Positions 1 through 64,000 of a stretch of DNA of 64,000 nt are shown piece after piece. The stretch is from Savitreella phatthalungensis. Taxonomy: Eukaryota. How positions within the stretch are numbered: position 1 is the first letter of the stretch; the number at the start of each line of letters is the position of its first letter. Under the pieces are notes generated by a model. It was not told the DNA's origin. It was given only the letters and a program-made list of their open reading frames with translations, and ran no database searches. Where the stretch lies: the NCBI GenBank assembly GCA_051599415.1, contig AP039694.1:434001-498000 (forward strand), given 5' to 3'. Made by a program: the position numbers and the translations under genes.

Positions 1-793
1 CTTCCGCTAGTCACGGGTATTAGCCCCGAAGAAATCTATATATCCAGAAACTCTCACTGACACCGAGTTAGAAATCTTGTGGTGAGGCTGGCTCACACCC
101 AGGGAGCCAAGTGGGAAGATATCCTCAAATTCGCTCACCAGGTGTGGAATGCCGAGTTGGATGTCGCTCGCCGTATTGATCGCGGCCTTCTTAGGTTCAG
201 GGGCAAACGCGTCCTGGAACTCGGTGCAGGCACTGGACTCGCAGGCGTAATGGCCGGGTTTGGGGGTGCCGAATGCGTCGTGCTCTCGGACTACCCAGCA
301 CCTGAAATCCTCGATGCGCTCAAGGTCAATGGAGACCGCCTACTGGGCACGGCCGAATGCAGACATACCGTGGTCGGGTACATCTGGGGAGACGATGTCA
401 CACCCTTGTTGACAATACTCGGCGAAGGTGGTCGCTTCGATGCGGTGATCCTGGCAGACTGCTTGTGGATGCCGGACCAGCACGCGTCTCTGTGCAAGAG
501 CCTCCGAGATGTCTTGGCAGAAGATGGTATTGTGTACTGCGTAGCCGGATTCCATTCTGGCAGAGCGAAAATGCAAGCTTTCTTCACATCCGCTGTACCT
601 GATGCTGGACTGCGTGTTCGAAGCATTGTCGAGGAGAATCATCGAGGTGAACAGCGACCATGGGACGCTTTGCGGCACGAAGAAGAGTACGCTGCCGTCA
701 CCGCTTCAAGAGTGATGAAAGTATACTGACAACGATGTTAGCAATATCGAACGGCGGAGATGGCAGGTGATTGCAGAGATTGTGCATCGATGA
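1..793 (+). CDS. Class I SAM-dependent protein methyltransferase, NNT1/EFM7-like; 5' end lies outside the window
   Basis: Motif I VLELGAGTGL, SDYP, and ILADCLW. Introns at 17-71 (GTATTA..CTGAC..TAG) and 687-741 (GTACGC..CTGAC..TAG). Last exon reads DNIERRRWQVIAEIVHR, TGA at 791-793. Confidence 0.8.
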
Positions 794-808
794 GCTGGGA
801 GTCTTCAT

Positions 809-2422
809 TCATCTGGCCTGATCGCGCGAGCCCTCGGTCCGGGTTTCTTCAGGCACGACAGCTTGTCGGTCGACAGGCCTGGCTGTGTGGTGATCGAGCG
901 CGGGGACGTGATGGCCGCTGCGATAGGATGACGAGAAGCTAGCTCGACTGCGGACGCTGTGGGAAGATGGTGCTGCGTGGCCAATGCCGGACCCGGTGGC
1001 GCTGTGCTGCCGCGACACAAAGTAGGCAAGCAACGGAGCGCTCTGATTAACTGACTGGGAGCTCGACAGTCGGTCCAGCCGAGCTCTCCTGAGACTTGTC
1101 CCGGCAGTGGAAGAACCTCCCATGTGACCGGCGCTACCGTCGAAGGTCTGCTGTGGCGAAGGTGCAGTAAGATAGACTGCAGGAACGCGACCGTCTGCGC
1201 CGGTTGACGGCAAACGGCGTCTACCTTGCCGGTGATTCGATCTGTCGAGTGAGTCACGGCCAGCGCTTAATAGTCTCGTCCGCTCGTCTGTCGGTGGACC
1301 ACCTGTGGTGAAAGTCTTGTTCCATGCGCGTTTGAGCTTGTCAGTCCAAGATGTCGCGTCCGAGCTACTAGCGTGGCCAGGTGAGTCATGCGTGTTGTTT
1401 TTGGACTCGTCTTCGTCAGTCTCACGACCGGATGAGATGATGTAAACACCTGAGAATGTGAGAAGGCAGCCGAGGAAGAACGTGAAAAGGTTGACAGCTG
1501 ACATTTTCTGGAAGTCGCGGTAGAGCACGGCACTTCCGACAATCGTGGAGATTGTGAAGGTGACAAATTGCGTCGGTATGACCTGCGTGGCATCGAATCT
1601 TGCAAGCGCTCTGTTCAGGTAGCGAACTTGCATAACAGCGGTGATGATGAGGACCGCGACGAGAGCATAAAAGATTGGGTACGAGAAGACGTTGTAGAAG
1701 AGTGCTGAAAGCAGAGATGATGTTCCTTTCGTGGAAAGGGCTGTGAACGCTCCGAAGAGTGCTACGCAGCCAAGGTCGATCAGTATGTATCTGTCGCCGT
1801 ATTTGGGCGAAAGTGCCATGAGACCGGCGATGAGGATGATGCTGACGAGAGCGTAAATCCTGAAACTGAGTTGCCCGATGGCCTGCTTGATCTCGTCTGG
1901 ATTCAGCTGCGGCTGTTCTTGATCAGAGGAGAGTACGACTGCGACAGCGCCAGCGGCTGCTAGTGCAACGCCTGCAAAGTCCTTTGCACGAAAGTGCTCC
2001 TGCAGGATCAAGGGTGCAAAGATGACGTTTGCAATCAAACCAGTGGTGCCGAGTGTGGCGACGACAGATGCAGGGGCAAATGCATATGCCAGGAAATTGC
2101 CCGTTTCACCTGCAGCCATGAGTACAATGCCTGCCCACCAGTAAGGACTTCGAAGGTAATTGCGCTGTGGTTGCGAGTCTGTTGCCGTAGTTGCGTCTCT
2201 GTCGTCCTCGTGGTTGTTGTGATCACGGTCATTGTAATCATGGGGCTGCTGACGCTCTTCGTCGTTGTGATGATCGTCGTGGGAATCTTCTTCGAGCTTC
2301 TTGTGCGCTAACCGCTGCGTATTGAGCGAAAGTGAGACGACAATGTTGCCGACAATGGCGAGGACGTAACCGAGCCACTGGGGAGGTCCATCGGTTGCTC
2401 TTGTATTTGAATGCATCATCAT
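809..2422 (-). CDS. NIPA-family (DMT) magnesium transporter
   Basis: YLRSPYWWAGIVLMAAGETGNFLAYAFAPASVVATLG and YLNRALARFDATQVIPTQFV; multi-TM. First in-frame ATG at 2422. Confidence 0.9.
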   Translation of the reverse strand: MMMHSNTRATDGPPQWLGYVLAIVGNIVVSLSLNTQRLAHKKLEEDSHDDHHNDEERQQPHDYNDRDHNNHEDDRDATTATDSQPQRNYLRSPYWWAGIVLMAAGETGNFLAYAFAPASVVATLGTTGLIANVIFAPLILQEHFRAKDFAGVALAAAGAVAVVLSSDQEQPQLNPDEIKQAIGQLSFRIYALVSIILIAGLMALSPKYGDRYILIDLGCVALFGAFTALSTKGTSSLLSALFYNVFSYPIFYALVAVLIITAVMQVRYLNRALARFDATQVIPTQFVTFTISTIVGSAVLYRDFQKMSAVNLFTFFLGCLLTFSGVYIISSGRETDEDESKNNTHDSPGHASSSDATSWTDKLKRAWNKTFTTGGPPTDERTRLLSAGRDSLDRSNHRQGRRRLPSTGADGRVPAVYLTAPSPQQTFDGSAGHMGGSSTAGTSLRRARLDRLSSSQSVNQSAPLLAYFVSRQHSATGSGIGHAAPSSHSVRSRASFSSSYRSGHHVPALDHHTARPVDRQAVVPEETRTEGSRDQAR

Positions 2423-3139
2423 TCGAAGAAATTTGGATTGACTTGATGGTTGTGTTGAGAGTGGTATCAAGCAGGTGACATGATGACGGGGGTGTTATAG
2501 AATGGACATGGCAAGATGGGAACACTGTACTCAAGTGACAGGTGAGGTTTGATGACTGTGGATGTCGTGATTGATGAGAAGGTCAGATGTAAGATCCTGA
2601 GCGTTCGAATGACTGAGCTGACTTGATGTTGTAGGAGATGATGGTGGAAGCGTGTATGGAGTTGAGTATGTGAATGAGTGTGTGTATGTGGGTGTATGTG
2701 AGTGTATGTGTGATTAGAGTGGATGAGCATGTGATGCATGACCATCTTTTCTTTTTCTTCTTTTTCTTCTGATGCATGTTTCACGCCTGGCGACCTGTTT
2801 ATGCGCTTGATCAGTTGTTTTTCTCTTTATTTGACCTCGGACTACTTGACTCGATAGAAACTGACGTCAATTCAACCTTGAAAATTATCCGATGCACACT
2901 TACACACTCACACCATGGATATCATCTGAATCTTTGAATAGACATCACCGATCCGTGCAGGCACTTTCCTCGTCCTCATACACCCTCAAAGGCTTCATTG
3001 ACTTCCGCTCTTCTCTCCAGGAATGAGTCACGACATGCGCTAGCTTTGTAAGTGGCAATTCATTTGACTAAGAATCCGTGAAAACTGTAGGGTGGTAGGG
3101 AAATTGGTGTGACGTGATTCTCAACCTCCGGAATTCTTC

Positions 3140-4920
3140 CTAGTGATCGACCTTGATCGTGCCTTCGACAGCTTCGAATTCCCTGAAGAATGCTTCCCAG
3201 TACTTGACGCCGAGTCCAGGGTCCTTGCTGCCAGTCGTTGCACGGATACTGTGCATCGCGAGCTGAGGGATTCCCATGTCGAGCGCGCGCATGCCTGTGG
3301 CTTTGCTGAGCATCGGTCTGTTTGTGGCGTCAGTCAATTCTGTCTTTCAAGGACTCAGATCTCTATGGCACATACCCGATCGTGCCGCCCGAAGGCTGTC
3401 CGTTGCGGATCTGGAAGAGTTGAAGCTTGGTGCCGACCTTGTCAGCAATCCGCTGGCACAGCACCTTTCCTGGTGCATCTGTTGTCATCTGTGTTACATG
3501 TCAGCATGGCTCCGCCGCAGTCGTCCTGACAAATCACATACATGAGCATTGGCGTCACACGAGATAACAGGTCCGACGTTGAGCCTCGGTGACATGTTGG
3601 GTTCGTATGCATAGGCAAACTAAAAGGAGGTTAGTCTCGGACTGTTGCGTGGACATGGCGAGCTGAATAGGGAGGGCCGCACGTTCGGGTTGACTGCGTG
3701 AATGACCTAGAACATGGGCGTCAGCAAATCTTTAAAACTCACGTTTGGGTTAACGGCGTGCTTTACATCGGCAGAAATGAAGAATGACTTTGCGTAAGTC
3801 TGGGTGACCTTGTTGCCGAGGCCAGCGTTGCTTGGCTTGAGCACATCAACGATCCGTTCGACCACGGATTGCAGGAAGTTGCCGCCGGCGCCCTGACGAA
3901 GGCCCGAGCCAACTTCTTCGTCGTCTGCCAGGAATATCATGCTGATCGTCCCGGACTTGGCAAGGAATTCCTTGTCAGCTGTCGCCCGCAGCAGTGCCTC
4001 CGCAGCTGCGTAAGAGCATAGCTTGTCGTCACAGCGCGGCACAGACAGAAGCTCACGCTCCAGGCCGAAAGGCTGAGCAGCCTGATAATCAAACAGCTCC
4101 AGCTCAATGTCCTTGATCGCTTCAACCTCGACACCGAGCTGCTTAGCGACTGCCTTGAGCAAGCGTGGTGAGTGGTTTGACTGTGGATTGTTGAGGGCGT
4201 CCTTTGCTGTCAGTGCGCTGAATTGCTTCTCAAGTTCCTGTTCAAGTCCAATGATCGGGGTCATGTTGGTCTCCTTATCGAATGGACCGTTCGCGATGCT
4301 GCCAAAGTGTGGCGCGAGTGAAGGAATTTTGGCGACAGGATAAGGTAGGCGGACGAGTTTCTGAACGATGTCGTCTCCTTCCGAAACCATCACTCGCCCA
4401 GCTAGACCAAGATCGCGGTCCCACCAGGTCATGTTGTCGGCGCCCTATCATCGTTAGTCTCAGTCGCTAAAATTCCGATTGGAACAAGGAGAGATCATAC
4501 TGCGTAAGGTGCGACGCCAAGCTGCAGAAATCCGCAATTGGACGCCTTCGAGACGGGCTTGACGCGAAGGGTGAGGGCATCAATGTGTGTACCGATTAGC
4601 GCGACACCATTTCCTGCTTCGTATTTGCCCCCGAGAGCAAAGGCGATCAGCGAGGAGTAGTTACGAGTGAGAAAATACTTGCCACCTGGCTTGAGCTGCT
4701 TTGCCCAGTCATCCCGCTCGGTCAAGTGGACATACCCAGCGGCCTTGAGCGTCTTTGCATAGTGCTCAACAGCGTGGAAGACAGTTGGAGCGTCGTTCAA
4801 GAAATCGCAGAATCCTTGGCCATAGCCATCGTATTCGTCAGCAGCAGCACAGTCTGCTGTGGCCGGAACTGAGACGTCTACTGCGCCAAACTCGTCGTCG
4901 TACTTGATATTGACACGCAT
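3140..4920 (-). CDS. M18-family metallo-aminopeptidase (vacuolar aminopeptidase I/Lap4- or aspartyl aminopeptidase-like), spliced
   Basis: Motifs GTHIDAL, TWWDRDLGLAGRV, RCDDKLC, DDEEVGS, SADVxHAVNPN, SGGTIGP, DMGIPQLAMHSIR. Exons 4920-4501, 4444-3767 (or -3743), micro-exon 3706-3683, 3619-3542, 3488-3376, 3317-3140. All introns GT..AG with branch points. Confidence 0.93.
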
Positions 4921-5216
4921 TGGGGTCTAATGAAGAAGCAGAGTGGGGAAATTTAAAGATGTCTGAGTTAATGAGCGACTTGCCAGTGTCGTCTGTAGGA
5001 TGTGGGCCTCGGAGTGTGGATGATTGTTTCTTAAGTGAGCGTCTATACGTGCTTGAGTGTGTGTGCGTATGCGTGTCTCTGTCTTGACGGTTGCCCCACG
5101 CTCATACGTGACTCCGGGTATCTCAGTCGATAGATGGGATGGGGGGATGGTTGGAGGATACTGTGTACGTACGGGTAGGCGTAGATGTTGATCTGTGTGA
5201 TTGATTGAACATGATC

Positions 5217-5238
5217 GATTGATTGATTGATTGATTGA
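5217..5238. repeat. (GATT)n tetranucleotide microsatellite in the divergent promoter
   Basis: gattgattgattgattgattga read directly. Confidence 0.85.
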
Positions 5239-5534
5239 ATTTGATCCATCAATCAATGCATTCCAGCGTCATTCACCAAACACTCACTTGACTTCACTCG
5301 AAAGTCACTCACACTGTAGATGACATCGAAGATACCGCTGCCAGCAAACATACAAAAGTTCCGAAAATAGAGGCGATAAGCGAGTAAATCAAAGTTTCTA
5401 TACGCTCTGCAGCTCCTGAAGCTGTATCAAGAGACAGCCAGGGCTCTCGGCTGTCCCTCAGCGTGTCTCGGCGCTTGACCTAACTTCGCTCGTCTGAACA
5501 GGCGGATCTTGAGGTCTGTGTCTGATTCGCAGCC

Positions 5535-7229
5535 ATGTCAGACACAGCCTCAACCGAGGTCAAACGATCAAGCTTCCTTGTAGGGCGACCTTTGCTTTAC
5601 TTCACATCATGCTTCGTATCTCTGGGTTGTTTCCTTTTCGGCTTCGATCAAGGAGTCATGTCGGCGCTGATCCCAAATCCCTGGTTCAAAGACTTCTTTG
5701 ATCAACCGTCATCGACGGAGATAGGCACAATGGTGTCGGTGCTCGAGATTGGTGCGCTTATTTCCTCGCTGGCTGTGGGTCGAATCGGCGATATTCTCGG
5801 CAGAAAGAGGACGATTTTCTGGGGAGCAGTGATCTTTGTGATCGGCGGGGCATTACAGACATTCTGCCCAACCTACAACGTCATGATCGCAGGTCGAGTC
5901 GTCGCCGGCTTAGGTGTCGGCATGCTTTCTACCATCGTTCCAGTCTACCAATCGGAGATATCTCCTGCACACGACCGCGGACGATTGGCATGTATCGAGT
6001 TTACCGGCAATATCATCGGCTACGCCTCCAGTGTCTGGATCGACTACGCATGCTCGTACATCGAGAGCGACTACAGCTGGAGACTACCACTTCTGATGCA
6101 GTGTGTGATGGGCGGTATCCTTGCGATCGGCGCGACCGTCATCCCAGAGTCACCACGGTGGCTGCTTGACCACAATCACGACGAGGAAGGTATGATCGTG
6201 TTGGCGAATTTCTATGGCGGTGGCGATCCACGAAATGACATGGCGCGGTCTGAGTTCCGCGACATCAAAGAGACTGTGATCCAGATGCATGCAGAAGGTG
6301 AACGCTCATACGCTGAGATGTTTAGAAGGTATAAAACGCGGTTGTTCATCGCTATGTCTTCCCAGGCATTCGCTCAGCTGAACGGCATTAACGTCATCTC
6401 CTACTACTGCCCGCTTGTCTTCGAGCAGGCTGGCTGGGTAGGACGCGATGCGATCCTGATGACTGGATTCAATGGTCTCATCTACGTGGCATCGACCATC
6501 CTCCCGTGGTATGTGATCGACTCTTGGGGTCGACGGCCAATTCTTCTATCGGGTGCCATCATCATGTGCATTTCTCTTTCAGCCATTGCATACTTCATCA
6601 AGATCGATGTCTCATACACGCCCACTTTCGTTGTCGGCCTCGTAATCATCTACAACGCTGCGTTCGGCTACAGTTGGGGCCCGGTTCCTTGGCTGTTGCC
6701 TTCCGAGGTGCTGCCATTGAGCGTGCGCGCACGCGGAGCTTCCCTCTCGACCGCTGTCAATTGGTTGACAAATTGGTACATTGGCATCTCGACGCCGATT
6801 CTGCAGGAACGAATCGGATTCTGGCTCTACATCATCTTGGCTCTATCGTGCGCCGTCAGCGCTGTCGTCGTGGCGATGTTCTACCCAGAGACAAAAGGCC
6901 TCGCGCTTGAGGACATGGACGACTTGTTTGGTGACCAGTCAGTCGCACCTACTCCTCGCGGCGCAGAATCGCAGTCTTTGTTCGATGCAGGTGAGCGCGA
7001 TTCTGAGGCCAACGTCACCGGCGCTGCCAATCAACTAGGCGCAGCAGAGCCTCCTGACGACGAGCAGATCCTCAAATACTTGCAAGAGCAGTCCCGCAGG
7101 ACAGATCTGTCTGCTATCTTCGACAGGCTCCGAGGCGTCCAACAGCAGCAGCAGTCAACTGACAACTCCGATGGACCAGCGTCACCAGACGAGCGATCTT
7201 CTTTGCTTGCACACGACCGCAGCAAGTGA
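5535..7229 (+). CDS. MFS sugar porter family transporter
   Basis: FGFDQG, GDILGRK, VPVYQSEISP, PESPRWL, QLNGINVISYY, DSWGRR, WGPVPW, PETKG. Confidence 0.95.
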   Translation: MSDTASTEVKRSSFLVGRPLLYFTSCFVSLGCFLFGFDQGVMSALIPNPWFKDFFDQPSSTEIGTMVSVLEIGALISSLAVGRIGDILGRKRTIFWGAVIFVIGGALQTFCPTYNVMIAGRVVAGLGVGMLSTIVPVYQSEISPAHDRGRLACIEFTGNIIGYASSVWIDYACSYIESDYSWRLPLLMQCVMGGILAIGATVIPESPRWLLDHNHDEEGMIVLANFYGGGDPRNDMARSEFRDIKETVIQMHAEGERSYAEMFRRYKTRLFIAMSSQAFAQLNGINVISYYCPLVFEQAGWVGRDAILMTGFNGLIYVASTILPWYVIDSWGRRPILLSGAIIMCISLSAIAYFIKIDVSYTPTFVVGLVIIYNAAFGYSWGPVPWLLPSEVLPLSVRARGASLSTAVNWLTNWYIGISTPILQERIGFWLYIILALSCAVSAVVVAMFYPETKGLALEDMDDLFGDQSVAPTPRGAESQSLFDAGERDSEANVTGAANQLGAAEPPDDEQILKYLQEQSRRTDLSAIFDRLRGVQQQQQSTDNSDGPASPDERSSLLAHDRSK

Positions 7230-7379
7230 TACGGCAGGACAGGCCAGTGGAGGCGAAACTTAACATCGAGGTGAATTGACGAGGTTCAGGAAAGCGATAA
7301 ACGAGGTCAGGTCCGCGGCGACGGAAGATCCTCCATAGACAATGCATACACATCATCGATCGTGCCATACTTGGATAAC

Positions 7380-8240
7380 TCAGAGTCTGGCGGTGAGTCG
7401 CTTGTCGCGCTGTGATTTTGTGAAGATGCAGACCTCCGTGAGCTCATCGATTGAGTCAATTATGAAATCGACGTAGTCCTTCAAGTTCGGGTCTTCGCCA
7501 TTCGGCTCCTCGCCCTCCCTGCGGATATAGACTGTGGTCATGCCTCTTGCCTTTGCATTCTGTAGATCGCTCAGGTGTGCTGCGACCATGGCGCCTGCTG
7601 CCTTTCTATCCGACATCGACAGCAGATCGAGCGCGCCGTCGTACACGACCTTGTTCCCCTTGCACGATCCGAACAACTCAGAGCTCAAGATCAGATCCCA
7701 CTCGAGGCCAGCGTACTTGGCCATATCCGCTAGCAGCCGCGTATTCCCATTGCTCAGGGTGGCTGTCATCACACCGGTCTCACGCTTCAGTCGGAGTATC
7801 CCAGGGGCCGCATCCCGCCATGGCTCGAGCTTGTGCCAGCAGAGGTTAAGCTCGTCTAGGAGTTGTTTGTCCCGTGGCTCATTTTCCTCGTTGATGATGT
7901 GGGTGAGGTCGAAGTCGTGTATGAGGCGCGAGAGGATTTTGCGATGCTCGACGTCGACTTTGTGGTTGCCGTCTGCGACGGAGACAGGTGCCTGTCTAGA
8001 CGAGATGCTCTTGGTGAAGGCGTAGTACCCGTTCCGCCAGGCTTCTGCGAACTTCTCCACGAGACCGGTCGCCACAAGCTGCGTTCCAGGCACACGCTTC
8101 TTTTTCGTCAGGAACTCATACAACGCGCCCTCAACAGAACCACGCCAGTCGACCATCGTCCCAAACACATCGAAGAAGCATACCTCGATCGGTGGAGGTT
8201 GCACATCACCCCGGCTCTTCCAAACGTGCTCGATCGCCAT
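7380..8240 (-). CDS. HAD-superfamily hydrolase (haloacid dehalogenase type II-like) ending in PTS1-like ARL
   Basis: FFDVFGTMVDW, TLSNG, AMVAAHLSDL, GMTTVYIRR; C-terminus ...RLTARL. Confidence 0.88.
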   Translation of the reverse strand: MAIEHVWKSRGDVQPPPIEVCFFDVFGTMVDWRGSVEGALYEFLTKKKRVPGTQLVATGLVEKFAEAWRNGYYAFTKSISSRQAPVSVADGNHKVDVEHRKILSRLIHDFDLTHIINEENEPRDKQLLDELNLCWHKLEPWRDAAPGILRLKRETGVMTATLSNGNTRLLADMAKYAGLEWDLILSSELFGSCKGNKVVYDGALDLLSMSDRKAAGAMVAAHLSDLQNAKARGMTTVYIRREGEEPNGEDPNLKDYVDFIIDSIDELTEVCIFTKSQRDKRLTARL

Positions 8241-8420
8241 CGAATGACAGTGACGTATATGAAAGGAGGTCTCGTCGCTTACACTTGCCCAGTCAAGGTT
8301 GTTCTTTGGAACGCTAATTGACTAGTAGTGGTCCGATGAAGGGAGTGGTGAGTGTTCAGGTTCGTATATCGGTGCCGCCTAGATGAAAAGATGGCAGTTG
8401 ATTTTCACGTGGTAGGTCAA

Positions 8421-8563
8421 CCCCGCAGATCCACAATTTTTATCTGTTTCATCTGTCACACACAGTCGCACAGAGTTTGACCAATCAACGAATGGAATCT
8501 CGCCAATTGACCAATCAAAAGTGAATCCCAGGAGAACGCTACACGCACATTTCTCCACCCCGC
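8421..8563. promoter_or_regulatory. Tandem CCAAT boxes and CreA/Mig1-like sites in the HAD/carboxylesterase divergent promoter
   Basis: TTGACCAATCAA at 8477-8488 and 8507-8518; CCCCGC (SYGGRG reverse complement) at 8421 and 8558. Confidence 0.4.
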
Positions 8564-8755
8564 ATTGGCGCCACCGTCAATCATGTAATTTCTGAAAGGA
8601 TGCCCCTGGCACAGGGTGAGAATCCACCTAGCTCAGGCTTTCGTCCTTCTGTAGCTCCGAAAGTCAACCTATGTTGTGCTATGGTATAAATCTTGTGGGT
8701 CTGCCACTTTGAGGAAGACTTATCCTTCTTCGCCTTCCTCATTCTTGCACGATCA

Positions 8756-10315
8756 ATGCTGTTCTTGAACTTGGCGGCGTACGCCGGTATGGCTGCGGCT
8801 GTGCCTGCGGTCCGGTCATTCAATACGCAGCCTGCGCTGCCTGTGGTGACTGTTGCTGAGGGTCCCATCCAAGGGTCTCGGACGAGCTTGTCTGCTGGCG
8901 GTCCAGTTGTGACCAAGTACGCTGGTATCCCGTTCGCAGCATCCCCTATTCGATTCGCACCGCCACAAGCCCCGGCCACCCGAACCACCACCCTCGCAGC
9001 CACGACCACCCAGCCAGCATGCATCCAGCAATTCATCGGAGGACCAGGCTCATCCGACCGCGTCAAGGCCGTCTTCAACAACCCAGGGCTCCCGCCTCCG
9101 GCAGAGTCAGAAGATTGCCTGTATCTGAACGTGTACGTGCCTCCTGGTACGACTAGCACATCTGGCAAGGCATCTCTGTTCTGGATCTTTGGCGGGAACC
9201 TGCAGTTTGGAACCGGAGGACTGGCATACTACGACGGGACTGCGATTGCCGGTAGCGAGGATGTGATTGTGGTGACGCCTAATTACAGGACGAATGTGTT
9301 TGGTTTCCCGAACGCGCCTGCGATCACGGACACTGCACAGCAGAATCCTGGGTTTTTGGATCAGCGAGCTGCCCTGCAGTGGTGGCACAAGAATGCTCGC
9401 GCCTTTGGCGCTGACCCAGCCCGCGTCACCATCTTCGGTGAGAGCGCGGGAGGGTGGTCGGTGAAGCAGCTGCTTGCGCTGCCGCCCTCTGGCCCTAGCC
9501 AGTTCTCCGGCGCAATCATGGAGTCCGAGGCCGTCACCAACTCGTACAACGGCGCGGCCTCCTGGACTGCGCTCCAGACGCAACTCGGCTGTCTCACGGT
9601 CGACTGCGTTCGCAAGGTCGATGCCCAGAAGATCAAGTCCATCATCGAGCAGCAGTCCCTGCTGTTCCCGCCGCAAATCAACGGTGTGACTGCGGTGAAC
9701 GACGTCAGGCCGTCGATCACGTCTGGAACGTTTGCCAAGGTGCCGTTTATGCTGGGTACGAACAAGGATGAGGGACGGGCGTTTGCGTATGTGTTTGGAC
9801 TGGATGACACTGCTAGTTCTGCGACGACGCTTGCGAAGCTTGGTGTGCCTGATGCGGTAGCGAATGCTGGTTACTACGGGTTCAGTGATGCGCTCACGTA
9901 CGGTGTGTTCCAGTGCCCTGCTGCTGAGATTGCGTCACTCGCGACCGCGCACGGCTACGGTGTTTGGCGGTACAGGTTTGAGGCTAGTTTCCCGAACGTC
10001 AACACGTTCCCGAACGCTGGCGCCTACCACTCTGTCGAGATCCCAGAGGTCTTTGGCACCTACCCGACATCCAACATTTACGGCTCAGCCACTCAGAACC
10101 AGATCAACCTCTCGACCTACATGCGCAGGGCGTGGGGCAACTTTGCGAAATCGCGCAATCCAGGCGCAGATTGGCCATCGTATGCTTCCAATGCAGCGGT
10201 CCAGGTCCTAGGCGGAGCCAGCGCGCCTGCTTCAGGGTTTACGTCGAATGCAGCTGCGGTCGACACCAACTGCACTGCACTCGCCCCCGCGTTCAAGACG
10301 GTGCTCCCGTTGTAG
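8756..10315 (+). CDS. Secreted type-B carboxylesterase/lipase
   Basis: Signal peptide from ATG 8756; GIPFA, SEDCLYLNVY, FGGNL, FGESAG nucleophile elbow, GTNKDEG, GAYHSVEI. Confidence 0.93.
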   Translation: MLFLNLAAYAGMAAAVPAVRSFNTQPALPVVTVAEGPIQGSRTSLSAGGPVVTKYAGIPFAASPIRFAPPQAPATRTTTLAATTTQPACIQQFIGGPGSSDRVKAVFNNPGLPPPAESEDCLYLNVYVPPGTTSTSGKASLFWIFGGNLQFGTGGLAYYDGTAIAGSEDVIVVTPNYRTNVFGFPNAPAITDTAQQNPGFLDQRAALQWWHKNARAFGADPARVTIFGESAGGWSVKQLLALPPSGPSQFSGAIMESEAVTNSYNGAASWTALQTQLGCLTVDCVRKVDAQKIKSIIEQQSLLFPPQINGVTAVNDVRPSITSGTFAKVPFMLGTNKDEGRAFAYVFGLDDTASSATTLAKLGVPDAVANAGYYGFSDALTYGVFQCPAAEIASLATAHGYGVWRYRFEASFPNVNTFPNAGAYHSVEIPEVFGTYPTSNIYGSATQNQINLSTYMRRAWGNFAKSRNPGADWPSYASNAAVQVLGGASAPASGFTSNAAAVDTNCTALAPAFKTVLPL

Positions 10316-10372
10316 ATGTCAGGAGATCTATGTATGTACGTGTTTGGGATATGTACGGTTGGTAGTGTGGTG

Positions 10373-11629
10373 TCAGTTGATGGTGACGTTGAAGACTGTG
10401 TGGGCAAAGTCGCGGACGAAGGCCGCGCTGCCTGGTGTGTGGGTGACCCAGGCGATGCGGTTGCCCGTGTGCGGGTGTAGCCATGAGTCGTGGTCTTGTG
10501 CGACCGGTGACTTGGTTGCGTCGGTGGCGATGACGGCGGACTCGGCAAGACGCTGCCTGCCGCGGTTGTCCGTGACACAGGCACCGCGTGTCCACCGGCC
10601 GTGGCACTCGATTCGCACATCCACATGCTCGGCCCTTTGCCAGCCGGCGGTCGACGTCACCTGAGCGATGCAGTACCACACGCACGCAGGATCGTGCATC
10701 GCCAACCCGGCCATCTCAACACTCGCATCCGTGTACAGAGATCGGAGCGTCTCAAACGTCCGATCGATGAAATGTGTCGTCCAGGTTGCCAGGAGACCCT
10801 GTCCCGCATTGCTGCCGGATTTGTAGGCTTCGAGGGCTGTGGATGTGGCTGCATCCCAGCCATCTCGGTGGAGGAGGACGCCTGTGGTTGTGTCTAGTGG
10901 AAGGACAGTGAGGGCTAGCGGCTTGTGGGCGGTGCTGGTGGAGCTACGCTGGTAGGCTGCCCTAAGTTCCTCTGTAGGGAGTGTGGATGCGGGCGATGGG
11001 GAAGTCATGGCGAAGACGTGGGCGCAAGCCTCGGGATCTGCCATGTAGTTGAATTCCGCAAGTGGCGTCACGTTTCCCGGCACGTGAAAGGCGCCCCCCA
11101 TTGAAACGACCTCCTTCGCTCGAGACAGCGTCTCGTAGTCGCGCGAGATGGCAAGTGAGATATTGGTGAGCGGACCGACGGCGACGATCGTCACGGTATC
11201 TGCGGGCTCTGACTTCAGGATGTCGAGGATCAGGTCTGCTGAGGAGAGAAGAGAGAGCTCCAGTCCTGCTGGAAGCGGATGGTTCTGCCAGTCTTCGCGA
11301 GCAGTTAAGCTCGGAAACTTCTCGGTGACTCCACCGAGGCCGTCTCTGCCGTGGAAGTACGCTGCATCGACAGCCTGTGCGGGATCCAGCGGCTCGTCAG
11401 CACCGACGCCCAGCAGGACCTTGCCCTTTGCGATGTTACGCATCCATGGCAGAGAGCCATCTGCCTCGATTACACGAAACAGGTTGACGACGTTTCGTGT
11501 GGTTTGGGCTGACCCAACATTCCCATGGACGCTGGCGATCGCAACGACCTCGATATCCGGATGAGCCAGTGCATAGAGCAGCGCGAGGACGTCGTCGACG
11601 CCAGGATCTGTGTCAAGAATGATCTTCAT
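10373..11629 (-). CDS. Inosine/uridine-preferring nucleoside hydrolase
   Basis: DTDPGVDD Ca-binding motif, HGRDGLG, VGPLTN, GNVTPLAEFN, MHDP. Confidence 0.92.
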   Translation of the reverse strand: MKIILDTDPGVDDVLALLYALAHPDIEVVAIASVHGNVGSAQTTRNVVNLFRVIEADGSLPWMRNIAKGKVLLGVGADEPLDPAQAVDAAYFHGRDGLGGVTEKFPSLTAREDWQNHPLPAGLELSLLSSADLILDILKSEPADTVTIVAVGPLTNISLAISRDYETLSRAKEVVSMGGAFHVPGNVTPLAEFNYMADPEACAHVFAMTSPSPASTLPTEELRAAYQRSSTSTAHKPLALTVLPLDTTTGVLLHRDGWDAATSTALEAYKSGSNAGQGLLATWTTHFIDRTFETLRSLYTDASVEMAGLAMHDPACVWYCIAQVTSTAGWQRAEHVDVRIECHGRWTRGACVTDNRGRQRLAESAVIATDATKSPVAQDHDSWLHPHTGNRIAWVTHTPGSAAFVRDFAHTVFNVTIN

Positions 11630-11944
11630 AGTAGTTTAGTGTCACAAGACTTTCAGTCCACAGCGTTAAAGGCAGCTGACGTATGGATGAGGGTGCAGAG
11701 TTGTCGTCGGCCTCATCCGATTGCGTCTCCAAAGGGGCGGTGTGGAAGCGCGGGAGTGAATGTGAGGTTGCACATGCATTCGATAAGAATTTCCCGAATC
11801 GGCAGGTGGCAATACCTCTTCCGGCTCCACGAATTCTTCCTGCTGGTGGTTTGTGACAGGCAGACCACTCCCTCGAGGGATCTTGATGAAGTCATCGGTA
11901 ACACTACCTCGAAGCGCCAGACGAGTAGCCACTCCACTTTCAGA

Positions 11945-12986
11945 ATGACGGTTGAAGTACACAGGATCCTCGCAGGTAGACTTTCATGCGCTGAGAATTT
12001 CATCGTCTCTCCTGGCAGGGAGGATCGACAGATCGAATTGCCGGACTACTGCTTTTTGGTGAAGCACGCGAGGTCTGGGAGGATCGTGCTCTGGGACACC
12101 GGACTTGCGACGCATCTGGAGGTGTATCCGCCGGTATGCCAGAAGACGATGCCTGCTTTTCACCCGGAGCCACCGGCGGAGTCACTGGACCAGGTACTTG
12201 GGAGAAACGGTGTCGAAGCTGACACTGTCACCGACGTCGTCTTCTCCCACTCACACTGGTGAGCACCACTGATCTACTCGGTTTACAGCGAGAGAAGCTC
12301 ACAGAGAGACTAGGGATCACATGCAGCCGATTCACGGTATGTTTCCAAAGGCTACAGCGTGGCTAGGGCCGGGGACGCTCCAGCGTACCGGGAAAGGATA
12401 CCCGACAGAACCAGAGTCCAGCGGGTTCAGCGAATTGTCGGACCCTGAGAAGCGGATCGGCAAAGTTCGTGAGCTCTCGCTCGAATCTGACAGGTGGGTG
12501 AAGTACGAGTCATTCGATCATGCTTTTGGTAAGTGCGCGATTGTCCGTCGTGTGCGATGATGAGATTGATGAATTGCACTGATGTGGGACTACATGACTG
12601 ACGCTTCGACAGACTTTTTTGAGGATGGCTCACTGCTGCTATGCAATGCGCCAGGACACTGTGCTGGGAACCTTTGTGCTATTGCAACCACGGCTGGAGG
12701 CAAAGTCGTTCTTGGCGGGGATTGCGCTCATCGTAAGACATCGAGCTCGTCTAGGATGAACGTGGCTCAGGCTAACTGACGCTTGGTAGATCTCGACCTG
12801 ATTGATGGCACGAAGGAAATCGGTAGGTGGAAGCGTGAGGATACAGGTAAGGTTGTATCGATGCACGAGGATGACGCGGCAGCATCCAGCACGATGTCTA
12901 AGCTAAGGGACTTGCGCGACAATCACGGACACAAGCTCTTGCTTGCGCACGATGGCTCCGCAGAGTGGCCCCACAGTATATCATGA
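11945..12986 (+). CDS. Metallo-beta-lactamase-fold hydrolase (AHL lactonase-like), 4 exons
   Basis: Exons 11945-12258, 12314-12528, 12613-12732, 12790-12986. Splicing restores HSHWDH (HxHxDH), DFFEDGS, APGH, GGDCAH and LAHD. Confidence 0.88.
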
Positions 12987-13103
12987 GATGTAGTGCAGTT
13001 CTCACACGGCTGGAGCAAGCTCGTTGATGAATCTATTGTCGGTATAAATGAGTGAAAGAGAAGGGCGAGAAGAAGTGCGTTCCGTGTAATCCTCCTGGCG
13101 AGT

Positions 13104-14153
13104 TTACTGCTGAGCACGAGATTCGCGGAATTCCGCCTCCTTTGTGGACTTTGAGGACTCAATCTCAGGCACTAGGGAGGCCAAGATGTCTGCAGCACGC
13201 TTGTGGTATTCGTGTTGAGCCTGGACGAGATCGACCAGGTTAGAGATTGGTTCTGGTGATGCTAGGCAGCCCTTCATGACAGAGGTGGCTTCCTCGACTG
13301 CTGCCACGAATTCATCCTCTGCCTTCTCGACCTCGTGACGTGCCTGGTCCGCCTTCTCCGGACGAGCTGATCTTGCGGAGGTCTTGGCTGCGTCGAGGGC
13401 GAGACGCGTCTGGTAGACCTGCCTGCGTGCTCTTCCTGCAAATGCAAGAGAGGTGTTGAGTGTGGTACCCATGGCAGCGTTGAAGTGTGTGTTGATGGCA
13501 GAGTCTTGGGCGAGACGAGCTTCGCCAAGCTTTTCGCTAGCGATAGCGTATTTGCTCAATGCAGAGCCGTAAGGGTCACTTGCGCCTAGGGATTCTGCGG
13601 AGGAGAGAGAGGCACGACCGAGAGCGTGTGAGAGTGTCTTGGGGACTCCCTTTGGACCTGCACGCGTGACTGCTGCCTGTGCTTCGGCGGTCGATGTGGC
13701 AGAGGCGAGGTCGTTTGCGCGCTGGGTGATGGATGTGATGAGCTCTGCGCCGGTCTCACGCAGGTTTGTCGGATAGTCGTAGGACTCCTTTGAGTATTGC
13801 TGTGTGACTGCGAGGAGCTTTTGGTGGGATGCCTTGAGCGCATCTACCTTCTTCTCTAGCTCAAGGTATTCTTCCGGCAGCTCTGTCTGAAAGGGAAGGA
13901 GTCAGCACGTGTGTGGATAAAAAGAACGAGACAGTGATGTAGATGTGATGGATACAGTACCTTCTCGACATTCTGGCCGACTTGTTCAGACACGACTGTT
14001 GAATTGTCAGTTCGGGATGTCCATGCAGGTGACTTGAGGGTGTGAGTTGTGAGGAGTGAGGGTGAATGTACATTGTCTTGCTTGTTGTGCGAGCGGTGAA
14101 ACTTTGTTGCCTAGTTCGCGCAGTCCGTCCAACTTGAATCCTGAGAAGTTCAT
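13104..14153 (-). CDS. GVP36: BAR-domain protein, Gvp36-like, 3 exons
   Basis: Exons 14153-14072, 13995-13961, 13886-13104. TELPEEYLELEKKVDALK, ESYDYP, PKTLSHAL, RLALDAAK, EKAEDEFV. Confidence 0.85.
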
Positions 14154-14962
14154 GACTTGTGTGTGGTGGTGATGGTGATGATGGATGAGTGGATGAACGT
14201 AGATAGATGATGTTTGGGTGTGATGTAGTAGTAAGTAGTAGAAAGTAATGTGAGTTTGGTTACGCTGTCTGTGTGAGGATATGTGTGGGTGGATGATTTA
14301 GGTCTACGGGCAGAGAGGGTGCAGGTGGATGGATGAATGAATATGCAAGGTAGATAGATATCTGATCAAATAGAATCAAATGGTATTGACTGCATATCAA
14401 TGCACATATGCTCATACTCACACGTGTACTCCTATACTCAAATACTCAAACTCATATTCATATGCGTACGTACGAGGGTACACTCATACTCACACACACA
14501 TAGACCACAGTTTAATTTATCCTTGATTTAAGGATAAATTATAAAAACATATTGATATTGGAGTTTGAGTATAGTGAATTACGGAACTGATGGTCAGTCT
14601 GGTAAGCATTCGAGCTCGACATACAGTACGTTCGTACATATGAACGTATACTGTATATCTGTGGTACTGTAAATTATATCGATTGACGATTGAATGACAA
14701 AAATAGAAACTGGCATATATAACGCTCTCTCCCAACCATCCATCCATGCACTATTATGTGGTAGATATGATAAATTTATACGTAATTGGGTCACAATTCC
14801 AATGCACTCACTCCATTCACTCATATCCTCTTTACTATTCATCCACTTACAGTTCTGTCAACTGTGGGAGTCCGAGTCAAGAGCCATACATCTCAGAGCT
14901 GCTACCCATCATTCATCACATCAAGGTCTCAAAGGAGTTCCGACTCTCTGGATCTGGGACTG

Positions 14963-15562
14963 TCACAGCTTTGGCTCGAGTGCCACAATCCTTTCGAATT
15001 CCTCCTTCATCTGCTTCGTCATCGCTACAGGTCTCCGACTCTTCCGATCGACAAAGACGTGTGTGAAATGTCCGACTGCCGCAGCCTGCGGTAGTTCTGC
15101 CTGCCCTTCTGAACTTGCCCTTGCGTCTGCAGCAACTGCATTCCTGAGTGCCTCGTTCGGGATGATCCCAGATTGGCTTGCGACGACGAGTTTTCTGAGT
15201 GTTGGTTGAGTTTCTGCGTCAAAGATGGCCAGCCTGTAAGTGACGCTTGACTTTCCCACTTTCGCGATCGCCAGTCCTGCGAGCAGTCTCCGGGGGAACT
15301 CGACCGATGCATGGTACCTGCAGTCTGACGCGACCACCAGCCCTATCGGTCCGCCGTCCCCGGTCGCACCTGCATCGGCTTCTGGCAGAGGGTGAGCGTC
15401 CGGGACAGGCACAAGCCCGCACCGTCGGATCAGGAACGCGTTCGCCACAGCGTCAAAGTAGGTGTAGTACACAGAGTTGTTCACGTGGCCGTACTGGTCG
15501 TTGTCGCTCCACCGCGTCGACAACGGCTCCAGGAACGGATAACTGAGGATCGACCTCGACAT
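14963..15562 (-). CDS. Hotdog-fold acyl-CoA thioesterase (4HBT/YbgC-like), C-terminal PKL
   Basis: RWSDNDQYGHVNNSVYYTYFD, GKSSVTY, HVFVDR. Confidence 0.9.
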   Translation of the reverse strand: MSRSILSYPFLEPLSTRWSDNDQYGHVNNSVYYTYFDAVANAFLIRRCGLVPVPDAHPLPEADAGATGDGGPIGLVVASDCRYHASVEFPRRLLAGLAIAKVGKSSVTYRLAIFDAETQPTLRKLVVASQSGIIPNEALRNAVAADARASSEGQAELPQAAAVGHFTHVFVDRKSRRPVAMTKQMKEEFERIVALEPKL

Positions 15563-15865
15563 GAGAGGCTCACTGACTGTGCCAGTACAGGTGTAGCGAT
15601 AAAGTATGCTCTCGCAGGGGTGCCGAGTCTGGACGAGTGCTTGTGTATGTATATCTTGTGTGGTGTGGGGAAGTCTGAGAGAATCAAGTCTTGTAAAGTG
15701 ATCCGATCACTCGATTTGATCCCATCTCCGTAATTTCCACCGCAAGATGCACAGACACGACAATCCTGGTCAAGAGAAGCACAGGACGCAAGACACGCGC
15801 TTGTGACACGTCACCTCTCTAAACGATGGCTTCCCTCTAGTCGATCCGCTCCGAGTACTGCCAGA

Positions 15866-16870
15866 ATGGACGCGCTGACGACATTGGCCGTGATCTTCCT
15901 ACCGATCGTGTTGCCACGCTTGCGGGATGTGGTAGTGACTGTGCAGGGTGCTCGGGTTCGTGGGGACTGGGGCCGCCCTGTGGATGGTCTGCCTGCGTGG
16001 CGGATACGGCTCTGTGGACTCGGATTGGTGTACCACGTTGTGAGAGGATTCAAGATCGTTTGGGCGAGAGGCGGTCACATCTCTGACGATTTCTTCACCC
16101 TCACTGGATCCCGAATCACCGTTCCAGTCGACGTCCTCCGCAACCGTCTCGCAGCACTCAACATCGTACACTCGCACGTCCTCACAGACTCAGCACTCTG
16201 GACAGCCTTCGAGTCGATCGACGGTCGTCTGATACACCTGAACGTCGGCGAAGCCCTGCGGCTGTGTGAGTGGTGTACGCTCGAGGAGCCGAATAGCTGG
16301 TTGGTGGCTGTGGGTGGGATGGTTGTGGTTTGGTGGTTGTGGTGGGTGTTTGTGGTGAGCTTGATGGTGCCCGGGTCGTCGTCCAAGACGCCCTGGGTGG
16401 GCATGCTGGTCGGAGGGATGCTAGCTGAATTGTATGCCCGCGGTGGCGCGTTCAACCTCCACAACGCTACCAGCAATCGGGTCTCCGAGTTGGTTCCGGT
16501 CGATGGATACGCCGCTGTGCTCAGACATGTGGCCGTCGGTCTCGTGTTTGCGCTGCTTGGCTTGCATGTCCTGTACACGGTCAAGTTCAAGGAGCCTGAA
16601 ATGACGCATGCGCAGATTCGAGCCGAGTTGGTCAAGACGATTGAGAGGTTGAGGTGCGCGAATACGGCGGCAAGGACGATTGCCAGCTCTGCAGAGCTGG
16701 ATGCGGTTGCGCGCAAGTTCTGGCAGAAGCAGCGCGAGCACGAGGCCGAGCTCGATCGGAACCCGCGCGTTCTGCAGGCCCGTGCTGAGGTTGTTCGCCG
16801 GCTCGAGAGCGAGTTGGAGGAGGAAGCAAATCGCTTCAAGGAGTTCTTCAGGAAAGAGTGGACAGCATAG
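15866..16870 (+). CDS. Conserved-type fungal membrane protein of unknown function
   Basis: Long ORF with several TM helices, FFTLTGSRI and LCEWC motifs, and a charged helical C-terminus. ATG at 15866. Confidence 0.7.
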   Translation: MDALTTLAVIFLPIVLPRLRDVVVTVQGARVRGDWGRPVDGLPAWRIRLCGLGLVYHVVRGFKIVWARGGHISDDFFTLTGSRITVPVDVLRNRLAALNIVHSHVLTDSALWTAFESIDGRLIHLNVGEALRLCEWCTLEEPNSWLVAVGGMVVVWWLWWVFVVSLMVPGSSSKTPWVGMLVGGMLAELYARGGAFNLHNATSNRVSELVPVDGYAAVLRHVAVGLVFALLGLHVLYTVKFKEPEMTHAQIRAELVKTIERLRCANTAARTIASSAELDAVARKFWQKQREHEAELDRNPRVLQARAEVVRRLESELEEEANRFKEFFRKEWTA

Positions 16871-16937
16871 GAATAGCATAGGATAGAGCGAGGGTTTAAG
16901 CATCACGTCATTCATTACGATCTATACAGGCTTCACA

Positions 16938-18116
16938 TCACGACGCGATGGCAATCTTCTGCTCCGCACGTTTGTGTCGTTCTTGCCTTGCGGTGTCGAG
17001 TGACGCCGAGGTTTGCGGTTGATCTGGGGCTTTGTTCATACCAAGAACATCGAGAAGGTCCGGGTAGGTTTTTGCCTGCTGTGCGTTTCTGAAGGTCTGG
17101 GTTTTGGATTTGTCAATCATCATCTTCATCAGGATGTACTTGGTGTTGGGCAGTGGGTTGTCGACGTCAAGCGCCGTCTGGACGAGCTCTCTCGCGAGGA
17201 TGAGCGAGTCGATCGGTCCACCGTCCTTGCTACCCCGGAAGCAACTCGGGTTCTTCTCTGCGCCACGAGCAATCATGATTCCTGACACGCCGGTCTCCGC
17301 CATTAGCTGCTCTGCCTCGTCGCGGTCATTCACGTCCCCGTTGGCTAGCAGCGTTACGCCTTCTTCCTTGCAAACCTGGACGATCCGTGCAAGTCTGTGA
17401 CGGAGTGCTGGTTCTCTCGGTCGCATTGGGATTGTGCGGAGGTGGACGGTGAGCCCGATGATGCCAGTACGACAGATTTTCCTGATCATGTCGTCCGTAG
17501 CGTCGACGTCAGGCAGGACCCTGATCTTGGCGCTCACGCCGATGTTGAACGGCCTGCCGACCTCGTCGATCAGCGCACGCAGGATCGCACACAACCGATC
17601 GACGTCACTCAATAGCGCCGAGCCCATCCCGCCGGTCGTCGAGAAGGGCTTCGGGCAGCCACAATTGAGGTCGATGCCGGCGACATCTCGGGCGACCAGC
17701 TTCGCTGCTGCGACTGCTGTGTCTGGCTGTGCAGAGCCGAGTTGGAAGATGAGTTGGGATTTCTCTGTGGGGAGAGTGCGGAAGATTACATGGCCTTTTG
17801 ACTTCTTCACAAAGTCGATTGTATTCAGCTTTTCGTTCACAATGCGCTCAGCTGGCTGTCCGCCAGCCAAAAGCGCATGGTCGACAATCTCGGGACCCCA
17901 GACGATGTCTGCGCCATACTTGAGCGAGAGGATACGCGTAGGAAGCTCGCTGATACGGACCATCGGCGCCAGAACGACCTTGCCGGCGTACGAGATAGCT
18001 GGAGACCACACAGAAGTGGCTGTAGCCGTGTCGTTGCTCGTGGTAGATTCATGAACCGGGGTCGAAGCCTTAAGGATAGGCGGTATTGAGTCGGCAGGAT
18101 CTGTGCCTGGTGACAT
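16938..18116 (-). CDS. DUS2: tRNA-dihydrouridine(20) synthase, Dus2/Smm1-like
   Basis: LAPMVR, FQLGSA, IDLNCGCPKPFS, GMGSALL, VHLRT, ANGDV, MIARGA, NTKY. First ATG at 18116; frame stays open to a GTG at 18209. Confidence 0.9.
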   Translation of the reverse strand: MSPGTDPADSIPPILKASTPVHESTTSNDTATATSVWSPAISYAGKVVLAPMVRISELPTRILSLKYGADIVWGPEIVDHALLAGGQPAERIVNEKLNTIDFVKKSKGHVIFRTLPTEKSQLIFQLGSAQPDTAVAAAKLVARDVAGIDLNCGCPKPFSTTGGMGSALLSDVDRLCAILRALIDEVGRPFNIGVSAKIRVLPDVDATDDMIRKICRTGIIGLTVHLRTIPMRPREPALRHRLARIVQVCKEEGVTLLANGDVNDRDEAEQLMAETGVSGIMIARGAEKNPSCFRGSKDGGPIDSLILARELVQTALDVDNPLPNTKYILMKMMIDKSKTQTFRNAQQAKTYPDLLDVLGMNKAPDQPQTSASLDTARQERHKRAEQKIAIAS

Positions 18117-18671
18117 GATCGAGTATTGTGTAGAAATCAGCCGCGACAGTGACCGCGCCCTCAGTGAGAGGCGCAGAGGAGTCAGAATTGTTGTTGCTGA
18201 TGAGCGCACAGTGCACTGGTCCCGGACGCTGCCGAAGAGAAGGATCGAGAGCTATTGGTGGCTGGGAAAATATCTTGGTACAAGACTTTGGGTTTATGAT
18301 TGATCGATCTCGAGACCTGTCACAATGACGCTGCAGAAATGAAATACCAGAAGAATTATTCTTTGGCTGATTTCCTGTGTCGAAAAAATGCATGATGTGA
18401 AGAGACCATAGCCTAGAGCTGCCAAGTACAGGGGCGACGAGGCGAGGATTTGGAAGAGAATGCTTGTAAACAGACAGCAAGGACGATGGCCATACGCATA
18501 TTTGCCGATGGAAAAGTATGCTCGGGGAGTTCTCAAAGCTTGCTCGGTGATCCGCCTGGGGGAACGACGGAATGCATGTGACGGCAAAACATTGTCAACC
18601 ACTCAGCAATAAAATGTACATCGTGTTACGATATTGTTCAATATAACATTCCGTATTGTCATTGATCCTAG

Positions 18672-19641
18672 CTATAGTCCTGCTTTATCCTCGCGAGCGT
18701 TGACTACATCTGCATCTCGTGCAGACGCTTTTGTGGCATGAGGTTTTGGAAGCCAGAGACCCGGGTGGAAGAATGCGAGCAGGTAGACTGCGATAACGAT
18801 CGGTGCGAATTCGAGACAGCCGAAGAAGACTTCTCTTGTTGACAGTTTCCCACCGAGGCCTTCTGCGGTCTCTGCTAGTCTGAAGACGGTACGCAGGTAG
18901 ACGAGCAAGGTAGCGAGGACGAGTGCGCCGATAAACCATGGGCTCACGCTCGCTCGAGCACTTTGAGAATCCTGGTGTAGTTTGCGGCCTCTGTAGAGAA
19001 CGATGGTCAAGAGGACGAGGAAGAGGAAGAATGCAGCGACTTGGAGTGCGAGTCCTGCGAGAAGGATGTTGTTTGGAGTGGTTGGGTCATTTTCGTTGGA
19101 GTAGGCTGTGCCGATGAGGGCTGCTCCTGCGATCTGGACAATTGTCGCGACAACGTCGGCCGTGATGAAGATGGCGAGGACTGCGCGCGGCGGTATTGGC
19201 GACGACTTCCGACCATATACGCCGATGAGCAGGGAGACGATGGTGTACAGCGCTGCTGAGAGAAAGACCGGGGCGACGACGATGAAGAAGTACTGTGTGA
19301 CGAAGTAAGGTACATTGTAGGGATCTCGAGCGCCTGAAAGTAAGCGCAAAGCGTACCCAACGACTTCCATTGCCAGAGCGACTGTGGCTGTGGAGAAGTA
19401 CCACGCTCGTCTCCGGAAAAGGAGCCATGCGTGGGCTATGAGGGCGATAGCGAAGAGGACGATAGCCAGGATGGCCAGGGCTTCTGAGGGGCGATAACCG
19501 TAAATGATGACCCGTGCATCTGTCACATGTCAGTAAAGGTTGAAATTGGAGGGAGGAGGGTATAGCGGCTAGTTGTCACATACCATTTGGACCCATAGGA
19601 TTTGGGAAGTTTGGATCGACATAGCCAAAGTATTGCGGCAT
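18672..19641 (-). CDS. RTA1-like 7-TM protein, 2 exons
   Basis: Exon 1 19641-19584 (MPQYFGYVDPNFPNPMGPN), intron 19583-19520, then IYGYRPS, EVVGY, APVFLSAALY, FITADV, RTVFRLAE. Confidence 0.9.
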
Positions 19642-20505
19642 TGTGGAAGACAAGAGAAATGGTTCAGCAGAGAAATCAGGCTGGAAGGCAGATCAAGTCA
19701 TGTCATGTCAGCTCGTCTCTGAAATCTGGCGCGTCGAGTCGACGTATGTAAGTTTGTGCTAGTGAGTGAAACCAGCTGACTGATGACAAGGTCTGGCGCG
19801 TATGCACTTTGGAAGATGCGCAGCAATTGAGAATGACGCTAGTATATCAGCATGTGGCTGCGAGGGTGCGTTGATGACCTGTGTGAGCATGTGTATGTGT
19901 GTTTGGGTGGATGAGTTCGGGTGATTGTGTTGGTCAGTCAGAGTAGAACGAGGTTGAATGGAGTATATGAGACGAGATGCTCATCAGTGTATTCCACCTG
20001 ACAAGTGCACCAGGTTAGCCGTACGTGTAGATCCTATCTTAAGCGTCCATCCATTTGAGCTCTCAGGAAAGTAAGTGATGATTGATGATGGACTTTGTTT
20101 TCCCTTCTTTGGGTGCAGGACGATCGATGTCATAGGCGCCTATCCCAATTTGACTCTGGACTTATTTTGACTAACTCTGGATTGTGAAGAGTTCTGGGGA
20201 AAGTTTAATTGGTTCAGACGACCCATCGTAAGCGAACTTTATTTTCTTAGACCTTTACTAGCTTAGGGGCCAGAGTTATCGGAGCATTGCATGATGAAGT
20301 TCTCAGAGAGAAAGGGAAGGAAAGGGACGGGAAGGTAAGGGAAGGTGAGGGAACGTGAAGGACGCGGAGGGTCGTGCATTACCAGCAATCCTGGTCAATC
20401 GCCCATACACACACATGATAGGCAGGAAGGTCATCGTTAATAGCCATGAATCATTCATCGCCTATAGAACAGCCCTCTGAGCATGGATTTTGAACGATCA
20501 AATTC

Positions 20506-21294
20506 TTACCGCGTCGATCGGGCAAACGCTCCAGCGAGTGTATTCTGTCTCGAGTCTGGATGATGCCGTGATCGCATCGAGGAAGCTCCGGTTGAGGAAG
20601 ATGATGCAGATGATTGGTTCTGCCAAGCTGTATCTGCATTGAATCTGGCGATCGCGTCTGCCAGCACGTAGTCGCACTCCATCATGTACGCTGCATCCAA
20701 GTCAGTCAAGTACTCGAAACACAACGAGTTACACTCACATCTCGCCATATCATAGTCCGTGCATCGAGTCTGGACCATGAACTTCTTCAATCGTACTTTC
20801 TCTTGCTCGTCTGCTGGTGGTGCTGCTGAGAGCGATCTGTGTGCGCCTGGGATCATCACCCACGGCCTCGCTCCGAGCAGGTGGTCTGAGAAGATGTTGT
20901 TGGCCTGCCTGATGGATTGCACATCGACGTTGTAGGCGAGCGCGAGACTGCGAACGCTGTCGTCAGGCCGGACGTAGTGCTGAACTGCATGTATCGTCTC
21001 TTTCTCTGAGATTTCCCTGCCCTCGTGCTTGGCATCATGCTGATGATGTACACTGTACGGCGGCGCATCCCGGACAGCAGCGTCGTAAGCAGGAGGTAGC
21101 ATCTCATCTGCGTCCCCTACATCTCCGCTCGCGCTCATCCCTACATCGATCGGCAGCTGGCACAGCACGCAGTACGTCCCGTATCGCGGCGTCCGAGTCA
21201 CACATCGCCGGCACACAAACCGCCTGCAGCACGGAGTGGGAACGCCTTTCTCGCGATTGAAGCCATAGCAGACGACGCAGGACGGCGCAGACAT
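20506..21294 (-). CDS. Protein with Cys-rich RING-like finger, PPxY motifs, LysM domain and UBA-like tail
   Basis: CVVC..CCRRFVCRRC..CVLC; PPAY/PPY; LysM HYVRPDDSVRSLALAYNV..IRQANNI. Probable 48-nt intron at 20738-20691. Confidence 0.8.
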   Translation of the reverse strand: MSAPSCVVCYGFNREKGVPTPCCRRFVCRRCVTRTPRYGTYCVLCQLPIDVGMSASGDVGDADEMLPPAYDAAVRDAPPYSVHHQHDAKHEGREISEKETIHAVQHYVRPDDSVRSLALAYNVDVQSIRQANNIFSDHLLGARPWVMIPGAHRSLSAAPPADEQEKVRLKKFMVQTRCTDYDMARCECNSLCFEYLTDLDAAYMMECDYVLADAIARFNADTAWQNQSSASSSSTGASSMRSRHHPDSRQNTLAGAFARSTR

Positions 21295-21546
21295 AGATGT
21301 CTTTGAGATGGGAGTGGGTTTGTCCTAAGAGGGATTTCTGATCAAAAGTGACGCAATCGGTGTTTGTGGAGTACAGTGATGAATGCACGCTCAAATTCCA
21401 TTCATCCCGCAATTCGCATTCCCGGGTCGGCTAAACTATCGATCTATGCTCAGGAAGCTTCTTCTCCAAAGACACAGACATTCAAATCAACCTCACACGA
21501 CAAAAGGCGACCTAGTCTACCATTACTCTTGAAGATATCAGTCAGC

Positions 21547-22500
21547 ATGCCTACATCAAAGCTTGTCAGGATCGGAAACGGTCAGATGCCCGTGCTCGGG
21601 TTGGGTACGTGGCGAAGTGAGCCTGGAAAGGTGAAGGCTGCGGTGAAGGCTGCGATTGCTGCTGGCTACCGCCACATCGACTGTGCTTGGATTTACGGCA
21701 ACGAGGCTGAGGTGGGTGAGGGACTGAAGGAGTCTCTTGCTGAGAATGGTCTGAAGCGTGAGGACATCTGGGTGACGTCCAAGCTCTGGAACATCTTCCA
21801 CAAGCCAGACTCCGTCCGGCCTGCGATCCAAGAGACCCTGAAAAACCTCCAGCTCGAGTACCTCGATCTCTACCTCATGCACTGGCCAGTCGCATTCCAA
21901 AACGTTGGCAACAACGTCAAGTTCCCAAAGTCCGAAGGCGAGAATGGGAAGATGCTGATCGACGAACAGCTCACTGACGACCACTCGACTACGTGGAAGG
22001 CGATGGAGGCTCTCGTCGACGACGGTTTGACGAAGAACATCGGAGTGTCCAATTTCTGTATCGAGAGACTCGACAAGCTGCTCAAGACTGCACGGATCAA
22101 GCCTGTAGTGAACCAGGTCGAGTTGCACCCTTACTTGGTCCAGTCGAAGTTGGTGGAGCACGGCAAGTCGGTTGGTGTCCACTTGTCTGCTTACTCGCCC
22201 TTGGGTTCACAGGACTCGAAGCTGCACGATGATCCTGTGGTGAAGGAGATTGCTGCGGAGCATGGAGTTGATCCTGCTGCGGTGTTGATTGCGTGGGCGT
22301 ACGCCAGGGACAATACTTCTGTCCTCCCAAAATCAGTCACCGAGTCACGCATCATCTCGAACCTCAAGGCAATCGAGATCAATTTCTCTAAGGAACAATA
22401 TGACAAGATCACCGCACTCGACAAGCACGAGCGAGTGGTCAACCCAACAGCTGGCTGGGGCGTTGATATCTACCTGGAGGGCCAAAATGCAAAGATCTAG
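21547..22500 (+). CDS. Aldo-keto reductase (AKR1/GCY1-like), C-terminal AKI
   Basis: LGLGTW, GYRHIDCAWIYGNE, TSKLW, YLDLYLMHWP, IGVSNF, NQVELHPY, AYSPLG, VLPKS. Confidence 0.95.
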   Translation: MPTSKLVRIGNGQMPVLGLGTWRSEPGKVKAAVKAAIAAGYRHIDCAWIYGNEAEVGEGLKESLAENGLKREDIWVTSKLWNIFHKPDSVRPAIQETLKNLQLEYLDLYLMHWPVAFQNVGNNVKFPKSEGENGKMLIDEQLTDDHSTTWKAMEALVDDGLTKNIGVSNFCIERLDKLLKTARIKPVVNQVELHPYLVQSKLVEHGKSVGVHLSAYSPLGSQDSKLHDDPVVKEIAAEHGVDPAAVLIAWAYARDNTSVLPKSVTESRIISNLKAIEINFSKEQYDKITALDKHERVVNPTAGWGVDIYLEGQNAKI

Positions 22501-22727
22501 TACAGTCGTGTACGGCTTTTCATATCATAATGCTACTTGACGGATCTTGCGTGCTGGTGGGGTTACTACTACATCAAATTAGTTTGGCGTCGTGACTGTT
22601 ACTTGAAAATCGATGGTGCTGATGCTGGAGAGGAAAAGATAGCGCACGGAGTTGAATTGTGTGTTACAATGGTGAGTTAGGGTGCGTGTCGTGGTAATGA
22701 TACAGCGGCAGAGGAAGAATTGCCTGC

Positions 22728-24611
22728 TCAGAGGAATGTCCAGACGGTGCCTGTGACGGCGAGCGTGATGCCGATGAGCTCAATTGTCCAGAGCCCTAAC
22801 TTTTCGAGTCTCGAGAGCTCTTCACGGTAGATCTTGAGGTAGAATGCAATGGGCAGGCAGACACAGATGGCGTAGCAGAGGGCAGAGCCGAGGAGAGCCA
22901 TGATCCGATCGAATTCGGGCACGTAGATGCCAAGCGCCACCGGCAGCGCATTGACAAACACTCGAATGAGCGCTCGAGAGATGGATCGACCAAGGGCCGA
23001 AGAGGCCATGGTAGATGATGAGCCAGCAACGACTCGCTGGTCGATCCCTAGCAGGATGTCGAGCGTAGTCGCGATTGGGCGAGTATTGAGTGCCATCTTG
23101 GTCAATGGCACAACGGCGATCATGACGACGATCACCCGATTGATTAGCTCCGGGTAGCCTGTGGTCTCGAAGATCGACTTGGTGATCTCGTCCTTGACGA
23201 GTGCGCCAAACATCAGGTACCCACTGACTGCCATGGTCAAATCAAGGCCGAAGGTGATGCCATACGAGGTGGTGATGGCACGCTTGAACTTGTGAGGATG
23301 GCGCATGTCGCGATAGACATTGCAGAAGACTGAATGTCCTGCCAGTGGACCCATCACAAGACCGATCGCGAGTGGCAGACGAGCTCCATTGTCGGGAGGC
23401 CAGAAGGAGGTAGCGACAGGAAAGAGCAAAGAGCCTGGAGCCTCCTTCTTGACGAAACCATCGATCAGGACAATGACAATGACAGACGTGGTGGCAAAGA
23501 TGCCCAGAATGCTGGTGATAGACAGGATATTGAGCGGAACGAAAGACGTGGCGAGGAAAATGAAGAATCCGACAAGCTTCCATTGCGTAGTGGTGAGGAC
23601 CGGTACGAGCACTGAGAGGGAGTCACCGAAGAGGACGACAAGTGCCGTGCAAGCAGCGATGAGCTCAAGGGAGAATATGAGCGATACCCAATAGCGAGCC
23701 TTGACGCCGAAGCTGTAGAAGGCCACATCGGCATAAGTCATGAGGCTGTCATTTCTGTCCATGCACTTGACTAGCAAGGTCGCCGTCCACAGGGTCACGG
23801 CACCACTGCCTGCCAGTAGCAGGATGCCGAAGAACCAGCCTGCATAGGCCATGCCCAAAGGTAAGGACAAGATGCCAATACCCATCAGAATGTTGACTGA
23901 ATTGAATGTGGTTTGATAGACAGTAGAGCCTTCGAGTAGACCGGAGCCTGTCAGACGCGACACGATCGAGTAGCGACTCTGACGAGGTCTGAGTGACTGC
24001 GATGGAGCACGTGCAAGGAGCGGCTTGCCCTCTGCATCTGTTCTGTTTGTAGTCAGCCGAGAGATGTTAGATACTCGGCGTGATGGAATGCGTCGATCGG
24101 CGATCGATGCTGGATAGTCCGACATTCGCGATTCACCAGGTCCAGCTGATGAAGCTTCGTCAGCAGCTGTGCCATAGCCTCTATAGATGAAGGACTCATT
24201 ATCAGGGGCATCGTCATTGTCAGGGTCGCCTGCGTCCGTGCGGTCGAATGTGTCGTCGCCTTCGCCGTCATCACCCTGCCATTCGGAATTGATTCGTTCG
24301 AGACGAGGTCGCTGAGCGAAGCCATAGTTCCGACTACTGCTGTCATCATCTCGAGATGCTGACTGCTGAAATTGTGGATCTGTACTGGCGAGGGTGCCAG
24401 GTGAGCCTACTTCGAGGCCGTCTCCGATGAAGTAGTTTGAGCGCTGGAAGGAGGATGCCCATTTGCTCAGAGAATTTGGGTTGTTGCTTGATTCGTCTGC
24501 TGTAAAGCCACCAAGACCGGTGAGCTTGAAAGTGCCGGAGAGCCTGCGCATGTAGCTGCTTGAGCTAGCGCCATCAGTATTGCGTGACTCGACATCTCGC
24601 GGGGCGCTCAT
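22728..24611 (-). CDS. Vacuolar amino acid transporter, Avt1-like (AAAP family)
   Basis: Long acidic N-terminal tail; STVYQTTFNSVNILMGIGILSLP, GHSVF, DMRHPHKF, GYLMFG. Confidence 0.9.
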   Translation of the reverse strand: MSAPRDVESRNTDGASSSSYMRRLSGTFKLTGLGGFTADESSNNPNSLSKWASSFQRSNYFIGDGLEVGSPGTLASTDPQFQQSASRDDDSSSRNYGFAQRPRLERINSEWQGDDGEGDDTFDRTDAGDPDNDDAPDNESFIYRGYGTAADEASSAGPGESRMSDYPASIADRRIPSRRVSNISRLTTNRTDAEGKPLLARAPSQSLRPRQSRYSIVSRLTGSGLLEGSTVYQTTFNSVNILMGIGILSLPLGMAYAGWFFGILLLAGSGAVTLWTATLLVKCMDRNDSLMTYADVAFYSFGVKARYWVSLIFSLELIAACTALVVLFGDSLSVLVPVLTTTQWKLVGFFIFLATSFVPLNILSITSILGIFATTSVIVIVLIDGFVKKEAPGSLLFPVATSFWPPDNGARLPLAIGLVMGPLAGHSVFCNVYRDMRHPHKFKRAITTSYGITFGLDLTMAVSGYLMFGALVKDEITKSIFETTGYPELINRVIVVMIAVVPLTKMALNTRPIATTLDILLGIDQRVVAGSSSTMASSALGRSISRALIRVFVNALPVALGIYVPEFDRIMALLGSALCYAICVCLPIAFYLKIYREELSRLEKLGLWTIELIGITLAVTGTVWTFL

Positions 24612-26037
24612 GAAAGAGATGGCTCGTCGATGATAGGATGAAGCGTGTCTGATGGAGTGATCCTTCCACACCTGACGAGCTCAAGGACAGGATTCGTGGA
24701 GGGTGTGACGAGCTGCTCACGTGGTCACGTCGACCAGGGTAAAGCCAAAGCACTCGTCTGAACGAGTGGGTCTGAGGGGAAGCAGGCAAGGAAGCAACAA
24801 GGCGATGCACAAGGTCACGGTAAGATTCCTGCCTTTGAGAAGTTTACTGGACTACCTGAATGATGGACTGACTCAGAAGAGAGAGCTTGATTGAGTGAGG
24901 GAAGAATAAGGCTATTGGAGATGCGTACTCATGGGTGAGGACTGTGTGTGTGAGTGTGTGAGTGTGTGTATGTGTGTGGGTGTGTGTATCTATGGGTTGT
25001 GATGGTGGTTGATGGTTGGATTAATACGGTGGATATGATTATTTACATTACGGTGTATCTGCAATGTCTTATCTTGAGCCAGTCAGAGACAAGCATAATT
25101 TACCGAAGAAGAAGTAAGAAGAAGTTCAGAGGAGATATGGATAAAAGTCGGTCAAATATTGTTGCTATATATTCTCACCTAAATCTCACAAAACTTAAAG
25201 ATCTCCCTCTCTCGAGCTTGGAGCTATCGATCGTGTTCTTTTTCTTCAATGTAAACCAAGTGAAGTCAACAATTGGAATTCAGGTTATGACGCAGTGCGA
25301 GTGATCAAAAGTAAAAGTCAGAGTTAGAGTGACACAGTCAGAAATAGAAATCCAATTCGATTAAGCTGAGTTTTATCTTCCCTCGAGTATAATCATGATC
25401 CGCTCTTTCCGACTGGAACATCAGCTAATGGAGATTTCAACTGTACAGTATGTAGTAGCACATCGAAAAGATTTCCTCTATATTTGCTCTACCCGTCATT
25501 CAGTCTCGACTGAGTAGATAGATAGCAAGCGCATTTGCAAGCGCATTTAAGGAGGAAGCTGCAACTTGTCTTCCAAGATTCTATTCAATCGCTTGGTCAT
25601 ACCTGCCAATCTGTACGATGGACACTCGACCTTCAGTGCTGACTATACTGTCTGTGAATTGGTATTCTTGAGCCCCACCTGTGGACTTCTTGGGATTTGG
25701 GACGTACTGGACCGTATACTGAACATGATCCTTGAGCGGGATGTGCATTCATTTATTCAGCACGTGAATTCAGGTCAATTCCGAAAATGCTGCATACGCT
25801 CATTCCCTGGACATATTGATCATCTTGCGGAGCCATGCCCATTGCTACGTCTGTGGCCACTACCAGGCGATAGTCTCAGCTCATCATACCAGTTCACAAT
25901 CCTCAGTTGAAGTACGATAGATCGCAACCCACACTGACGACCTGTCTTCGTCGAGCTCGTATGCTCTCGAGATCTCTCATCACATTCGTAACCTAGAAGT
26001 CGCTGATTGACCGACCGGCGAGGACTTGACGCTCGAG

Positions 26038-26444
26038 ATGCCGTACGATCGGCATACGCTGCGTAACATGGAGCGAGCGTATGAGGAGGCCAAACGAGGT
26101 GCTCTCGAAGGTGCGTTGAAGTGGGGCGGTGGCTCGCTTGTGGCGTTCGGGGTTGCTCAGTACACCTGGCCACTCTACCGCAACTTGACAGTGCCCTTCA
26201 AGACATTCCTCCTCATGTCGGCCGTCATCACTGGCGGGATGGTCAATGGCGATGCTGCCATGCAACAGGCCGAGAGAGTTGTTCGGCAAGAACAGCGTAC
26301 GTTGTCCTACTTCTGAACTTATGTTGTCCCAAGATCTCCGTATACTGACAGACATTTCCGGCGGCAGAACTCGCGAGGAAAGAAGCGATCGAAAGAGATC
26401 TTGACGATCTATATGACCGACCTCGAACCCCTAAGCGACGGTAG
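26038..26444 (+). CDS. Small two-TM mitochondrial-type protein (Rcf3/HIG1-like), 2 exons
   Basis: GALEGALKW and WPLYRNLTVPFKTFL. Intron from 26297 (GTACGT) with branch point CTGAC; acceptor 26367 gives QLARKEAIERDLDDLY... Confidence 0.6.
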
Positions 26445-26506
26445 CCTCGGGGGAGATGACCCGCAAGCTCCATGTATAATCTCTTTTCCATTTACTACAG
26501 TCATGT

Positions 26507-27304
26507 CTACAACTTGCCGAGACGAGATGCACCAGTGATCGGAATCACCTCACCGTTCATGTAACCGTTCTCGATCATCGCCTTGACGAGGTGACCAAAC
26601 TCATCTGCCGTGCCGAATCTTGGAGGAAACTCGAGCATCTTGTTAAGCGCCTGCCTTGCCTTGTCCGGCGTGTTCTTGCCCATGGCCGTGTCGAACAGCG
26701 TCGGTGCAAGTGTGAGCACTCTGATCTTGTGACGGGCGAGGTCACGTGCCATTGGGAGGGTCAATCCGTTGACACCGCCCTTGGATGCGGAGTACGGGGT
26801 CTGACCGGTCTGACCTTCCTTGCCTGCCGCAGAAGACACCATGATGATGGTGCCGCGCTCATCGGACTCCTTGTCCTCGTCGCGCGAGCACATGTGAGCG
26901 GCCACAAGGCGCGACACGTTGTACGTTCCGATCAGGTTGATCTGGATGACGAACTTGAAGGCCTCGAGGTCGAAAGGCTGGTTGTCTCGACCTACAATTT
27001 TGCCTGCGAATCCGATACCGGCACAGTTAACGACACCCCGGACAGGCGCCTTTGCGACCTCCTCACACCACTTGATCGCCGCCGCCACCGCCGCCTCCGT
27101 GTTGGCATCGTCTCCGAGATCGCAAGCGAAGAACTTGGCCTTGTCACCGCCCCCGAGCTCCTCCTTCACAATCCGCTCGCCATTCTCAGCGTCACGGTCA
27201 AGCACCGCAATGATAGCGCCAGCACGAGACAGCGCTGCTGCCGAAGCCGCACCCAGACCTGAGCCTGCACCCGTGACGATGTACGCTTTTCCAGAGACCT
27301 GCAT
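26507..27304 (-). CDS. SDR, 3-hydroxyacyl-CoA dehydrogenase type II (HSD17B10-like)
   Basis: TGAGSGLG, NCAGI, ERGTII, GQTGQTPYSASKGG, LPMARDL, YMNGEVI. Confidence 0.92.
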   Translation of the reverse strand: MQVSGKAYIVTGAGSGLGAASAAALSRAGAIIAVLDRDAENGERIVKEELGGGDKAKFFACDLGDDANTEAAVAAAIKWCEEVAKAPVRGVVNCAGIGFAGKIVGRDNQPFDLEAFKFVIQINLIGTYNVSRLVAAHMCSRDEDKESDERGTIIMVSSAAGKEGQTGQTPYSASKGGVNGLTLPMARDLARHKIRVLTLAPTLFDTAMGKNTPDKARQALNKMLEFPPRFGTADEFGHLVKAMIENGYMNGEVIPITGASRLGKL

Positions 27305-27778
27305 AATGCCAGAATCGTTGTCTTCCCAGATTCTGTTTGACTGATCTTGTACTACTCCCTAGATTGACGACCTGGAGGATTCTCTCAGGAGGAAAGTTAG
27401 GATCGATCTGGAGATCCTCACGGAGAAAGTTGACACAAACTAGAAAGTATGGATAGGTGCACCAGGTTCGATTGTGGGGCAGGCGGGAGCGACCAATCGG
27501 GAGGCACCTGTGCCGAGGCCCCAGTCAGAATTTCCAGACTTCGTGCATTCAATCAAATAATTCATCCGAATGCACAACAATCACTCAACAAGCATTTCCA
27601 AGGATGTGCTTATCAGGGCAGTCCACAGGACACGTGATGATCCAGCTTCTTGGTCTAACGGCTATAGATAGTACTCTCCTCGGGCACATGCACACGACAC
27701 CACTCCCCTCCATACAGCGTGCAGTTTACAAGTCAGACACGTTCAGATCATCAGTCTGACAAGCACCTTGGAGCCATA

Positions 27779-28255
27779 ATGACAGACACGCATACATCTT
27801 CATCGTCCTCTCAGGATGCGCACTTTATGGACCTCGCATTCGCCCAGGCTGAGAAATCGTACAGGGAGGGTGGGATTCCGATCGGTGCTGTTTTGGTTTC
27901 TGCGGATGGGAAGGTGCTAGGTGCTGGTCACAACTGCCGAGTTCAGAAGCAGAGTGCTACGCTGCACGCTGAGATGAGTGCGCTCGAGGATGCCGGGAGG
28001 TTGGCTGCGCGGGCGTACAGGGGAGCGACGATGTACACGACCTTGAGCCCCTGCAACATGTGCACCGGCGCCGTCCTCCTCTACAAGATCGGCAGGGTCG
28101 TCATGGGCGAGAACGAGACGTTCGTTGGGGGCGAGGACGTGCTGAAGATGAAGAATGTCGAGCTCGTCAACCTGAAGGACGACAGGTGCAAGCAGCTCAT
28201 GCAGAAGTACATCTCCGAGAATCAGGCCGATTGGGATGAAGACATCGGCGAGTGA
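27779..28255 (+). CDS. FCY1: Cytosine deaminase
   Basis: EGGIPIGAVL, GHNCRVQ, LHAEMSALE, TTLSPCNMC, WDEDIGE. Confidence 0.95.
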   Translation: MTDTHTSSSSSQDAHFMDLAFAQAEKSYREGGIPIGAVLVSADGKVLGAGHNCRVQKQSATLHAEMSALEDAGRLAARAYRGATMYTTLSPCNMCTGAVLLYKIGRVVMGENETFVGGEDVLKMKNVELVNLKDDRCKQLMQKYISENQADWDEDIGE

Positions 28256-28348
28256 CCATCCACGCTCACACTCGATGCATACACACGTACACATACGGTA
28301 GTTGACGAAGGTAAATGACATTTTTGATAATCAGCCGATTGGGATTTT

Positions 28349-29098
28349 CTACAACTCGTCCTTGACCTTCTTGCCCAGGAAAGCAGAGAGGATGTTCTGC
28401 CTTGCTCGTAGATCGGACACCTTCTCCTTTGCCATGGTTGCTGATGACTTGAGCAACTTGGTCAGACGGTCGTGCTCTGTCTGGACCCAGGTCGGGTTGT
28501 CTCCTACGGACAGCTTGTCGAGCACTCGGTAGTAGTACTTGTACGCCGTTCCCTTGGCCGTCTCGCCATACGTGTCGATGGCCGAGCGAGCATCGCTGAT
28601 CAGCGACGTCAGCGTCTCACCACCTTTGGCCGCAGCAGCGTTGATGTCACGCGCAATCTTGTCGACCGACGGAATTCGACCAGCCAGCTCAGAGAGCGCT
28701 CCGCCGACGGTCCTGAAGGTGCCTGCATGCTCGTTGATGAAAGTGACGAAGGACGCCTCGTCTCGTGCCTTGTCGTACGAGATCGGGTTGGTCTTGTCGC
28801 CTGCGGGGTAGAACTTGATGGTGGGGAAGCCCTGGATGCCGTGTTTTCGTGCGGCGTCAGGGTTTGCGTCACAATCGATCTGTGCAATCACAACAGAGTC
28901 CTCCTCCTCATAGTCCTTGCCGAGTTGCTCGTACGTTGGTGCGAGCTTCTTGCAGTGACCGCACCAAGGTGCATAGAACTCGACGAGAACATCCTTGGTC
29001 GAGTCGAGGACAACGCTGTCGAAGGTCTTGTCGGTCAGGACTGTCACAGCAGCTTGACATGCCGCTGCGAGTAATAGGAATGGCAGTTTCAACATCAT
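28349..29098 (-). CDS. ER protein disulfide isomerase (TigA/ERp38-like) with one thioredoxin domain, an ERp29C domain and KDEL
   Basis: Signal peptide; EFYAPWCGHCK; GFPTIKF; AGRIPSVD..YYYRVLDK..E..RL..RQNILSAF; KDEL. Confidence 0.9.
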   Translation of the reverse strand: MMLKLPFLLLAAACQAAVTVLTDKTFDSVVLDSTKDVLVEFYAPWCGHCKKLAPTYEQLGKDYEEEDSVVIAQIDCDANPDAARKHGIQGFPTIKFYPAGDKTNPISYDKARDEASFVTFINEHAGTFRTVGGALSELAGRIPSVDKIARDINAAAAKGGETLTSLISDARSAIDTYGETAKGTAYKYYYRVLDKLSVGDNPTWVQTEHDRLTKLLKSSATMAKEKVSDLRARQNILSAFLGKKVKDEL

Positions 29099-29432
29099 GA
29101 TTGATTGTTTATCCTTGCCGAAAGAAGCTTCGACCTTCTGACTGAAGTCTTCCTTACACTAGAATGGATGATGATGTGTGTCTCTGGAATATGTGCATAC
29201 GTGTCGCTCTGGTTCGGTGGCACTATAGATGCAGCCTGCCTGTGCATATGCATTCAGAAGAAATGTCTGGGGTCGATTTTACAAGTCATTGTGATCAGAT
29301 TGAAAGTCCCGGAATCTGGTTGGAGACACTTTTAGAGAGATCTGCAGATGGTCAGATGCTTGAATTACTAAGGCCTACTTGCGGCTCATGATGCTATACT
29401 TACTTCAACAAATCATTAATGCCACCGACTCG

Positions 29433-30683
29433 CTACTGGTTCTTGTCCTCGTCCTTGCCTGGATACATGATCTGACGTGTGATGACGGCTTTGGCGGAGA
29501 GGATGAGATCCATAAGCCAGAAGATGACTACGGCGATTGTTTGAGCGGATCCGACCCAGAGAATCCCAGGGCTTTCGAGCTCTTGGCCGATGTAGATGGT
29601 GGCAATTGTAAAGCCGACGTTCGGGAATATGATCGCCCACCATGCGAGCTTGAAATGCATTTGGGGACGTCTTTGAAGGCCTACAAGAGGAGACGAGGAG
29701 TCCGGCAAGTCTTGCTCCTTCGGACGCTTCCACACTAGAGCTGTTGGCAGATTTGCCACCAGTGCGAATGCAAATATGAAGAACGTGAACAGCCACATGA
29801 AGATGCTGGACCACAAAGCCACAATCTGCAGCACTTCCCCGGCAGTCGGATGTCGTGCAAAGTAGGCGTAGTTCTCCGGGATATAGCGCGCACAGCCGAT
29901 CAGCGCGACGATAGTGTAGCCGGAAGCGCCAACAGGCATGAAGAGCGCAGGTCGTTGATCAGGTTCAGGAAGGCCTTTGCCTAGAACGAGTGCCATGAAG
30001 AATGTGAGGAAGAGGATGCTGACAATCCAGCCGAGACCTTGGTATGCCACGCCTGCCACGAGAATCGGCAATCTCTGAGCTGGCGGTTGTGACTTTGCGA
30101 TTCCACTTGCAACAGTACCGGTCAGCATGGCATTGAAGATGAGGAGGAACCATGCAGGGGACATTGCTAATGGATCAAGGTCTGCGTGAGAGGCAATGAC
30201 GACGAGATGAACAGTGGTCGAGCAGAAGGTGACAGCGGCATAGATCCAGAAGACGACACGGATCGCGGTGATGATCCAGTCACCTGTGTGTCCGACTGCG
30301 TATTGCTCCATGCAGAAGATGATCGTGGCTATTGTGAGCCAGAAGGAGCCGAAGAAAAAGCATTCGGGACCTGTGGTAAGGGATGTGCGGAGCTTGCGCG
30401 GATTCAGTATGAATCGTGTTGCCATGAGGCAGATGAAGATGGAGAAGAGGGCGAGGTTGAAGATGAAGATGATCACACCGATAGTTTGAAGACCATTGAA
30501 CTGATGAGGCGTCTCTGACAGCAGGACAGCGACACCTCCCGTTGACTGCGTACACGTAAACCATGGCCAAGTGAAGTGGTCTATCCGGTCGCGGATGGAC
30601 ACGCGACTTGAAGATTCAGAGGACGCCTCATCCTGCTTGGTCGGTGAGCGACTCGACTGGTCTCTCATTCTATCATCATTCAT
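29433..30683 (-). CDS. TDT/SLAC1-family C4-dicarboxylate (malate) transporter, Mae1-like
   Basis: HFTWPWFTCTQSTGG, ECFFFGSFWL, YQGLG, PDQRPALF, WWAIIFPNVG, PGKDED. Confidence 0.9.
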   Translation of the reverse strand: MNDDRMRDQSSRSPTKQDEASSESSSRVSIRDRIDHFTWPWFTCTQSTGGVAVLLSETPHQFNGLQTIGVIIFIFNLALFSIFICLMATRFILNPRKLRTSLTTGPECFFFGSFWLTIATIIFCMEQYAVGHTGDWIITAIRVVFWIYAAVTFCSTTVHLVVIASHADLDPLAMSPAWFLLIFNAMLTGTVASGIAKSQPPAQRLPILVAGVAYQGLGWIVSILFLTFFMALVLGKGLPEPDQRPALFMPVGASGYTIVALIGCARYIPENYAYFARHPTAGEVLQIVALWSSIFMWLFTFFIFAFALVANLPTALVWKRPKEQDLPDSSSPLVGLQRRPQMHFKLAWWAIIFPNVGFTIATIYIGQELESPGILWVGSAQTIAVVIFWLMDLILSAKAVITRQIMYPGKDEDKNQ

Positions 30684-31078
30684 CCAAATTTGAACCTGCT
30701 CTGATGCTGTATAAGGTGTGCAATCGGTCTGGATAGTTTTGTGACAGGTACGAGCAAAGTTGTCCTGCAGTAGGCTGCCATGTCGTCATTTGGGGCTTTG
30801 GTGGAATGAAACGCTCTGGAACGATTTTCAAAATTCCCTGCAAATTTCACCCCGGAATTTGGCTTTTGACGCAATGCCTTTTCCCGTTTTAATCAGCTCG
30901 CCTGCGTGCACGCTATTGGGTCGTCCAATATGGATCCCGGACAAAGCAAAGATCGAGCAGGGACACAGCAACGATCAAGCGAAGTCATCCTGTTGTGCAT
31001 TATTGTACAATCCCTCTTATCTACGTCTTCTAGTTTGGGTCCTTCATCCGACGAAAACCTATGCAAGCGGCCAATCAA

Positions 31079-31540
31079 TTACAGCTTCGGTGGAGCGACG
31101 GCGACCTTGTCGTGTGTGCCGGTCGCGAGGATCTTGCCGGTGGCTTCGTCGACGACTTCGCAGGTCATGTAGACTGTTCGCTTTGAGAGTGATACGATCT
31201 TGCACTTGAACAGGATGGTGGTGCCTTGCTTTGCAGGGCGGAGGTAGGTGACGTTGAGGTTGCGCGACACGCCTGGCCCCATCTCCCAGAAGCCATCCCT
31301 GCACTGAGGCACAAGCGCACACGACGTGAACAGATCAATTGCCGTCGCCACAGCGCCACCGTGCATCGCTCCCAGCGAATTCACAAGACCTGCGCGAACT
31401 TCTGTCCGGAAGACAGCTTCATTGCCATTCGCGCTGACGACTTCCGAAGCGCTGACGATGTTGCGATCGTATGTCTCATCGCCGAGATGATTGATGAAAG
31501 ATTGGATGTCATCAGCGCTGTGCTCCTTGATTTCTGCCAT
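31079..31540 (-). CDS. PaaI/ACOT13-like hotdog thioesterase, C-terminal PKL
   Basis: NSLGAMHGGAVATAID, GVSRNLNVTYL, ATGTHDK. Confidence 0.9.
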   Translation of the reverse strand: MAEIKEHSADDIQSFINHLGDETYDRNIVSASEVVSANGNEAVFRTEVRAGLVNSLGAMHGGAVATAIDLFTSCALVPQCRDGFWEMGPGVSRNLNVTYLRPAKQGTTILFKCKIVSLSKRTVYMTCEVVDEATGKILATGTHDKVAVAPPKL

Positions 31541-31843
31541 GCTGTCTATATATGTATCCGCTTGTTTGTACCGATGATGGCCAGTCAACGCTGTGTTGCG
31601 CTTAGTAGACTTGAGATGAAGGGTCGTTCGAACTGTATGTTTTTCTCCACTTTTTTGTCTATTAATTGCGCTTCACCAGAACAGACTCAAAATCTCGGTT
31701 CCAGCCGAGCCGCTTTGAGCTCGATTTCACATGCTCCGGGGATTTTGTCAGATCGATTGACAGATTAAATCCTCGTCATTGAGTACACACGATCGATTGA
31801 TGCAGAGAGTGGTTCGTGAGTGTAATTAAGATAAATACATGAG

Positions 31844-32920
31844 CTATCTTCCTAGCCAGAATCGAGGATTCAGAAGGATAGCACTGGCTATTCCAGCAGC
31901 GGTGCCTCCGAGATGTGCTTCATGACCCAGCTGAATGCCTGTCAGCTGTGCTAGCTGCTTTCGGCCTTGCGTGTTAATTGAGCAATACGCATCGACGCCA
32001 ACGAGCACGCCCCATGCCACGTAAGCAGGCAGCGGGATGAAGAAGACGCTGACTGACAGTGTCGGATTTAGCAGCATGGCGATCGTGAACAGCCCGAAAA
32101 CACCGCCGGAAGCGCCGAGGCCGGGTACATCGTCTTTGTAGATCGGATTAGTCGGTCCTCTTGCAGCTTGCTCGATCTGCGCCTGTCGACGCTTCAGCTC
32201 GTCCGGAGACATCGCTAGCCCTGGCCAATCTAGAGCTGATCGACGCATCGCTTTTTGCGCCTTCTCACGCTCCTTCACACCGTTGAAAGCACCTCCGGCG
32301 TACAGTGACGCCGCTGAACCGCCAGCAATCGAACCGATGTAGGCCGTCAGGGTTCGGATGACTCCCAGTCGGAGGGAGACTGCTGGGAAGAAGCTCAGCA
32401 CGGCAATCGTGTTTGCCAGGATATGCCATAGCTGGATGTGGGAAAAGCCACTCGTCAGGAGTGTGTGGTAGCGCTTTTGGTCCCAGTTGCGTACGCTGCA
32501 CGTGAAGTGGTCGGTCATCATAGCCGCACGGCGTGTGTCTGGCCTATCGCCACGCACATCAGCAGCGGCTAATTGCCATTGCCACCAAACATACCCGTTG
32601 ACTGCTGTGATACCAATAGCCACGACGACTCCACCTCTACCTCGGGATGCTTCTCCTGGTGTGTACCTCGGTTGCGTCTGCTTCTGATGATGTGGATTTG
32701 ATGGCTCCTCATGTGTTATAGGTATTGCTCTGGATGATGATGATGGTGGAACGATCGGAGCTCGCGTCGGCTCATCAGGCAAGGGTGCTCTTTGCCCTGA
32801 AGGTGGTGGGCTTGGCTTCCATGCTAGTGCCAGGCGCTTTGTCAGCCAGAATTGTCGTCTCTGCACACAGCTACACGTCCGAATGGCCGTGATACGTCGC
32901 GGTAGTGCTCCACGAAGCAT
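31844..32920 (-). CDS. Rhomboid protease, mitochondrial Pcp1/PARL-like
   Basis: Arg-rich presequence; TLLTSGFSH, HILAN, GLGASGG (catalytic Ser), HEAHLGG (catalytic His). Confidence 0.88.
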   Translation of the reverse strand: MLRGALPRRITAIRTCSCVQRRQFWLTKRLALAWKPSPPPSGQRAPLPDEPTRAPIVPPSSSSRAIPITHEEPSNPHHQKQTQPRYTPGEASRGRGGVVVAIGITAVNGYVWWQWQLAAADVRGDRPDTRRAAMMTDHFTCSVRNWDQKRYHTLLTSGFSHIQLWHILANTIAVLSFFPAVSLRLGVIRTLTAYIGSIAGGSAASLYAGGAFNGVKEREKAQKAMRRSALDWPGLAMSPDELKRRQAQIEQAARGPTNPIYKDDVPGLGASGGVFGLFTIAMLLNPTLSVSVFFIPLPAYVAWGVLVGVDAYCSINTQGRKQLAQLTGIQLGHEAHLGGTAAGIASAILLNPRFWLGR

Positions 32921-33206
32921 AGGCAAGAGCTGAGAACGCTGAACACTGATTCTTTTCCGAGAAATGTGTATGACGTCCTCCTCTGAAGAGTACTCAAGAC
33001 TGGGTTCTCTGGCTGACGCTGCTGGCTCGTGCTAATTTTACCCCACAATCTCTTCCCGGATGCACGGACAGTAAGTATCAATGCTTGATCTCATGTCGAG
33101 AATGGCTTTCTTGTAAAGTACTTACAGAACGTGTTCATCGTCTCTATGCCGTCGACCTGCCTTGACGAGCTGCTTCTATCAATTATTACGACACCGCGGC
33201 CACAGT

Positions 33207-33749
33207 CTAGACCTTTGGCTTGATTCCAATGAACAGTGACTTGCCCTCAGCATAGATCAGACCATCCGGTCCAAGCATCTGTGCAACCACATACCTTTTG
33301 CGGCGTTCGATCTTGGTGACCTGAGCTCTGACCATCAGAATACTCGGGGCTGGGACAGGCGCCCGATAGTCGACTGTGAGATTTCCCGTGAACGAGGGTG
33401 AGTTGTTGAGCATATAGAATTGACATGCTCCCATAATTTCATCGAAAATAACGGCAGTCATGCCACCATGCAGGATATTCGCGTGTCCGTTCATGCCGTT
33501 GCCAATCTCAAGAAACCAGACGAGCTCGCCCATGTCGCCCGAGCCATCGTTCTTCGGCATGCGATGAAGGCTGGCAGCTCTCTTGATGGTCGATTCTGTA
33601 TTTAGTGTGACTGCGATGAAGGAATCCTCCGTGTCACTTTTGGGCGTCCGTGTCTCAAATTTGCCCAGGGTCAAGGTCATGTCTCGTTCTGCGGCGAGAA
33701 CATAATCGCGGACCCAAGTATTTGCGAATGGTTCTAGGCTTGGATGCAT
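33207..33749 (-). CDS. THEM4-like hotdog thioesterase
   Basis: NGHANILHGGMTAVIFDE, TGNLTVDYRAP, ERRK, AEGKSLF. Confidence 0.88.
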   Translation of the reverse strand: MHPSLEPFANTWVRDYVLAAERDMTLTLGKFETRTPKSDTEDSFIAVTLNTESTIKRAASLHRMPKNDGSGDMGELVWFLEIGNGMNGHANILHGGMTAVIFDEIMGACQFYMLNNSPSFTGNLTVDYRAPVPAPSILMVRAQVTKIERRKRYVVAQMLGPDGLIYAEGKSLFIGIKPKV

Positions 33750-34497
33750 TGTGTGTAGTCAAGACTGGCTGAACGTGTAAACGCGCTGAGCGGAAGAGGT
33801 AGCGAGCGTGAATTGGAGGTGTTTTCTCGTCAAAGGAATGTAGCAGCAGACTTTGAATGCTTTGTGTGGAGAGATCGGTCGAGCTATGGCAATCACAAGT
33901 GGAAAACAGCTGTTCTGTCGATCCGGTTATTGGAAGAGCAAGAAGACAGGGAGGAGAACACATGTAAGATGTGTGTTCCAGCTGTGAGAAGTTTGTGGTG
34001 ACTCCACAATTGACAATGACTGGCTTAGATTTTGCAGCTGAAAACTTGGAATGGTAAAGAGTGGCGGCAGTTGCCAAAATTCAGATGTCATCTCCACTTC
34101 CACAATTGACTAGATTAATACTGCAAACTCAACAGCCTGACCAAACCGAGAATAAAAATAAAAATAATTCAAGTTTGATTAATTCAGGAATATTCAGCTG
34201 ACATATCTATGCATGTTGATCGAGCGAACAGATATTTTATGAATTTACATGTGCATGTGCATATATGTCCATGTGCATCGGAGGTTGATCGAGATACACA
34301 TGTACAGGTAGATGCACGATCGATCGAAGCTTTGACTACGTGACATCAGCGACACATCCCTTTCAACGGTCACTTTCCTCCACTTACCATCACCACAACA
34401 AGGCTCAATACCGATTTCCTATTCACTGGGATACCTGATTTACTCTTCCACTCTTTCAACATCATACCACAAGTCATCAATCTCATCATCCATAGAC

Positions 34498-35544
34498 ATG
34501 CCTGCGTGGTATGAACCATATCTGGACGGAGGCTACATCCCGATTCCTGTCCTGCGCTACGGCATCCGGCGCGAGCTACAGGTTCGCATCAATGAGATCA
34601 CCTACAACAACGTCGAAGACTCATTACGCGACAAGCTCGACTTTGTCAGACAGCTGCGTGAGCGACCTATCGCCATCAACACCGATGATGCCAACAAGCA
34701 GCACTACGAGGTCTCTACTGAGTTCATCCAGATGTGCCTCGGCCCGCGGATGAAGTACTCCTGCTGTCTCTTCCCAACTGGCAAAGAATCGTTGGCAGAA
34801 GCCGAGGAAAAGATGCTTGCTCTCTACGTCGAGCGCGCAGGTCTCAGGCCTGGCATGAAGATCCTCGATCTTGGCTGTGGCTGGGGATCACTCTCACTCT
34901 ATCTCGCAGAAAAATTTCCGACCTCATCCATCACCTCCCTCTCAAACTCGCGCACCCAGAAGATCTTCATCGATGAGCAGGCTCGCCAAAAAGGGTTCAA
35001 GAACCTGACCGTCGTCACAGGCGACGTCAAGGACTACGACGACTTCAAGCCTGGCTCGTTTGACCGGGTTCTGTCGATCGAGATGTTTGAGCACATGAAG
35101 AACTATGCGTTCCTCCTGCGGAAGGTATCGAAATGGCTGGCGGATGAGGGCAAGCTGTTTGTTCACATCTTCTGCCACAAGGCGCAACCTTACGACTACA
35201 AGGACGGTGACGGCTGGATGACGGACTATTTCTTCACCGGCGGCACGATGCCCTCCTCCGACCTCTTCCTCTACTTCCAGGACGACCTCGCAATCGAGCA
35301 GCACTGGGCAGTCAACGGCAAGCACTACGCTCAGACGTGTGAGGAGTGGCTCAAGCTGCAGCTCGCGCACCGCAAGCAAGCGGAACCCCATCTCGAGAAG
35401 ACCTACGGCAAGGGCGAAGTCACCAGATGGTACAACCGCTGGATCGTCTTCTACCTCGCCTGCGCGGAACTCTTTGCTTGGGACAATGGCAATGAGTGGT
35501 ACGTCGGCCACTACTTATTCAGCAAGAAGCAGGTCGCAAAGTAG
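34498..35544 (+). CDS. SAM-dependent methyltransferase, CMAS/coclaurine N-methyltransferase-like
   Basis: ANKQHYEV, LGPRMKYS, ILDLGCGWGS, SNSRTQ, SIEMFEHMKNY, FFTGGTMPS. Confidence 0.92.
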   Translation: MPAWYEPYLDGGYIPIPVLRYGIRRELQVRINEITYNNVEDSLRDKLDFVRQLRERPIAINTDDANKQHYEVSTEFIQMCLGPRMKYSCCLFPTGKESLAEAEEKMLALYVERAGLRPGMKILDLGCGWGSLSLYLAEKFPTSSITSLSNSRTQKIFIDEQARQKGFKNLTVVTGDVKDYDDFKPGSFDRVLSIEMFEHMKNYAFLLRKVSKWLADEGKLFVHIFCHKAQPYDYKDGDGWMTDYFFTGGTMPSSDLFLYFQDDLAIEQHWAVNGKHYAQTCEEWLKLQLAHRKQAEPHLEKTYGKGEVTRWYNRWIVFYLACAELFAWDNGNEWYVGHYLFSKKQVAK

Positions 35545-35636
35545 GTTCGTATCGTCGTCCTCTTCCCACCTCAGATAATCTTTTAGATCCTTACAGTATT
35601 CTTATGAATAATATACCCCATACAGTAGTACTCCTG

Positions 35637-37103
35637 TCAAGGTCGAGCGACGATGGTCGTGTCAATACTTTCTTCCAACCATGTTTTGAATTGGGAATCA
35701 CCACGTCCAAACACTAATCCTGTCTCCGATCCGGCAGTGAACAAACCCTCGACAACCGATTCTGCCTCGTCGACAACAGTGCGGCTGGCGGTCTGATCGG
35801 ATGACGCATAAGTTTCTTTGGCGTCTGGAGGAAGCTTGATGAATGCGATGGTGGCTGTTGTGTCGGTGACTTTGCCTGCGAGAAGATCAGCTGTGGTGTG
35901 AGAGGGTGTCCTTACGGCGGTCGGATCATCGTAGTGCAGTCGCAACTTGTCACCTTCAGACACTTTGTACCCGCCGTTCAGCGCGATACTGCCTTTCCCA
36001 GGATCACCAGACGTCACTTTGATCACCGGACGGAACGGCTCGGACGCGGTCTTATCCGCGTGGGTGACCGTGTCGCCAGCATGGAACACCTCGCCGTAGA
36101 GCTCGACGTCCTTCGATAGACGTTGATCTTTCTCGAGCACACCGTTCAATTGAGCGAGAAGAGCGTAGGTAGCTGGGGCGCCATCGAGAGAGATCAGGAT
36201 GTTGCCCTGACACTTGTCGATCTTGAGGTGCGACGCATCCGGAGCTGCGAGTGCACGAAGTCGTTGACGAGTGACGTGGCGAGCGGCGAACGCTCGGCGG
36301 AATGCCAGTGCTATGCCACCAGATTCGATCATGTGTCCATTCAACGCCACGGTCATTCGGCGACCTGTGAGAAATGGCGTCTCCGCCGCTAGGACACCGA
36401 CCTTCTCTGCATTCGGTAGCAGTGTTGTTGGCCAATCGACCGAGCCGAAATGCCGATCGCCGACAATCACAGCAGCGGAGAAGTCGGTTTCTGCGGAAGT
36501 AGCCAGGTTTCGCTCTAGCGTCGACCCACGATCTGTGCCGCTGAGGATGTCTTTCCAGCTCCGTCCTTCAGGATCCCACTCGCTCGCATCGTCATTATCT
36601 TTCTCGTCGGCACTAATTCGGTGTGACTCGCCCTGATCTTTCCATGCGCGGCCAAGCGAAATCGTTCGATCTTCCTCATCGTCAAACTTGACGAACTTCG
36701 CTCGCTCATCCTCAGAGACAAGCAGCAGAGAAACACTGCTTGTCGGAGAAGAGGAAGTGCTATCTGGCAGAGCAATGTCGTCTACCACAGCACAAGCCAC
36801 ATCAATGAACTCCGTCCCAGTGGCGGCGGTAATGTGCTTCTTCGCCCAGTTGCCCAAGTCCGGAACGCCTCCTCCACTAGCAAAGTAGGACTTACTCAAA
36901 AGTAGCAGCGCGTGAGAGGGCATATCGTTACTATCATAGCCATGATGAGGTGCCGAAGCTCGTCTGACGGCAGTGTCTAATGCATGTGTCAGATCAGAAT
37001 GTGTGACAGTACACGCTGTCATGATGGATCTCCGTCCCACATTGCCAATCCGAGGTGTAAGCGAGCGACGGAAGGATCTCTCAGCTATCCGGCGAGTTAT
37101 CAT
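35637..37103 (-). CDS. Probable mitochondrial protein with a FIST-like domain
   Basis: Arg-rich N-terminal presequence; GVLAAETPFLTGR..GGIALAF; GNILISLDGAPA; GDPGKGSIAL. Confidence 0.65.
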   Translation of the reverse strand: MITRRIAERSFRRSLTPRIGNVGRRSIMTACTVTHSDLTHALDTAVRRASAPHHGYDSNDMPSHALLLLSKSYFASGGGVPDLGNWAKKHITAATGTEFIDVACAVVDDIALPDSTSSSPTSSVSLLLVSEDERAKFVKFDDEEDRTISLGRAWKDQGESHRISADEKDNDDASEWDPEGRSWKDILSGTDRGSTLERNLATSAETDFSAAVIVGDRHFGSVDWPTTLLPNAEKVGVLAAETPFLTGRRMTVALNGHMIESGGIALAFRRAFAARHVTRQRLRALAAPDASHLKIDKCQGNILISLDGAPATYALLAQLNGVLEKDQRLSKDVELYGEVFHAGDTVTHADKTASEPFRPVIKVTSGDPGKGSIALNGGYKVSEGDKLRLHYDDPTAVRTPSHTTADLLAGKVTDTTATIAFIKLPPDAKETYASSDQTASRTVVDEAESVVEGLFTAGSETGLVFGRGDSQFKTWLEESIDTTIVARP

Positions 37104-37412
37104 CTTGGGTGTATGCTCCTGGCGTTCTCTCTAAAAGCTTCTATATGCTGACCTGTGCATCTTCGTGCAAGCGTGAGTGAGTGTTTAGGTGACTGATTTG
37201 TCCGACTTATGAGGTCACCGTTCACATTTCGGGTCTGCTCAATCGATGCATGGGATCAATCTTCGTTGATCAATAATTGATCTTCTTTCCATCAACCAAC
37301 AACATGGCTACACAAACAGCTAGCTTCACTTTATCTACACGCGTGCCTGCGGTCACCGAAGAGTCCAGGCAAACGGTGATCAAGGACGATCTCTTAGTGA
37401 CTATTCGGAGCC

Positions 37413-38809
37413 ATGGTCGTCGCTGCTGCTGGCAAGCTCAAGAACCCTTCAGCTGATTCCGGGCGTGTGGAGAAGCACACAGCAGATGAGCCGATCTCTC
37501 GCTCGACACTACTGACACTTGCACTCGGCATCAAGCTCCTCTTGGCTGAAGGATAGTAAGCAAATTTTCTCCTGCGGGTACAGGCCTGGTGAGCATAGAA
37601 TTGACATGGCATAGTCGTTCCACCGACTTCGAGGTACATCGAAATTGGCTGGCAATAACCTACTCCTTGCCGCTCAGGGAGTGGTACTACGAGAAGACAT
37701 CCGAGTGGACGCTCGATTATCCGCCATTCTTTGCATATGGCGAGTGGTTGTTCTCCCAGGTGGGTGCTCTCGTGGACGAGGGGATGGTACAGGTGAAGAA
37801 TCTGAATTATGCTTCGAGGTCCACGGTTTGGTTCCAGCGGGGTACAGTGATGCTCACGGAATTGGCACTGATTGCTGCAGATCAAGACATCGCTCTCATG
37901 CCGGCCTGGATCATCCTCGATCACTCTCACTTCCAGTACAACGGAGCAATGTACGGATTATTGATCTACGCGATGCGTGAGAGATCTGCATGGGCGTTTG
38001 CCACATTGCTTTGCTTCAAGCACATCTACGCCTATTTGGCACCGGCGTTCTTTGTGTATTTCCTGCGTACGATCGTTTTTGAGCGTCCATCCCGGATACC
38101 GAGACTCGCTCTAGAAGTCATCATTCCAGCTGGCCTTGCATTCGGTCCGTTTGCTCACGACATGCCGCAAGTCCTGTCACGGCTATTCCCTTTCAGCCGT
38201 GGCCTTACTCATGCATACTGGGCCCCGAATGTCTGGGCAATCTACTGTGCAGCCGACCGCGTGCTCGGACGTGCTCTCGGCAAGACGGTCGCAAGCACAA
38301 CGCGGGGACTCGTGGGAGATACGGTTTTCGCCGTCCTTCCCAACATTACTCCACGAATCACATTCACGCTTACGCTAGCCTGTCAGATTCCAGTGCTCAT
38401 GAAGCTGTTCGGAAATCCGCGGAAACACCTAGCGGGCGCTGTGACGTTATGCGGATTCGCCTCGTTCTTGTTCGGCTGGCACGTACACGAGAAGGCCGTG
38501 CTGATAGCGATTGTGCCAGGACTGCTGTGGATGTCAAACCACAGCGCAATGAAAATCTTGGTCGAAGCAGGACATTTTGCGCTACTTCCTTTGCTACCAA
38601 TGCACGAAAGATTGATTGCGCTCGGAATCGTGCTGATTTACCTGCTTGTAAAGTACGGCAAGGTGTCTATCTGGTATGCGCCTGCGGTGGCGCTTCTGCT
38701 CGTTCCGACGACAAACTTCCTGCCTCTACTCGTGACAAGTGTCACGTGTGCAGTAGCGATCCTCTACAGCTGGGTGATGCTCAATATTGCATACTTCTCA
38801 AACGCTTAG
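37413..38809 (+). CDS. ALG8: Dolichyl-PP-oligosaccharide alpha-1,3-glucosyltransferase ALG8, 2 exons
   Basis: Intron 37556-37614 restores YRSTDFEVHRNWLAIT; WTLDYPPFFAY, DHSHFQYNG, RLFPFSRGLTHAYWAPN, GWHVHEKA. Confidence 0.93.
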
Positions 38810-39045
38810 CAGGAGGTGTGACAAACATTCAGCCACCTCAATACCACACTCACGAGTCACTATACAGCCTTTGCATGGGCTGGGTAGTCCTGGACTTATA
38901 TGCGATAATTCTGAGGCCCTTGAAGCTTCGAGACTGGCAGGAGACTACGCCGGCAATGATGTACGCACGCGCACATGCACGCGAAGCTGGCAAGCAGCGT
39001 CCAGACGTGGATTATGTCAAGAGAGCTATGGCCTCCAGGTTACCC

Positions 39046-39061
39046 GGGGGGGGGGGGGGGG
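39046..39061. repeat. G16 homopolymer
   Basis: Read directly. Confidence 0.9.
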
Positions 39062-39300
39062 CGGCACCGTCACCTTTGCTCGGCGCACAGACATCCAGGA
39101 ATTAGATCTACCTAGCGGGATCTATGGAAACTGCAATAAATCAATTATTTATGAACTAGCTAATCACAAATAGCTCAGGCGAGCTGGAAAGTATAATAAA
39201 CTTTGTTCAGTGCATCAACTTCCATACGCACAGATGGGCATATGCACATACACCCACGTACATGCTCATATACACACGTACTGTACGTAAACTCGATTTC

Positions 39301-39377
39301 ACTCACTTACTCACTCACTCACTCACACTAATTCACTGCATCTCTCACACATGCACATGCACATGCACATGCACATG
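39301..39377. repeat. (CACT)n followed by (CACATG)5, upstream of the Ras-GEF gene
   Basis: actcacttactcactcactcactcac; cacatg x5 at 39348-39377. Confidence 0.85.
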
Positions 39378-39870
39378 TACAACTTCTGATTCACGCATAC
39401 ACAAATACATCCACCCAACCAGATACGACCTCCTCTAATACCTTTCTTGCTTCTTCCTACACAAACCTCACGGAGTCGCCGTGCGGATCCTAGTTCGCCG
39501 TGCTTATTCTAGAAGCGGGGCTTTGAGCAGAGTGAAACTAGCATCTCTCTCGACGTCAGCGTCGTCAGCAGCAGTATCATTATCATAAAGCTGGTTCGAG
39601 AAGAGGGCAAGCGTGCACATCAGCTGCCCTGCGCCAAACGCTAGACGCTATTTGCATCACATATACAGCACTTGACTACAGCCACCTATATATCGTCCGC
39701 CTGACGCACACGCACTATCATCTACATTCACGCTTACGACCTCGCACACAATTGCAAAGATCAACACATGAACGCCTACATTGACGCATCACTAGACCTC
39801 ATAACCTGCCCTGGCCCTTTCTAGCAACAAGTGACACTCCATTCAACCTCAACATACGCACACGCGAATC

Positions 39871-42096
39871 ATGACATTTGTACGAGCACTGTATGCATAC
39901 CAAGCTCCAGACGATTCGGGCTTAAACTTCGAGCGCGGCGATGTTATTCAAGTCCTCAACGTCCTTCCATCCGGTTGGTGGGATGGCTACCTGAACGGCA
40001 AGCGAGGATGGTTTCCGAGCAATTTTGTCGAACCTGAGGAGCGACGCAAGCGGCAGCACAGACCGCCACCCCTCGATCTATCTGCTGCACAAGTCGCCTT
40101 GCACAACGGTACAGGACCCAACCTTATCAATAACACGATCCCTTCACCGCACATCTCCGTCGCGCGTGCATGGGTATCGCAGCTCCGTGGAGCTGTTGGC
40201 AAGCTCCAGCTCGGTGATTTACAGCAGGTCGAGATCATTAGAGGCATCATCGCTCAGATCTCTCATGGCACCGGTGGCCTGCCTCGCGAAATCATGAGCG
40301 CTCTCTCGAAGTTGACCCTGGCCGGTCCAGAGGAGATAGTGCGCGAGGCAGAGATTCTCGTGACATCTACAGATCGCTACCTCGAAACTGTCGACCATGT
40401 CGAGCCCGCCAGACCGGTTATGCTTGCGCAGAAGCAGAGCGGCGGTGCATGGCGCACCACTGGTTCTCAGCCAATCTCTGAAGAAGCAGTCATGCAACTA
40501 GAGTCTCTTTCGCGCCTCGTTAGAAGTGAGATTCAATCGACGCGGATAAAGGCAAGATCAGAACATCCCTCGGTCGTTGTCAGAGACGTCCTTGAGCTGC
40601 TTACCCCAGTCAAAGAGTTCTTGAAAGCTTGTGAGCAACTCGATCTTTCCGCACTCGATGCCATACCAGCTGCAGGACTTACGCAATCTCCGACGGTGCT
40701 CGACTTTGTCAAAACGAAGCAAGCACTCTACGATACGGTCGCGGACGTGGTGGTTGAGACGCAGAATCTGACCGCACCACATGTCGACAGATTTGAAGCT
40801 GGCTATATCGTGAGCGGCGCATTGAGTGACCTCGAGCACAGCATGCAGAGCATTCTGATGAATGCAGAGTTCCTTGTACAGGAGTTGAATGTCAAATACA
40901 CGCCCGCACGGCGTGACCCAGAACCACCGGCGACCGGCGACGTCCTCCTCGACACGAAAGGCAACATCCGCGCCGGCACGCTGTCGGCACTCGTTGACCG
41001 TCTCGTGCGCGAGGACGCTCCGGCTGATCCAAACTATCTCAGCACATTCTTGCTGACGTACAAGCTATTCACAAATGGCCCAGAGCTCGGAGGACATTTG
41101 CTTCGCCGCTACGTAGATGGCAACAGACGAACGGTTGAGGTGTTGAGAACCTGGCTTGAGCAGTACTTTGTTGAGCCTCCTAACACACCAGAGACTCGTC
41201 AGCTGCTGAACGATATTCGTGGGCTGGGCGAAGCCGTTCTTGCAGAACCCGTCAGTGATCGGATACAAGGCCGCCCTCTGCGGACGCTAGCTGCTGAGCC
41301 GACGTCAGTTGGGGCACCACAGCCTATCTTGCCGCGCAGTCTTCGTAAGGTGAAATTACTCGAAGTCGACCCGCTCGAGATTGCGCGTCAATTGACCATC
41401 CTGGAAAGCAGCCTGTATGCGAAAATCCAGCCGATGGAATGCCTGGAGAAGGTCTGGACAGGCAACATCAAGGACTTGATTCGACAAACGAACGAGATCA
41501 CGGCTTGGGTGGCAGAGGCAATCCTCTACCAACTGGATCCGAAGAAGCGAGTTGCGCTGATCCGCCACTTCATCCACGTCGCCATCCACTGTCGCAGCCT
41601 GAAAAACTTCTCGTCTCTTGTGGCAATCATCTCGGGCCTCAACAGTGCCCCGATCTACCGCCTGCGACGAACATGGGAGCTGCTCAATGCTCGCAGTTAT
41701 CAACAACTCGACGACATGAACACGCTGATGAACTCGAGTAAAAACTTCCTTAATTACAGGGACGCCCTCCACCAGGTTCAACCACCCTGTCTACCTTTCC
41801 TCGGCGTCTATCTGACCGATCTGACGTTCATCGCCGACGGAAACCCTGACCTACTCCGGAACATGATCAACGTGTCGAAGCACGCGAAGACGGCAGAGGT
41901 GATCAGGGACATCCTCGCTTACCAGAGCATGCCATACGCCTTGCAGGAAGTGCCTGAGATCCAGCGGTACATCCGATCGTGTCTAGCGGTGACGAGAGAC
42001 ATCACCCACCTGTACGCCATCTCGCTTGAGCGTGAGCCTCGTGAGCGCGAGGACGAGAAAATCGCTCGCCTTCTCCAGGAATCCGGATTCCTATAG
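39871..42096 (+). CDS. Ras guanine-nucleotide exchange factor (Cdc25/Ste6-like): SH3, REM and CDC25 domains
   Basis: SH3 FVRALYAY..LNFERGDVI..GWWDG..RGWFPSNFV; AGTLSALV; FLLTY; EIARQLT; NFSSLVAIISGL; PPCLPFLGVYLTDL. Confidence 0.93.
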   Translation: MTFVRALYAYQAPDDSGLNFERGDVIQVLNVLPSGWWDGYLNGKRGWFPSNFVEPEERRKRQHRPPPLDLSAAQVALHNGTGPNLINNTIPSPHISVARAWVSQLRGAVGKLQLGDLQQVEIIRGIIAQISHGTGGLPREIMSALSKLTLAGPEEIVREAEILVTSTDRYLETVDHVEPARPVMLAQKQSGGAWRTTGSQPISEEAVMQLESLSRLVRSEIQSTRIKARSEHPSVVVRDVLELLTPVKEFLKACEQLDLSALDAIPAAGLTQSPTVLDFVKTKQALYDTVADVVVETQNLTAPHVDRFEAGYIVSGALSDLEHSMQSILMNAEFLVQELNVKYTPARRDPEPPATGDVLLDTKGNIRAGTLSALVDRLVREDAPADPNYLSTFLLTYKLFTNGPELGGHLLRRYVDGNRRTVEVLRTWLEQYFVEPPNTPETRQLLNDIRGLGEAVLAEPVSDRIQGRPLRTLAAEPTSVGAPQPILPRSLRKVKLLEVDPLEIARQLTILESSLYAKIQPMECLEKVWTGNIKDLIRQTNEITAWVAEAILYQLDPKKRVALIRHFIHVAIHCRSLKNFSSLVAIISGLNSAPIYRLRRTWELLNARSYQQLDDMNTLMNSSKNFLNYRDALHQVQPPCLPFLGVYLTDLTFIADGNPDLLRNMINVSKHAKTAEVIRDILAYQSMPYALQEVPEIQRYIRSCLAVTRDITHLYAISLEREPREREDEKIARLLQESGFL

Positions 42097-42130
42097 CCAT
42101 TTACCCCCCAATCATATATACAGATCATTC

Positions 42131-42412
42131 CTATACACCCACTCCAGCTCCCGCACCAGACAAAGCCATCGTGATTTCCGCAGAACCGCGTACAAGTCTT
42201 CCTAGCTCGACTATCTTGCCTGTCCTGTAGACCAAGTTGATTCCAGCGGCTGGTGGTGTTGATCCACGTGGCACCTTGACCTGCGCAACCACCTTGAACC
42301 GCTGACCGTCCCTGCCAGCACGCTGGCCGATCGTCATCGTCGCTGAAGGAAATGTCATCACTACTTTCCTAGCCTCACGAAGAAATCCCTCGACATCCGT
42401 AAACGTTCTCAT
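42131..42412 (-). CDS. Signal recognition particle Alu-domain subunit, SRP9/SRP21-like
   Basis: Small basic protein; F..VEGFLREAR..FP N-terminus and LVYRTGKIVELGRLV, resembling the SRP9/21 LKYRT..K..E.GRL motif. Confidence 0.6.
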   Translation of the reverse strand: MRTFTDVEGFLREARKVVMTFPSATMTIGQRAGRDGQRFKVVAQVKVPRGSTPPAAGINLVYRTGKIVELGRLVRGSAEITMALSGAGAGVGV

Positions 42413-42698
42413 CGCGCTCCCACGATCACCCGATCTGGAGTTGAAGGTTGTGCGGTGAGGATGTTTGTGTGATGTGTAGCGGACGCTCACAAGTGATTTT
42501 TGTGTAGAAACTAGCCGATTAGATATGCGCATCCATCGCACGAACAGGGTCGAGGAGATGTATAGAATAGATTTTATAAAAAAGATTATAGAAGAGAAAA
42601 ACGGGAGAAAAAGGGAGACGATCTACGGGGTATGATTAGACCAGATACACCTATATCGATCTGAGATCCGTCAATCGTGGTACTCCTTGGGGGGTTGT

Positions 42699-43253
42699 TT
42701 AGAACGTGGAGCCTTGTCTGGGTCGGGTGTTTGACATTGCGCCGCTGCCCCAGAGTTGCCTGTAGGAGGTGATGAGTCTCTGTACGGTTCTTGACATTGT
42801 CTGATCTGCGACTTGATGTGCTGAGAGTGTTGACATCATGTTGTTGAAGCCGTCGATTTCCTCGGGCGCAGAGTCGGCAGACAAGGCCTTGAAGCCCATC
42901 GTCCATTCGCCGAAATCACGCTTGGCAATCTCGCGCCGGAGAAGGCGGAGGACACCACGGTGGCGGACGTCAAGTGAGATCCGCTCGTACAACGCGTCCA
43001 CCTGGTGTGCAGGACCCTCTAGAAACTGGATGAAGTTTCCATCGTGGTAGAGCAGGAGGCCTGTGACGTTGCGTTTTATGTTGTTGCGGCGGGAAGCCGC
43101 CAGGATAGAGACAAGCTCCGAGTCTTCCAACAGGTGTTCTGCCGATGACAGGTACACGAGTTGGTAGAGCTTCTCCCCGTTCAGATTTGAGTCGTTGTCC
43201 GTCGGGGCGATGGCATTTTCAGCTGCCGCGTGATTGACTGCTTCTGAGGTCAT
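42699..43253 (-). CDS. Stand-alone BLUF-domain (flavin blue-light sensor) protein
   Basis: LYQLVYLS (Tyr), ILAASRRNN, VTGLLLY, FIQFLEG (Gln), LYERISLDVRH, RDFGEWTMGF (Trp/Met). Intronless. Confidence 0.93.
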   Translation of the reverse strand: MTSEAVNHAAAENAIAPTDNDSNLNGEKLYQLVYLSSAEHLLEDSELVSILAASRRNNIKRNVTGLLLYHDGNFIQFLEGPAHQVDALYERISLDVRHRGVLRLLRREIAKRDFGEWTMGFKALSADSAPEEIDGFNNMMSTLSAHQVADQTMSRTVQRLITSYRQLWGSGAMSNTRPRQGSTF

Positions 43254-43610
43254 GATGCAAATGCTGTGAAGTGATGCGGTGGACGTACGCCCGAGCTGAT
43301 ATACACGCGATAGATATGTGACTTGCTTTGAGACAGGTCTACTGATTAGATCTGAGGCGCTCCCGTGGTTATCCCAAACGTGCGTCAGAACTCAAGGCAG
43401 ACTACGCGCGACCGCTGGCTGTTGCCCTTTAATTACCAAACTGCAAGGGAAGAGCGCGATGTTGCGTAGCGTGATGCAATGTAATGCGGCGTGACCTTGT
43501 GACTCTGGGAATGAACAGGAGTGTACGAGCAACGTTCGCGAGGACGATGCGATGTATGCGTCACTAGGAATGCGAGAGCAGTAATGACGATTCTTCCTGC
43601 AGAAAGTGTG

Positions 43611-44381
43611 TCAATGCAATGTGGTAAGCGCAATAGAGTGAGTCTCGATGTCGACGCTGAAGAGAGTGATGCTGGAAAGGTTAAAGCCTCGTGGAAACTC
43701 GGATACTAGCCTGTACTGTACAATTGTGCTGTATGTTGCAATCAGTTGACCGGGGTGGGAGGTTTGGTTCGTACGTCAGGTCGATCCCGTCTGCAGTGAA
43801 TTGAGTCGCTCGTGCGATGGAACCACTAAGAATCGATCGCAGAAGGCTCGTCGGCACTCCTTTAATTTCCTGAGGGCTGTAGACTGAATCTAAGTGCTCA
43901 TTCCTTACTGCGCTGATTGATTGCTCATGCTGTTGGAAGGCCTGTGAGCTATCTGCACAGGTTATTTTAACAGACGTCACCTGGCGCTGACTGGATTCTG
44001 ATTGTTGGTTGCCTGCGATGGAGAAACCGATGTGGTGTTGATGGTTGGACTGAACAAGGTTTAACCTGGTACAGTACTCAATCAGAGTCTGTGATGAGCA
44101 GGCAGGGACTGGTGAATTATGAACACAAAAGTGTGATGGAAGCAATTGTGTGAATTCGACCTGCAGTCCTACAACGCTGGGAGGGTGAATGATAATTATT
44201 CTAGGCCGATTGGTAGCAAGTACCACTGGCTCGGGGCTTGAATATTTAGAAACTTGACTAGGCTTCACTACATTGACCGTCTGCCTTACATGTGCTAAAT
44301 TGGGCTGGCGATTTGACTAGCGATGCCACTCAAAATTAGTCAAATTCTGTTGGATGGGCTGAGCAGAGTCAGACTATCCAT
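43611..44381 (-). CDS. Candidate multi-intron orphan gene
   Basis: Open frame 44268-43775 lacking an ATG. Phase-consistent introns at 43980-43930 and 43774-43729 lead to a 39-codon last exon (TIVQYRLVSEFPRGF..LTTLH*). CACGTGAC and TATAA lie upstream of ATG 44381. 5' exons uncertain. Confidence 0.4.
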
Positions 44382-45564
44382 TGATCAGAAAAATATACTG
44401 GAGCTGAACGACGTTATAAAAAGGTCTGTGACGTCACGTGACCTGAAGCTTCTTAAGCGACGCAGGTCAAATCAGACCTAGCTCGGCTTGGTCTTCGGAC
44501 TCATTTGGGCCCTGGTACCCGGGCAGATCAATCATACACCGCCACACCTCAGCCACGAACCGCGAATATATGCGACTTCAACATATCCGAATGAGTGAGA
44601 CTACATGGTCTACAGACCAAAGTAAGGCCGGACATCCTGACTAAAAAATCTCAAGCTACTGTTCGAGCCTCTGTCAGTGGTCTTTTCGGTGTTCGTCCGC
44701 AGACCAGACATTGCCACTGTTCCCTTTGTGAGGCCAATTCTCCGGGTGTCTGGTGGACCGACGTTGCGCACGCTGGCTGATTCACGGTGACAGTCCACCT
44801 CGTCATCATGAAATCTCGCGTGATACCGCTTCGACTCATCCCTGATCCGCGTGGCAGGCTCAAGTATCGTGCAATGTTTGACCTGCTCTTGTGACTTTCG
44901 TGTTCAGCCAATCGGAGATTTTTTACTTGTCTAAGCCAATGGGAGTCGTTCCCGAGATCTAAAATCCGTTTTATCTGACGTCGTGGTGCGGGATTCGACG
45001 ACGGTCTGTAGAATCGGCAGCTTCCTAAAACGGGAATTCCGATGTCGGCAAAAATCCAGAAATCTGACCCCACCTCGATGGAAATTTTTTTTCGCACCTT
45101 TTCGATCGATCGGCCATGTGAAGGAAAGTTATTCACAGTTTCCAGCTAGGTAGGTGGGTGCAAGGGGGTGTGACCAGGGAGCACGAGATTTCAGGAATAG
45201 AATTTGTATCTGATGGAGATGAAAAATTGAACGGCCCTTTTCTAGGCGTCGGCCAAAAATCGGTGCTCTCGACTTTTCTCACATAGCACGGTGTCGGCTC
45301 AACGGCAGGTGCGCGGCGCAGCAGCCGTGACCCCAGATCATGGCACGCATCGGTCGCAATGATCAGTATACTCGGCCTCAAATGAGTGATAAGTGATAAT
45401 ATTCAGTTTTTATACGGGCTCGCTAGATCGCGAAGGGGCCGTGTCATCCATCTTCTTATTTTTCCCTCGGCAGACACAGGGCTTCTGCTGCGCTGCTGTA
45501 GCTCTCTAAATGTGGAGCAGGTGATTGTTTCTTCAGGAGAATGTCTCTCTTTTGACAACCTCCA

Positions 45565-46788
45565 TCAGGGGGTTACACGCTTTGTAGATGAGATCGAGGA
45601 TGAAGCCGCAGAGTGGCCTTTCTTCTTCGAGCCACGTTTGCGGCCTGATCCTTCATCCTCTGTGATACACTCCTCGTCCGCATCCACGCATCGGCCACAA
45701 GGACGTTGTCTGTCGCAACCCTTCTTGGACTTTTTGCAACGGATACAACGCACGCCAATGCTCCGACCGAGCCCATTCTTGTCCTCGGTTGAGCCGGCCG
45801 ACAAGGTCTCAATCGAGTTCGAATTAGGGAGCGGCGGTGTATGCGTGTGCGTGTTTGTGCGCGAGTGTGATGCGGAGCCATTGCGGGAATGCGCCGGCGG
45901 GGTTATCAGAGTTTGTGAACCGGTGCGCGCGTGCAATGTGGATGAGGAATTGTTGGACGTCCTTTTCTTCGCGGCCGGCGCTTTGACCATTGGCTCGCGC
46001 TCCTCCACACTGCTCGGCGGACTCGATGGGTAGTTGTTGCTTCCTGCTGTGTTTTGCTGTAGCTGCTTTTGCTGCTGTTCGTACTGCTTCTGGACGGAAG
46101 CAAAGTCGACGCCGTCGTGAAGCGCCTTGAGCTGCATGGCTGTGGTCAGCACGGGCATCGGAGACGCCTTTGGCGAAGGGCACTTCAGTGGGCTTAGTGA
46201 AGGGTCGCCGAGCCTGATGAGCTGCATGGCAACATCTTCATCGCTGATGGTCGTCGGCGCCGGCGTAGGGAAGCTCACTGAACCATTTGCCGAACTGCTT
46301 GTCGAATTGTGCGAGGTTAAATTGGTGTTCGCAGGAGAGGCCGTTGACCCGCCGAGATGTTGAGCCTGTAGAGGAGGCAATTGTGACGAATACTGCGATC
46401 CAGGAGCCTGGTGATGAGATTGCTGATGGTAGTTGTACGGGCTGTTGGCTGGCGTATTATAATCCGAGGACCGAAATTCGCGAGCGCCAAATGCTGTCGG
46501 TGCGCCGGGCAAAGGCAGAAGTGGAATATCAGCCGAGGTGAACTTGTTCCTCTTGCGTGGTCCGTCATCGATCTGTGACAGTTGCGTATAGGGTGATGGT
46601 GGACGTTTGACCTGTGGAAGCATGTTTGAGGCCTGATGGGTGATTTGCGACGGATGAGGTGGTTGGTGTTGATGAGGTTGTTGGTGGTGGAAGGAGGTCT
46701 GGGCTGCTTTGGCCGACTGTCTAGGCTCAAGCTTGACGGTTTGCGAGGTTGCGGACGATGTGGGATGTGGTGTCATGAGAGCCGACAT
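45565..46788 (-). CDS. Zn(II)2Cys6 transcription factor with a C-terminal zinc cluster
   Basis: CIRCKKSKKGCDRQRPCGRCVDADEEC; Q/H/S/P-rich low-complexity body; EDVAMQLIRLG motif. Confidence 0.88.
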   Translation of the reverse strand: MSALMTPHPTSSATSQTVKLEPRQSAKAAQTSFHHQQPHQHQPPHPSQITHQASNMLPQVKRPPSPYTQLSQIDDGPRKRNKFTSADIPLLPLPGAPTAFGAREFRSSDYNTPANSPYNYHQQSHHQAPGSQYSSQLPPLQAQHLGGSTASPANTNLTSHNSTSSSANGSVSFPTPAPTTISDEDVAMQLIRLGDPSLSPLKCPSPKASPMPVLTTAMQLKALHDGVDFASVQKQYEQQQKQLQQNTAGSNNYPSSPPSSVEEREPMVKAPAAKKRTSNNSSSTLHARTGSQTLITPPAHSRNGSASHSRTNTHTHTPPLPNSNSIETLSAGSTEDKNGLGRSIGVRCIRCKKSKKGCDRQRPCGRCVDADEECITEDEGSGRKRGSKKKGHSAASSSISSTKRVTP

Positions 46789-47040
46789 GCCTTTCGCATG
46801 TAGCGGGCGTAGGGGAAGAGAGCCGAAGAAGGGAATGAGATGCCGCGCACTGTCGTTATGATTGCTGGCAGAGGGTGCGCGGCAAGACGCCGAGCAGTAG
46901 GATGACTTTCTTCAAGCGCTTTGACCTTCCGATGATGTGCAGAGGATGAGAATGACCGAGGATGGGACCGGGCGATGGATGTAGAGTGGCTGCTGGGTTT
47001 GGTTGCTGGCAGAGGTTGACTGATTCTCCCGGCTTGGCCG

Positions 47041-47058
47041 CTCTCTCTCTCTCTCTCT
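47041..47058. repeat. (CT)9 microsatellite
   Basis: Read directly. Confidence 0.85.
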
Positions 47059-48376
47059 CGCCCTCGCTGTGTCTCTGCCTGCCTCACTCTAGCTCACTCA
47101 CTAACTCTGGCTCATTCGCGAATTAATTCTACTCTAATTTCTTCTCCCGCTCTAGTATTCAGTTAGGGACTGAATATAGGCAACGTTGTTTCGTTCTATT
47201 GAAATCTGGCTCTATACATACGATACCATGCAGTATATTCCAGCTTCTTCACCATCTCATGCACCCACTCATTTCGTTCGTGGACCCGCAGCCAGTGTGA
47301 TATCGTCCATTAGAGGAGGATTCTTGCTTCTACCTCTATCAACCACTTTAGAATTCATCATGCACTGGAGAAGGAGAAGATCCACGAATTTGATTTAGTG
47401 AATTGGAAAATTAAATTTTGCTTTGAGCTGATAACGAAATTGAAATTCCAACTCAATCGATGGATTAGAATTCTTAAGCAATAAATTAATGGTGGTAGAA
47501 CTCTCTTTGTAGTTGGATTCGCTCATCTCATCGGTACGTATCAAATCTGCTCTTCATCAGCAGCAATCTATTCAATCAGTACACAATTGCAGAGGAGAAA
47601 TTACTACTTTACAGAAATTCATGTCGCCTTTTGATAATAATATCCTATTCTTCCATACTCGCTCCAGCTTGCTCGTCACTCACTGTCCGTGCGCGAAGAG
47701 TGTAAAGTTGAGATGGTTACGAATGCATGGTTGGTCGAGCCGCCGGACCAATGACTGACTCGATTCAGTCCACTCAGTTGACCATCAATACAGTCATCCC
47801 ATACCTCCTCACACGCACTCACTCACTCACTCGCTCATTCACTCACTAATTACTCAGTCACTCATTCTCAGCCACTCAGTCCTCACTCTCGCACACACAC
47901 ACCTGCACCACCAAGCTCACTACCATCCATCTCTCCCGTCAGCGAGCAGGGGTAGCGTAAGCGCCAGTCCGCCCGCCGTTGGAGCGGCAGCAGTAGCATC
48001 ACCACCAGCTCACAGGCCCCTGCAATTCCTTCCTTACCTACCTCTTACGCCTCTCCCGTTCCAGTTCTCGTGCTAGTTCCATTCGCAATACCACAGTCAC
48101 GGATTCCGGACTACCATGTCTGTCCGCGCCACCTCTGGCCCACAATCAGCTCTGGTCAGTCAGCGACTGCGCGTAACCTCCATCTCTGCAGAGCACGATG
48201 AACGATGCACAATGCACTAGGACGGATGCGCTCTGGCATCTCAAACAACACCGGTCCACGTCCTTGCGCTTGATCATTCACATGTACCTCTCTGTCTTGA
48301 CGAACATGTCTTCATTATGCCTATGAAGCATTCCTAGATCCGTAGCCGCCCGTAATCTATCCGACCTGTGTGCTGT

Positions 48377-50350
48377 ATGCCGGTATTGATTTATCGCGCA
48401 TTCACACAGCTAGGCCTCCACTTACCTGCTAAATCGCGCCTATCAAGCTCTTCTTCCTTTCCTAAGCCTACGCTTCAGCACAACTATGCAACTGCTGCTG
48501 CGCCACGGGCCGCGCCCACGCTCAAGCTGCGTTCCTACCAGGAAGAATGCATACAGAGCTGCCTGGCAGCTCTACGAGCGGGCAAGCGTCGCATGGCCGT
48601 TTCCCTCGCCACAGGCAGTGGCAAAACGGTCATATTCACCCAGCTGATGGGGCGAATACCTGACGAAGGTCGCCGGACTCGCTCTCTCGTCCTTGTCCAC
48701 CGCAAAGAGCTAGTAGATCAAGCGTTCGCCCATGCAAATCGCGTGTATGCTCCCCTGGGCCGATCGATCGAGATCGAGATGGGAGACAGCCACGCCACGG
48801 GTCAAGCAGACATAACAATCTGCTCTATCCAAAGCCTGATCCGCAGACTTGGCAAGTATGATTCTAGCCGGGTTAAGCTGCTCCTGATTGACGAAGCCCA
48901 TCATGCAGCCGCAGCCTCGTATATCCGAGTGCTCGAGCACTTTCACGCAAACAAACCCGACGCGGACTGTGTCATCGTTGGCGTTTCCGCTACGCTTCTC
49001 CGCCGGGACGGACTCCGGCTGGCAGACGCATTCGACCACATCGCATACCACCGCGATTTTGGTGCAATGATCCGGGACGGCTGGCTGTGTCCTGTGCGCT
49101 TCACTGCTGTCGAGCAGCGGTCTGTGGACTTGTCGAATGTCAAGGTTGACAATTTCGGAGAGTTCGACGCCCGCCAGCTCGCCGACCGCGTCAACACAGT
49201 CACAGCCAACACGACGAGCGTGCGGGCGTGGATCGACCGTGCAAGCGCCACTCGACGAAGCACCATCGTCTTCGCAGTCTCGATCGATCATGCTACCGAC
49301 CTGGCAAACTGCTTCCGAGCGCACGGCGTGGACGCGCGAGTTGTCACGTCACGCCACTCAAGGCTTGAGCGGGAATCATTGACGGAGAGCTTCCGCCGAG
49401 GAGAATTCCCAGTGCTCATCAATATCGGCATCTTCACTGAAGGTTTCGACATGCCGTCGATCGACTGCGTGCTACTATGTCGACCGACCCGGTCACGCGG
49501 ACTCCTCCTCCAAATGATCGGCCGTGGGATGCGGCTGTTCGAGGGCAAGGCGGATTGCCACATTATCGACATGACGAGCTGTCTTGGCGCTGGCGTGGTC
49601 TCGGTCCCTACACTGCATGGCCTCGATCCGGCCATGTTTGTCGGAGAGGAAGTGAGCTCTGCCGAGCTCGAGGCAAAGGAGAAGGAAGTTCGTGAGCAGG
49701 CGTCGCACAAAGACACATCGTCACTCCCAGCACAAGTCAAAGTCAGGTACACAGACTACGAGAGCGCGGACGAGCTGATGGACGAACTCCATGCTCGCGG
49801 TGACCGCCACATCGCCACCCTCAGCCCACTCGCCTGGGTCTCGATAGGCCCAGACAAATACGTGCTGAACCTCGGTGCGCGGTCTTACCTGCGGCTGCTG
49901 CGGGACGATGATGATGGGGAACTGTGGGAGTGTACGGAAACTCGGAAGCTCTCGCAGGAGTGGTCAACCAGTCCGCTCGCTCGACCGAAGCGGTTGTTTG
50001 AGCGATGTGGGTTCGAGCGGGCAGTGGAGATGGCGTCGTCTTATGCGACTGAGCACGCAGGCGGAGCTCGAGTGCCGACACTCCTGAGGAACTCTTCCTG
50101 GCGACGCGCTCCAGCCACCCCAAAGCAGCTGATCCTCTACCGCAAGCTCAACCCACACCTGACCGACAAAGACCTCCGCCCACTCACTGCAGGCGAAGTC
50201 TCAGATTACCTGACCAGGCGCAAGCATGGAGCAAAATCAGCAGCCGATAAGCTCATCGCCCGTCAGAAGCGGCAAGATCGTCAGCTGCGAAAAGATCGAA
50301 TCCGCCATCCTGATGACATCCAGGTAGGTCCACTAGCAGCGGGATCTTGA
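48377..50350 (+). CDS. IRC3: Mitochondrial SF2 DEAH-box DNA helicase, Irc3-like
   Basis: Presequence; LRSYQ, LATGSGKT, DEAHH, SAT, FTEGFDMPSIDC, RPTRS, QMIGRGMR. Confidence 0.88.
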   Translation: MPVLIYRAFTQLGLHLPAKSRLSSSSSFPKPTLQHNYATAAAPRAAPTLKLRSYQEECIQSCLAALRAGKRRMAVSLATGSGKTVIFTQLMGRIPDEGRRTRSLVLVHRKELVDQAFAHANRVYAPLGRSIEIEMGDSHATGQADITICSIQSLIRRLGKYDSSRVKLLLIDEAHHAAAASYIRVLEHFHANKPDADCVIVGVSATLLRRDGLRLADAFDHIAYHRDFGAMIRDGWLCPVRFTAVEQRSVDLSNVKVDNFGEFDARQLADRVNTVTANTTSVRAWIDRASATRRSTIVFAVSIDHATDLANCFRAHGVDARVVTSRHSRLERESLTESFRRGEFPVLINIGIFTEGFDMPSIDCVLLCRPTRSRGLLLQMIGRGMRLFEGKADCHIIDMTSCLGAGVVSVPTLHGLDPAMFVGEEVSSAELEAKEKEVREQASHKDTSSLPAQVKVRYTDYESADELMDELHARGDRHIATLSPLAWVSIGPDKYVLNLGARSYLRLLRDDDDGELWECTETRKLSQEWSTSPLARPKRLFERCGFERAVEMASSYATEHAGGARVPTLLRNSSWRRAPATPKQLILYRKLNPHLTDKDLRPLTAGEVSDYLTRRKHGAKSAADKLIARQKRQDRQLRKDRIRHPDDIQVGPLAAGS

Positions 50351-50470
50351 GCTGTGACGAAGCCAGGTACGATTGACGACGATAGCGCTCACAACGATGA
50401 CGAATAGACAAAGAGTAATGACATGATGTAAGTCATGAAGGAGTGGTACGGAACATGCTCCATGCTGCTT

Positions 50471-50969
50471 CTAGTTTCTTCCCTCGAGGAAACGGCCCAT
50501 GAACGTGTCTGGGAGATGCTTGTTGGACACAGTGTCGTCCTCCTGTGTGAAGTACTTCATCACATGTCTATTGATGAGCGTCAGTCTAACTTCCTTCATC
50601 TTAGTGTTGGGGATGGCAAGGTCTTACGTCTGTTGCTTCCAGAAGTTGTTCAGCTCCTGGAACTCTGCGTGAGCCTTGAAGATCAAGACGTCCGTCACGC
50701 CGAGGTCCTGTACGTAGCGGTTCCGTTCAAACTCCTGGCGCACTTTTGATCGTACTGTCGATATCGGGATCTCGAGGTTATACATGTTGACCATTTCAGG
50801 AACCTGTTTATCATCGCGTCAGTCAGATGGTACACGAGCAAGCGCGCCGGCAGTCACGTACGCAGCGCTGGAAATCTCGGTAGAGCTTGATCACTCGCGA
50901 CCGAGCGATCGCTTTTGAGCCGGAGCTCGCCGTCTTGACGGCCAGGAATGTCGGGTTTGTGTACGACAT
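50471..50969 (-). CDS. NDUFA6: Complex I accessory LYR subunit NDUFA6/B14 (14.8 kDa), 3 exons, absent from the ORF track
   Basis: Exons 50969-50862, 50803-50628, 50567-50471 (381 nt). KLYRDFQR..VRQEFERNRYV..EFQELNNFWKQQTHVMKYF..FMGRFLEGRN. Confidence 0.92.
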
Positions 50970-51326
50970 CGCTGTAGCCGTGATGAGTGAATCGAAACAA
51001 AAGCAAAGATCCTTCTTCTATCGAGAGAATCCTACAGTGAGCTACCTCCCGGTGTTGCTGAAGCTGGACGTCGCCCGCGCTGCAAGCAGGTTCCCCCGAG
51101 CACGTGCATCTTGCTCATGCATACAATTCGAATTTACAATACCACAGTGTATTCCACTCATCTGGGAGACTCAATCCACAGTATCAATAATACCAACAGT
51201 TTATGCAGAAGGAAGGGCATGCCATTGGACGTCATCCCACATCAATTAGTACCTTAAGCCTAAAGGCTCTCACTGCTGCTCAGCCCTTCCTGAAGCTTCT
51301 CGAGAAGCCTGATCCGTAGCGCGTTC

Positions 51327-52205
51327 ATGAGTGCAGCAGCCAGGACGACGGTTCGGCTGGCGTACCAGGTTCACGGTGCGTCTTCTGCCGGTGTATCGAA
51401 GTCGCCTTTGGTTGTGCTGCACGGGTTGTTTGGATCGAAGAGCAACTGGGGTTCGCTGTCGAAGGCTTTTGCGCGAGATCTCGATCGGGACGTCTGGACC
51501 TTAGACGCTCGCAACCATGGCACCTCACCCCATCACCCGACACACAACTACGATGTCCTTGCGGCCGACGTCCGCGACTTCCTTCACGACCACGACCTCG
51601 CGCGCAGGAAGCCGATCCTGATCGGTCACTCGATGGGCGCCAAGATCTGCATGGTCCTCGCCCTCAGACACCCGGACTTGGTCAAGTTGCTCGTCCCCGT
51701 CGACAACGCACCGCTCGATGCCGCCATTTCTTCTGACTTTCCAAAGTACGTGCGCGCGATGAGGGAGATCGAGGCCAAGGGCGTGTCAAAGCAGTCAGAG
51801 GCGGATGCGATGCTCGAGCAAGTCGAACCTGCGCTAGCCATTCGACAGTTCCTCTTGACAAACCTCGTAAGGGATCATGATCATGATGATCCAAGCTCAC
51901 GGAGAATGAAGTTCCGCGTGCCGCTGGATATCCTGGCAAAGTCGCTCGACTATATGGGTGACTTCCCCGTCAGGCCTGCTGATGGTCTCGTGTACAGGGG
52001 ACCTACACTGTTTGTGAGGGGTACGTTCAGCAGGTACGTGCCAGATGACGTGCTCCCGCTGATTGGTCAGCTCTTCCCGAGGTTCAAAGTCGAGGATATC
52101 AACGCCGGTCACTGGGTCCAGGCTGAGAAGCCACAGGAGTTCAAAGAGGTTGTCGAGACCTGGATTCGGGATGAGGAAGAAAAGATCGCCGAACAAGGAG
52201 GTTAA
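51327..52205 (+). CDS. Alpha/beta hydrolase, ABHD11/YbfF/Imo32-like
   Basis: LHGLFGSKSNW, DARNHG, GHSMGAK, VDNAP, RQFLLTN, AGHWVQAEKP. Confidence 0.92.
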   Translation: MSAAARTTVRLAYQVHGASSAGVSKSPLVVLHGLFGSKSNWGSLSKAFARDLDRDVWTLDARNHGTSPHHPTHNYDVLAADVRDFLHDHDLARRKPILIGHSMGAKICMVLALRHPDLVKLLVPVDNAPLDAAISSDFPKYVRAMREIEAKGVSKQSEADAMLEQVEPALAIRQFLLTNLVRDHDHDDPSSRRMKFRVPLDILAKSLDYMGDFPVRPADGLVYRGPTLFVRGTFSRYVPDDVLPLIGQLFPRFKVEDINAGHWVQAEKPQEFKEVVETWIRDEEEKIAEQGG

Positions 52206-52300
52206 CGGCGATATACGATCTGTGAGAGCAGGCATGCATGCATATACATAGGGATAGAGTGTACAATACGTAACGTAGGATGGCATGACGAGGGATATCC

Positions 52301-54718
52301 TCACTTCTTGCGCTTAGCGATCCGCTTGAGAGCACGGGTTTCCTTTTTGAGACGGGCGTCGACCATCTTGTACCTGCCCTTTGTGCCGGATGGTCTGCCG
52401 CCTGTCTTGGACCCCTTTGTGGCGACGACGACCTGAGTCCCACCTTTCTTGCCCTTCTTGCCGCCGCCGAGCGATCGAGATTTGGAAGCTCGGCTGAGGA
52501 CACGAGAGATGCTTGCGGCCTTCTCCCGCTCAGTTAGGTCATCCTGCTCGTTGATGGCGGTAGCGCGCTGCTGAGCACGCTGGAGGACGCGCATGGCGCG
52601 CTGACGCTTCCGGCCTTGCGCTTCCAGGATCTTCTTGATCGGGCGTGCGTTCATGGCTCGCATACGCTCGCGCAACGCCTCCATCGCCTCTTTGCTCACC
52701 GGCAGGTTCGGCTTGTTGTGCTTTGTCTCGTCGTCGAGGAACCACTCTGGCAGACCGTCCTTGTCGAGGAAGCTCCGACGATTGTAGCCTTCGTCGATGA
52801 TATCGTTCTTGGATTTGCGCTTTGACGCGAGCTCGCGTGCCAGGGTCATCGCCTCAGCCGTGACAATATCAATCGACGCTGGGGCATTCTTCGATTTCTT
52901 CGTTCGCAGACCTCGGCCGTCATCACTCTCATCATCAGCGTCACGGTCGTCATCAGAACTCTCGGCGTCTGATTGCTCAGCCGGCACTTCTTCGAAAGCT
53001 GACTCCTTGATGCGGACCTGCTTTGTGCCGTTGGTGGTTGCGGATTGAGCGGCGGGTTTCGCTTCGGGGTCATCCATCGACATGCCCTGGAAGAGATCTT
53101 GATTGAAGAAGAGGGCGGCGCGTTTGGAGAGCGCGCCGTTCGCAGCTGGGGCGGCATCTCCATTGGTCTTGACCAGCTTGGTTGATAGCCTTGTCTGACC
53201 GTCGTCGTCGCTGTCGACTTCATCATCATCATCCTCGTCATCGGCCGCACCATCACGCTTGTCCTGAATGCCCGACCATTCTCCGTCCTCGCCGTCCCCG
53301 CGCGCGCGTTTTGCACGGAACTTAGCATCTCGCATCGCTCGCTGTTCTTTAAATCGCTCGTACATGTGATCGAGCTGATCTTCGAGTTCGTCCTCGGACA
53401 GCTCTTCTTCGTCGGATGAAGGAGGCTGGTCTTCGGGATCCGCTCCTGCTGAGACTTTGTCAAGACCTTGCTTGCGGCGCTCGATTTCGCGCAGGTCGAA
53501 CATGGTATCGTCACGCTGTCTGCCTTCGTCAAGGGCGATGTCCATGCCTGCATCCATGCCCATCTGCATTCTGACGATTTCCTTCTGCTTGCGCTCGTTT
53601 GCGCGCCGTCGATCGCGCTTCTGCCGAGTTTTCTCAGACGCCGACATGGCCTCGATGTCTCGGTCAATTTGCTCTTCTTCGTCGAGTTCCTCCACTTCCG
53701 CCACCTCCTTCGGCTCCTCATCCACCTTGCCAATCCCAAATTCGTCCCGGAGAGCGAGTCGCCACTTGAGCAGGCCTCGGAAGTCTTTCTTACCGAGCAC
53801 CTGCAAATCCTTGGCGCATTCAATGATTTCGCGTGTCGTGAGTGGGTGCTTCTTCAGCTTCCTGCTTTCATCGTCCTCGTCCCACACAAATTCCTGGGTG
53901 AGACCGAGCATGGTGATCGGATCGTTGTCAGACACAAACTCATAGGCTGTCCGAGTCTTGTGCTGTGTGTAGTTGCCCTCCTCATATCCCTCGCGCTGAC
54001 GCCGCCGCTTTTCTGGATGGAAGATCTTTGCTTCCTGATTCGGAGTGACATCGGGGAGGTCCTCGAAGACTGCCTTTGGGTCGAGAAGTTTGGGGTCGAT
54101 CTTCTGTGGAGCCTTGTACTCGCGGCAGACGACGAAAATTTCGGCGGAGACATTACGAGAGGCTTGCGGCTTCGTAGCCTCGACCTTGCGGAAGAACTGG
54201 TTGAAGACCCACATGAGACTGTTGTAGTCTTTGGATCTGAAGACCTTTGTGACAAAGGTACCACCTGGCATGAGGAACTCAGTGGCCAAGCGCAACGACA
54301 TCAGGACAAGCTCTGCCTGCGTATAGGCGTCCTGCAACCAGGCAGTACCGACGTTCGGTGCGCCGTCGTGGATGACGCAATCTGCCTTCCATGTCTTCAT
54401 GTGCTGTCGCAGGATAGTCCGACATCTGTCGGAATTGATGTCTTCTGCGAAGGTAATGACATTCGGAATCGGCTTGATGGGGACGAGATCGACACCAATG
54501 AGAAGCGCTCCTGGCTTACACTGCTTTGAACATACCTGCAGCCAACCTCCTGGCGCAGCGCACAGATCAATGACCACCCGAGCACCTTCTAGGAAGTTGT
54601 ACTTCTTCGCAAGCTGGACAAGCTTGAAGGCTGCACGAGAGCGGTAGCCTTGCTCCTTTGCAAGCTTGTACCACTTATCTAGACGACCCTTTGCCGTCTT
54701 CTTCTGTGGACCGGCCAT
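52301..54718 (-). CDS. SPB1: 27S pre-rRNA 2'-O-methyltransferase Spb1
   Basis: KGRLDKWYKLAKEQGYRSRAAFKL, DLCAAPGGW, HDGAPNVG, FVTKVFRS, SRNVSAEIF, LPEWFLDDE, YKMVDAR. Confidence 0.97.
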   Translation of the reverse strand: MAGPQKKTAKGRLDKWYKLAKEQGYRSRAAFKLVQLAKKYNFLEGARVVIDLCAAPGGWLQVCSKQCKPGALLIGVDLVPIKPIPNVITFAEDINSDRCRTILRQHMKTWKADCVIHDGAPNVGTAWLQDAYTQAELVLMSLRLATEFLMPGGTFVTKVFRSKDYNSLMWVFNQFFRKVEATKPQASRNVSAEIFVVCREYKAPQKIDPKLLDPKAVFEDLPDVTPNQEAKIFHPEKRRRQREGYEEGNYTQHKTRTAYEFVSDNDPITMLGLTQEFVWDEDDESRKLKKHPLTTREIIECAKDLQVLGKKDFRGLLKWRLALRDEFGIGKVDEEPKEVAEVEELDEEEQIDRDIEAMSASEKTRQKRDRRRANERKQKEIVRMQMGMDAGMDIALDEGRQRDDTMFDLREIERRKQGLDKVSAGADPEDQPPSSDEEELSEDELEDQLDHMYERFKEQRAMRDAKFRAKRARGDGEDGEWSGIQDKRDGAADDEDDDDEVDSDDDGQTRLSTKLVKTNGDAAPAANGALSKRAALFFNQDLFQGMSMDDPEAKPAAQSATTNGTKQVRIKESAFEEVPAEQSDAESSDDDRDADDESDDGRGLRTKKSKNAPASIDIVTAEAMTLARELASKRKSKNDIIDEGYNRRSFLDKDGLPEWFLDDETKHNKPNLPVSKEAMEALRERMRAMNARPIKKILEAQGRKRQRAMRVLQRAQQRATAINEQDDLTEREKAASISRVLSRASKSRSLGGGKKGKKGGTQVVVATKGSKTGGRPSGTKGRYKMVDARLKKETRALKRIAKRKK

Positions 54719-55030
54719 AGCGTATAATCACAAGTCAGCGTTCAGCGATCACGCAATGATAGAGCACCTCCTTCTTGTTTGGACTTGAGCCTGAAGACTG
54801 GAGGGACTTGCGCTCTGTCTTGCTCTGTGCAGATGTAGTCGTAGAGTGGTGGATGATCGAGTGAGTGTTTTGTGCCTGGTTGTGAAGCGTACTCGATCAA
54901 ATTAAATGCGCGTCTGATCAGATGTAATCTCACCATGCAACAGGGGTACGGCTGTACTCGAGGATGCATATTTAGGCTGGAAAGAATGGGAGAGAGCTAC
55001 TCAAGGACTTTGTGACAACCTTTACTCAAT

Positions 55031-55717
55031 ATGGGCCAGAAGCGGAAGCCTGAGAAAAAGGCTGGCGATCGTGCTGCATTGGATTTGACCTCACGTAAGC
55101 GGAAGCGGGGCACGGCCGCTAAAGAGGACTTTGGGAGCGGTGTGCCTGGGAAGTTCCGAACGTTGATGCGGTATAGCTCGATGGTGGCGGAAGCTCAGAA
55201 GGAGGGCCATCGGGAGCATGATGATCGAGGCAAGGGCTCCAAGTCGGGACCTACCGTGCCGAAGGGCAAGACAGTTGAATTGAAGCGGAAGCGGGGGGAA
55301 ACTATGTCGGAGTTCTCGGCGCGCGTCAACAAAGCAGTACCGGTCAAGCTGGCTCGAGGTCGGTCAGGCGCCGCGAATGGAGATGAAGAGGTAACGAGGG
55401 GTCCGCTCGACCCGACTGAGAAACGGGCACGGAAGCAGTCGCAGCGTCAATTGCAGCAGAACACAGAACATCTGGCCATGCTCCGACGAAAAGCTGAGAA
55501 ACGGCGTGCCGATATGGGACTGGACGACGTCGAGGAAGGGCTAAATGATGAAGGCGGGGAGTTTAGCGAGCAGCAGATCCAGGACAAACGGAAACGAAAG
55601 CGCGGCAAGTCTCCTGACCCATGGGCAGTCCTTTTGCGTCCTGAACGGCAATACAAGTTCAACGAGACCGTTGAACGTCCTCCCGAGCTGACCATTCGCG
55701 GCAAGCTCAAGCGATAA
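55031..55717 (+). CDS. Basic, probably nucleolar protein (UPF0653/CCDC137-like)
   Basis: K/R-rich; KRKRGETMSEFSARVN, SPDPWA, FNETVERPPEL. Confidence 0.7.
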   Translation: MGQKRKPEKKAGDRAALDLTSRKRKRGTAAKEDFGSGVPGKFRTLMRYSSMVAEAQKEGHREHDDRGKGSKSGPTVPKGKTVELKRKRGETMSEFSARVNKAVPVKLARGRSGAANGDEEVTRGPLDPTEKRARKQSQRQLQQNTEHLAMLRRKAEKRRADMGLDDVEEGLNDEGGEFSEQQIQDKRKRKRGKSPDPWAVLLRPERQYKFNETVERPPELTIRGKLKR

Positions 55718-55779
55718 GGTCACAGTCCTCGGGAACATCAGCTGAAATCTCAGATTGTAATAGATATTGATAGTCATGA

Positions 55780-57930
55780 CTACGTCTCACTGTATATGAT
55801 AGGAATTTTGGGTCGTTTGCCGTCGAGTATCTCAGCCTTCTTTCGGGACTCTTCTGTCACTCGCTTGAGCTCCTTCATGAAGCGATCTGAGCTATTGAAG
55901 TCTTCAGTCTCGCGTCGAAGCTGCGTCAGTGCATCGATCCGGCGCTCAAGCATGCCCTTCAGCTTGGTCTGGATGAGGTCCGGATCATGGACATCCTCGA
56001 TAGCTACCTGGATGTGCCATTCATTCTTCGAGCTAGGATTCGGAGGTCCCTTAACAGCCTGACCATTGACAAAGTTAGTCAGCTCGGCCTTGAACATTGT
56101 GCGCTCGCGGTTCTCGACAGACAAACCTGAGCCATCCTTGTCCTCCTCGCTGCCAGCTTCAGCATCTGTCGTGCTAGTCGCGGAGCCACCGCGCATCATC
56201 TGCTCCAGCGTGTTGGACATGCTTTCGAGGGTGCCTTTCGAATTTGAGTTGCTCGTCAAGGATGAGGGCATTTTCTCGATTCTCTCGTTCGACTGTGCCG
56301 CCTTGAGCGCCTTGAGCAACTCGCCCTGTTGTCGTCTCTGAATTTCTGCTTCCTCCATCGGCTCGACCACGACACTGAGGTCCGCTTGGTGATTCTCAGC
56401 GGTTTCGAACGTCAGACACATCGACTGATTCGGGTATTTGGCAATGGCACGATGCAAGAGTCGATCGAGAAGCTTCAAGCTCAAGATCCACTCTCGCCGT
56501 CCGACGTCCTGATCGGATGAGCCGTGGATGCCCTCGTCCATCTCATCTAGGGAGATGTATTGGAAGCCAAAGATTCGCTCGGTATTGTGGAAAGCAACAA
56601 AGATGCCGTCCATGTGGCCAATCCGAACTTGCAGAGAGTATTTCAGGAAAGCGGCACGGATCATATCGTAGTACTCGCGCTCGAAAGATTCCAGGAGACC
56701 TGTGCTCTGGAAGATCTGGTAGCCTGCGCCTTCTTCCGTGTTGCGCACGTTCATACGAATCGGCAACACGGCGCGCGTCTTCAGGTCGAAAGTGCCATTG
56801 CCTGGCAAGCGCGGATCATGGCAGTCCAGCTGCGACCGCATCAGCATCGAGCCTACTTTGCTGTAGTGGAAAGCTTCCGGTTTTGTGTCTTTTGGCGCCG
56901 CTGTCTTTGCGTCCTTTCGAAGTGTGGCAAACTCCTCGGGCGACAGCGTGAGCATTTTCTCCATGGATCTGCCGAGGAAGCTCAGGACTGTCTCACCGTC
57001 GTCCAAGGACTTGTCTGCGTCGATGGCGTAGACACCATCTCGATGGCGAAGATAGATTGATGGTGGCGCACGTTGACTCGGCGTGAACGTGCGCCCTTTC
57101 TTGGCAAAGGGTATACTCAGTCTGCGGAAGTCCACTGGCCGCCAGCGGGAGATGAAGAAGTGTAATTGTGAAAGAACCCCGGTCATACTGGATGTGGAGC
57201 CTGTGATTTTGAGCTTGTGCTTGCGTGCAAGCTGTTCGAGGGAAGGATCGCGTGACGAGGTCATATATTCCGTCAACGCTTCGAAGTTGAAGTCCTTGAC
57301 TGGTGTTATGGCCTGGAGGTATGGGTCGAAATTGTAAACGTGACTTCTGGGATCCTGTAGGTAGTATACGCCAGGGTTAAAGAGGACTCTGTCAAGATGA
57401 TGAGCTAATCGAGGTACGGGCACCTTTTCGAGTGGTGAGACAGGCACGACGTCTGCTTTACCGATCGTGAACTTGAGTACGCCATCGGTTGCGTTTGCCT
57501 TTGCAGCGAGAGGTTTCTTGGGCTCGGATGCTGACTGGCTGCCGCTGCCGCCGCTGCTGCTGTTATTGTTCCTATCATCCTGGTCGTCTGTCTTGCTCGA
57601 ATCGTCACGAGTAGAGCTGCTTTGTGCCGTGCCATCCTGTCCAGTAGGTTCGCCTCTTCTTGGGAATCGCGCCGCAACTGGCGCATCATCTGCGGCAGTC
57701 TTATTCAAGGCATCAGAGTCACTTCGAGCTTTACGAGTCATGCTGAAGAACTGTGGTCGAGATAGAGGCGTTGCATCTGGGATACTGTCCTGACGGGGTT
57801 GCCGAGTGTTATCACTCTGGCCTGATTGTGATGAGGACATGCATCTCGTGCAGGTCCATGATGAACGGTAGCAGGAGCTGGAGCTGGAGCGTGAGGCTGC
57901 GCGACTGGCACGGAACACTAGCCCTGCCAT
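55780..57930 (-). CDS. PET127: Mitochondrial RNA 5'-processing protein Pet127
   Basis: VPRLAHHLDRVLFNPGVY, GSTSSMT, MRSQLDC, GTFDLKTRAV, EREYYDMIR, LQVRIGHMDGIFVAFHN. Confidence 0.95.
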   Translation of the reverse strand: MAGLVFRASRAASRSSSSSCYRSSWTCTRCMSSSQSGQSDNTRQPRQDSIPDATPLSRPQFFSMTRKARSDSDALNKTAADDAPVAARFPRRGEPTGQDGTAQSSSTRDDSSKTDDQDDRNNNSSSGGSGSQSASEPKKPLAAKANATDGVLKFTIGKADVVPVSPLEKVPVPRLAHHLDRVLFNPGVYYLQDPRSHVYNFDPYLQAITPVKDFNFEALTEYMTSSRDPSLEQLARKHKLKITGSTSSMTGVLSQLHFFISRWRPVDFRRLSIPFAKKGRTFTPSQRAPPSIYLRHRDGVYAIDADKSLDDGETVLSFLGRSMEKMLTLSPEEFATLRKDAKTAAPKDTKPEAFHYSKVGSMLMRSQLDCHDPRLPGNGTFDLKTRAVLPIRMNVRNTEEGAGYQIFQSTGLLESFEREYYDMIRAAFLKYSLQVRIGHMDGIFVAFHNTERIFGFQYISLDEMDEGIHGSSDQDVGRREWILSLKLLDRLLHRAIAKYPNQSMCLTFETAENHQADLSVVVEPMEEAEIQRRQQGELLKALKAAQSNERIEKMPSSLTSNSNSKGTLESMSNTLEQMMRGGSATSTTDAEAGSEEDKDGSGLSVENRERTMFKAELTNFVNGQAVKGPPNPSSKNEWHIQVAIEDVHDPDLIQTKLKGMLERRIDALTQLRRETEDFNSSDRFMKELKRVTEESRKKAEILDGKRPKIPIIYSET

Positions 57931-58466
57931 TCTCCGATCGAGACTAGCCTCTCTTCTTCTAGACTGTACGATGAAGCTGGAAATGCTTTCTGCCGGTCCA
58001 GAGGAAGGTAGAAGAGATCAGTAAGAGTCTGTTACCTCATTGTAGTGACTTGCTTGCTTGTTACTGCATACGTCTCTTATGAGGATGACGTTCTTAAGGC
58101 ACCATCGATGATCGATTGCTGCATTCGAACTCACTGCGCTTACAATTTACTTTATTGAGATTTATTTTATTGAATTTTACCAAGATATGCAGCTCCATCA
58201 CTCACGTGAGCGTGTGGATATATACACAAATTTAAGCTATAGTGCAGCATCCAGTGTGAACGGTACAGGATACAGGGTAGAGTATAGGCATCCATGGCGT
58301 CTGACCCTTTGTCCAGTTTCTCGCAATGGATCATGCCAAGTGTGAACGGTCACTTGAACACTTTTCATTGGAAGATTGGAAGATGTCGAAGTATAGCATA
58401 ATATGTACAAGCGTTGTCCAAGAAGAGACAACAGAGAAGAGATCATTAACAAGTCGATATCCTTCG

Positions 58467-58876
58467 TTAAGCCGTATTCCGAAGTACCAGGATAACACTG
58501 TCTCCCCTCAAAAACATCTTTGAGATGTATCTGTCCTTGTTGACCGGCTTTCCTCCTTTTGTCTTTGAAGGTTCTGTCCATAGCTCACGCACATTCTCCA
58601 ACACCATGTTTGAATGCCGGTCAAAGGCCTTCACCCGTGCCAATAGCTTTCTGTTATTGCGACAGTTGATCAGCACCTGATTGCCGTTCTTTACAGCCTT
58701 GAATAGAACGCTCATAGGTCCAGTCTCAAACTCATACTCCTCGAGCCTCGCCAATTCCACCTCGCTCAACTCATTCTTGTCCTTGTCAACCAAGTCGCTA
58801 AAAACAAAAGATCCTCTGTCAGTCTCTCAAATTCTGTCATACATCGTTCAAGAGGAGAATTCTTCACTTACGCCAT
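58467..58876 (-). CDS. SMD2: snRNP core protein Sm D2, 2 exons
   Basis: ATGGC, intron 58871-58798, then [51 protein letters not shown]. Confidence 0.97.
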
Positions 58877-59224
58877 CACAAAACAGGTGTGTGACCCAAC
58901 TGTGCTGAAGACAAAGACCGTCTCTTGCACTTACCTGTCCAGCTCGAAGTGCAGACCTCTTGAGTGTGGATGCGTGTACGTGCAATACGTAGCTGCTTGG
59001 GTACATTCCATTATAATTGAATATTATCAACATTGTGAACGTACGTACGTATGAGAGGATTCAGTGATCAATTCATCATTGCAATGCAGCCAGCAACGTA
59101 GGAGCCAAAAATAGAACTTGAAATCCATCCTTCTACCCATCTACAATAGCATCCACTGCTCCTTACAGCCTCCTTGTCCTGCACGAAGGAGAGGAAGACT
59201 GATTAGCCAGTCAGTCAGCCGTCC

Positions 59225-59953
59225 ATGGCAGACGACGTACTAGATCCTGATTTCGATCCGTATCAGACGCTTGGCGTCGAACCTGACGCAGACGAACGCG
59301 AGCTCCAGCGCGCCTTCCGTAAGCAGGCTAGATGGTGTCATCCGGACAAAGACAGTTCTGACGCAGCTGCCAGACGATATTACAAGCTCAACGTCGCTCT
59401 CGAGCTGCTCCAGGATCCACAGCGGCGCGCTACATTCGACGCTCGACGCAGAGAGACCCTCCGCGCTACACAACGCTTGCGTGAAGCAGACGCACAGCGC
59501 CGAGAGCTCATCGAGCGGCTGGAACGGGACGAGAGGCAATCAGCTCAGGCTTCACCAGGCAAAAGCACAAGACCTCCAGCCACAGGTAACACACTCACAG
59601 AGTCAGAGTGTCGCCAGGAGATCTACGATCTCAAAGCACATTACAGACTCCTGCCGGAAGCCTACATGCGAGTCATCTTTCCACAGCCGGCGGTACCTTC
59701 ACTAGAGGTTGCTCAGCGACGCATCGCCACTATCGGTCTGTATCGTGATCTCGAATATGATCTGCAAAGGGGTGTTGCCACCTTTATTGCTATCGGCACA
59801 CCAGCTCGACACGCTATAGCACAGCTGGAACACGAGGCCATCAAGGTCATGTACGGTACCGAATCCGACGAAGAGTTGTGGGCACGGAAGGATGAATTGC
59901 TCGCCAAACTACGCCAACAGCCACAACCCAGGGCATCCACCATGACAACGTGA
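59225..59953 (+). CDS. J-domain protein, Cwf23/DNAJC17-like
   Basis: DPYQTLGV, HPDK, LLQDPQRRATFD, RRELIERLERDE, followed by a degenerate RRM-like region. Confidence 0.75.
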   Translation: MADDVLDPDFDPYQTLGVEPDADERELQRAFRKQARWCHPDKDSSDAAARRYYKLNVALELLQDPQRRATFDARRRETLRATQRLREADAQRRELIERLERDERQSAQASPGKSTRPPATGNTLTESECRQEIYDLKAHYRLLPEAYMRVIFPQPAVPSLEVAQRRIATIGLYRDLEYDLQRGVATFIAIGTPARHAIAQLEHEAIKVMYGTESDEELWARKDELLAKLRQQPQPRASTMTT

Positions 59954-60029
59954 CCACACCGGCCGGGTCGACTGTGCATCACTACATGACAGCATCTTCG
60001 TCTTACTCTCGTCGTTTCCGCCCAGACGC

Positions 60030-61471
60030 ATGCTTCGCATTCTTCTCCTCTTGTTGCTGGTGAGGTCGACGAGCTGCGCCAGTTTGTCGGAACAGCAACG
60101 CGGCGAGCTCGTCTTTAGCGGCTCGCGTAAACACCTTCAGAAACTATTACACCCGTCCGTACGCGTTGCCTTTACCGCAACGGAAAGGGCGTACTTCCCG
60201 AATTTCAACATCGCAGTCTTGGCCGCAAATGCTTCCGATTCCCTCATCAAGCAGATCCACCTGCACCGTGGTCTCAGCAACAATCGCGAAACTACGCTAC
60301 AGCCCGCGGCCTACCGTTACCGCCAGCGCGCCTCATGGGCACTCGAGCGCATTATTCGCAACGGTCGACTGAGCCTTGCTGGCGTGCCTCACCCGCTGCG
60401 GCTGGGCTGGCGATATCGCTACGACAATGCTGTGGCAGACGCGCCCATACGGATTCAGCTACTCGACAGCGGGGTCGACTTCCTGCACCCTGAATTCCGT
60501 CAACGACACCTGGAATTGCGTACCGAGCACGACTACACCGGTAAGAGTACCCGAAACTCATTTACTCCGATCTGCAGCCGGATGACAGCTGACCGTAAAC
60601 AGAGGTTGCACCTCAGCTCAGGTTCGAGCTTGGCCGGCTACGACAAATCGGAGACGACCTTGGTCACGGGACGAACACGGCCGGAATGATTTTTGGTGTG
60701 AAGACCGGGATCCTTTTCAGGTCGACGGTCACGAGTCGTCGGGTGTTTACGAGGCGTGGCGGGTTGTCGAGTTGGGCGATCGCAGCTTTGCATGATGCAC
60801 ACACTTACGCCACCATGTCCAGCAACGCGCACGAGTTCCATATCGTCGTTGCAGCCTGGACCACTTCGACCTTCGACCCGGCCATCAACCACGCATTCGC
60901 CGTAACCGTCTCCACAAGCCCGCTCGTCGCCATCGTCGCAGCAGGCAACTCCGTCGAGGCACCAATCCCCCAACAACACCTACACAGCCGGCCACCACCA
61001 TCCCAGCAGGTCGACACCTCCGCTGACCAACCAATTGTCGAAGAGGACGACCCCTACAACCGGGTGATGCCTGGCGTGGATGCATCGACCGTATCGCCTG
61101 CTTCCGCGGACGGTGTGATCACGGTTGGTTCTAGCGATATTGAGGATCGCTGGGCGGCCTGGTGTAACTATGGTCCTGCGATTACGGTGATTGCGCCTGG
61201 TGTGGATGTGGCTGCGCCAAGACTGATCCATCAGATCGAGACTACTGCTGACATGACTGTCTCACACGAGTTCGAGCTCGTCAATGGGTCGTCAGTTTCC
61301 ACGGGTATCGTCGCAGGCGCATTCGGCAGGACCGCAGCCATCTACGGCCCCAGGCAAGGCGCCTGGAACGTCGAAGCCATCAAGCGGAGCTTCCTCGCTA
61401 ATCGAGAGCGGTATTCCATAGCAGGCGTACCCGCAGGTACGTCCAACAAGTTTGTTAGAATCGTCGACTAG
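60030..61471 (+). CDS. Secreted, divergent subtilisin-like S8 protease, 2 exons
   Basis: Signal peptide; WALERI; LLDSGV..HPEF; intron 60541-60602 restores DLGHGTNTAG; AAGN; SPASA..ITVG; NYG..IAPG; NGSS. Confidence 0.85.
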
Positions 61472-61613
61472 CTAGCGATCATGCACTCATATTCGCACGT
61501 GGATCGGAGTGTTCGAGTGAGGTGATTCCTTGCGTTCGTTCATTCATTCTACTTACAGAAGGGTAATGATGTTTGGATTGAGAAAAGTGCTGAGCGGGCG
61601 AGGTTTGCGTGTT

Positions 61614-63047
61614 TCAGAAGGTCGCATCACGACGAATGACCGGCATGATGCACGATAGGATGTAAAGTGCGTGACAGATCCAGGAGGATAGGATTTTGAC
61701 CCAGACGACGCGCATGTCGTGACCTAGCCTGACAAACTGTTCGTCATCTCCTTGGATCTCGTCGATGCGTATGACGCGCCAGGAGGTGATGAGGGATGCT
61801 GTGTAGCAGGTGGCGAGGAAGAAGATGACGTGGAAGAGCGAGTAGACGTATTGGGTGGAGGCTCGTTCGTCGTCACGTACGCCGGCGTTGCCAGAGAACG
61901 CTTCTTCTTCATCTTCCTCGTCCAACGCGGAAGCAGGGATCGCGCCGGACTCGACAGCTGCGATCAAAGCGTCACGACGCATGCGTGCCCGTTCAGCTGC
62001 GTCACCGGAGTTTGCCTCGTCAAGCTGGATTCGACCCTCACCGATACCCGTAACTGCAGCGATCGTGGACGAAGAGCGGAAGGCCGACCAGGCAATGGCA
62101 AAGAAGGTGAAGATGGCGCCGATGACAATTGATGCCGTCTGCGTGCCAGCGGATTTGAGTAGTGGGTTGCACTGGCTGTTCCCCTGGGTTGGCTCATTCG
62201 CAACTGCGGAGATGGTCAGGTAGGTGGTGTAGAAGCAGACCATGGCTGCTTGCGCGAGACCGGACCTAGGGTTGTACTCCTGCACGATCGGGTGGATCGA
62301 GGCAACGGTTGACACAAACAGCAGGATCAAATTGATGGTGATGAACGCCTGGTTCATAGAGCAGCCGCTGCCGGCGAAGAAAGCATACATCACGCCTGTC
62401 AGAGCAATCGCACCAGCATACATGCTCAAGGTGGACCCGACGAGCAGCGTCTGCCACGCTTTCGACTCTGTGGCTTCGTACTTTTCCAGACAAGTCTCTG
62501 CCCAAGAGTGCGCGAAATCGACCAGAAGCCCGAGTCCGAATAGAATGAAGAGCACGGAGCCAGCCATGGAGAAGTAGTTTGCCCAGACTGCAAAGAAACC
62601 ATTGGGAATAAAGAAGCTGAGAACGACAAGTGCAGCCCAACCGACCAGTTTAAAGCCCCACGCACCGTTCTGGATGAATGCTCGGGGATTGCGCGAGCTT
62701 TGAACGCCGTACAGAGCTATTGCGAGGAGTAAGTGGAAGAGGCCCAATGCGAAGTTGATACGATGAACTGCGAGGACACCGTAGCATTTACCGCCTTGGC
62801 ACGAGATCTGCATATAGTCTAAGGTGATGTGCTCGAGCTTCTTGATTGCCCAGCCGGACATCATGATCCACGAGAGGATCGAGTTGACGAGGAATAAGAG
62901 CGAGTATGCGAGGCGCGTTGCGATCGAGCTCTGACATGTACCGCAAGTACGGCCGCAGAGCGCAAACATCCCGCTGCATGCACAGCTTGTCAGCATCGGC
63001 GCAACCCACGAGCCGGCCATGATAGGCAGCGAAAGGAGGACTCCCAT
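61614..63047 (-). CDS. TMS1: Serinc/TMS1 membrane protein
   Basis: SSIATRLAY, CYGVLAVHRINFAL, IQNGAWGFK, LLVDFAHSWAE, NPRSGLAQ, DDERASTQY, VWVKILSSW. Confidence 0.95.
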   Translation of the reverse strand: MGVLLSLPIMAGSWVAPMLTSCACSGMFALCGRTCGTCQSSIATRLAYSLLFLVNSILSWIMMSGWAIKKLEHITLDYMQISCQGGKCYGVLAVHRINFALGLFHLLLAIALYGVQSSRNPRAFIQNGAWGFKLVGWAALVVLSFFIPNGFFAVWANYFSMAGSVLFILFGLGLLVDFAHSWAETCLEKYEATESKAWQTLLVGSTLSMYAGAIALTGVMYAFFAGSGCSMNQAFITINLILLFVSTVASIHPIVQEYNPRSGLAQAAMVCFYTTYLTISAVANEPTQGNSQCNPLLKSAGTQTASIVIGAIFTFFAIAWSAFRSSSTIAAVTGIGEGRIQLDEANSGDAAERARMRRDALIAAVESGAIPASALDEEDEEEAFSGNAGVRDDERASTQYVYSLFHVIFFLATCYTASLITSWRVIRIDEIQGDDEQFVRLGHDMRVVWVKILSSWICHALYILSCIMPVIRRDATF

Positions 63048-63454
63048 GACAGGCGACCAAATTTCAAGTCACTCTGAATGTCTTCGACTGGATTAATCTT
63101 ACGTATAAGCCGGGCGCAATCTTTATAACACGAGATGATGTCGACAGTCCGTGAGTGCGTAACGGTCAATGTGTGCTGTATCCTGAAGGTAATTCTGGTG
63201 AAAGTGGCTCAGGTGGCTGGTAAGACAAACAAGTCTTCACGTGCGTGACAGGCTACACGTGCTGATTGGATGAATCAGCTGCTTGACCGAGACAATTGAT
63301 GTCACTGCTTATATGAAGGAACTTGATACGTTGATTCATCCAGGCAGTTCGAAGCCAAGACAAAGGATACCTTGAACTTTGGACTGTCGTTGCTGTCAAT
63401 ACAGGCGCCCAGTAAAGCGCTGACATTAGGGTCTCGGATCGAGTTCTGCAAGAC

Positions 63455-64000
63455 ATGCAGACCCTGCGCTGCTTCGCATGTGGCCGCACGGGTCAGCAGC
63501 AGGGTGAAGCGCTCGAATGCAACTTCTGTGGCTCTGACTTTGTCGAGATCTTAGACAGCCCTTCCCCGGAGCCACGACGAACAGAACAGCAACAGCAGCA
63601 CCAGCAGTCATCGCAGAATGGTCCACAAGGAGCACCCGGCGGTGGTGGCAATGAGTCTGGCCAGCCTGGGGAGAACACAGGCAACAGCTTCTCTAATATA
63701 TTGTGGAACCTTGTACAGCCGATCGTCACGCGTCATCAGGAGACAGCACGGCAGCTCCACCAGGACTTCTTCGCAGGTCAGCAACCTGCGTCGCCGGGAG
63801 AGCGCTCCTATAGTGACGCTACAGCAGGCAGATCGAGCAGTGCTCCACCACAACATCATCCACAGCACAACGCTTCTGCCAATCAGCCGCCGCCTCTGCC
63901 ATTCAACGATTTCTTTTCACAGCTTTTCGGCGGACTGCCAATGGCACCTGCAACGCATGCCTACAACCAGCATCATCAGCAGCACTACGACCAGCAGAGA
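63455..64000 (+). CDS. 5' part of a probable RNF115/RNF126-like RING E3 ligase; runs off the window
   Basis: MQTLRCFAC..ECNFCGSDFVEIL zinc ribbon followed by an open Q/G/P-rich frame. The RING domain is not seen. Confidence 0.6.
   Translation, partial: MQTLRCFACGRTGQQQGEALECNFCGSDFVEILDSPSPEPRRTEQQQQHQQSSQNGPQGAPGGGGNESGQPGENTGNSFSNILWNLVQPIVTRHQETARQLHQDFFAGQQPASPGERSYSDATAGRSSSAPPQHHPQHNASANQPPPLPFNDFFSQLFGGLPMAPATHAYNQHHQQHYDQQR

Follow-up and report, generated by a model that had tools for sequence, protein, structure and literature searches.

In the leaf yeast Savitreella phatthalungensis, the gene of an M18 aminopeptidase I, a member of a much-studied enzyme family, carries a short coding segment at its catalytic motif twice, once with lysine and once with isoleucine beside an active-site histidine. 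We asked which copy enters the enzyme, and whether each may do so in its turn. The locus was analysed within a window of 64,000 nt (contig AP039694.1 of assembly GCA_051599415.1, positions 434,001 to 498,000 of the forward strand), to which all positions below refer. The sequence makes it somewhat probable that homologous exon segments are substituted for each other in a conserved either/or manner, which would give two isoforms of equal length (K or I at residue 368) and would go back to an ancient 24-nt duplication. The initial annotation had described the coordinates, donors, branch motifs and acceptors of both copies, and all of these statements agreed with the window (Table 1).

Table 1. 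Features of the M18 aminopeptidase I gene (positions in the window)
Feature	Position	Strand	Remarks
CDS span, M18 aminopeptidase I	3140..4920	minus	ATG at 4920, stop 3142-3140
Exon 1, 420 nt	4501..4920	minus	belongs to the model reproducing P0001
Intron 1, 56 nt	4445..4500	minus	donor GTATGA; CTAAC branch A 47 nt from donor, 9 nt from 3' end
Exon 2, part common to both models	3767..4444	minus	ends ..ISAD
Copy 1, K segment VKHAVNPN	3743..3766	minus	3' end of exon 2 (model K); first 24 nt of 60-nt intron (model I)
Weak upstream donor GTAAAG	3766-3761	minus	first six bases of copy 1
Consensus donor GTGAGT	3737..3742	minus	directly after copy 1
Remainder of 36-nt spacer	3707..3736	minus	branch GCTGAC 3725-3720 (A at 3721), acceptor TAG 3709-3707
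Copy 2, I segment VIHAVNPN	3683..3706	minus	24-nt micro-exon in model I; intronic in model K
Distal intron, 63 nt	3620..3682	minus	donor GTGCGG 3682-3677, branch ACTAAC 3635-3630 (A at 3631), TAG 3622-3620
123-nt intron of model K	3742-3620	minus	distal intron is its 3' part
Exon beginning FAYAYEPNMSPRLNVGPVIS..	3542..3619	minus	holds Ser at Asp+28
Intron, 53 nt	3541-3489	minus	donor GTATGT
Exon	3488-3376	minus	
Intron, 58 nt	3375-3318	minus	donor GTATGT
Last exon	3317-3140	minus	

The gene is an M18 aminopeptidase I gene (Ape1/Lap4-type) on the minus strand. Its splicing with copy 2 (model I) yields a product identical to P0001, a protein of 496 aa that belongs to Savitreella phatthalungensis by its NCBI name; the NCBI model was built with the I copy. 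The Pfam profile Peptidase_M18 (PF02127) matched exon 1 with 102.1 bits (E=4.1e-29) and exon 2 with 190 bits (E=8.4e-56), both above the curated cut-off of 24 bits, which places the product in peptidase family M18. The solved M18 chains 5jm6, 5jm9, 5jh9 and 4r8f were matched over their full length (E=1.3e-130 to 6.3e-110), and the HxD, DDK, DEE, SADxxH and MHS blocks are conserved with these chains and with yeast Ape1/Lap4. In the printed alignments with 5jm6 and 5jm9 (hDNPEP numbering not aligned directly), the corresponding blocks of P0001 are GTHID, CDDK, DDEEVG, SADVIH and AMHS. Which block supplies which metal ligand is our assumption, except for the distance from Asp to the His at +3, which fits Asp346/His349 of hDNPEP.

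According to the available text of PMC3472314, the metal-ligand signature H.D.E.D.H of M18 enzymes comprises His94, Asp264, Glu302, Asp346 and His440 in hDNPEP, and Lys374 (Asp346+28) of the aspartyl-specific enzymes is replaced by Ser in Lap4. The Savitreella enzyme is like Lap4 in this respect: counted by hand, P0001 has Ser at Asp366+28 (GPVIS), where the DNPEP-like P0243 has Lys (GTVIK). P0001 thereby lacks the Lys of the aspartyl-specific M18 subgroup (DNPEP/Ape4 type), and because Ser rather than Lys stands at Asp+28 we assign the gene to the Lap4/Ape1 type. From the Asp346-His349 spacing given for hDNPEP in that text, the Asp of ..ISAD is presumed to be the Zn2 ligand; the same source agrees with the earlier statement that this Asp binds metal and that the following His lies at the active site.

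Copy 1 (GTAAAGCACGCCGTTAACCCAAAC, 3766-3743) and copy 2 (GTCATTCACGCAGTCAACCCGAAC, 3706-3683) start 60 nt apart and have 18/24 nt and 7/8 residues in common. Direct comparison bore out the description of their differences, namely four synonymous third positions and two changes that make AAG (K) versus ATT (I). All fourfold-degenerate sites differ between the copies (4/4), as against 0/14 first and second positions across the seven codons that they share; were the four non-K/I differences randomly placed on 21 sites, all would fall on third positions with P=0.0058. The duplicated unit did not extend into the flanking intron (local alignment score of 12, matched by 315/1000 shuffles). This pattern of divergence, together with the dissimilar flanking intron, fits an old duplication without recent gene conversion.

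Two in-frame products of equal length had been predicted, and both models bear this out. Model I (introns of 60 and 63 nt) and model K (one 123-nt intron) each give a CDS of 1491 nt and a protein of 496 aa, and the proteins differ solely at residue 368, two places past the zinc-binding Asp and one ahead of the P1-pocket His. Predicted tryptic peptides of the K form are ..SFFISADVK followed by HAVNPNFAYAYEPNMSPR, whereas the I form should give the tryptic peptide SFFISADVIHAVNPNFAYAYEPNMSPR, with SADVIHAVNPNF as the spanning sequence. By model, the K and I mRNAs are equally long; inclusion of both copies would add 24 nt and inclusion of neither would remove 24 nt. The designation 'duplicated micro-exon' applies to copy 2, which is a 24-nt exon in model I, but not to copy 1, with which the 702-nt exon 2 ends. 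What is proposed is thus an alternative 5' splice site combined with a cassette micro-exon rather than a choice between two cassette exons.

The two donors that flank copy 1 differ markedly in their distance from the first branch A. It is 46 nt for the upstream donor GTAAAG and 22 nt for the strong downstream donor GTGAGT, compared with donor-to-branch distances of 41-52 nt in the five introns of model I, which are 53-63 nt long. Inclusion of both copies needs an intron of 36 nt, shorter than the other introns of the gene (53-63 nt), as the initial annotation had pointed out. These statistics are confined to the five introns of the M18 gene; ab initio surveys of the window (854 and 97 candidates) were dominated by false positives. 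Both donors of the I form are off-consensus (GTAAAG, without G at +5, and GTGCGG), and the three unambiguous introns have the donors GTATGA, GTATGT and GTATGT. If nothing but the strength of the sites counted, the K form should prevail. The RNA folded into no special structure (minimum free energy -30.3 kcal/mol, z=+0.64; 149/200 shuffles folded at least as well).

The geometry fits mutual exclusion, and we propose that both copies are used, each to the exclusion of the other. In the proposed mechanism, two 5' splice sites 24 nt apart would compete. When GTGAGT (3742) is chosen, the first branch A (3721), 22 nt off, would be too near to serve, so that the donor would pair with the distal branch (3631) and the acceptor at 3620; the resulting 123-nt intron would take out copy 2 and produce the K form. 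When the weak donor GTAAAG (3766) is used, at its distance of 46 nt from the first branch site and with the TAG at 3707 as acceptor, a 60-nt intron would take out copy 1, and the 24-nt micro-exon would then be joined via the 63-nt intron to produce the I form. Steric mutual exclusion of this kind, in which a donor is too near the next branch point, governs exons 2 and 3 of alpha-tropomyosin, and the Savitreella donor, with just 22 nt between it and the branch site that follows, may be a similar case. In Taphrinomycotina, such as fission yeast, introns as short as about 36 nt may well be spliced, which makes steric exclusion plausible, not proven.

The K copy was found in 11/11 related gene fragments (P0002-4 and P0218-225; 65-78% identical to exon 2). 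These fragments end in SADVKHA[V/L][N/H]PN and then a GTN codon that resembles a donor, and we regard the K copy as conserved because all 11 share this ending. The V/L and N/H replacements are conservative and are also present in canonical homologues. The two codons after PN encode VS in 9/11 fragments, VC in one and VR in one, compatible with GTNAGY, GTNTGY and GTNAGR donors, respectively. Pattern scans of metagenome contigs for a K copy followed by GT, with the fifth codon set to Val or to any NTN, yielded 0 matches. Among 249 homologues that continue for at least 60 aa beyond the motif, none had K at the position of residue 368; I was the commonest residue (116/249), followed by T (80), A (20), C (12), E (9), S (7), N (2), D (1), V (1) and G (1). 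Yeast Ape1 differs from both Savitreella forms in having N at this place (SADVNH). Motif spacing was fixed in 266/282 fetched homologues and none had an insertion there; to judge by these sequences, a protein that contained both copies, and so 8 aa more at this place, would have no precedent among the 282.

A probable second copy could be traced in at least one relative. P0219 (74% identical) has a 42-aa read-through tail which in frame +1 decodes to a sequence compatible with a second copy, V[I/T]HAVNPN with GT or GC behind it. This copy was inferred by back-translation of the peptide, which leaves its second codon positions unfixed; the decoded form is [ADGV][IT][HLPQR][ADEGV][ADGV][NS][LPQR][NS], and K is excluded at the second place. 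It begins 43 nt after the K copy, and such compatibility occurred at 2/191,548 positions in the window's own peptides. Compared by hand, its determinable bases differ from Savitreella copy 2 at third positions only, and the spacer peptide is unlike that of Savitreella past the first few residues. No CTRAY or YTRAY branch motif was present in the P0219 spacer under any back-translation. In P0220, P0224 and P0225, an in-frame stop follows the K copy after 33, 36 and 21 nt, and the sole CTRAY-compatible site lies 10-11 nt ahead of it, as expected if the stop is a TAG acceptor like that in the window.

The annotated orthologue of Protomyces lactucae-debilis, P0005, carries DIHAVNPN (SADDIHAVNPNF), and its sister P0223 carries the K copy (SADVKHALNPNVS). 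The two are 83% identical (306/370) and were paired with a support of 100/100 in the tree; for Protomyces, the I copy is known from annotation and the K copy is inferred from the sister lineage P0223. With K conserved in the fragments and a compatible I/T second copy in at least one relative, both copies look old and seem constrained as coding sequence. The earlier proposal of coding constraint on both gains strength from the K copy in 11/11 fragments, the I/T copy in at least one relative and the I copy of P0005. The duplication would be older than the split of Savitreella from the Protomyces-side lineages, and selection on the encoded peptide would have retained both copies since.

Other outcomes of splicing have to be weighed against either/or substitution. 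If only the K form were made, GTGAGT would be joined to the distal acceptor throughout (123-nt intron), copy 2 would be a relic left in the intron by the duplication, and homology to I-type proteins would have drawn the NCBI and JGI models to copy 2. GTGAGT is indeed the sole consensus donor of the three candidates, the K copy and its donor-like GTN codon are kept in 11/11 fragments, and in P0219 no canonical branch motif precedes the second copy in the spacer. However, a relic so old should decay, and copy 2 retains 7/7 shared residues while its fourfold sites have changed (4/4); a compatible second copy also survives in the 74%-identical P0219, where the spacer peptide is dissimilar. Moreover, the Savitreella spacer has a well-placed branch motif and a TAG, 46 nt from the upstream donor, with compatible signals in three relatives, and an enzyme with K alone would be unique in the family (K in 0/249 full-length homologues). 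We consider exclusive production of the K form unlikely. Rather improbable, too, is the constant inclusion of both copies, with removal of a 36-nt intron (3742-3707) and a 504-aa protein containing the tandem peptide VKHAVNPNVIHAVNPN. Such a protein would account for the coding constraint on copies 1 and 2, the strong donor would be used together with the spacer's good branch site and acceptor, and Taphrinomycotina are known for very short introns. Against this stand the donor-to-branch distance (22 nt versus 41-52 nt in the other introns of the gene), the equivalent P0225 intron, which would be just 21 nt if the stop is the acceptor, and the motif spacing, fixed in 266/282 homologues and without insertion in any. 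One chain has one canonical place for this peptide, yet H and NPN are kept in both copies.

The opposite extreme, production of the I form alone, in line with the annotation, with copy 1 intronic and retained for its donor and other splicing signals, appears improbable to us. It would agree with the NCBI model of the gene and the named Protomyces model, each of which uses the I copy, with the frequency of I in the family (116/249) and with the uniform introns of model I (five at 53-63 nt). But intron sequence would not stay open and peptide-like in 11/11 lineages at 65-78% identity, and a conserved consensus donor 24 nt into the intron would rival the weak true donor. Chance similarity or an assembly artefact can hardly be the explanation. 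At the nucleotide level, segments 24-150 nt apart that share 18/24 nt are no rarity in the window, which has 18 such loci, or 13 once short-period repeats are left out, compared with a mean of 1.2 loci in 20 mononucleotide shuffles. At the protein level, by contrast, the copies are the sole in-frame 8-residue pair with at least 7/8 identity within 8-50 codons in six frames of the window, and ten shuffles together gave 3 such pairs. The pair also coincides with the motif that is best conserved in the gene, with GT after each copy, and the K copy was found again in 11 relatives. The view that an artefact is unlikely was upheld by a Logan assembly of the probable source run (X1, record 2), which matched 3589-4950 with 0 differences; it derives from the same reads and is not independent support. 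The metagenome contig X7 from another study (194 nt, low depth, 3 differences) covers 3697-3890 and differs within copy 1 at two synonymous third positions only.

Mutually exclusive splicing of tandemly duplicated exons is a general class in animals, as described in the available text of PMC3228551, PMC9013439 and PMC9741552. Like such exons, the Savitreella segments are homologous, adjacent and of the same frame and length, the model isoforms are identical save for the substituted region, and the duplication appears ancient, with purifying selection on both copies. Set against the criteria in the available text of PMC3228551, the segments have the same length (24 versus 24 nt), their homology (7/8 residues, 18/24 nt) is that of the sole such pair in the window, and the products are in frame with GT after each copy; copy 1 lacks its own acceptor. 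The 5' boundaries of the copies are not equivalent because copy 1 is continuous with exon 2. Unlike in the animal cases, the host is an early-diverging ascomycete yeast and the switch is predicted here from sequence; the unit is only 24 nt with a net change of one residue, and copy 1 is the end of a 702-nt exon instead of a cassette exon. No fungal case and no M18 splice isoform or alternative segment form was found in the open-access literature searched. Intron retention dominates fungal alternative splicing. Mutually exclusive exons are described as almost absent in fungi (<0.2%) and perhaps not relevant to them in the available text of PMC6176087. The alternative 5' splice sites of yeasts (PMC7491326, as far as its available text goes) are similar in that splice-site choice yields two proteins from one gene in an intron-poor fungus, but those cases add, remove or retarget a part, whereas the Savitreella choice would exchange homologous segments.

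The wider proposal, that the K/I switch has been kept since before the Taphrinales radiation, is enforced simply by intron geometry in a genome whose introns are very short, and gives two dodecameric vacuolar aminopeptidases of differing substrate preference, is doubtful as a whole. A functional difference between K and I is purely conjectural. The Lys form might, for instance, favour acidic N-termini, its Lys standing in for the one that aspartyl-specific M18 enzymes have elsewhere in the pocket, and a single particle could contain K and I chains together. If this proposal is true, no conserved substitution of homologous exons at the active site of an enzyme would have been known before in fungi. 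Either/or substitution would show that fungi with tiny introns can tune an active site by exchanging homologous segments. The locus would then also offer a minimal natural system for steric splicing exclusion, with 24-nt units and a 36-nt spacer. For annotation, homology-guided models in the clade pick the I copy and a signal-based reading favours the K copy; as a result of these differing choices, one isoform is absent from every annotation examined.

P0001, the NCBI protein of the M18 aminopeptidase gene (496 aa, Savitreella phatthalungensis hypothetical protein), was identical letter for letter to one splice model of the gene. Peptidase_M18 (PF02127) matched in the gene's exons (E 4.1e-29 and 8.4e-56), and the closest solved structures were Ape1/Lap4-type vacuolar aminopeptidases (5jm6, E 1.3e-130; yeast Ape1 chains, ~1e-110). 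S. phatthalungensis is a Taphrinales yeast; in the window, this gene with its five introns is an exception among otherwise intron-poor neighbours.

Features of the aminopeptidase gene, its duplicated segment and the adjacent genes (window positions)
Feature	Position	Strand	Basis
NIPA-type magnesium transporter gene, single long ORF	809-2494	minus	PF05653, E 1.6e-61
M18 aminopeptidase gene, six exons	ATG at 4920, stop 3142-3140	minus	Pfam, P0001 identity
Copy 1, VKHAVNPN	3766-3743	minus	sequence
3' of copy 1: GTGAGT, GCTGAC, TAG	branch A 3721, TAG 3709-3707	minus	sequence
Copy 2, VIHAVNPN	3706-3683	minus	sequence
3' of copy 2: GTGCGG, ACTAAC, TAG	branch A 3631, TAG 3622-3620	minus	sequence
MFS sugar transporter gene, single long ORF	5526-7229	plus	PF00083, E 9e-103

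The initial annotation had described a duplicated active-site micro-exon, and the window sequence confirmed its copies (18/24 nt identical), donors, branch motifs and TAGs. The predicted pair of in-frame products of equal length was also recovered: model I, which includes copy 2, uses donor GTAAAG at 3766 and introns of 60 and 63 nt, while model K, which includes copy 1, uses donor GTGAGT at 3742 and a single intron of 123 nt. Each has a CDS of 1491 nt (496 aa), and the products differ only at residue 368. The NCBI gene model is model I. Inclusion of both copies in one mRNA would give 504 aa and, as had been claimed and as the spliced models bore out, requires a 36-nt intron.

Identity of 18/24 nt within 24-150 nt was found at 18 loci in the window (13 without short-period repeats) and at a mean of 1.2 loci in 20 mononucleotide shuffles; nucleotide similarity on its own is weak evidence for duplication. 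Peptide-level pairing is better evidence: the copies were the sole in-frame 8-residue pair with at least 7/8 identity, 8-50 codons apart, in six frames of the window, and 10 shuffles gave three qualifying pairs altogether. Apart from the K/I codon, the copies differed at four sites, each a third position and synonymous, as first noted; all four fourfold-degenerate sites had changed, while none of the 14 first and second positions differed (P = 0.0058 for random placement over 21 sites). The intron stretches 3' of the copies showed no similarity beyond chance (315 of 1000 shuffles scored equally well). Because the differences are confined to third positions and the flanking intron stretches are unlike, the pattern is that expected of an old duplication, with both coding parts apparently kept by peptide selection and no recent gene conversion.

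The Logan assembly of the probable source run reproduced 3589-4950 with no differences; it derives from the same reads and hence gives no independent support. X7, a low-depth metagenome contig of 194 nt from another study, covered 3697-3890 with three differences, one in the spacer (3734) and two in copy 1 (3743 and 3752, both synonymous third positions); any of the three may be an error, given one contig at depth <5. We consider it extremely improbable that the duplication reflects chance or artefact. The Logan contigs of that run break at 3589-3618 with a 30-nt overlap, where a 56-nt contig (depth 5) diverges through 26 letters of unrelated sequence; it lies outside the duplicated segment and is probably a minor branch of the graph.

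We collected 282 homologous proteins using as queries exon 2 (longer proteins), the C-terminal part of P0001 and exon 2 again (similar-length proteins). Of the 282, 266 carried the motif [S..]xD-x-x-H-xx-[NH..]P-x at fixed spacing. None of the 249 homologues continuing at least 60 aa past the motif had Lys two places after the Asp; the residues there were I (116), T (80), A (20), C (12), E (9), S (7), N (2) and D, V and G (1 each). Lys occurred in 11 proteins, all truncated gene calls on contigs (P0002-4, P0218-225), which were 65-78% identical to exon 2 and ended 2-42 residues past SADVKHA[V/L][N/H]PN. Directly 3' of PN they read VS (9/11), VC (1) or VR (1), the peptides expected from GTNAGY, GTNTGY and GTNAGR donors; GTG AGT of the window also gives VS. 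These residues are compatible with a donor, and the Ser may also be TCN. In a tree of 25 hand-picked rows (all 13 close-group members, 11 homologues at greater distance and P0226), each restricted to the part matching exon 2 and ending after the motif, Savitreella, the annotated Protomyces lactucae-debilis orthologue P0005 and the 11 fragments formed a single clade (support 97/88). As far as these sequences go, an open, peptide-like K copy with a donor-like codon pair is conserved across the whole clade. Since purely intronic sequence would not persist over such divergence, we infer that some mRNAs, at least, have the K copy in their translated sequence.

For the I copy, the most informative relative was P0219 (74% identity to P0001 over 242 aa), which extends 42 residues into the intron. 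Its tail, read in frame +1, gave [ADGV][IT][HLPQR][ADEGV][ADGV][NS][LPQR][NS] followed by a codon starting GT or GC. A second copy (VIHAVNPN or VTHAVNPN) followed by a donor, starting 43 nt past the K copy, fits this reading, and Lys does not; the same test was passed at 2 of 191,548 positions of the window's own peptides. By hand comparison of the shifted readings (window GHSRSQPER, P0219 GHPRRQPEC), 8/8 first codon positions were identical and the determinable differences were third positions, second positions not being readable from peptide. The spacer peptides were little alike past the first few residues. P0005 reads SADDIHAVNPNF, known from annotation, and its sister P0223 reads SADVKHALNPNVS (306/370 identical, ungapped; tree support 100/100). 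The segments differ at three residues (V/D, K/I, L/V) and are therefore not a single DNA stretch read twice; by bracketing, this lineage would carry both copies. In P0220, P0224 and P0225, the sole back-translatable CTRAY site lies 10-11 nt before an in-frame stop (33, 36 and 21 nt past the K copy, respectively), whose window equivalent is the acceptor TAG, 14 nt past branch A, which suggests a 3' splice site at the corresponding place. Back-translation gave no CTRAY-compatible site before the stop in P0218 and no CTRAY or YTRAY motif at all in the P0219 spacer, both of which count against such a splice site. The relatives' K and I copies add comparative support to the original interpretation of a candidate mutually exclusive K/I switch.

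If both copies are coding, an mRNA would carry either one copy or both, and the geometry favours one copy per mRNA; we lean towards either/or use. From the upstream donor to branch A of the 60-nt first intron is 46 nt, and in the gene's other introns (53-63 nt) branch A follows the donor by 41-52 nt and precedes the 3' end by 9-14 nt. The strong downstream donor GTGAGT lies only 22 nt from the first branch A (11 nt in P0225, if its stop is the acceptor). It would be too near for pairing with that branch point and would pair with the distal one, skipping copy 2. A donor too close to the next branch point is the classical steric account of mutual exclusion, as in alpha-tropomyosin. Inclusion of both copies is quite unlikely: it would need the 22-nt spacing, no homologue of the 266 has an insertion within the motif, and His and NPN are retained in each copy, explicable only if each occupies the canonical place in some molecules.

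Judged by its donor, GTGAGT versus GTAAAG and GTGCGG, the K path should be favoured; that only the K form is made is nevertheless unlikely. Production of the I form only would match the annotation, but the K copy is conserved clade-wide as open, peptide-like sequence, and we regard this explanation as very improbable. No special RNA structure was seen around the segment, which folded no better than shuffles (z = +0.64). In the predicted fold of 3735-3766 (minus-strand RNA), UAAAGC of the upstream donor region pairs with GUUUUA just 3' of the downstream donor, so that copy 1 is enclosed in a small hairpin.

According to the available part of PMC3472314, Asp346 of hDNPEP is a Zn2 ligand, His349 belongs to the P1 pocket and its mutation lowers substrate binding, and Lys374, Ser in yeast Lap4, is a proposed determinant of acidic-residue preference. 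P0001 has the Asp at 366 and the His at 369, with residue 368 between metal ligand and pocket His; because Ser stands at Asp+28, the enzyme is by sequence of the Lap4 type. In a paralogous M18 group (P0006, P0008-P0013, P0016, P0018, P0031) the K/I place is occupied by Glu or Asp (SADVEHAVNPNF..GLKPRLN); P0018, in the Glu group, is a second P. lactucae-debilis protein. Charge is evidently tolerated there and differs between lineages, and the clade seems to hold several versions of the active-site residue, across paralogues and duplicated segment. Lys could conceivably alter specificity, metal binding or pH profile.

In animals, tandemly duplicated exons are well known to substitute for one another (PMC3228551, PMC9013439, PMC9741552), and loosely defined exclusive exon pairs, mainly in untranslated regions, are reported for Schizophyllum (PMC5034255). 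Searches of open-access text turned up neither homologous-segment substitution in a fungus nor an M18 peptidase splice isoform. Compared with mutually exclusive exons as characterized in the accessible text of PMC3228551, the copies agree in length, homology and frame, whereas splice-site equivalence is partial, copy 1 being a long exon's end and not a cassette. Mean intron length is 78 nt in Taphrina deformans and 81 nt in fission yeast (PMC3648899, Table 1).

Upstream of the aminopeptidase ATG, a (CAAT)n-type microsatellite (..caatcaatcaatcaatcaatcg..) at 5195-5250, minus strand, presumably lies within the promoter or 5' leader; it was also recovered as a short-range repeat in the 18/24-identity scan. 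Between the aminopeptidase and NIPA-type genes, a CACA/CATA-rich low-complexity tract and a purine run (agaagaaaaagaagaaaaagaaaag) occupy 2640-2790, minus strand.

What the first reader, a model, noticed from the sequence alone, without database searches (positions are those of the whole stretch)
42699..43253. Intronless, bacterial-type stand-alone BLUF photoreceptor in an ascomycete
Seen: a complete BLUF domain with the Tyr, Asn-Asn, Gln, Trp and Met residues of the photocycle, a short helical cap and no effector domain, embedded among clearly fungal genes (Ras-GEF, SRP9/21-like, Zn2Cys6 TF). Known: BLUF proteins are mainly bacterial. Standard fungal photoreceptors are LOV (WC-1/VVD), cryptochrome, phytochrome and opsin, and fungal BLUF proteins are sporadic (e.g. 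smut fungi). Short BLUF proteins such as PixD and BlrB signal through partner proteins. Inference: horizontally acquired light sensor with an unknown fungal partner.
Basis: partly seen in the sequence, partly recalled or inferred. Interest (0 to 1): 0.72.

Follow-up and report, generated by a model that had tools for sequence, protein, structure and literature searches.

The report
Old fungal BLUF blue-light sensor gene
This early-branching ascomycete yeast carries an intact, long-resident gene for a small bacterial-type blue-light sensor (BLUF), a protein type I found described in fungi only for basidiomycetes, and it sits in a genome where I could not find the usual fungal blue-light receptor White Collar-1, so it may be part of a different way for a fungus to sense light.

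Summary
42699-43253(-) is an intact 184-aa, single-copy, effector-less BLUF gene with the canonical Tyr34/Asn58/Gln76/Trp117/Met119. It lies mid-contig among Taphrinales-type fungal genes.

It is not a recent bacterial import. Its codon usage is native. It belongs to a clade of unnamed proteins 49-62% identical, most showing 3' intron read-through. One relative shares an exact contig length (73,187) with a Taphrina-like ortholog of the neighbouring Ras-GEF. All 54 placements of the protein alone outside that clade are rejected.

Named fungal BLUFs (Ustilago Blf1, other smuts, Phaffia) are close, but one versus two fungal acquisitions, and the donor, are unresolved. I found no paper on an ascomycete BLUF.

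Five queries found no LOV/White Collar-1 in this genome, and a published table scores WC-1 absent in Taphrina deformans. The gene may therefore act in White Collar-independent light sensing.

Against this: the one fungal BLUF tested in vitro showed no canonical flavin spectrum, and a Phaffia BLUF knockout left carotenoids unchanged. The partner is unknown and no RNA data were available.

Verdict: new member of a known kind, in an interesting genomic context.

The parts
42699..43253 (-). Short (group II) BLUF gene, 184 aa (P0001), single copy in the genome
   Evidence: the only BLUF match in G000
43173..43253 (-). N-terminal extension, residues 1-27, unconserved and probably disordered
   Evidence: no conservation in alignment A1; no secondary structure, pLDDT 56-61 over residues 1-20
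42894..43169 (-). BLUF core, residues 29-120, with Y34, S36, N57, N58, Q76, D95, R97, H98, W117, M119
   Evidence: Pfam PF04940 E 1.3e-29; residue match to OaPAC and BlrB; conservation table; fold matches
42738..42866 (-). C-terminal helical cap, residues about 130-172; second helix 155-172 carries the clade motif S-x-x-V-Q-R-L-I-x-S-Y-R
   Evidence: AlphaFold2 helices 137-143 (low confidence) and 155-172; S154, V157, Q158, R159, L160, I161, S163 and R165 are invariant in 13 of 13 rows of A1
42755..42756 (-). Position after Q166 where most relatives appear to carry a phase-0 intron; absent here
   Evidence: 14 of 22 clade proteins turn to Val at this point; in 9 of 12 distinct clusters the next residue is S/C/R/G, as GTNNGT donors give; inferred from protein only
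42131..42412 (-). Downstream neighbour, SRP9/21-like small ORF (93 aa from the second Met; 133 aa from 42532)
   Evidence: Pfam SRP9-21 E 0.012, below cut-off; weak
39871..42096 (+). SH3-RasGEF (Cdc25-type) neighbour, used as lineage and synteny marker
   Evidence: its Taphrina-like ortholog P0290 has the same longest-contig length (73,187) as BLUF homolog P0011
45565..46788 (-). Upstream neighbour, Zn2Cys6 transcription factor, 2.3 kb away; no evidence of a functional link
   Evidence: Pfam Zn_clus 22 bits, cut-off 21

Best explanation
The gene is a genuine, long-resident Taphrinales gene for a stand-alone (group II) BLUF protein of ultimately bacterial origin, acquired before this lineage split from Taphrina-like relatives.

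Shown: intact gene, complete BLUF fold and pocket residues, conserved two-helix cap, no effector, native codon usage, membership of a eukaryote-type clade.

Inferred from the family: it binds a flavin non-covalently. Blue light drives electron and proton transfer from Tyr34, rearranges the Tyr34-Gln76-flavin hydrogen bonds (about 10 nm reversible red shift), and shifts beta5 (Trp117/Met119) and the cap helix 155-172.

Inferred, no partner known: the cap change alters oligomer state or binding to a separate fungal protein, as with PixD-PixE. This would give an auxiliary blue-light input beside four cryptochrome/photolyase proteins, two opsins and one phytochrome, in a genome where White Collar-1 was not found.
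For: BLUF domain and key residues. Fold: Foldseek top hits are PixD Tll0078 and Slr1694 and BlrB, E about 1e-11; VIA-align Z 14-16 to BlrP1, OaPAC, bPAC, PixD and AppA, with the best non-BLUF row at Z 10.9. N58, Q76, W117 and M119 are invariant in 16 of 16 clade-A rows, and Y34 in 15 of 16, the other row being truncated, which points to selection on the photochemical residues. GC 0.560 against 0.564 +/- 0.020, GC3 0.679 against 0.644 +/- 0.062, codon fit z +0.9 against 26 other window ORFs. The gene lies mid-contig. 14 unnamed proteins are 49-62% identical (E 1e-39 or better) before a drop to E 1.7e-21. The best named prokaryotic genome hit is 49% over 116 aa. Clade A support is SH-aLRT 94.3 / UFBoot 89. 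54 of 54 placements of the protein alone outside clade A are rejected (AU p 0.032 or less). Intron read-through in relatives. Equal contig length for BLUF P0011 and Taphrina-like Ras-GEF P0290. Other photoreceptor families in the genome. T. deformans is described as carotenoid-rich and exposed to high light at the plant surface (PMC3648899).
Against: Recombinant Ustilago (Mycosarcoma) maydis BLUF, which keeps Tyr/Gln/Met, gave no 440-450 nm flavin peak and an emission at 450-470 nm (bioRxiv 10.64898/2026.08.14.744829). The text reports no flavin extraction or reconstitution. A BLUF disruption in Xanthophyllomyces (Phaffia) did not notably change carotenoids (PMC13123865). In U. maydis the weak residual blue-light response of a wco1 mutant leaves only a minor role for other receptors (PMC4831468). 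No host name is attached to any clade-A relative; their being Taphrinales rests on one contig-length coincidence. Introns in relatives are inferred from protein tails only. No BLUF named as T. deformans, Protomyces or Saitoella appeared among the rows listed. The first cap helix is poorly predicted (pLDDT 53-69).
Confidence: 0.6

Rival explanations
1. The protein keeps the BLUF fold but in fungi is not a canonical photoswitch. It binds flavin weakly or in a reduced state, or binds another chromophore, and works as a redox or flavin-status sensor or a flavin buffer.
For: Non-canonical spectra of the U. maydis BLUF. No carotenoid phenotype of a Phaffia BLUF disruption. blf1 is expressed but not light-induced in U. 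maydis. The ciliary BLUF protein DYBLUP/MOT7 binds flavins only weakly (PMC7909887).
Against: All photocycle residues are near-invariant across clade A and the basidiomycete BLUFs, which is hard to explain without photochemistry. The U. maydis spectra could come from apo or impure protein (my inference; figures and supplement not seen). Phaffia has four BLUF paralogs and a White Collar complex, so one knockout may be masked.
Confidence: 0.25
2. Origin, option 1: all fungal short BLUFs share one entry into fungi. It was either inherited from a Dikarya ancestor and lost in most lineages, or passed fungus-to-fungus among leaf-surface yeasts.
For: With 175 sequences FastTree joins clade A and the basidiomycete BLUFs in one 31-member clade (SH-like 0.856; names). 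A tree constrained to that clade is not rejected (AU p 0.247). S154 is shared by 16 of 16 clade-A rows and 11 of 17 basidiomycete rows but few bacterial rows.
Against: In the 65-sequence ML tree the joint clade has only 74.7/31 support and contains 6 bacterial-type sequences; in the 439-sequence tree it also contains 6. Position 70 is His in all 16 clade-A rows but Arg/Lys in 16 of 17 basidiomycete rows. Vertical inheritance needs many losses, for example in Fusarium (PMC10056346).
Confidence: 0.5
3. Origin, option 2: clade A is a separate, ancient bacterium-to-Taphrinales transfer, independent of the smut and Phaffia BLUFs.
For: Grafting the whole of clade A beside bacterial groups is not rejected in 6 of 10 placements, best beside a Bacteroidota group (AU p 0.66). 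A fast ML tree nested that group inside clade A.
Against: No bacterial sister has firm support. 0 of the 160 metagenome and prokaryote genome loci fetched carry the clade's cap motif. 142 columns cannot resolve the deep branches.
Confidence: 0.45
4. The gene is a recent, lineage-specific bacterial transfer or an assembly contaminant.
For: It is intronless and single-domain, and the nearest ESM Atlas clusters are mostly bacterial (the tool says this is no sign of transfer).
Against: Native GC and codon usage. It sits 167 bp from the next fungal ORF, mid-contig. Close relatives at 49-62% show intron signatures. All 54 bacterial or basidiomycete placements of the protein alone are rejected.
Confidence: 0.03
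5. The gene descends vertically from the eukaryotic ciliary BLUF family DYBLUP/TEX47, retained after loss of flagella.
For: DYBLUP occurs in animals, Chlamydomonas and a chytrid (PMC7909887). Two fungal-type relatives give weak TEX47 scores (P0030 E 7e-4, P0105 E 8e-6).
Against: P0001 has no TEX47 hit at E 0.001 and is 40-50% identical to canonical bacterial BLUFs. No DYBLUP sequence was included in my trees, so this is not formally tested.
Confidence: 0.02

Closest known systems
Ustilago (Mycosarcoma) maydis Blf1 / UMAG_00188 (XP_011386128.1) and the BLUFs of other Ustilaginomycotina (Moesziomyces, Kalmanozyma, Pseudozyma, Thecaphora, Ceraceosorus, Sympodiomycopsis, Parajaminaea)
   Same: Effector-less fungal BLUF with the same core residues and a C-terminal cap helix; 55% identical over the 100-aa core; only BLUF found by Pfam in Blf1; function unknown.
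   Different: Basidiomycete hosts; Blf1 has a 115-aa N-terminal extension and a longer cap linker (294 aa); a separate clade; U. maydis keeps White Collar-1, whereas none was found in this genome.
Phaffia rhodozyma (Xanthophyllomyces dendrorhous) BLUF proteins (CDZ97636.1, CED85203.1 and two more)
   Same: Short, effector-less fungal BLUFs of 166-232 aa in a carotenoid-producing yeast.
   Different: Four paralogs, 30-41% identical to P0001; the host has a White Collar complex; a BLUF disruption gave no notable carotenoid change.
Bacterial group II (short) BLUF photoreceptors: PixD (Slr1694, Tll0078), BlrB, BlsA
   Same: BLUF core plus helical cap and no effector; top Foldseek matches; gap-free core alignment to BlrB.
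   Different: 25-36% identity in the structural alignments; their partners and outputs are bacterial (PixE etc., recalled); no such partner is known here; the cap sequence is clade-specific.
White Collar-1 (LOV) system of fungi
   Same: Flavin-based blue-light input in fungi.
   Different: Different fold and photochemistry (Cys adduct, recalled); WC-1 acts with WC-2 as a light-regulated transcription factor; not found in this genome.

Membership tests
BLUF domain (PF04940) | Full-length match above the curated cut-off | tested here: met
   102.5 bits against 25, model 1-92/92
BLUF domain (PF04940) | [quoted passage not shown] | tested here: met
   AlphaFold2 element order; Foldseek and VIA-align matches to BLUF structures, Z up to 16.3; a predicted model, not a solved structure
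BLUF domain (PF04940) | Conserved Tyr, Gln, Met (and semi-conserved Trp, Asn) of the flavin pocket | tested here: met
   Y34/N58/Q76/W117/M119 = OaPAC Y6/N30/Q48/W90/M92; the same spacing as AppA Y21/Q63/W104/M106 given in PMC10572898
BLUF photoreceptor | Non-covalent binding of oxidised flavin | not testable with these tools
   Needs purified protein; the U. maydis homolog did not show the canonical spectrum
BLUF photoreceptor | Reversible ~10 nm red shift on illumination | not testable with these tools
   Needs spectroscopy
Group II (short) BLUF proteins | About 200 aa or less, no effector domain, C-terminal helical cap | tested here: met
   184 aa, one Pfam family, closed frame upstream, cap helix; 9 of 9 clade-A relatives scanned had BLUF as the only family above cut-off. 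A dedicated search for longer fused forms was not run; the length-free search shows one representative per 50% cluster.
Group II (short) BLUF proteins | Light-dependent binding to a separate partner or change of oligomer | not tested
   No candidate partner had a basis; no complex prediction was run
Known fungal (basidiomycete) BLUF clade of Blf1 | Monophyly with Ustilaginomycotina and Phaffia BLUFs to the exclusion of bacteria | tested here: inconclusive
   Joined in FastTree, weak and mixed with bacteria in ML; neither one nor two origins is rejected
Recent horizontal acquisition | Foreign composition and a bacterial sister group for this gene alone | tested here: not met
   Native GC, GC3 and codon fit; 54 of 54 placements rejected
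DYBLUP/TEX47 | TEX47 (PF24787) match and grouping with ciliary BLUFs | tested here: inconclusive
   No TEX47 hit for P0001; not included in the trees

The most novel reading that the evidence does not exclude
Taphrinales leaf-surface yeasts lost White Collar-1, the central fungal blue-light receptor, and kept an anciently acquired bacterial short BLUF that now acts, through an undescribed fungal partner, as a main blue-light input. This would be a White Collar-independent fungal light pathway in which a bacterial sensor was wired into eukaryotic signalling.
Probability: 0.2. Interest if true: 0.78.

Novelty: new member of a known kind. Interest (0 to 1): 0.5.

Why it matters
The papers I read place fungal BLUF proteins only in smuts and their relatives and in Phaffia, and their function is open. 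This gene extends the family to the Taphrinomycotina branch of Ascomycota as an old, conserved gene. The host lineage also offers a cleaner test than U. maydis or Phaffia: it has one short BLUF and apparently no White Collar-1 to mask a knockout. If the protein photocycles and its deletion removes blue-light responses, that would show a function for a fungal BLUF, which I did not find reported, and a White Collar-independent light pathway. A compact 184-aa eukaryote-adapted BLUF with a native partner would also be of optogenetic use.

Tried and rejected
This is no evidence either way.

DNA context of relatives: the metagenome scan returned 80 loci and the prokaryote genome scan 80 loci. None exceeded 52% identity on its best segment and none carried the clade's cap motif. 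The contigs of P0002-P0015 could not be read, so their introns and hosts are inferred.

Names: cluster look-ups gave no organism for 10 of 10 proteins asked, and names for 4 of 10 clusters, all basidiomycete. ESM Atlas returned BLUF clusters that were mostly bacterial; it is not informative for taxonomy.

Earlier scan findings: nothing by sequence, words or place; the 8 findings concern other BLUF fusions and do not bear on this.

Literature: one search matched mostly 'bluff' and was useless. Two reviews (10.3390/app9183924, PMC5425820) are not held.

White Collar-1 candidates rejected: the two hits of the strict motif pattern were one non-matching reading and one site antisense to an ABC-ATPase ORF. 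All 39 relaxed-pattern sites scored 4.2 bits or less against a LOV profile.

Donor: a Bacteroidota sister appeared in a fast tree but not in the full ML tree; no donor is claimed.

Neighbours as partners (Ras-GEF, Zn2Cys6 factor, SRP9/21-like): no evidence beyond adjacency; no complex was predicted.

A possible 5' UTR intron: one donor-like site at 43288 with no branch site nearby; rejected as chance.

Full report
1. The observation. The minus-strand ORF 42699-43253 is intact and encodes 184 aa. Pfam BLUF covers residues 29-120 over the whole model (E 1.3e-29, 102.5 bits, cut-off 25) and is the only family. It matches 22 distinct PDB sequences, all BLUF proteins. Y34, N58, Q76, W117 and M119 align with OaPAC Y6, N30, Q48, W90 and M92, and the core aligns without gaps to BlrB. 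AlphaFold2 with a 76-sequence alignment gives the BLUF fold at pLDDT 92-97 over residues 31-120, an unstructured N-terminus, a weak helix 137-143 and a confident helix 155-172 (19-sequence model). Foldseek ranks PixD and BlrB first. VIA-align gives Z 11-16 to 37 BLUF entries, above the first unrelated fold at 10.9. The frame is closed 47 codons upstream, so no effector is fused in frame. It is the only BLUF in the 12.7 Mb, 27-contig genome, on a 650,743-bp contig.

2. The host. The Ras-GEF next door has as best named hits Taphrina deformans (435 bits, 54%), Protomyces lactucae-debilis (387) and Saitoella complicata (381) among the 120 rows listed of 842. A 22-sequence FastTree places it in a clade with Protomyces and Taphrina (0.998), on its own branch. 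Spb1 from the window scores best against PDB 8ESQ (that this entry is fission yeast is recalled). The host is therefore a Taphrinales-type early-branching ascomycete. I did not try to name it further. The Zn2Cys6 neighbour is confirmed; the SRP9/21 call is weak.

3. Not a recent import. Against 26 other window ORFs the gene has GC 0.560 (mean 0.564, sd 0.020), GC3 0.679 (0.644, sd 0.062) and the fifth-best codon fit of 27. The homolog search found 23 proteins at E 1e-10 or better among 149 candidates. 14 of them (P0002-P0015) are 49-62% identical with E 1.2e-39 or better, and the next is at 1.7e-21. None carries an organism name. The best prokaryotic genome locus reaches 49% over 116 aa.

4. 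The relatives look eukaryotic. Of 22 clade proteins examined, 5 (including P0001) continue after the last conserved motif with Leu-Trp, 14 switch to Val and diverge, and 3 do neither. Counting one per cluster, 9 of 12 Val tails have Ser, Cys, Arg or Gly next. These are the dipeptides that GTNNGT splice donors give in phase 0 (donor consensus recalled). The binomial p is 7e-5 at a background of 0.20, not corrected for relatedness. P0008 also has a 12-residue insertion in the core that reads like an in-frame intron. This is what a prokaryotic gene caller produces on intron-bearing genes. It is inferred from proteins only. The tails of P0008 and P0038 resemble each other and may be real coding sequence.

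5. Probable synteny. BLUF homolog P0011 and Ras-GEF homolog P0290 are both listed from the same source with a longest contig of exactly 73,187 bp. P0290 nests among Taphrina-like sequences (0.924). The simplest reading is one contig, so BLUF and this Ras-GEF would be linked in a Taphrina-like genome as they are here. It is the only such length match I saw among the clade-A BLUFs and the 7 top Ras-GEF hits, and the contig could not be read.

6. Phylogeny. Named fungal BLUFs in the searches were all basidiomycete: U. maydis UMAG_00188, Ceraceosorus and Phaffia, and Moesziomyces, Kalmanozyma, Pseudozyma, Thecaphora, Ustilago loliicola, Sympodiomycopsis and Parajaminaea (120 of 162 listed). FastTree on 175 of 177 proteins joined them with the window's clade (0.856). 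On 439 sequences the joint clade (0.833) also held 6 bacterial-type sequences. IQ-TREE on 65 chosen sequences and 142 columns gave P0001+P0002+P0004 87.9/100 and clade A (16 sequences) 94.3/89. Clade A with the 17 basidiomycete-type sequences plus 6 bacterial-type ones had only 74.7/31. In AU tests on 67 trees, 54 of 54 placements of P0001 alone outside clade A were rejected (highest p 0.032). One fungal clade was not rejected (p 0.247). 6 of 10 placements of the whole clade beside bacterial groups were not rejected either (best p 0.66, Bacteroidota). Grafted trees were fixed topologies, and the constrained searches were shorter than the free one. So the acquisition is old, and its donor and the number of fungal entries are open.

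7. Light-sensing context. The genome has 4 cryptochrome/photolyase matches, 2 opsins and 1 phytochrome. No LOV domain was found. PAS_9 and PAS_3 searches hit 7 genes. By my reading these are 6 hybrid histidine kinases and 1 other PAS protein, and none has the LOV motif; the best score against a 14-sequence LOV profile was 11.4 bits. The strict motif pattern gave 2 sites and the relaxed one 39, none LOV-like. A bacterial LOV query found nothing. The YtvA family matched only outside its LOV part here while ringing in 8 of 14 control genomes. The 10 GATA matches fall in 7 ORFs, none at a PAS locus, so no PAS-GATA WC-2 was seen either. These are 'not found with these queries' results: no fungal WC-1 was available as a query, an intron could split the motif, and the assembly may be incomplete. 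Independent support: Supplementary Data 1 of PMC5309816 scores wc-1 as 0 in T. deformans and 1 in Saitoella, Neolecta and U. maydis. It scores wc-2 as 1 in T. deformans, but also in human.

8. How it most likely works. Shown: gene, fold, pocket residues and their conservation (N58, Q76, W117, M119 in 16 of 16 clade-A rows), a conserved cap helix and no effector. From established BLUF chemistry (PMC10572898, PMC12558739): flavin excitation, electron and proton transfer from Tyr, rearranged Gln hydrogen bonds and a reversible 10 nm red shift. Inferred: the change passes through Trp117/Met119 to the cap helix, whose S-x-x-V-Q-R-L-I-x-S-Y-R motif is invariant at 8 positions in 13 of 13 rows, and alters oligomer state or partner binding. 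I put a canonical photoreceptor role at about 0.6, a non-canonical flavin or redox role at about 0.25, and a role as the main stand-in for White Collar-1 at about 0.2.

9. Evidence against. The only in vitro study of a fungal BLUF that I found reports a broad 400-410 nm shoulder, no 440-450 nm peak and emission at 450-470 nm for the U. maydis protein, and leaves the chromophore unidentified (bioRxiv 10.64898/2026.08.14.744829). A BLUF disruption in X. dendrorhous caused no notable change in carotenoids (PMC13123865). In U. maydis blf1 is expressed but not light-induced, and most of the blue-light response needs wco1 (PMC4831468). No RNA holder was listed for this locus, which is no evidence either way.

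10. Comparison with what is known. BLUF in U. maydis and close relatives is described as very uncommon in eukaryotes. It is reported in Xanthophyllomyces (PMC11682019) and was not found in Fusarium (PMC10056346). A separate ciliary family, DYBLUP, occurs in animals, Chlamydomonas and a chytrid (PMC7909887). A whole-word search for BLUF with Taphrina returned 0 papers. None of the papers listed had a title or abstract start pointing to an ascomycete BLUF. The library lacks most subscription journals. Two BLUF reviews were not held, and the tree figure and supplement of the U. maydis preprint were not visible, so a prior mention cannot be excluded.

11. What I saw of each paper. Whole text without figures or supplement: 10.64898/2026.08.14.744829. 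Passages plus supplement rows: PMC5309816. Passages only: PMC4831468, PMC11682019, PMC10056346, PMC10572898, PMC12558739, PMC3648899, 10.1101/594028, PMC4810495, PMC5311114, PMC9200671, PMC13123865, PMC7909887. Reference-list hit only: PMC10219052.

12. Verdict. This is a new member of a known kind, a fungal short BLUF in an ascomycete order where I found none described. It is old rather than freshly acquired. Its main interest is the apparent absence of White Collar-1 in the same lineage, which makes the function of fungal BLUF proteins directly testable. Interest 0.5.

Noticed in passing
G000 whole genome: No LOV domain, WC-1 or PAS-GATA WC-2 was found, although 4 cryptochrome/photolyase genes, 2 opsins and 1 phytochrome are present; T. 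deformans is scored WC-1-negative in PMC5309816.
   Followed up: yes
window 39871-42096 (+): The Cdc25-type Ras-GEF is 741 aa against about 1,120-1,170 aa in its Taphrina-like orthologs, and lacks the WW and DUF7783 matches that P0290 has; its branch is long.
   Followed up: partly
G000 C8:239k, C6:58k, C19:55k, C9:285k, C2:70k, C5:633k (loci L162-L165, L194-L196): At least six PAS-bearing hybrid histidine kinases besides the phytochrome; two-component proteins are conceivable partners for a short BLUF, but nothing links them to it.
   Followed up: no
L166/L167 (G000:C2:496k, +): A protein with two PAS-like repeats and neither a kinase nor a GATA finger in the part read (open frame 669 aa); not a LOV protein.
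   Followed up: partly
window 42131-42532 (-): A small divergent SRP9/21-like ORF is squeezed between the BLUF gene and the Ras-GEF (35 bp from the Ras-GEF stop); its start codon is uncertain and its Pfam score is under the cut-off.
   Followed up: partly
proteins P0029, P0035, P0030, P0144: More divergent unnamed members of clade A from short-read assemblies; hosts unknown, possibly other fungal lineages.
   Followed up: no
proteins P0069, P0082, P0204, P0208: Phaffia rhodozyma has four BLUF paralogs, so a single knockout there may be masked; one has Phe at the position of the photoactive Tyr in my alignment.
   Followed up: no
window 43254-45564: A 2.3 kb stretch with only one ATG ORF of 60 aa or more lies upstream of the BLUF gene, long for this compact window; it may hold regulatory sequence.
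   Followed up: partly
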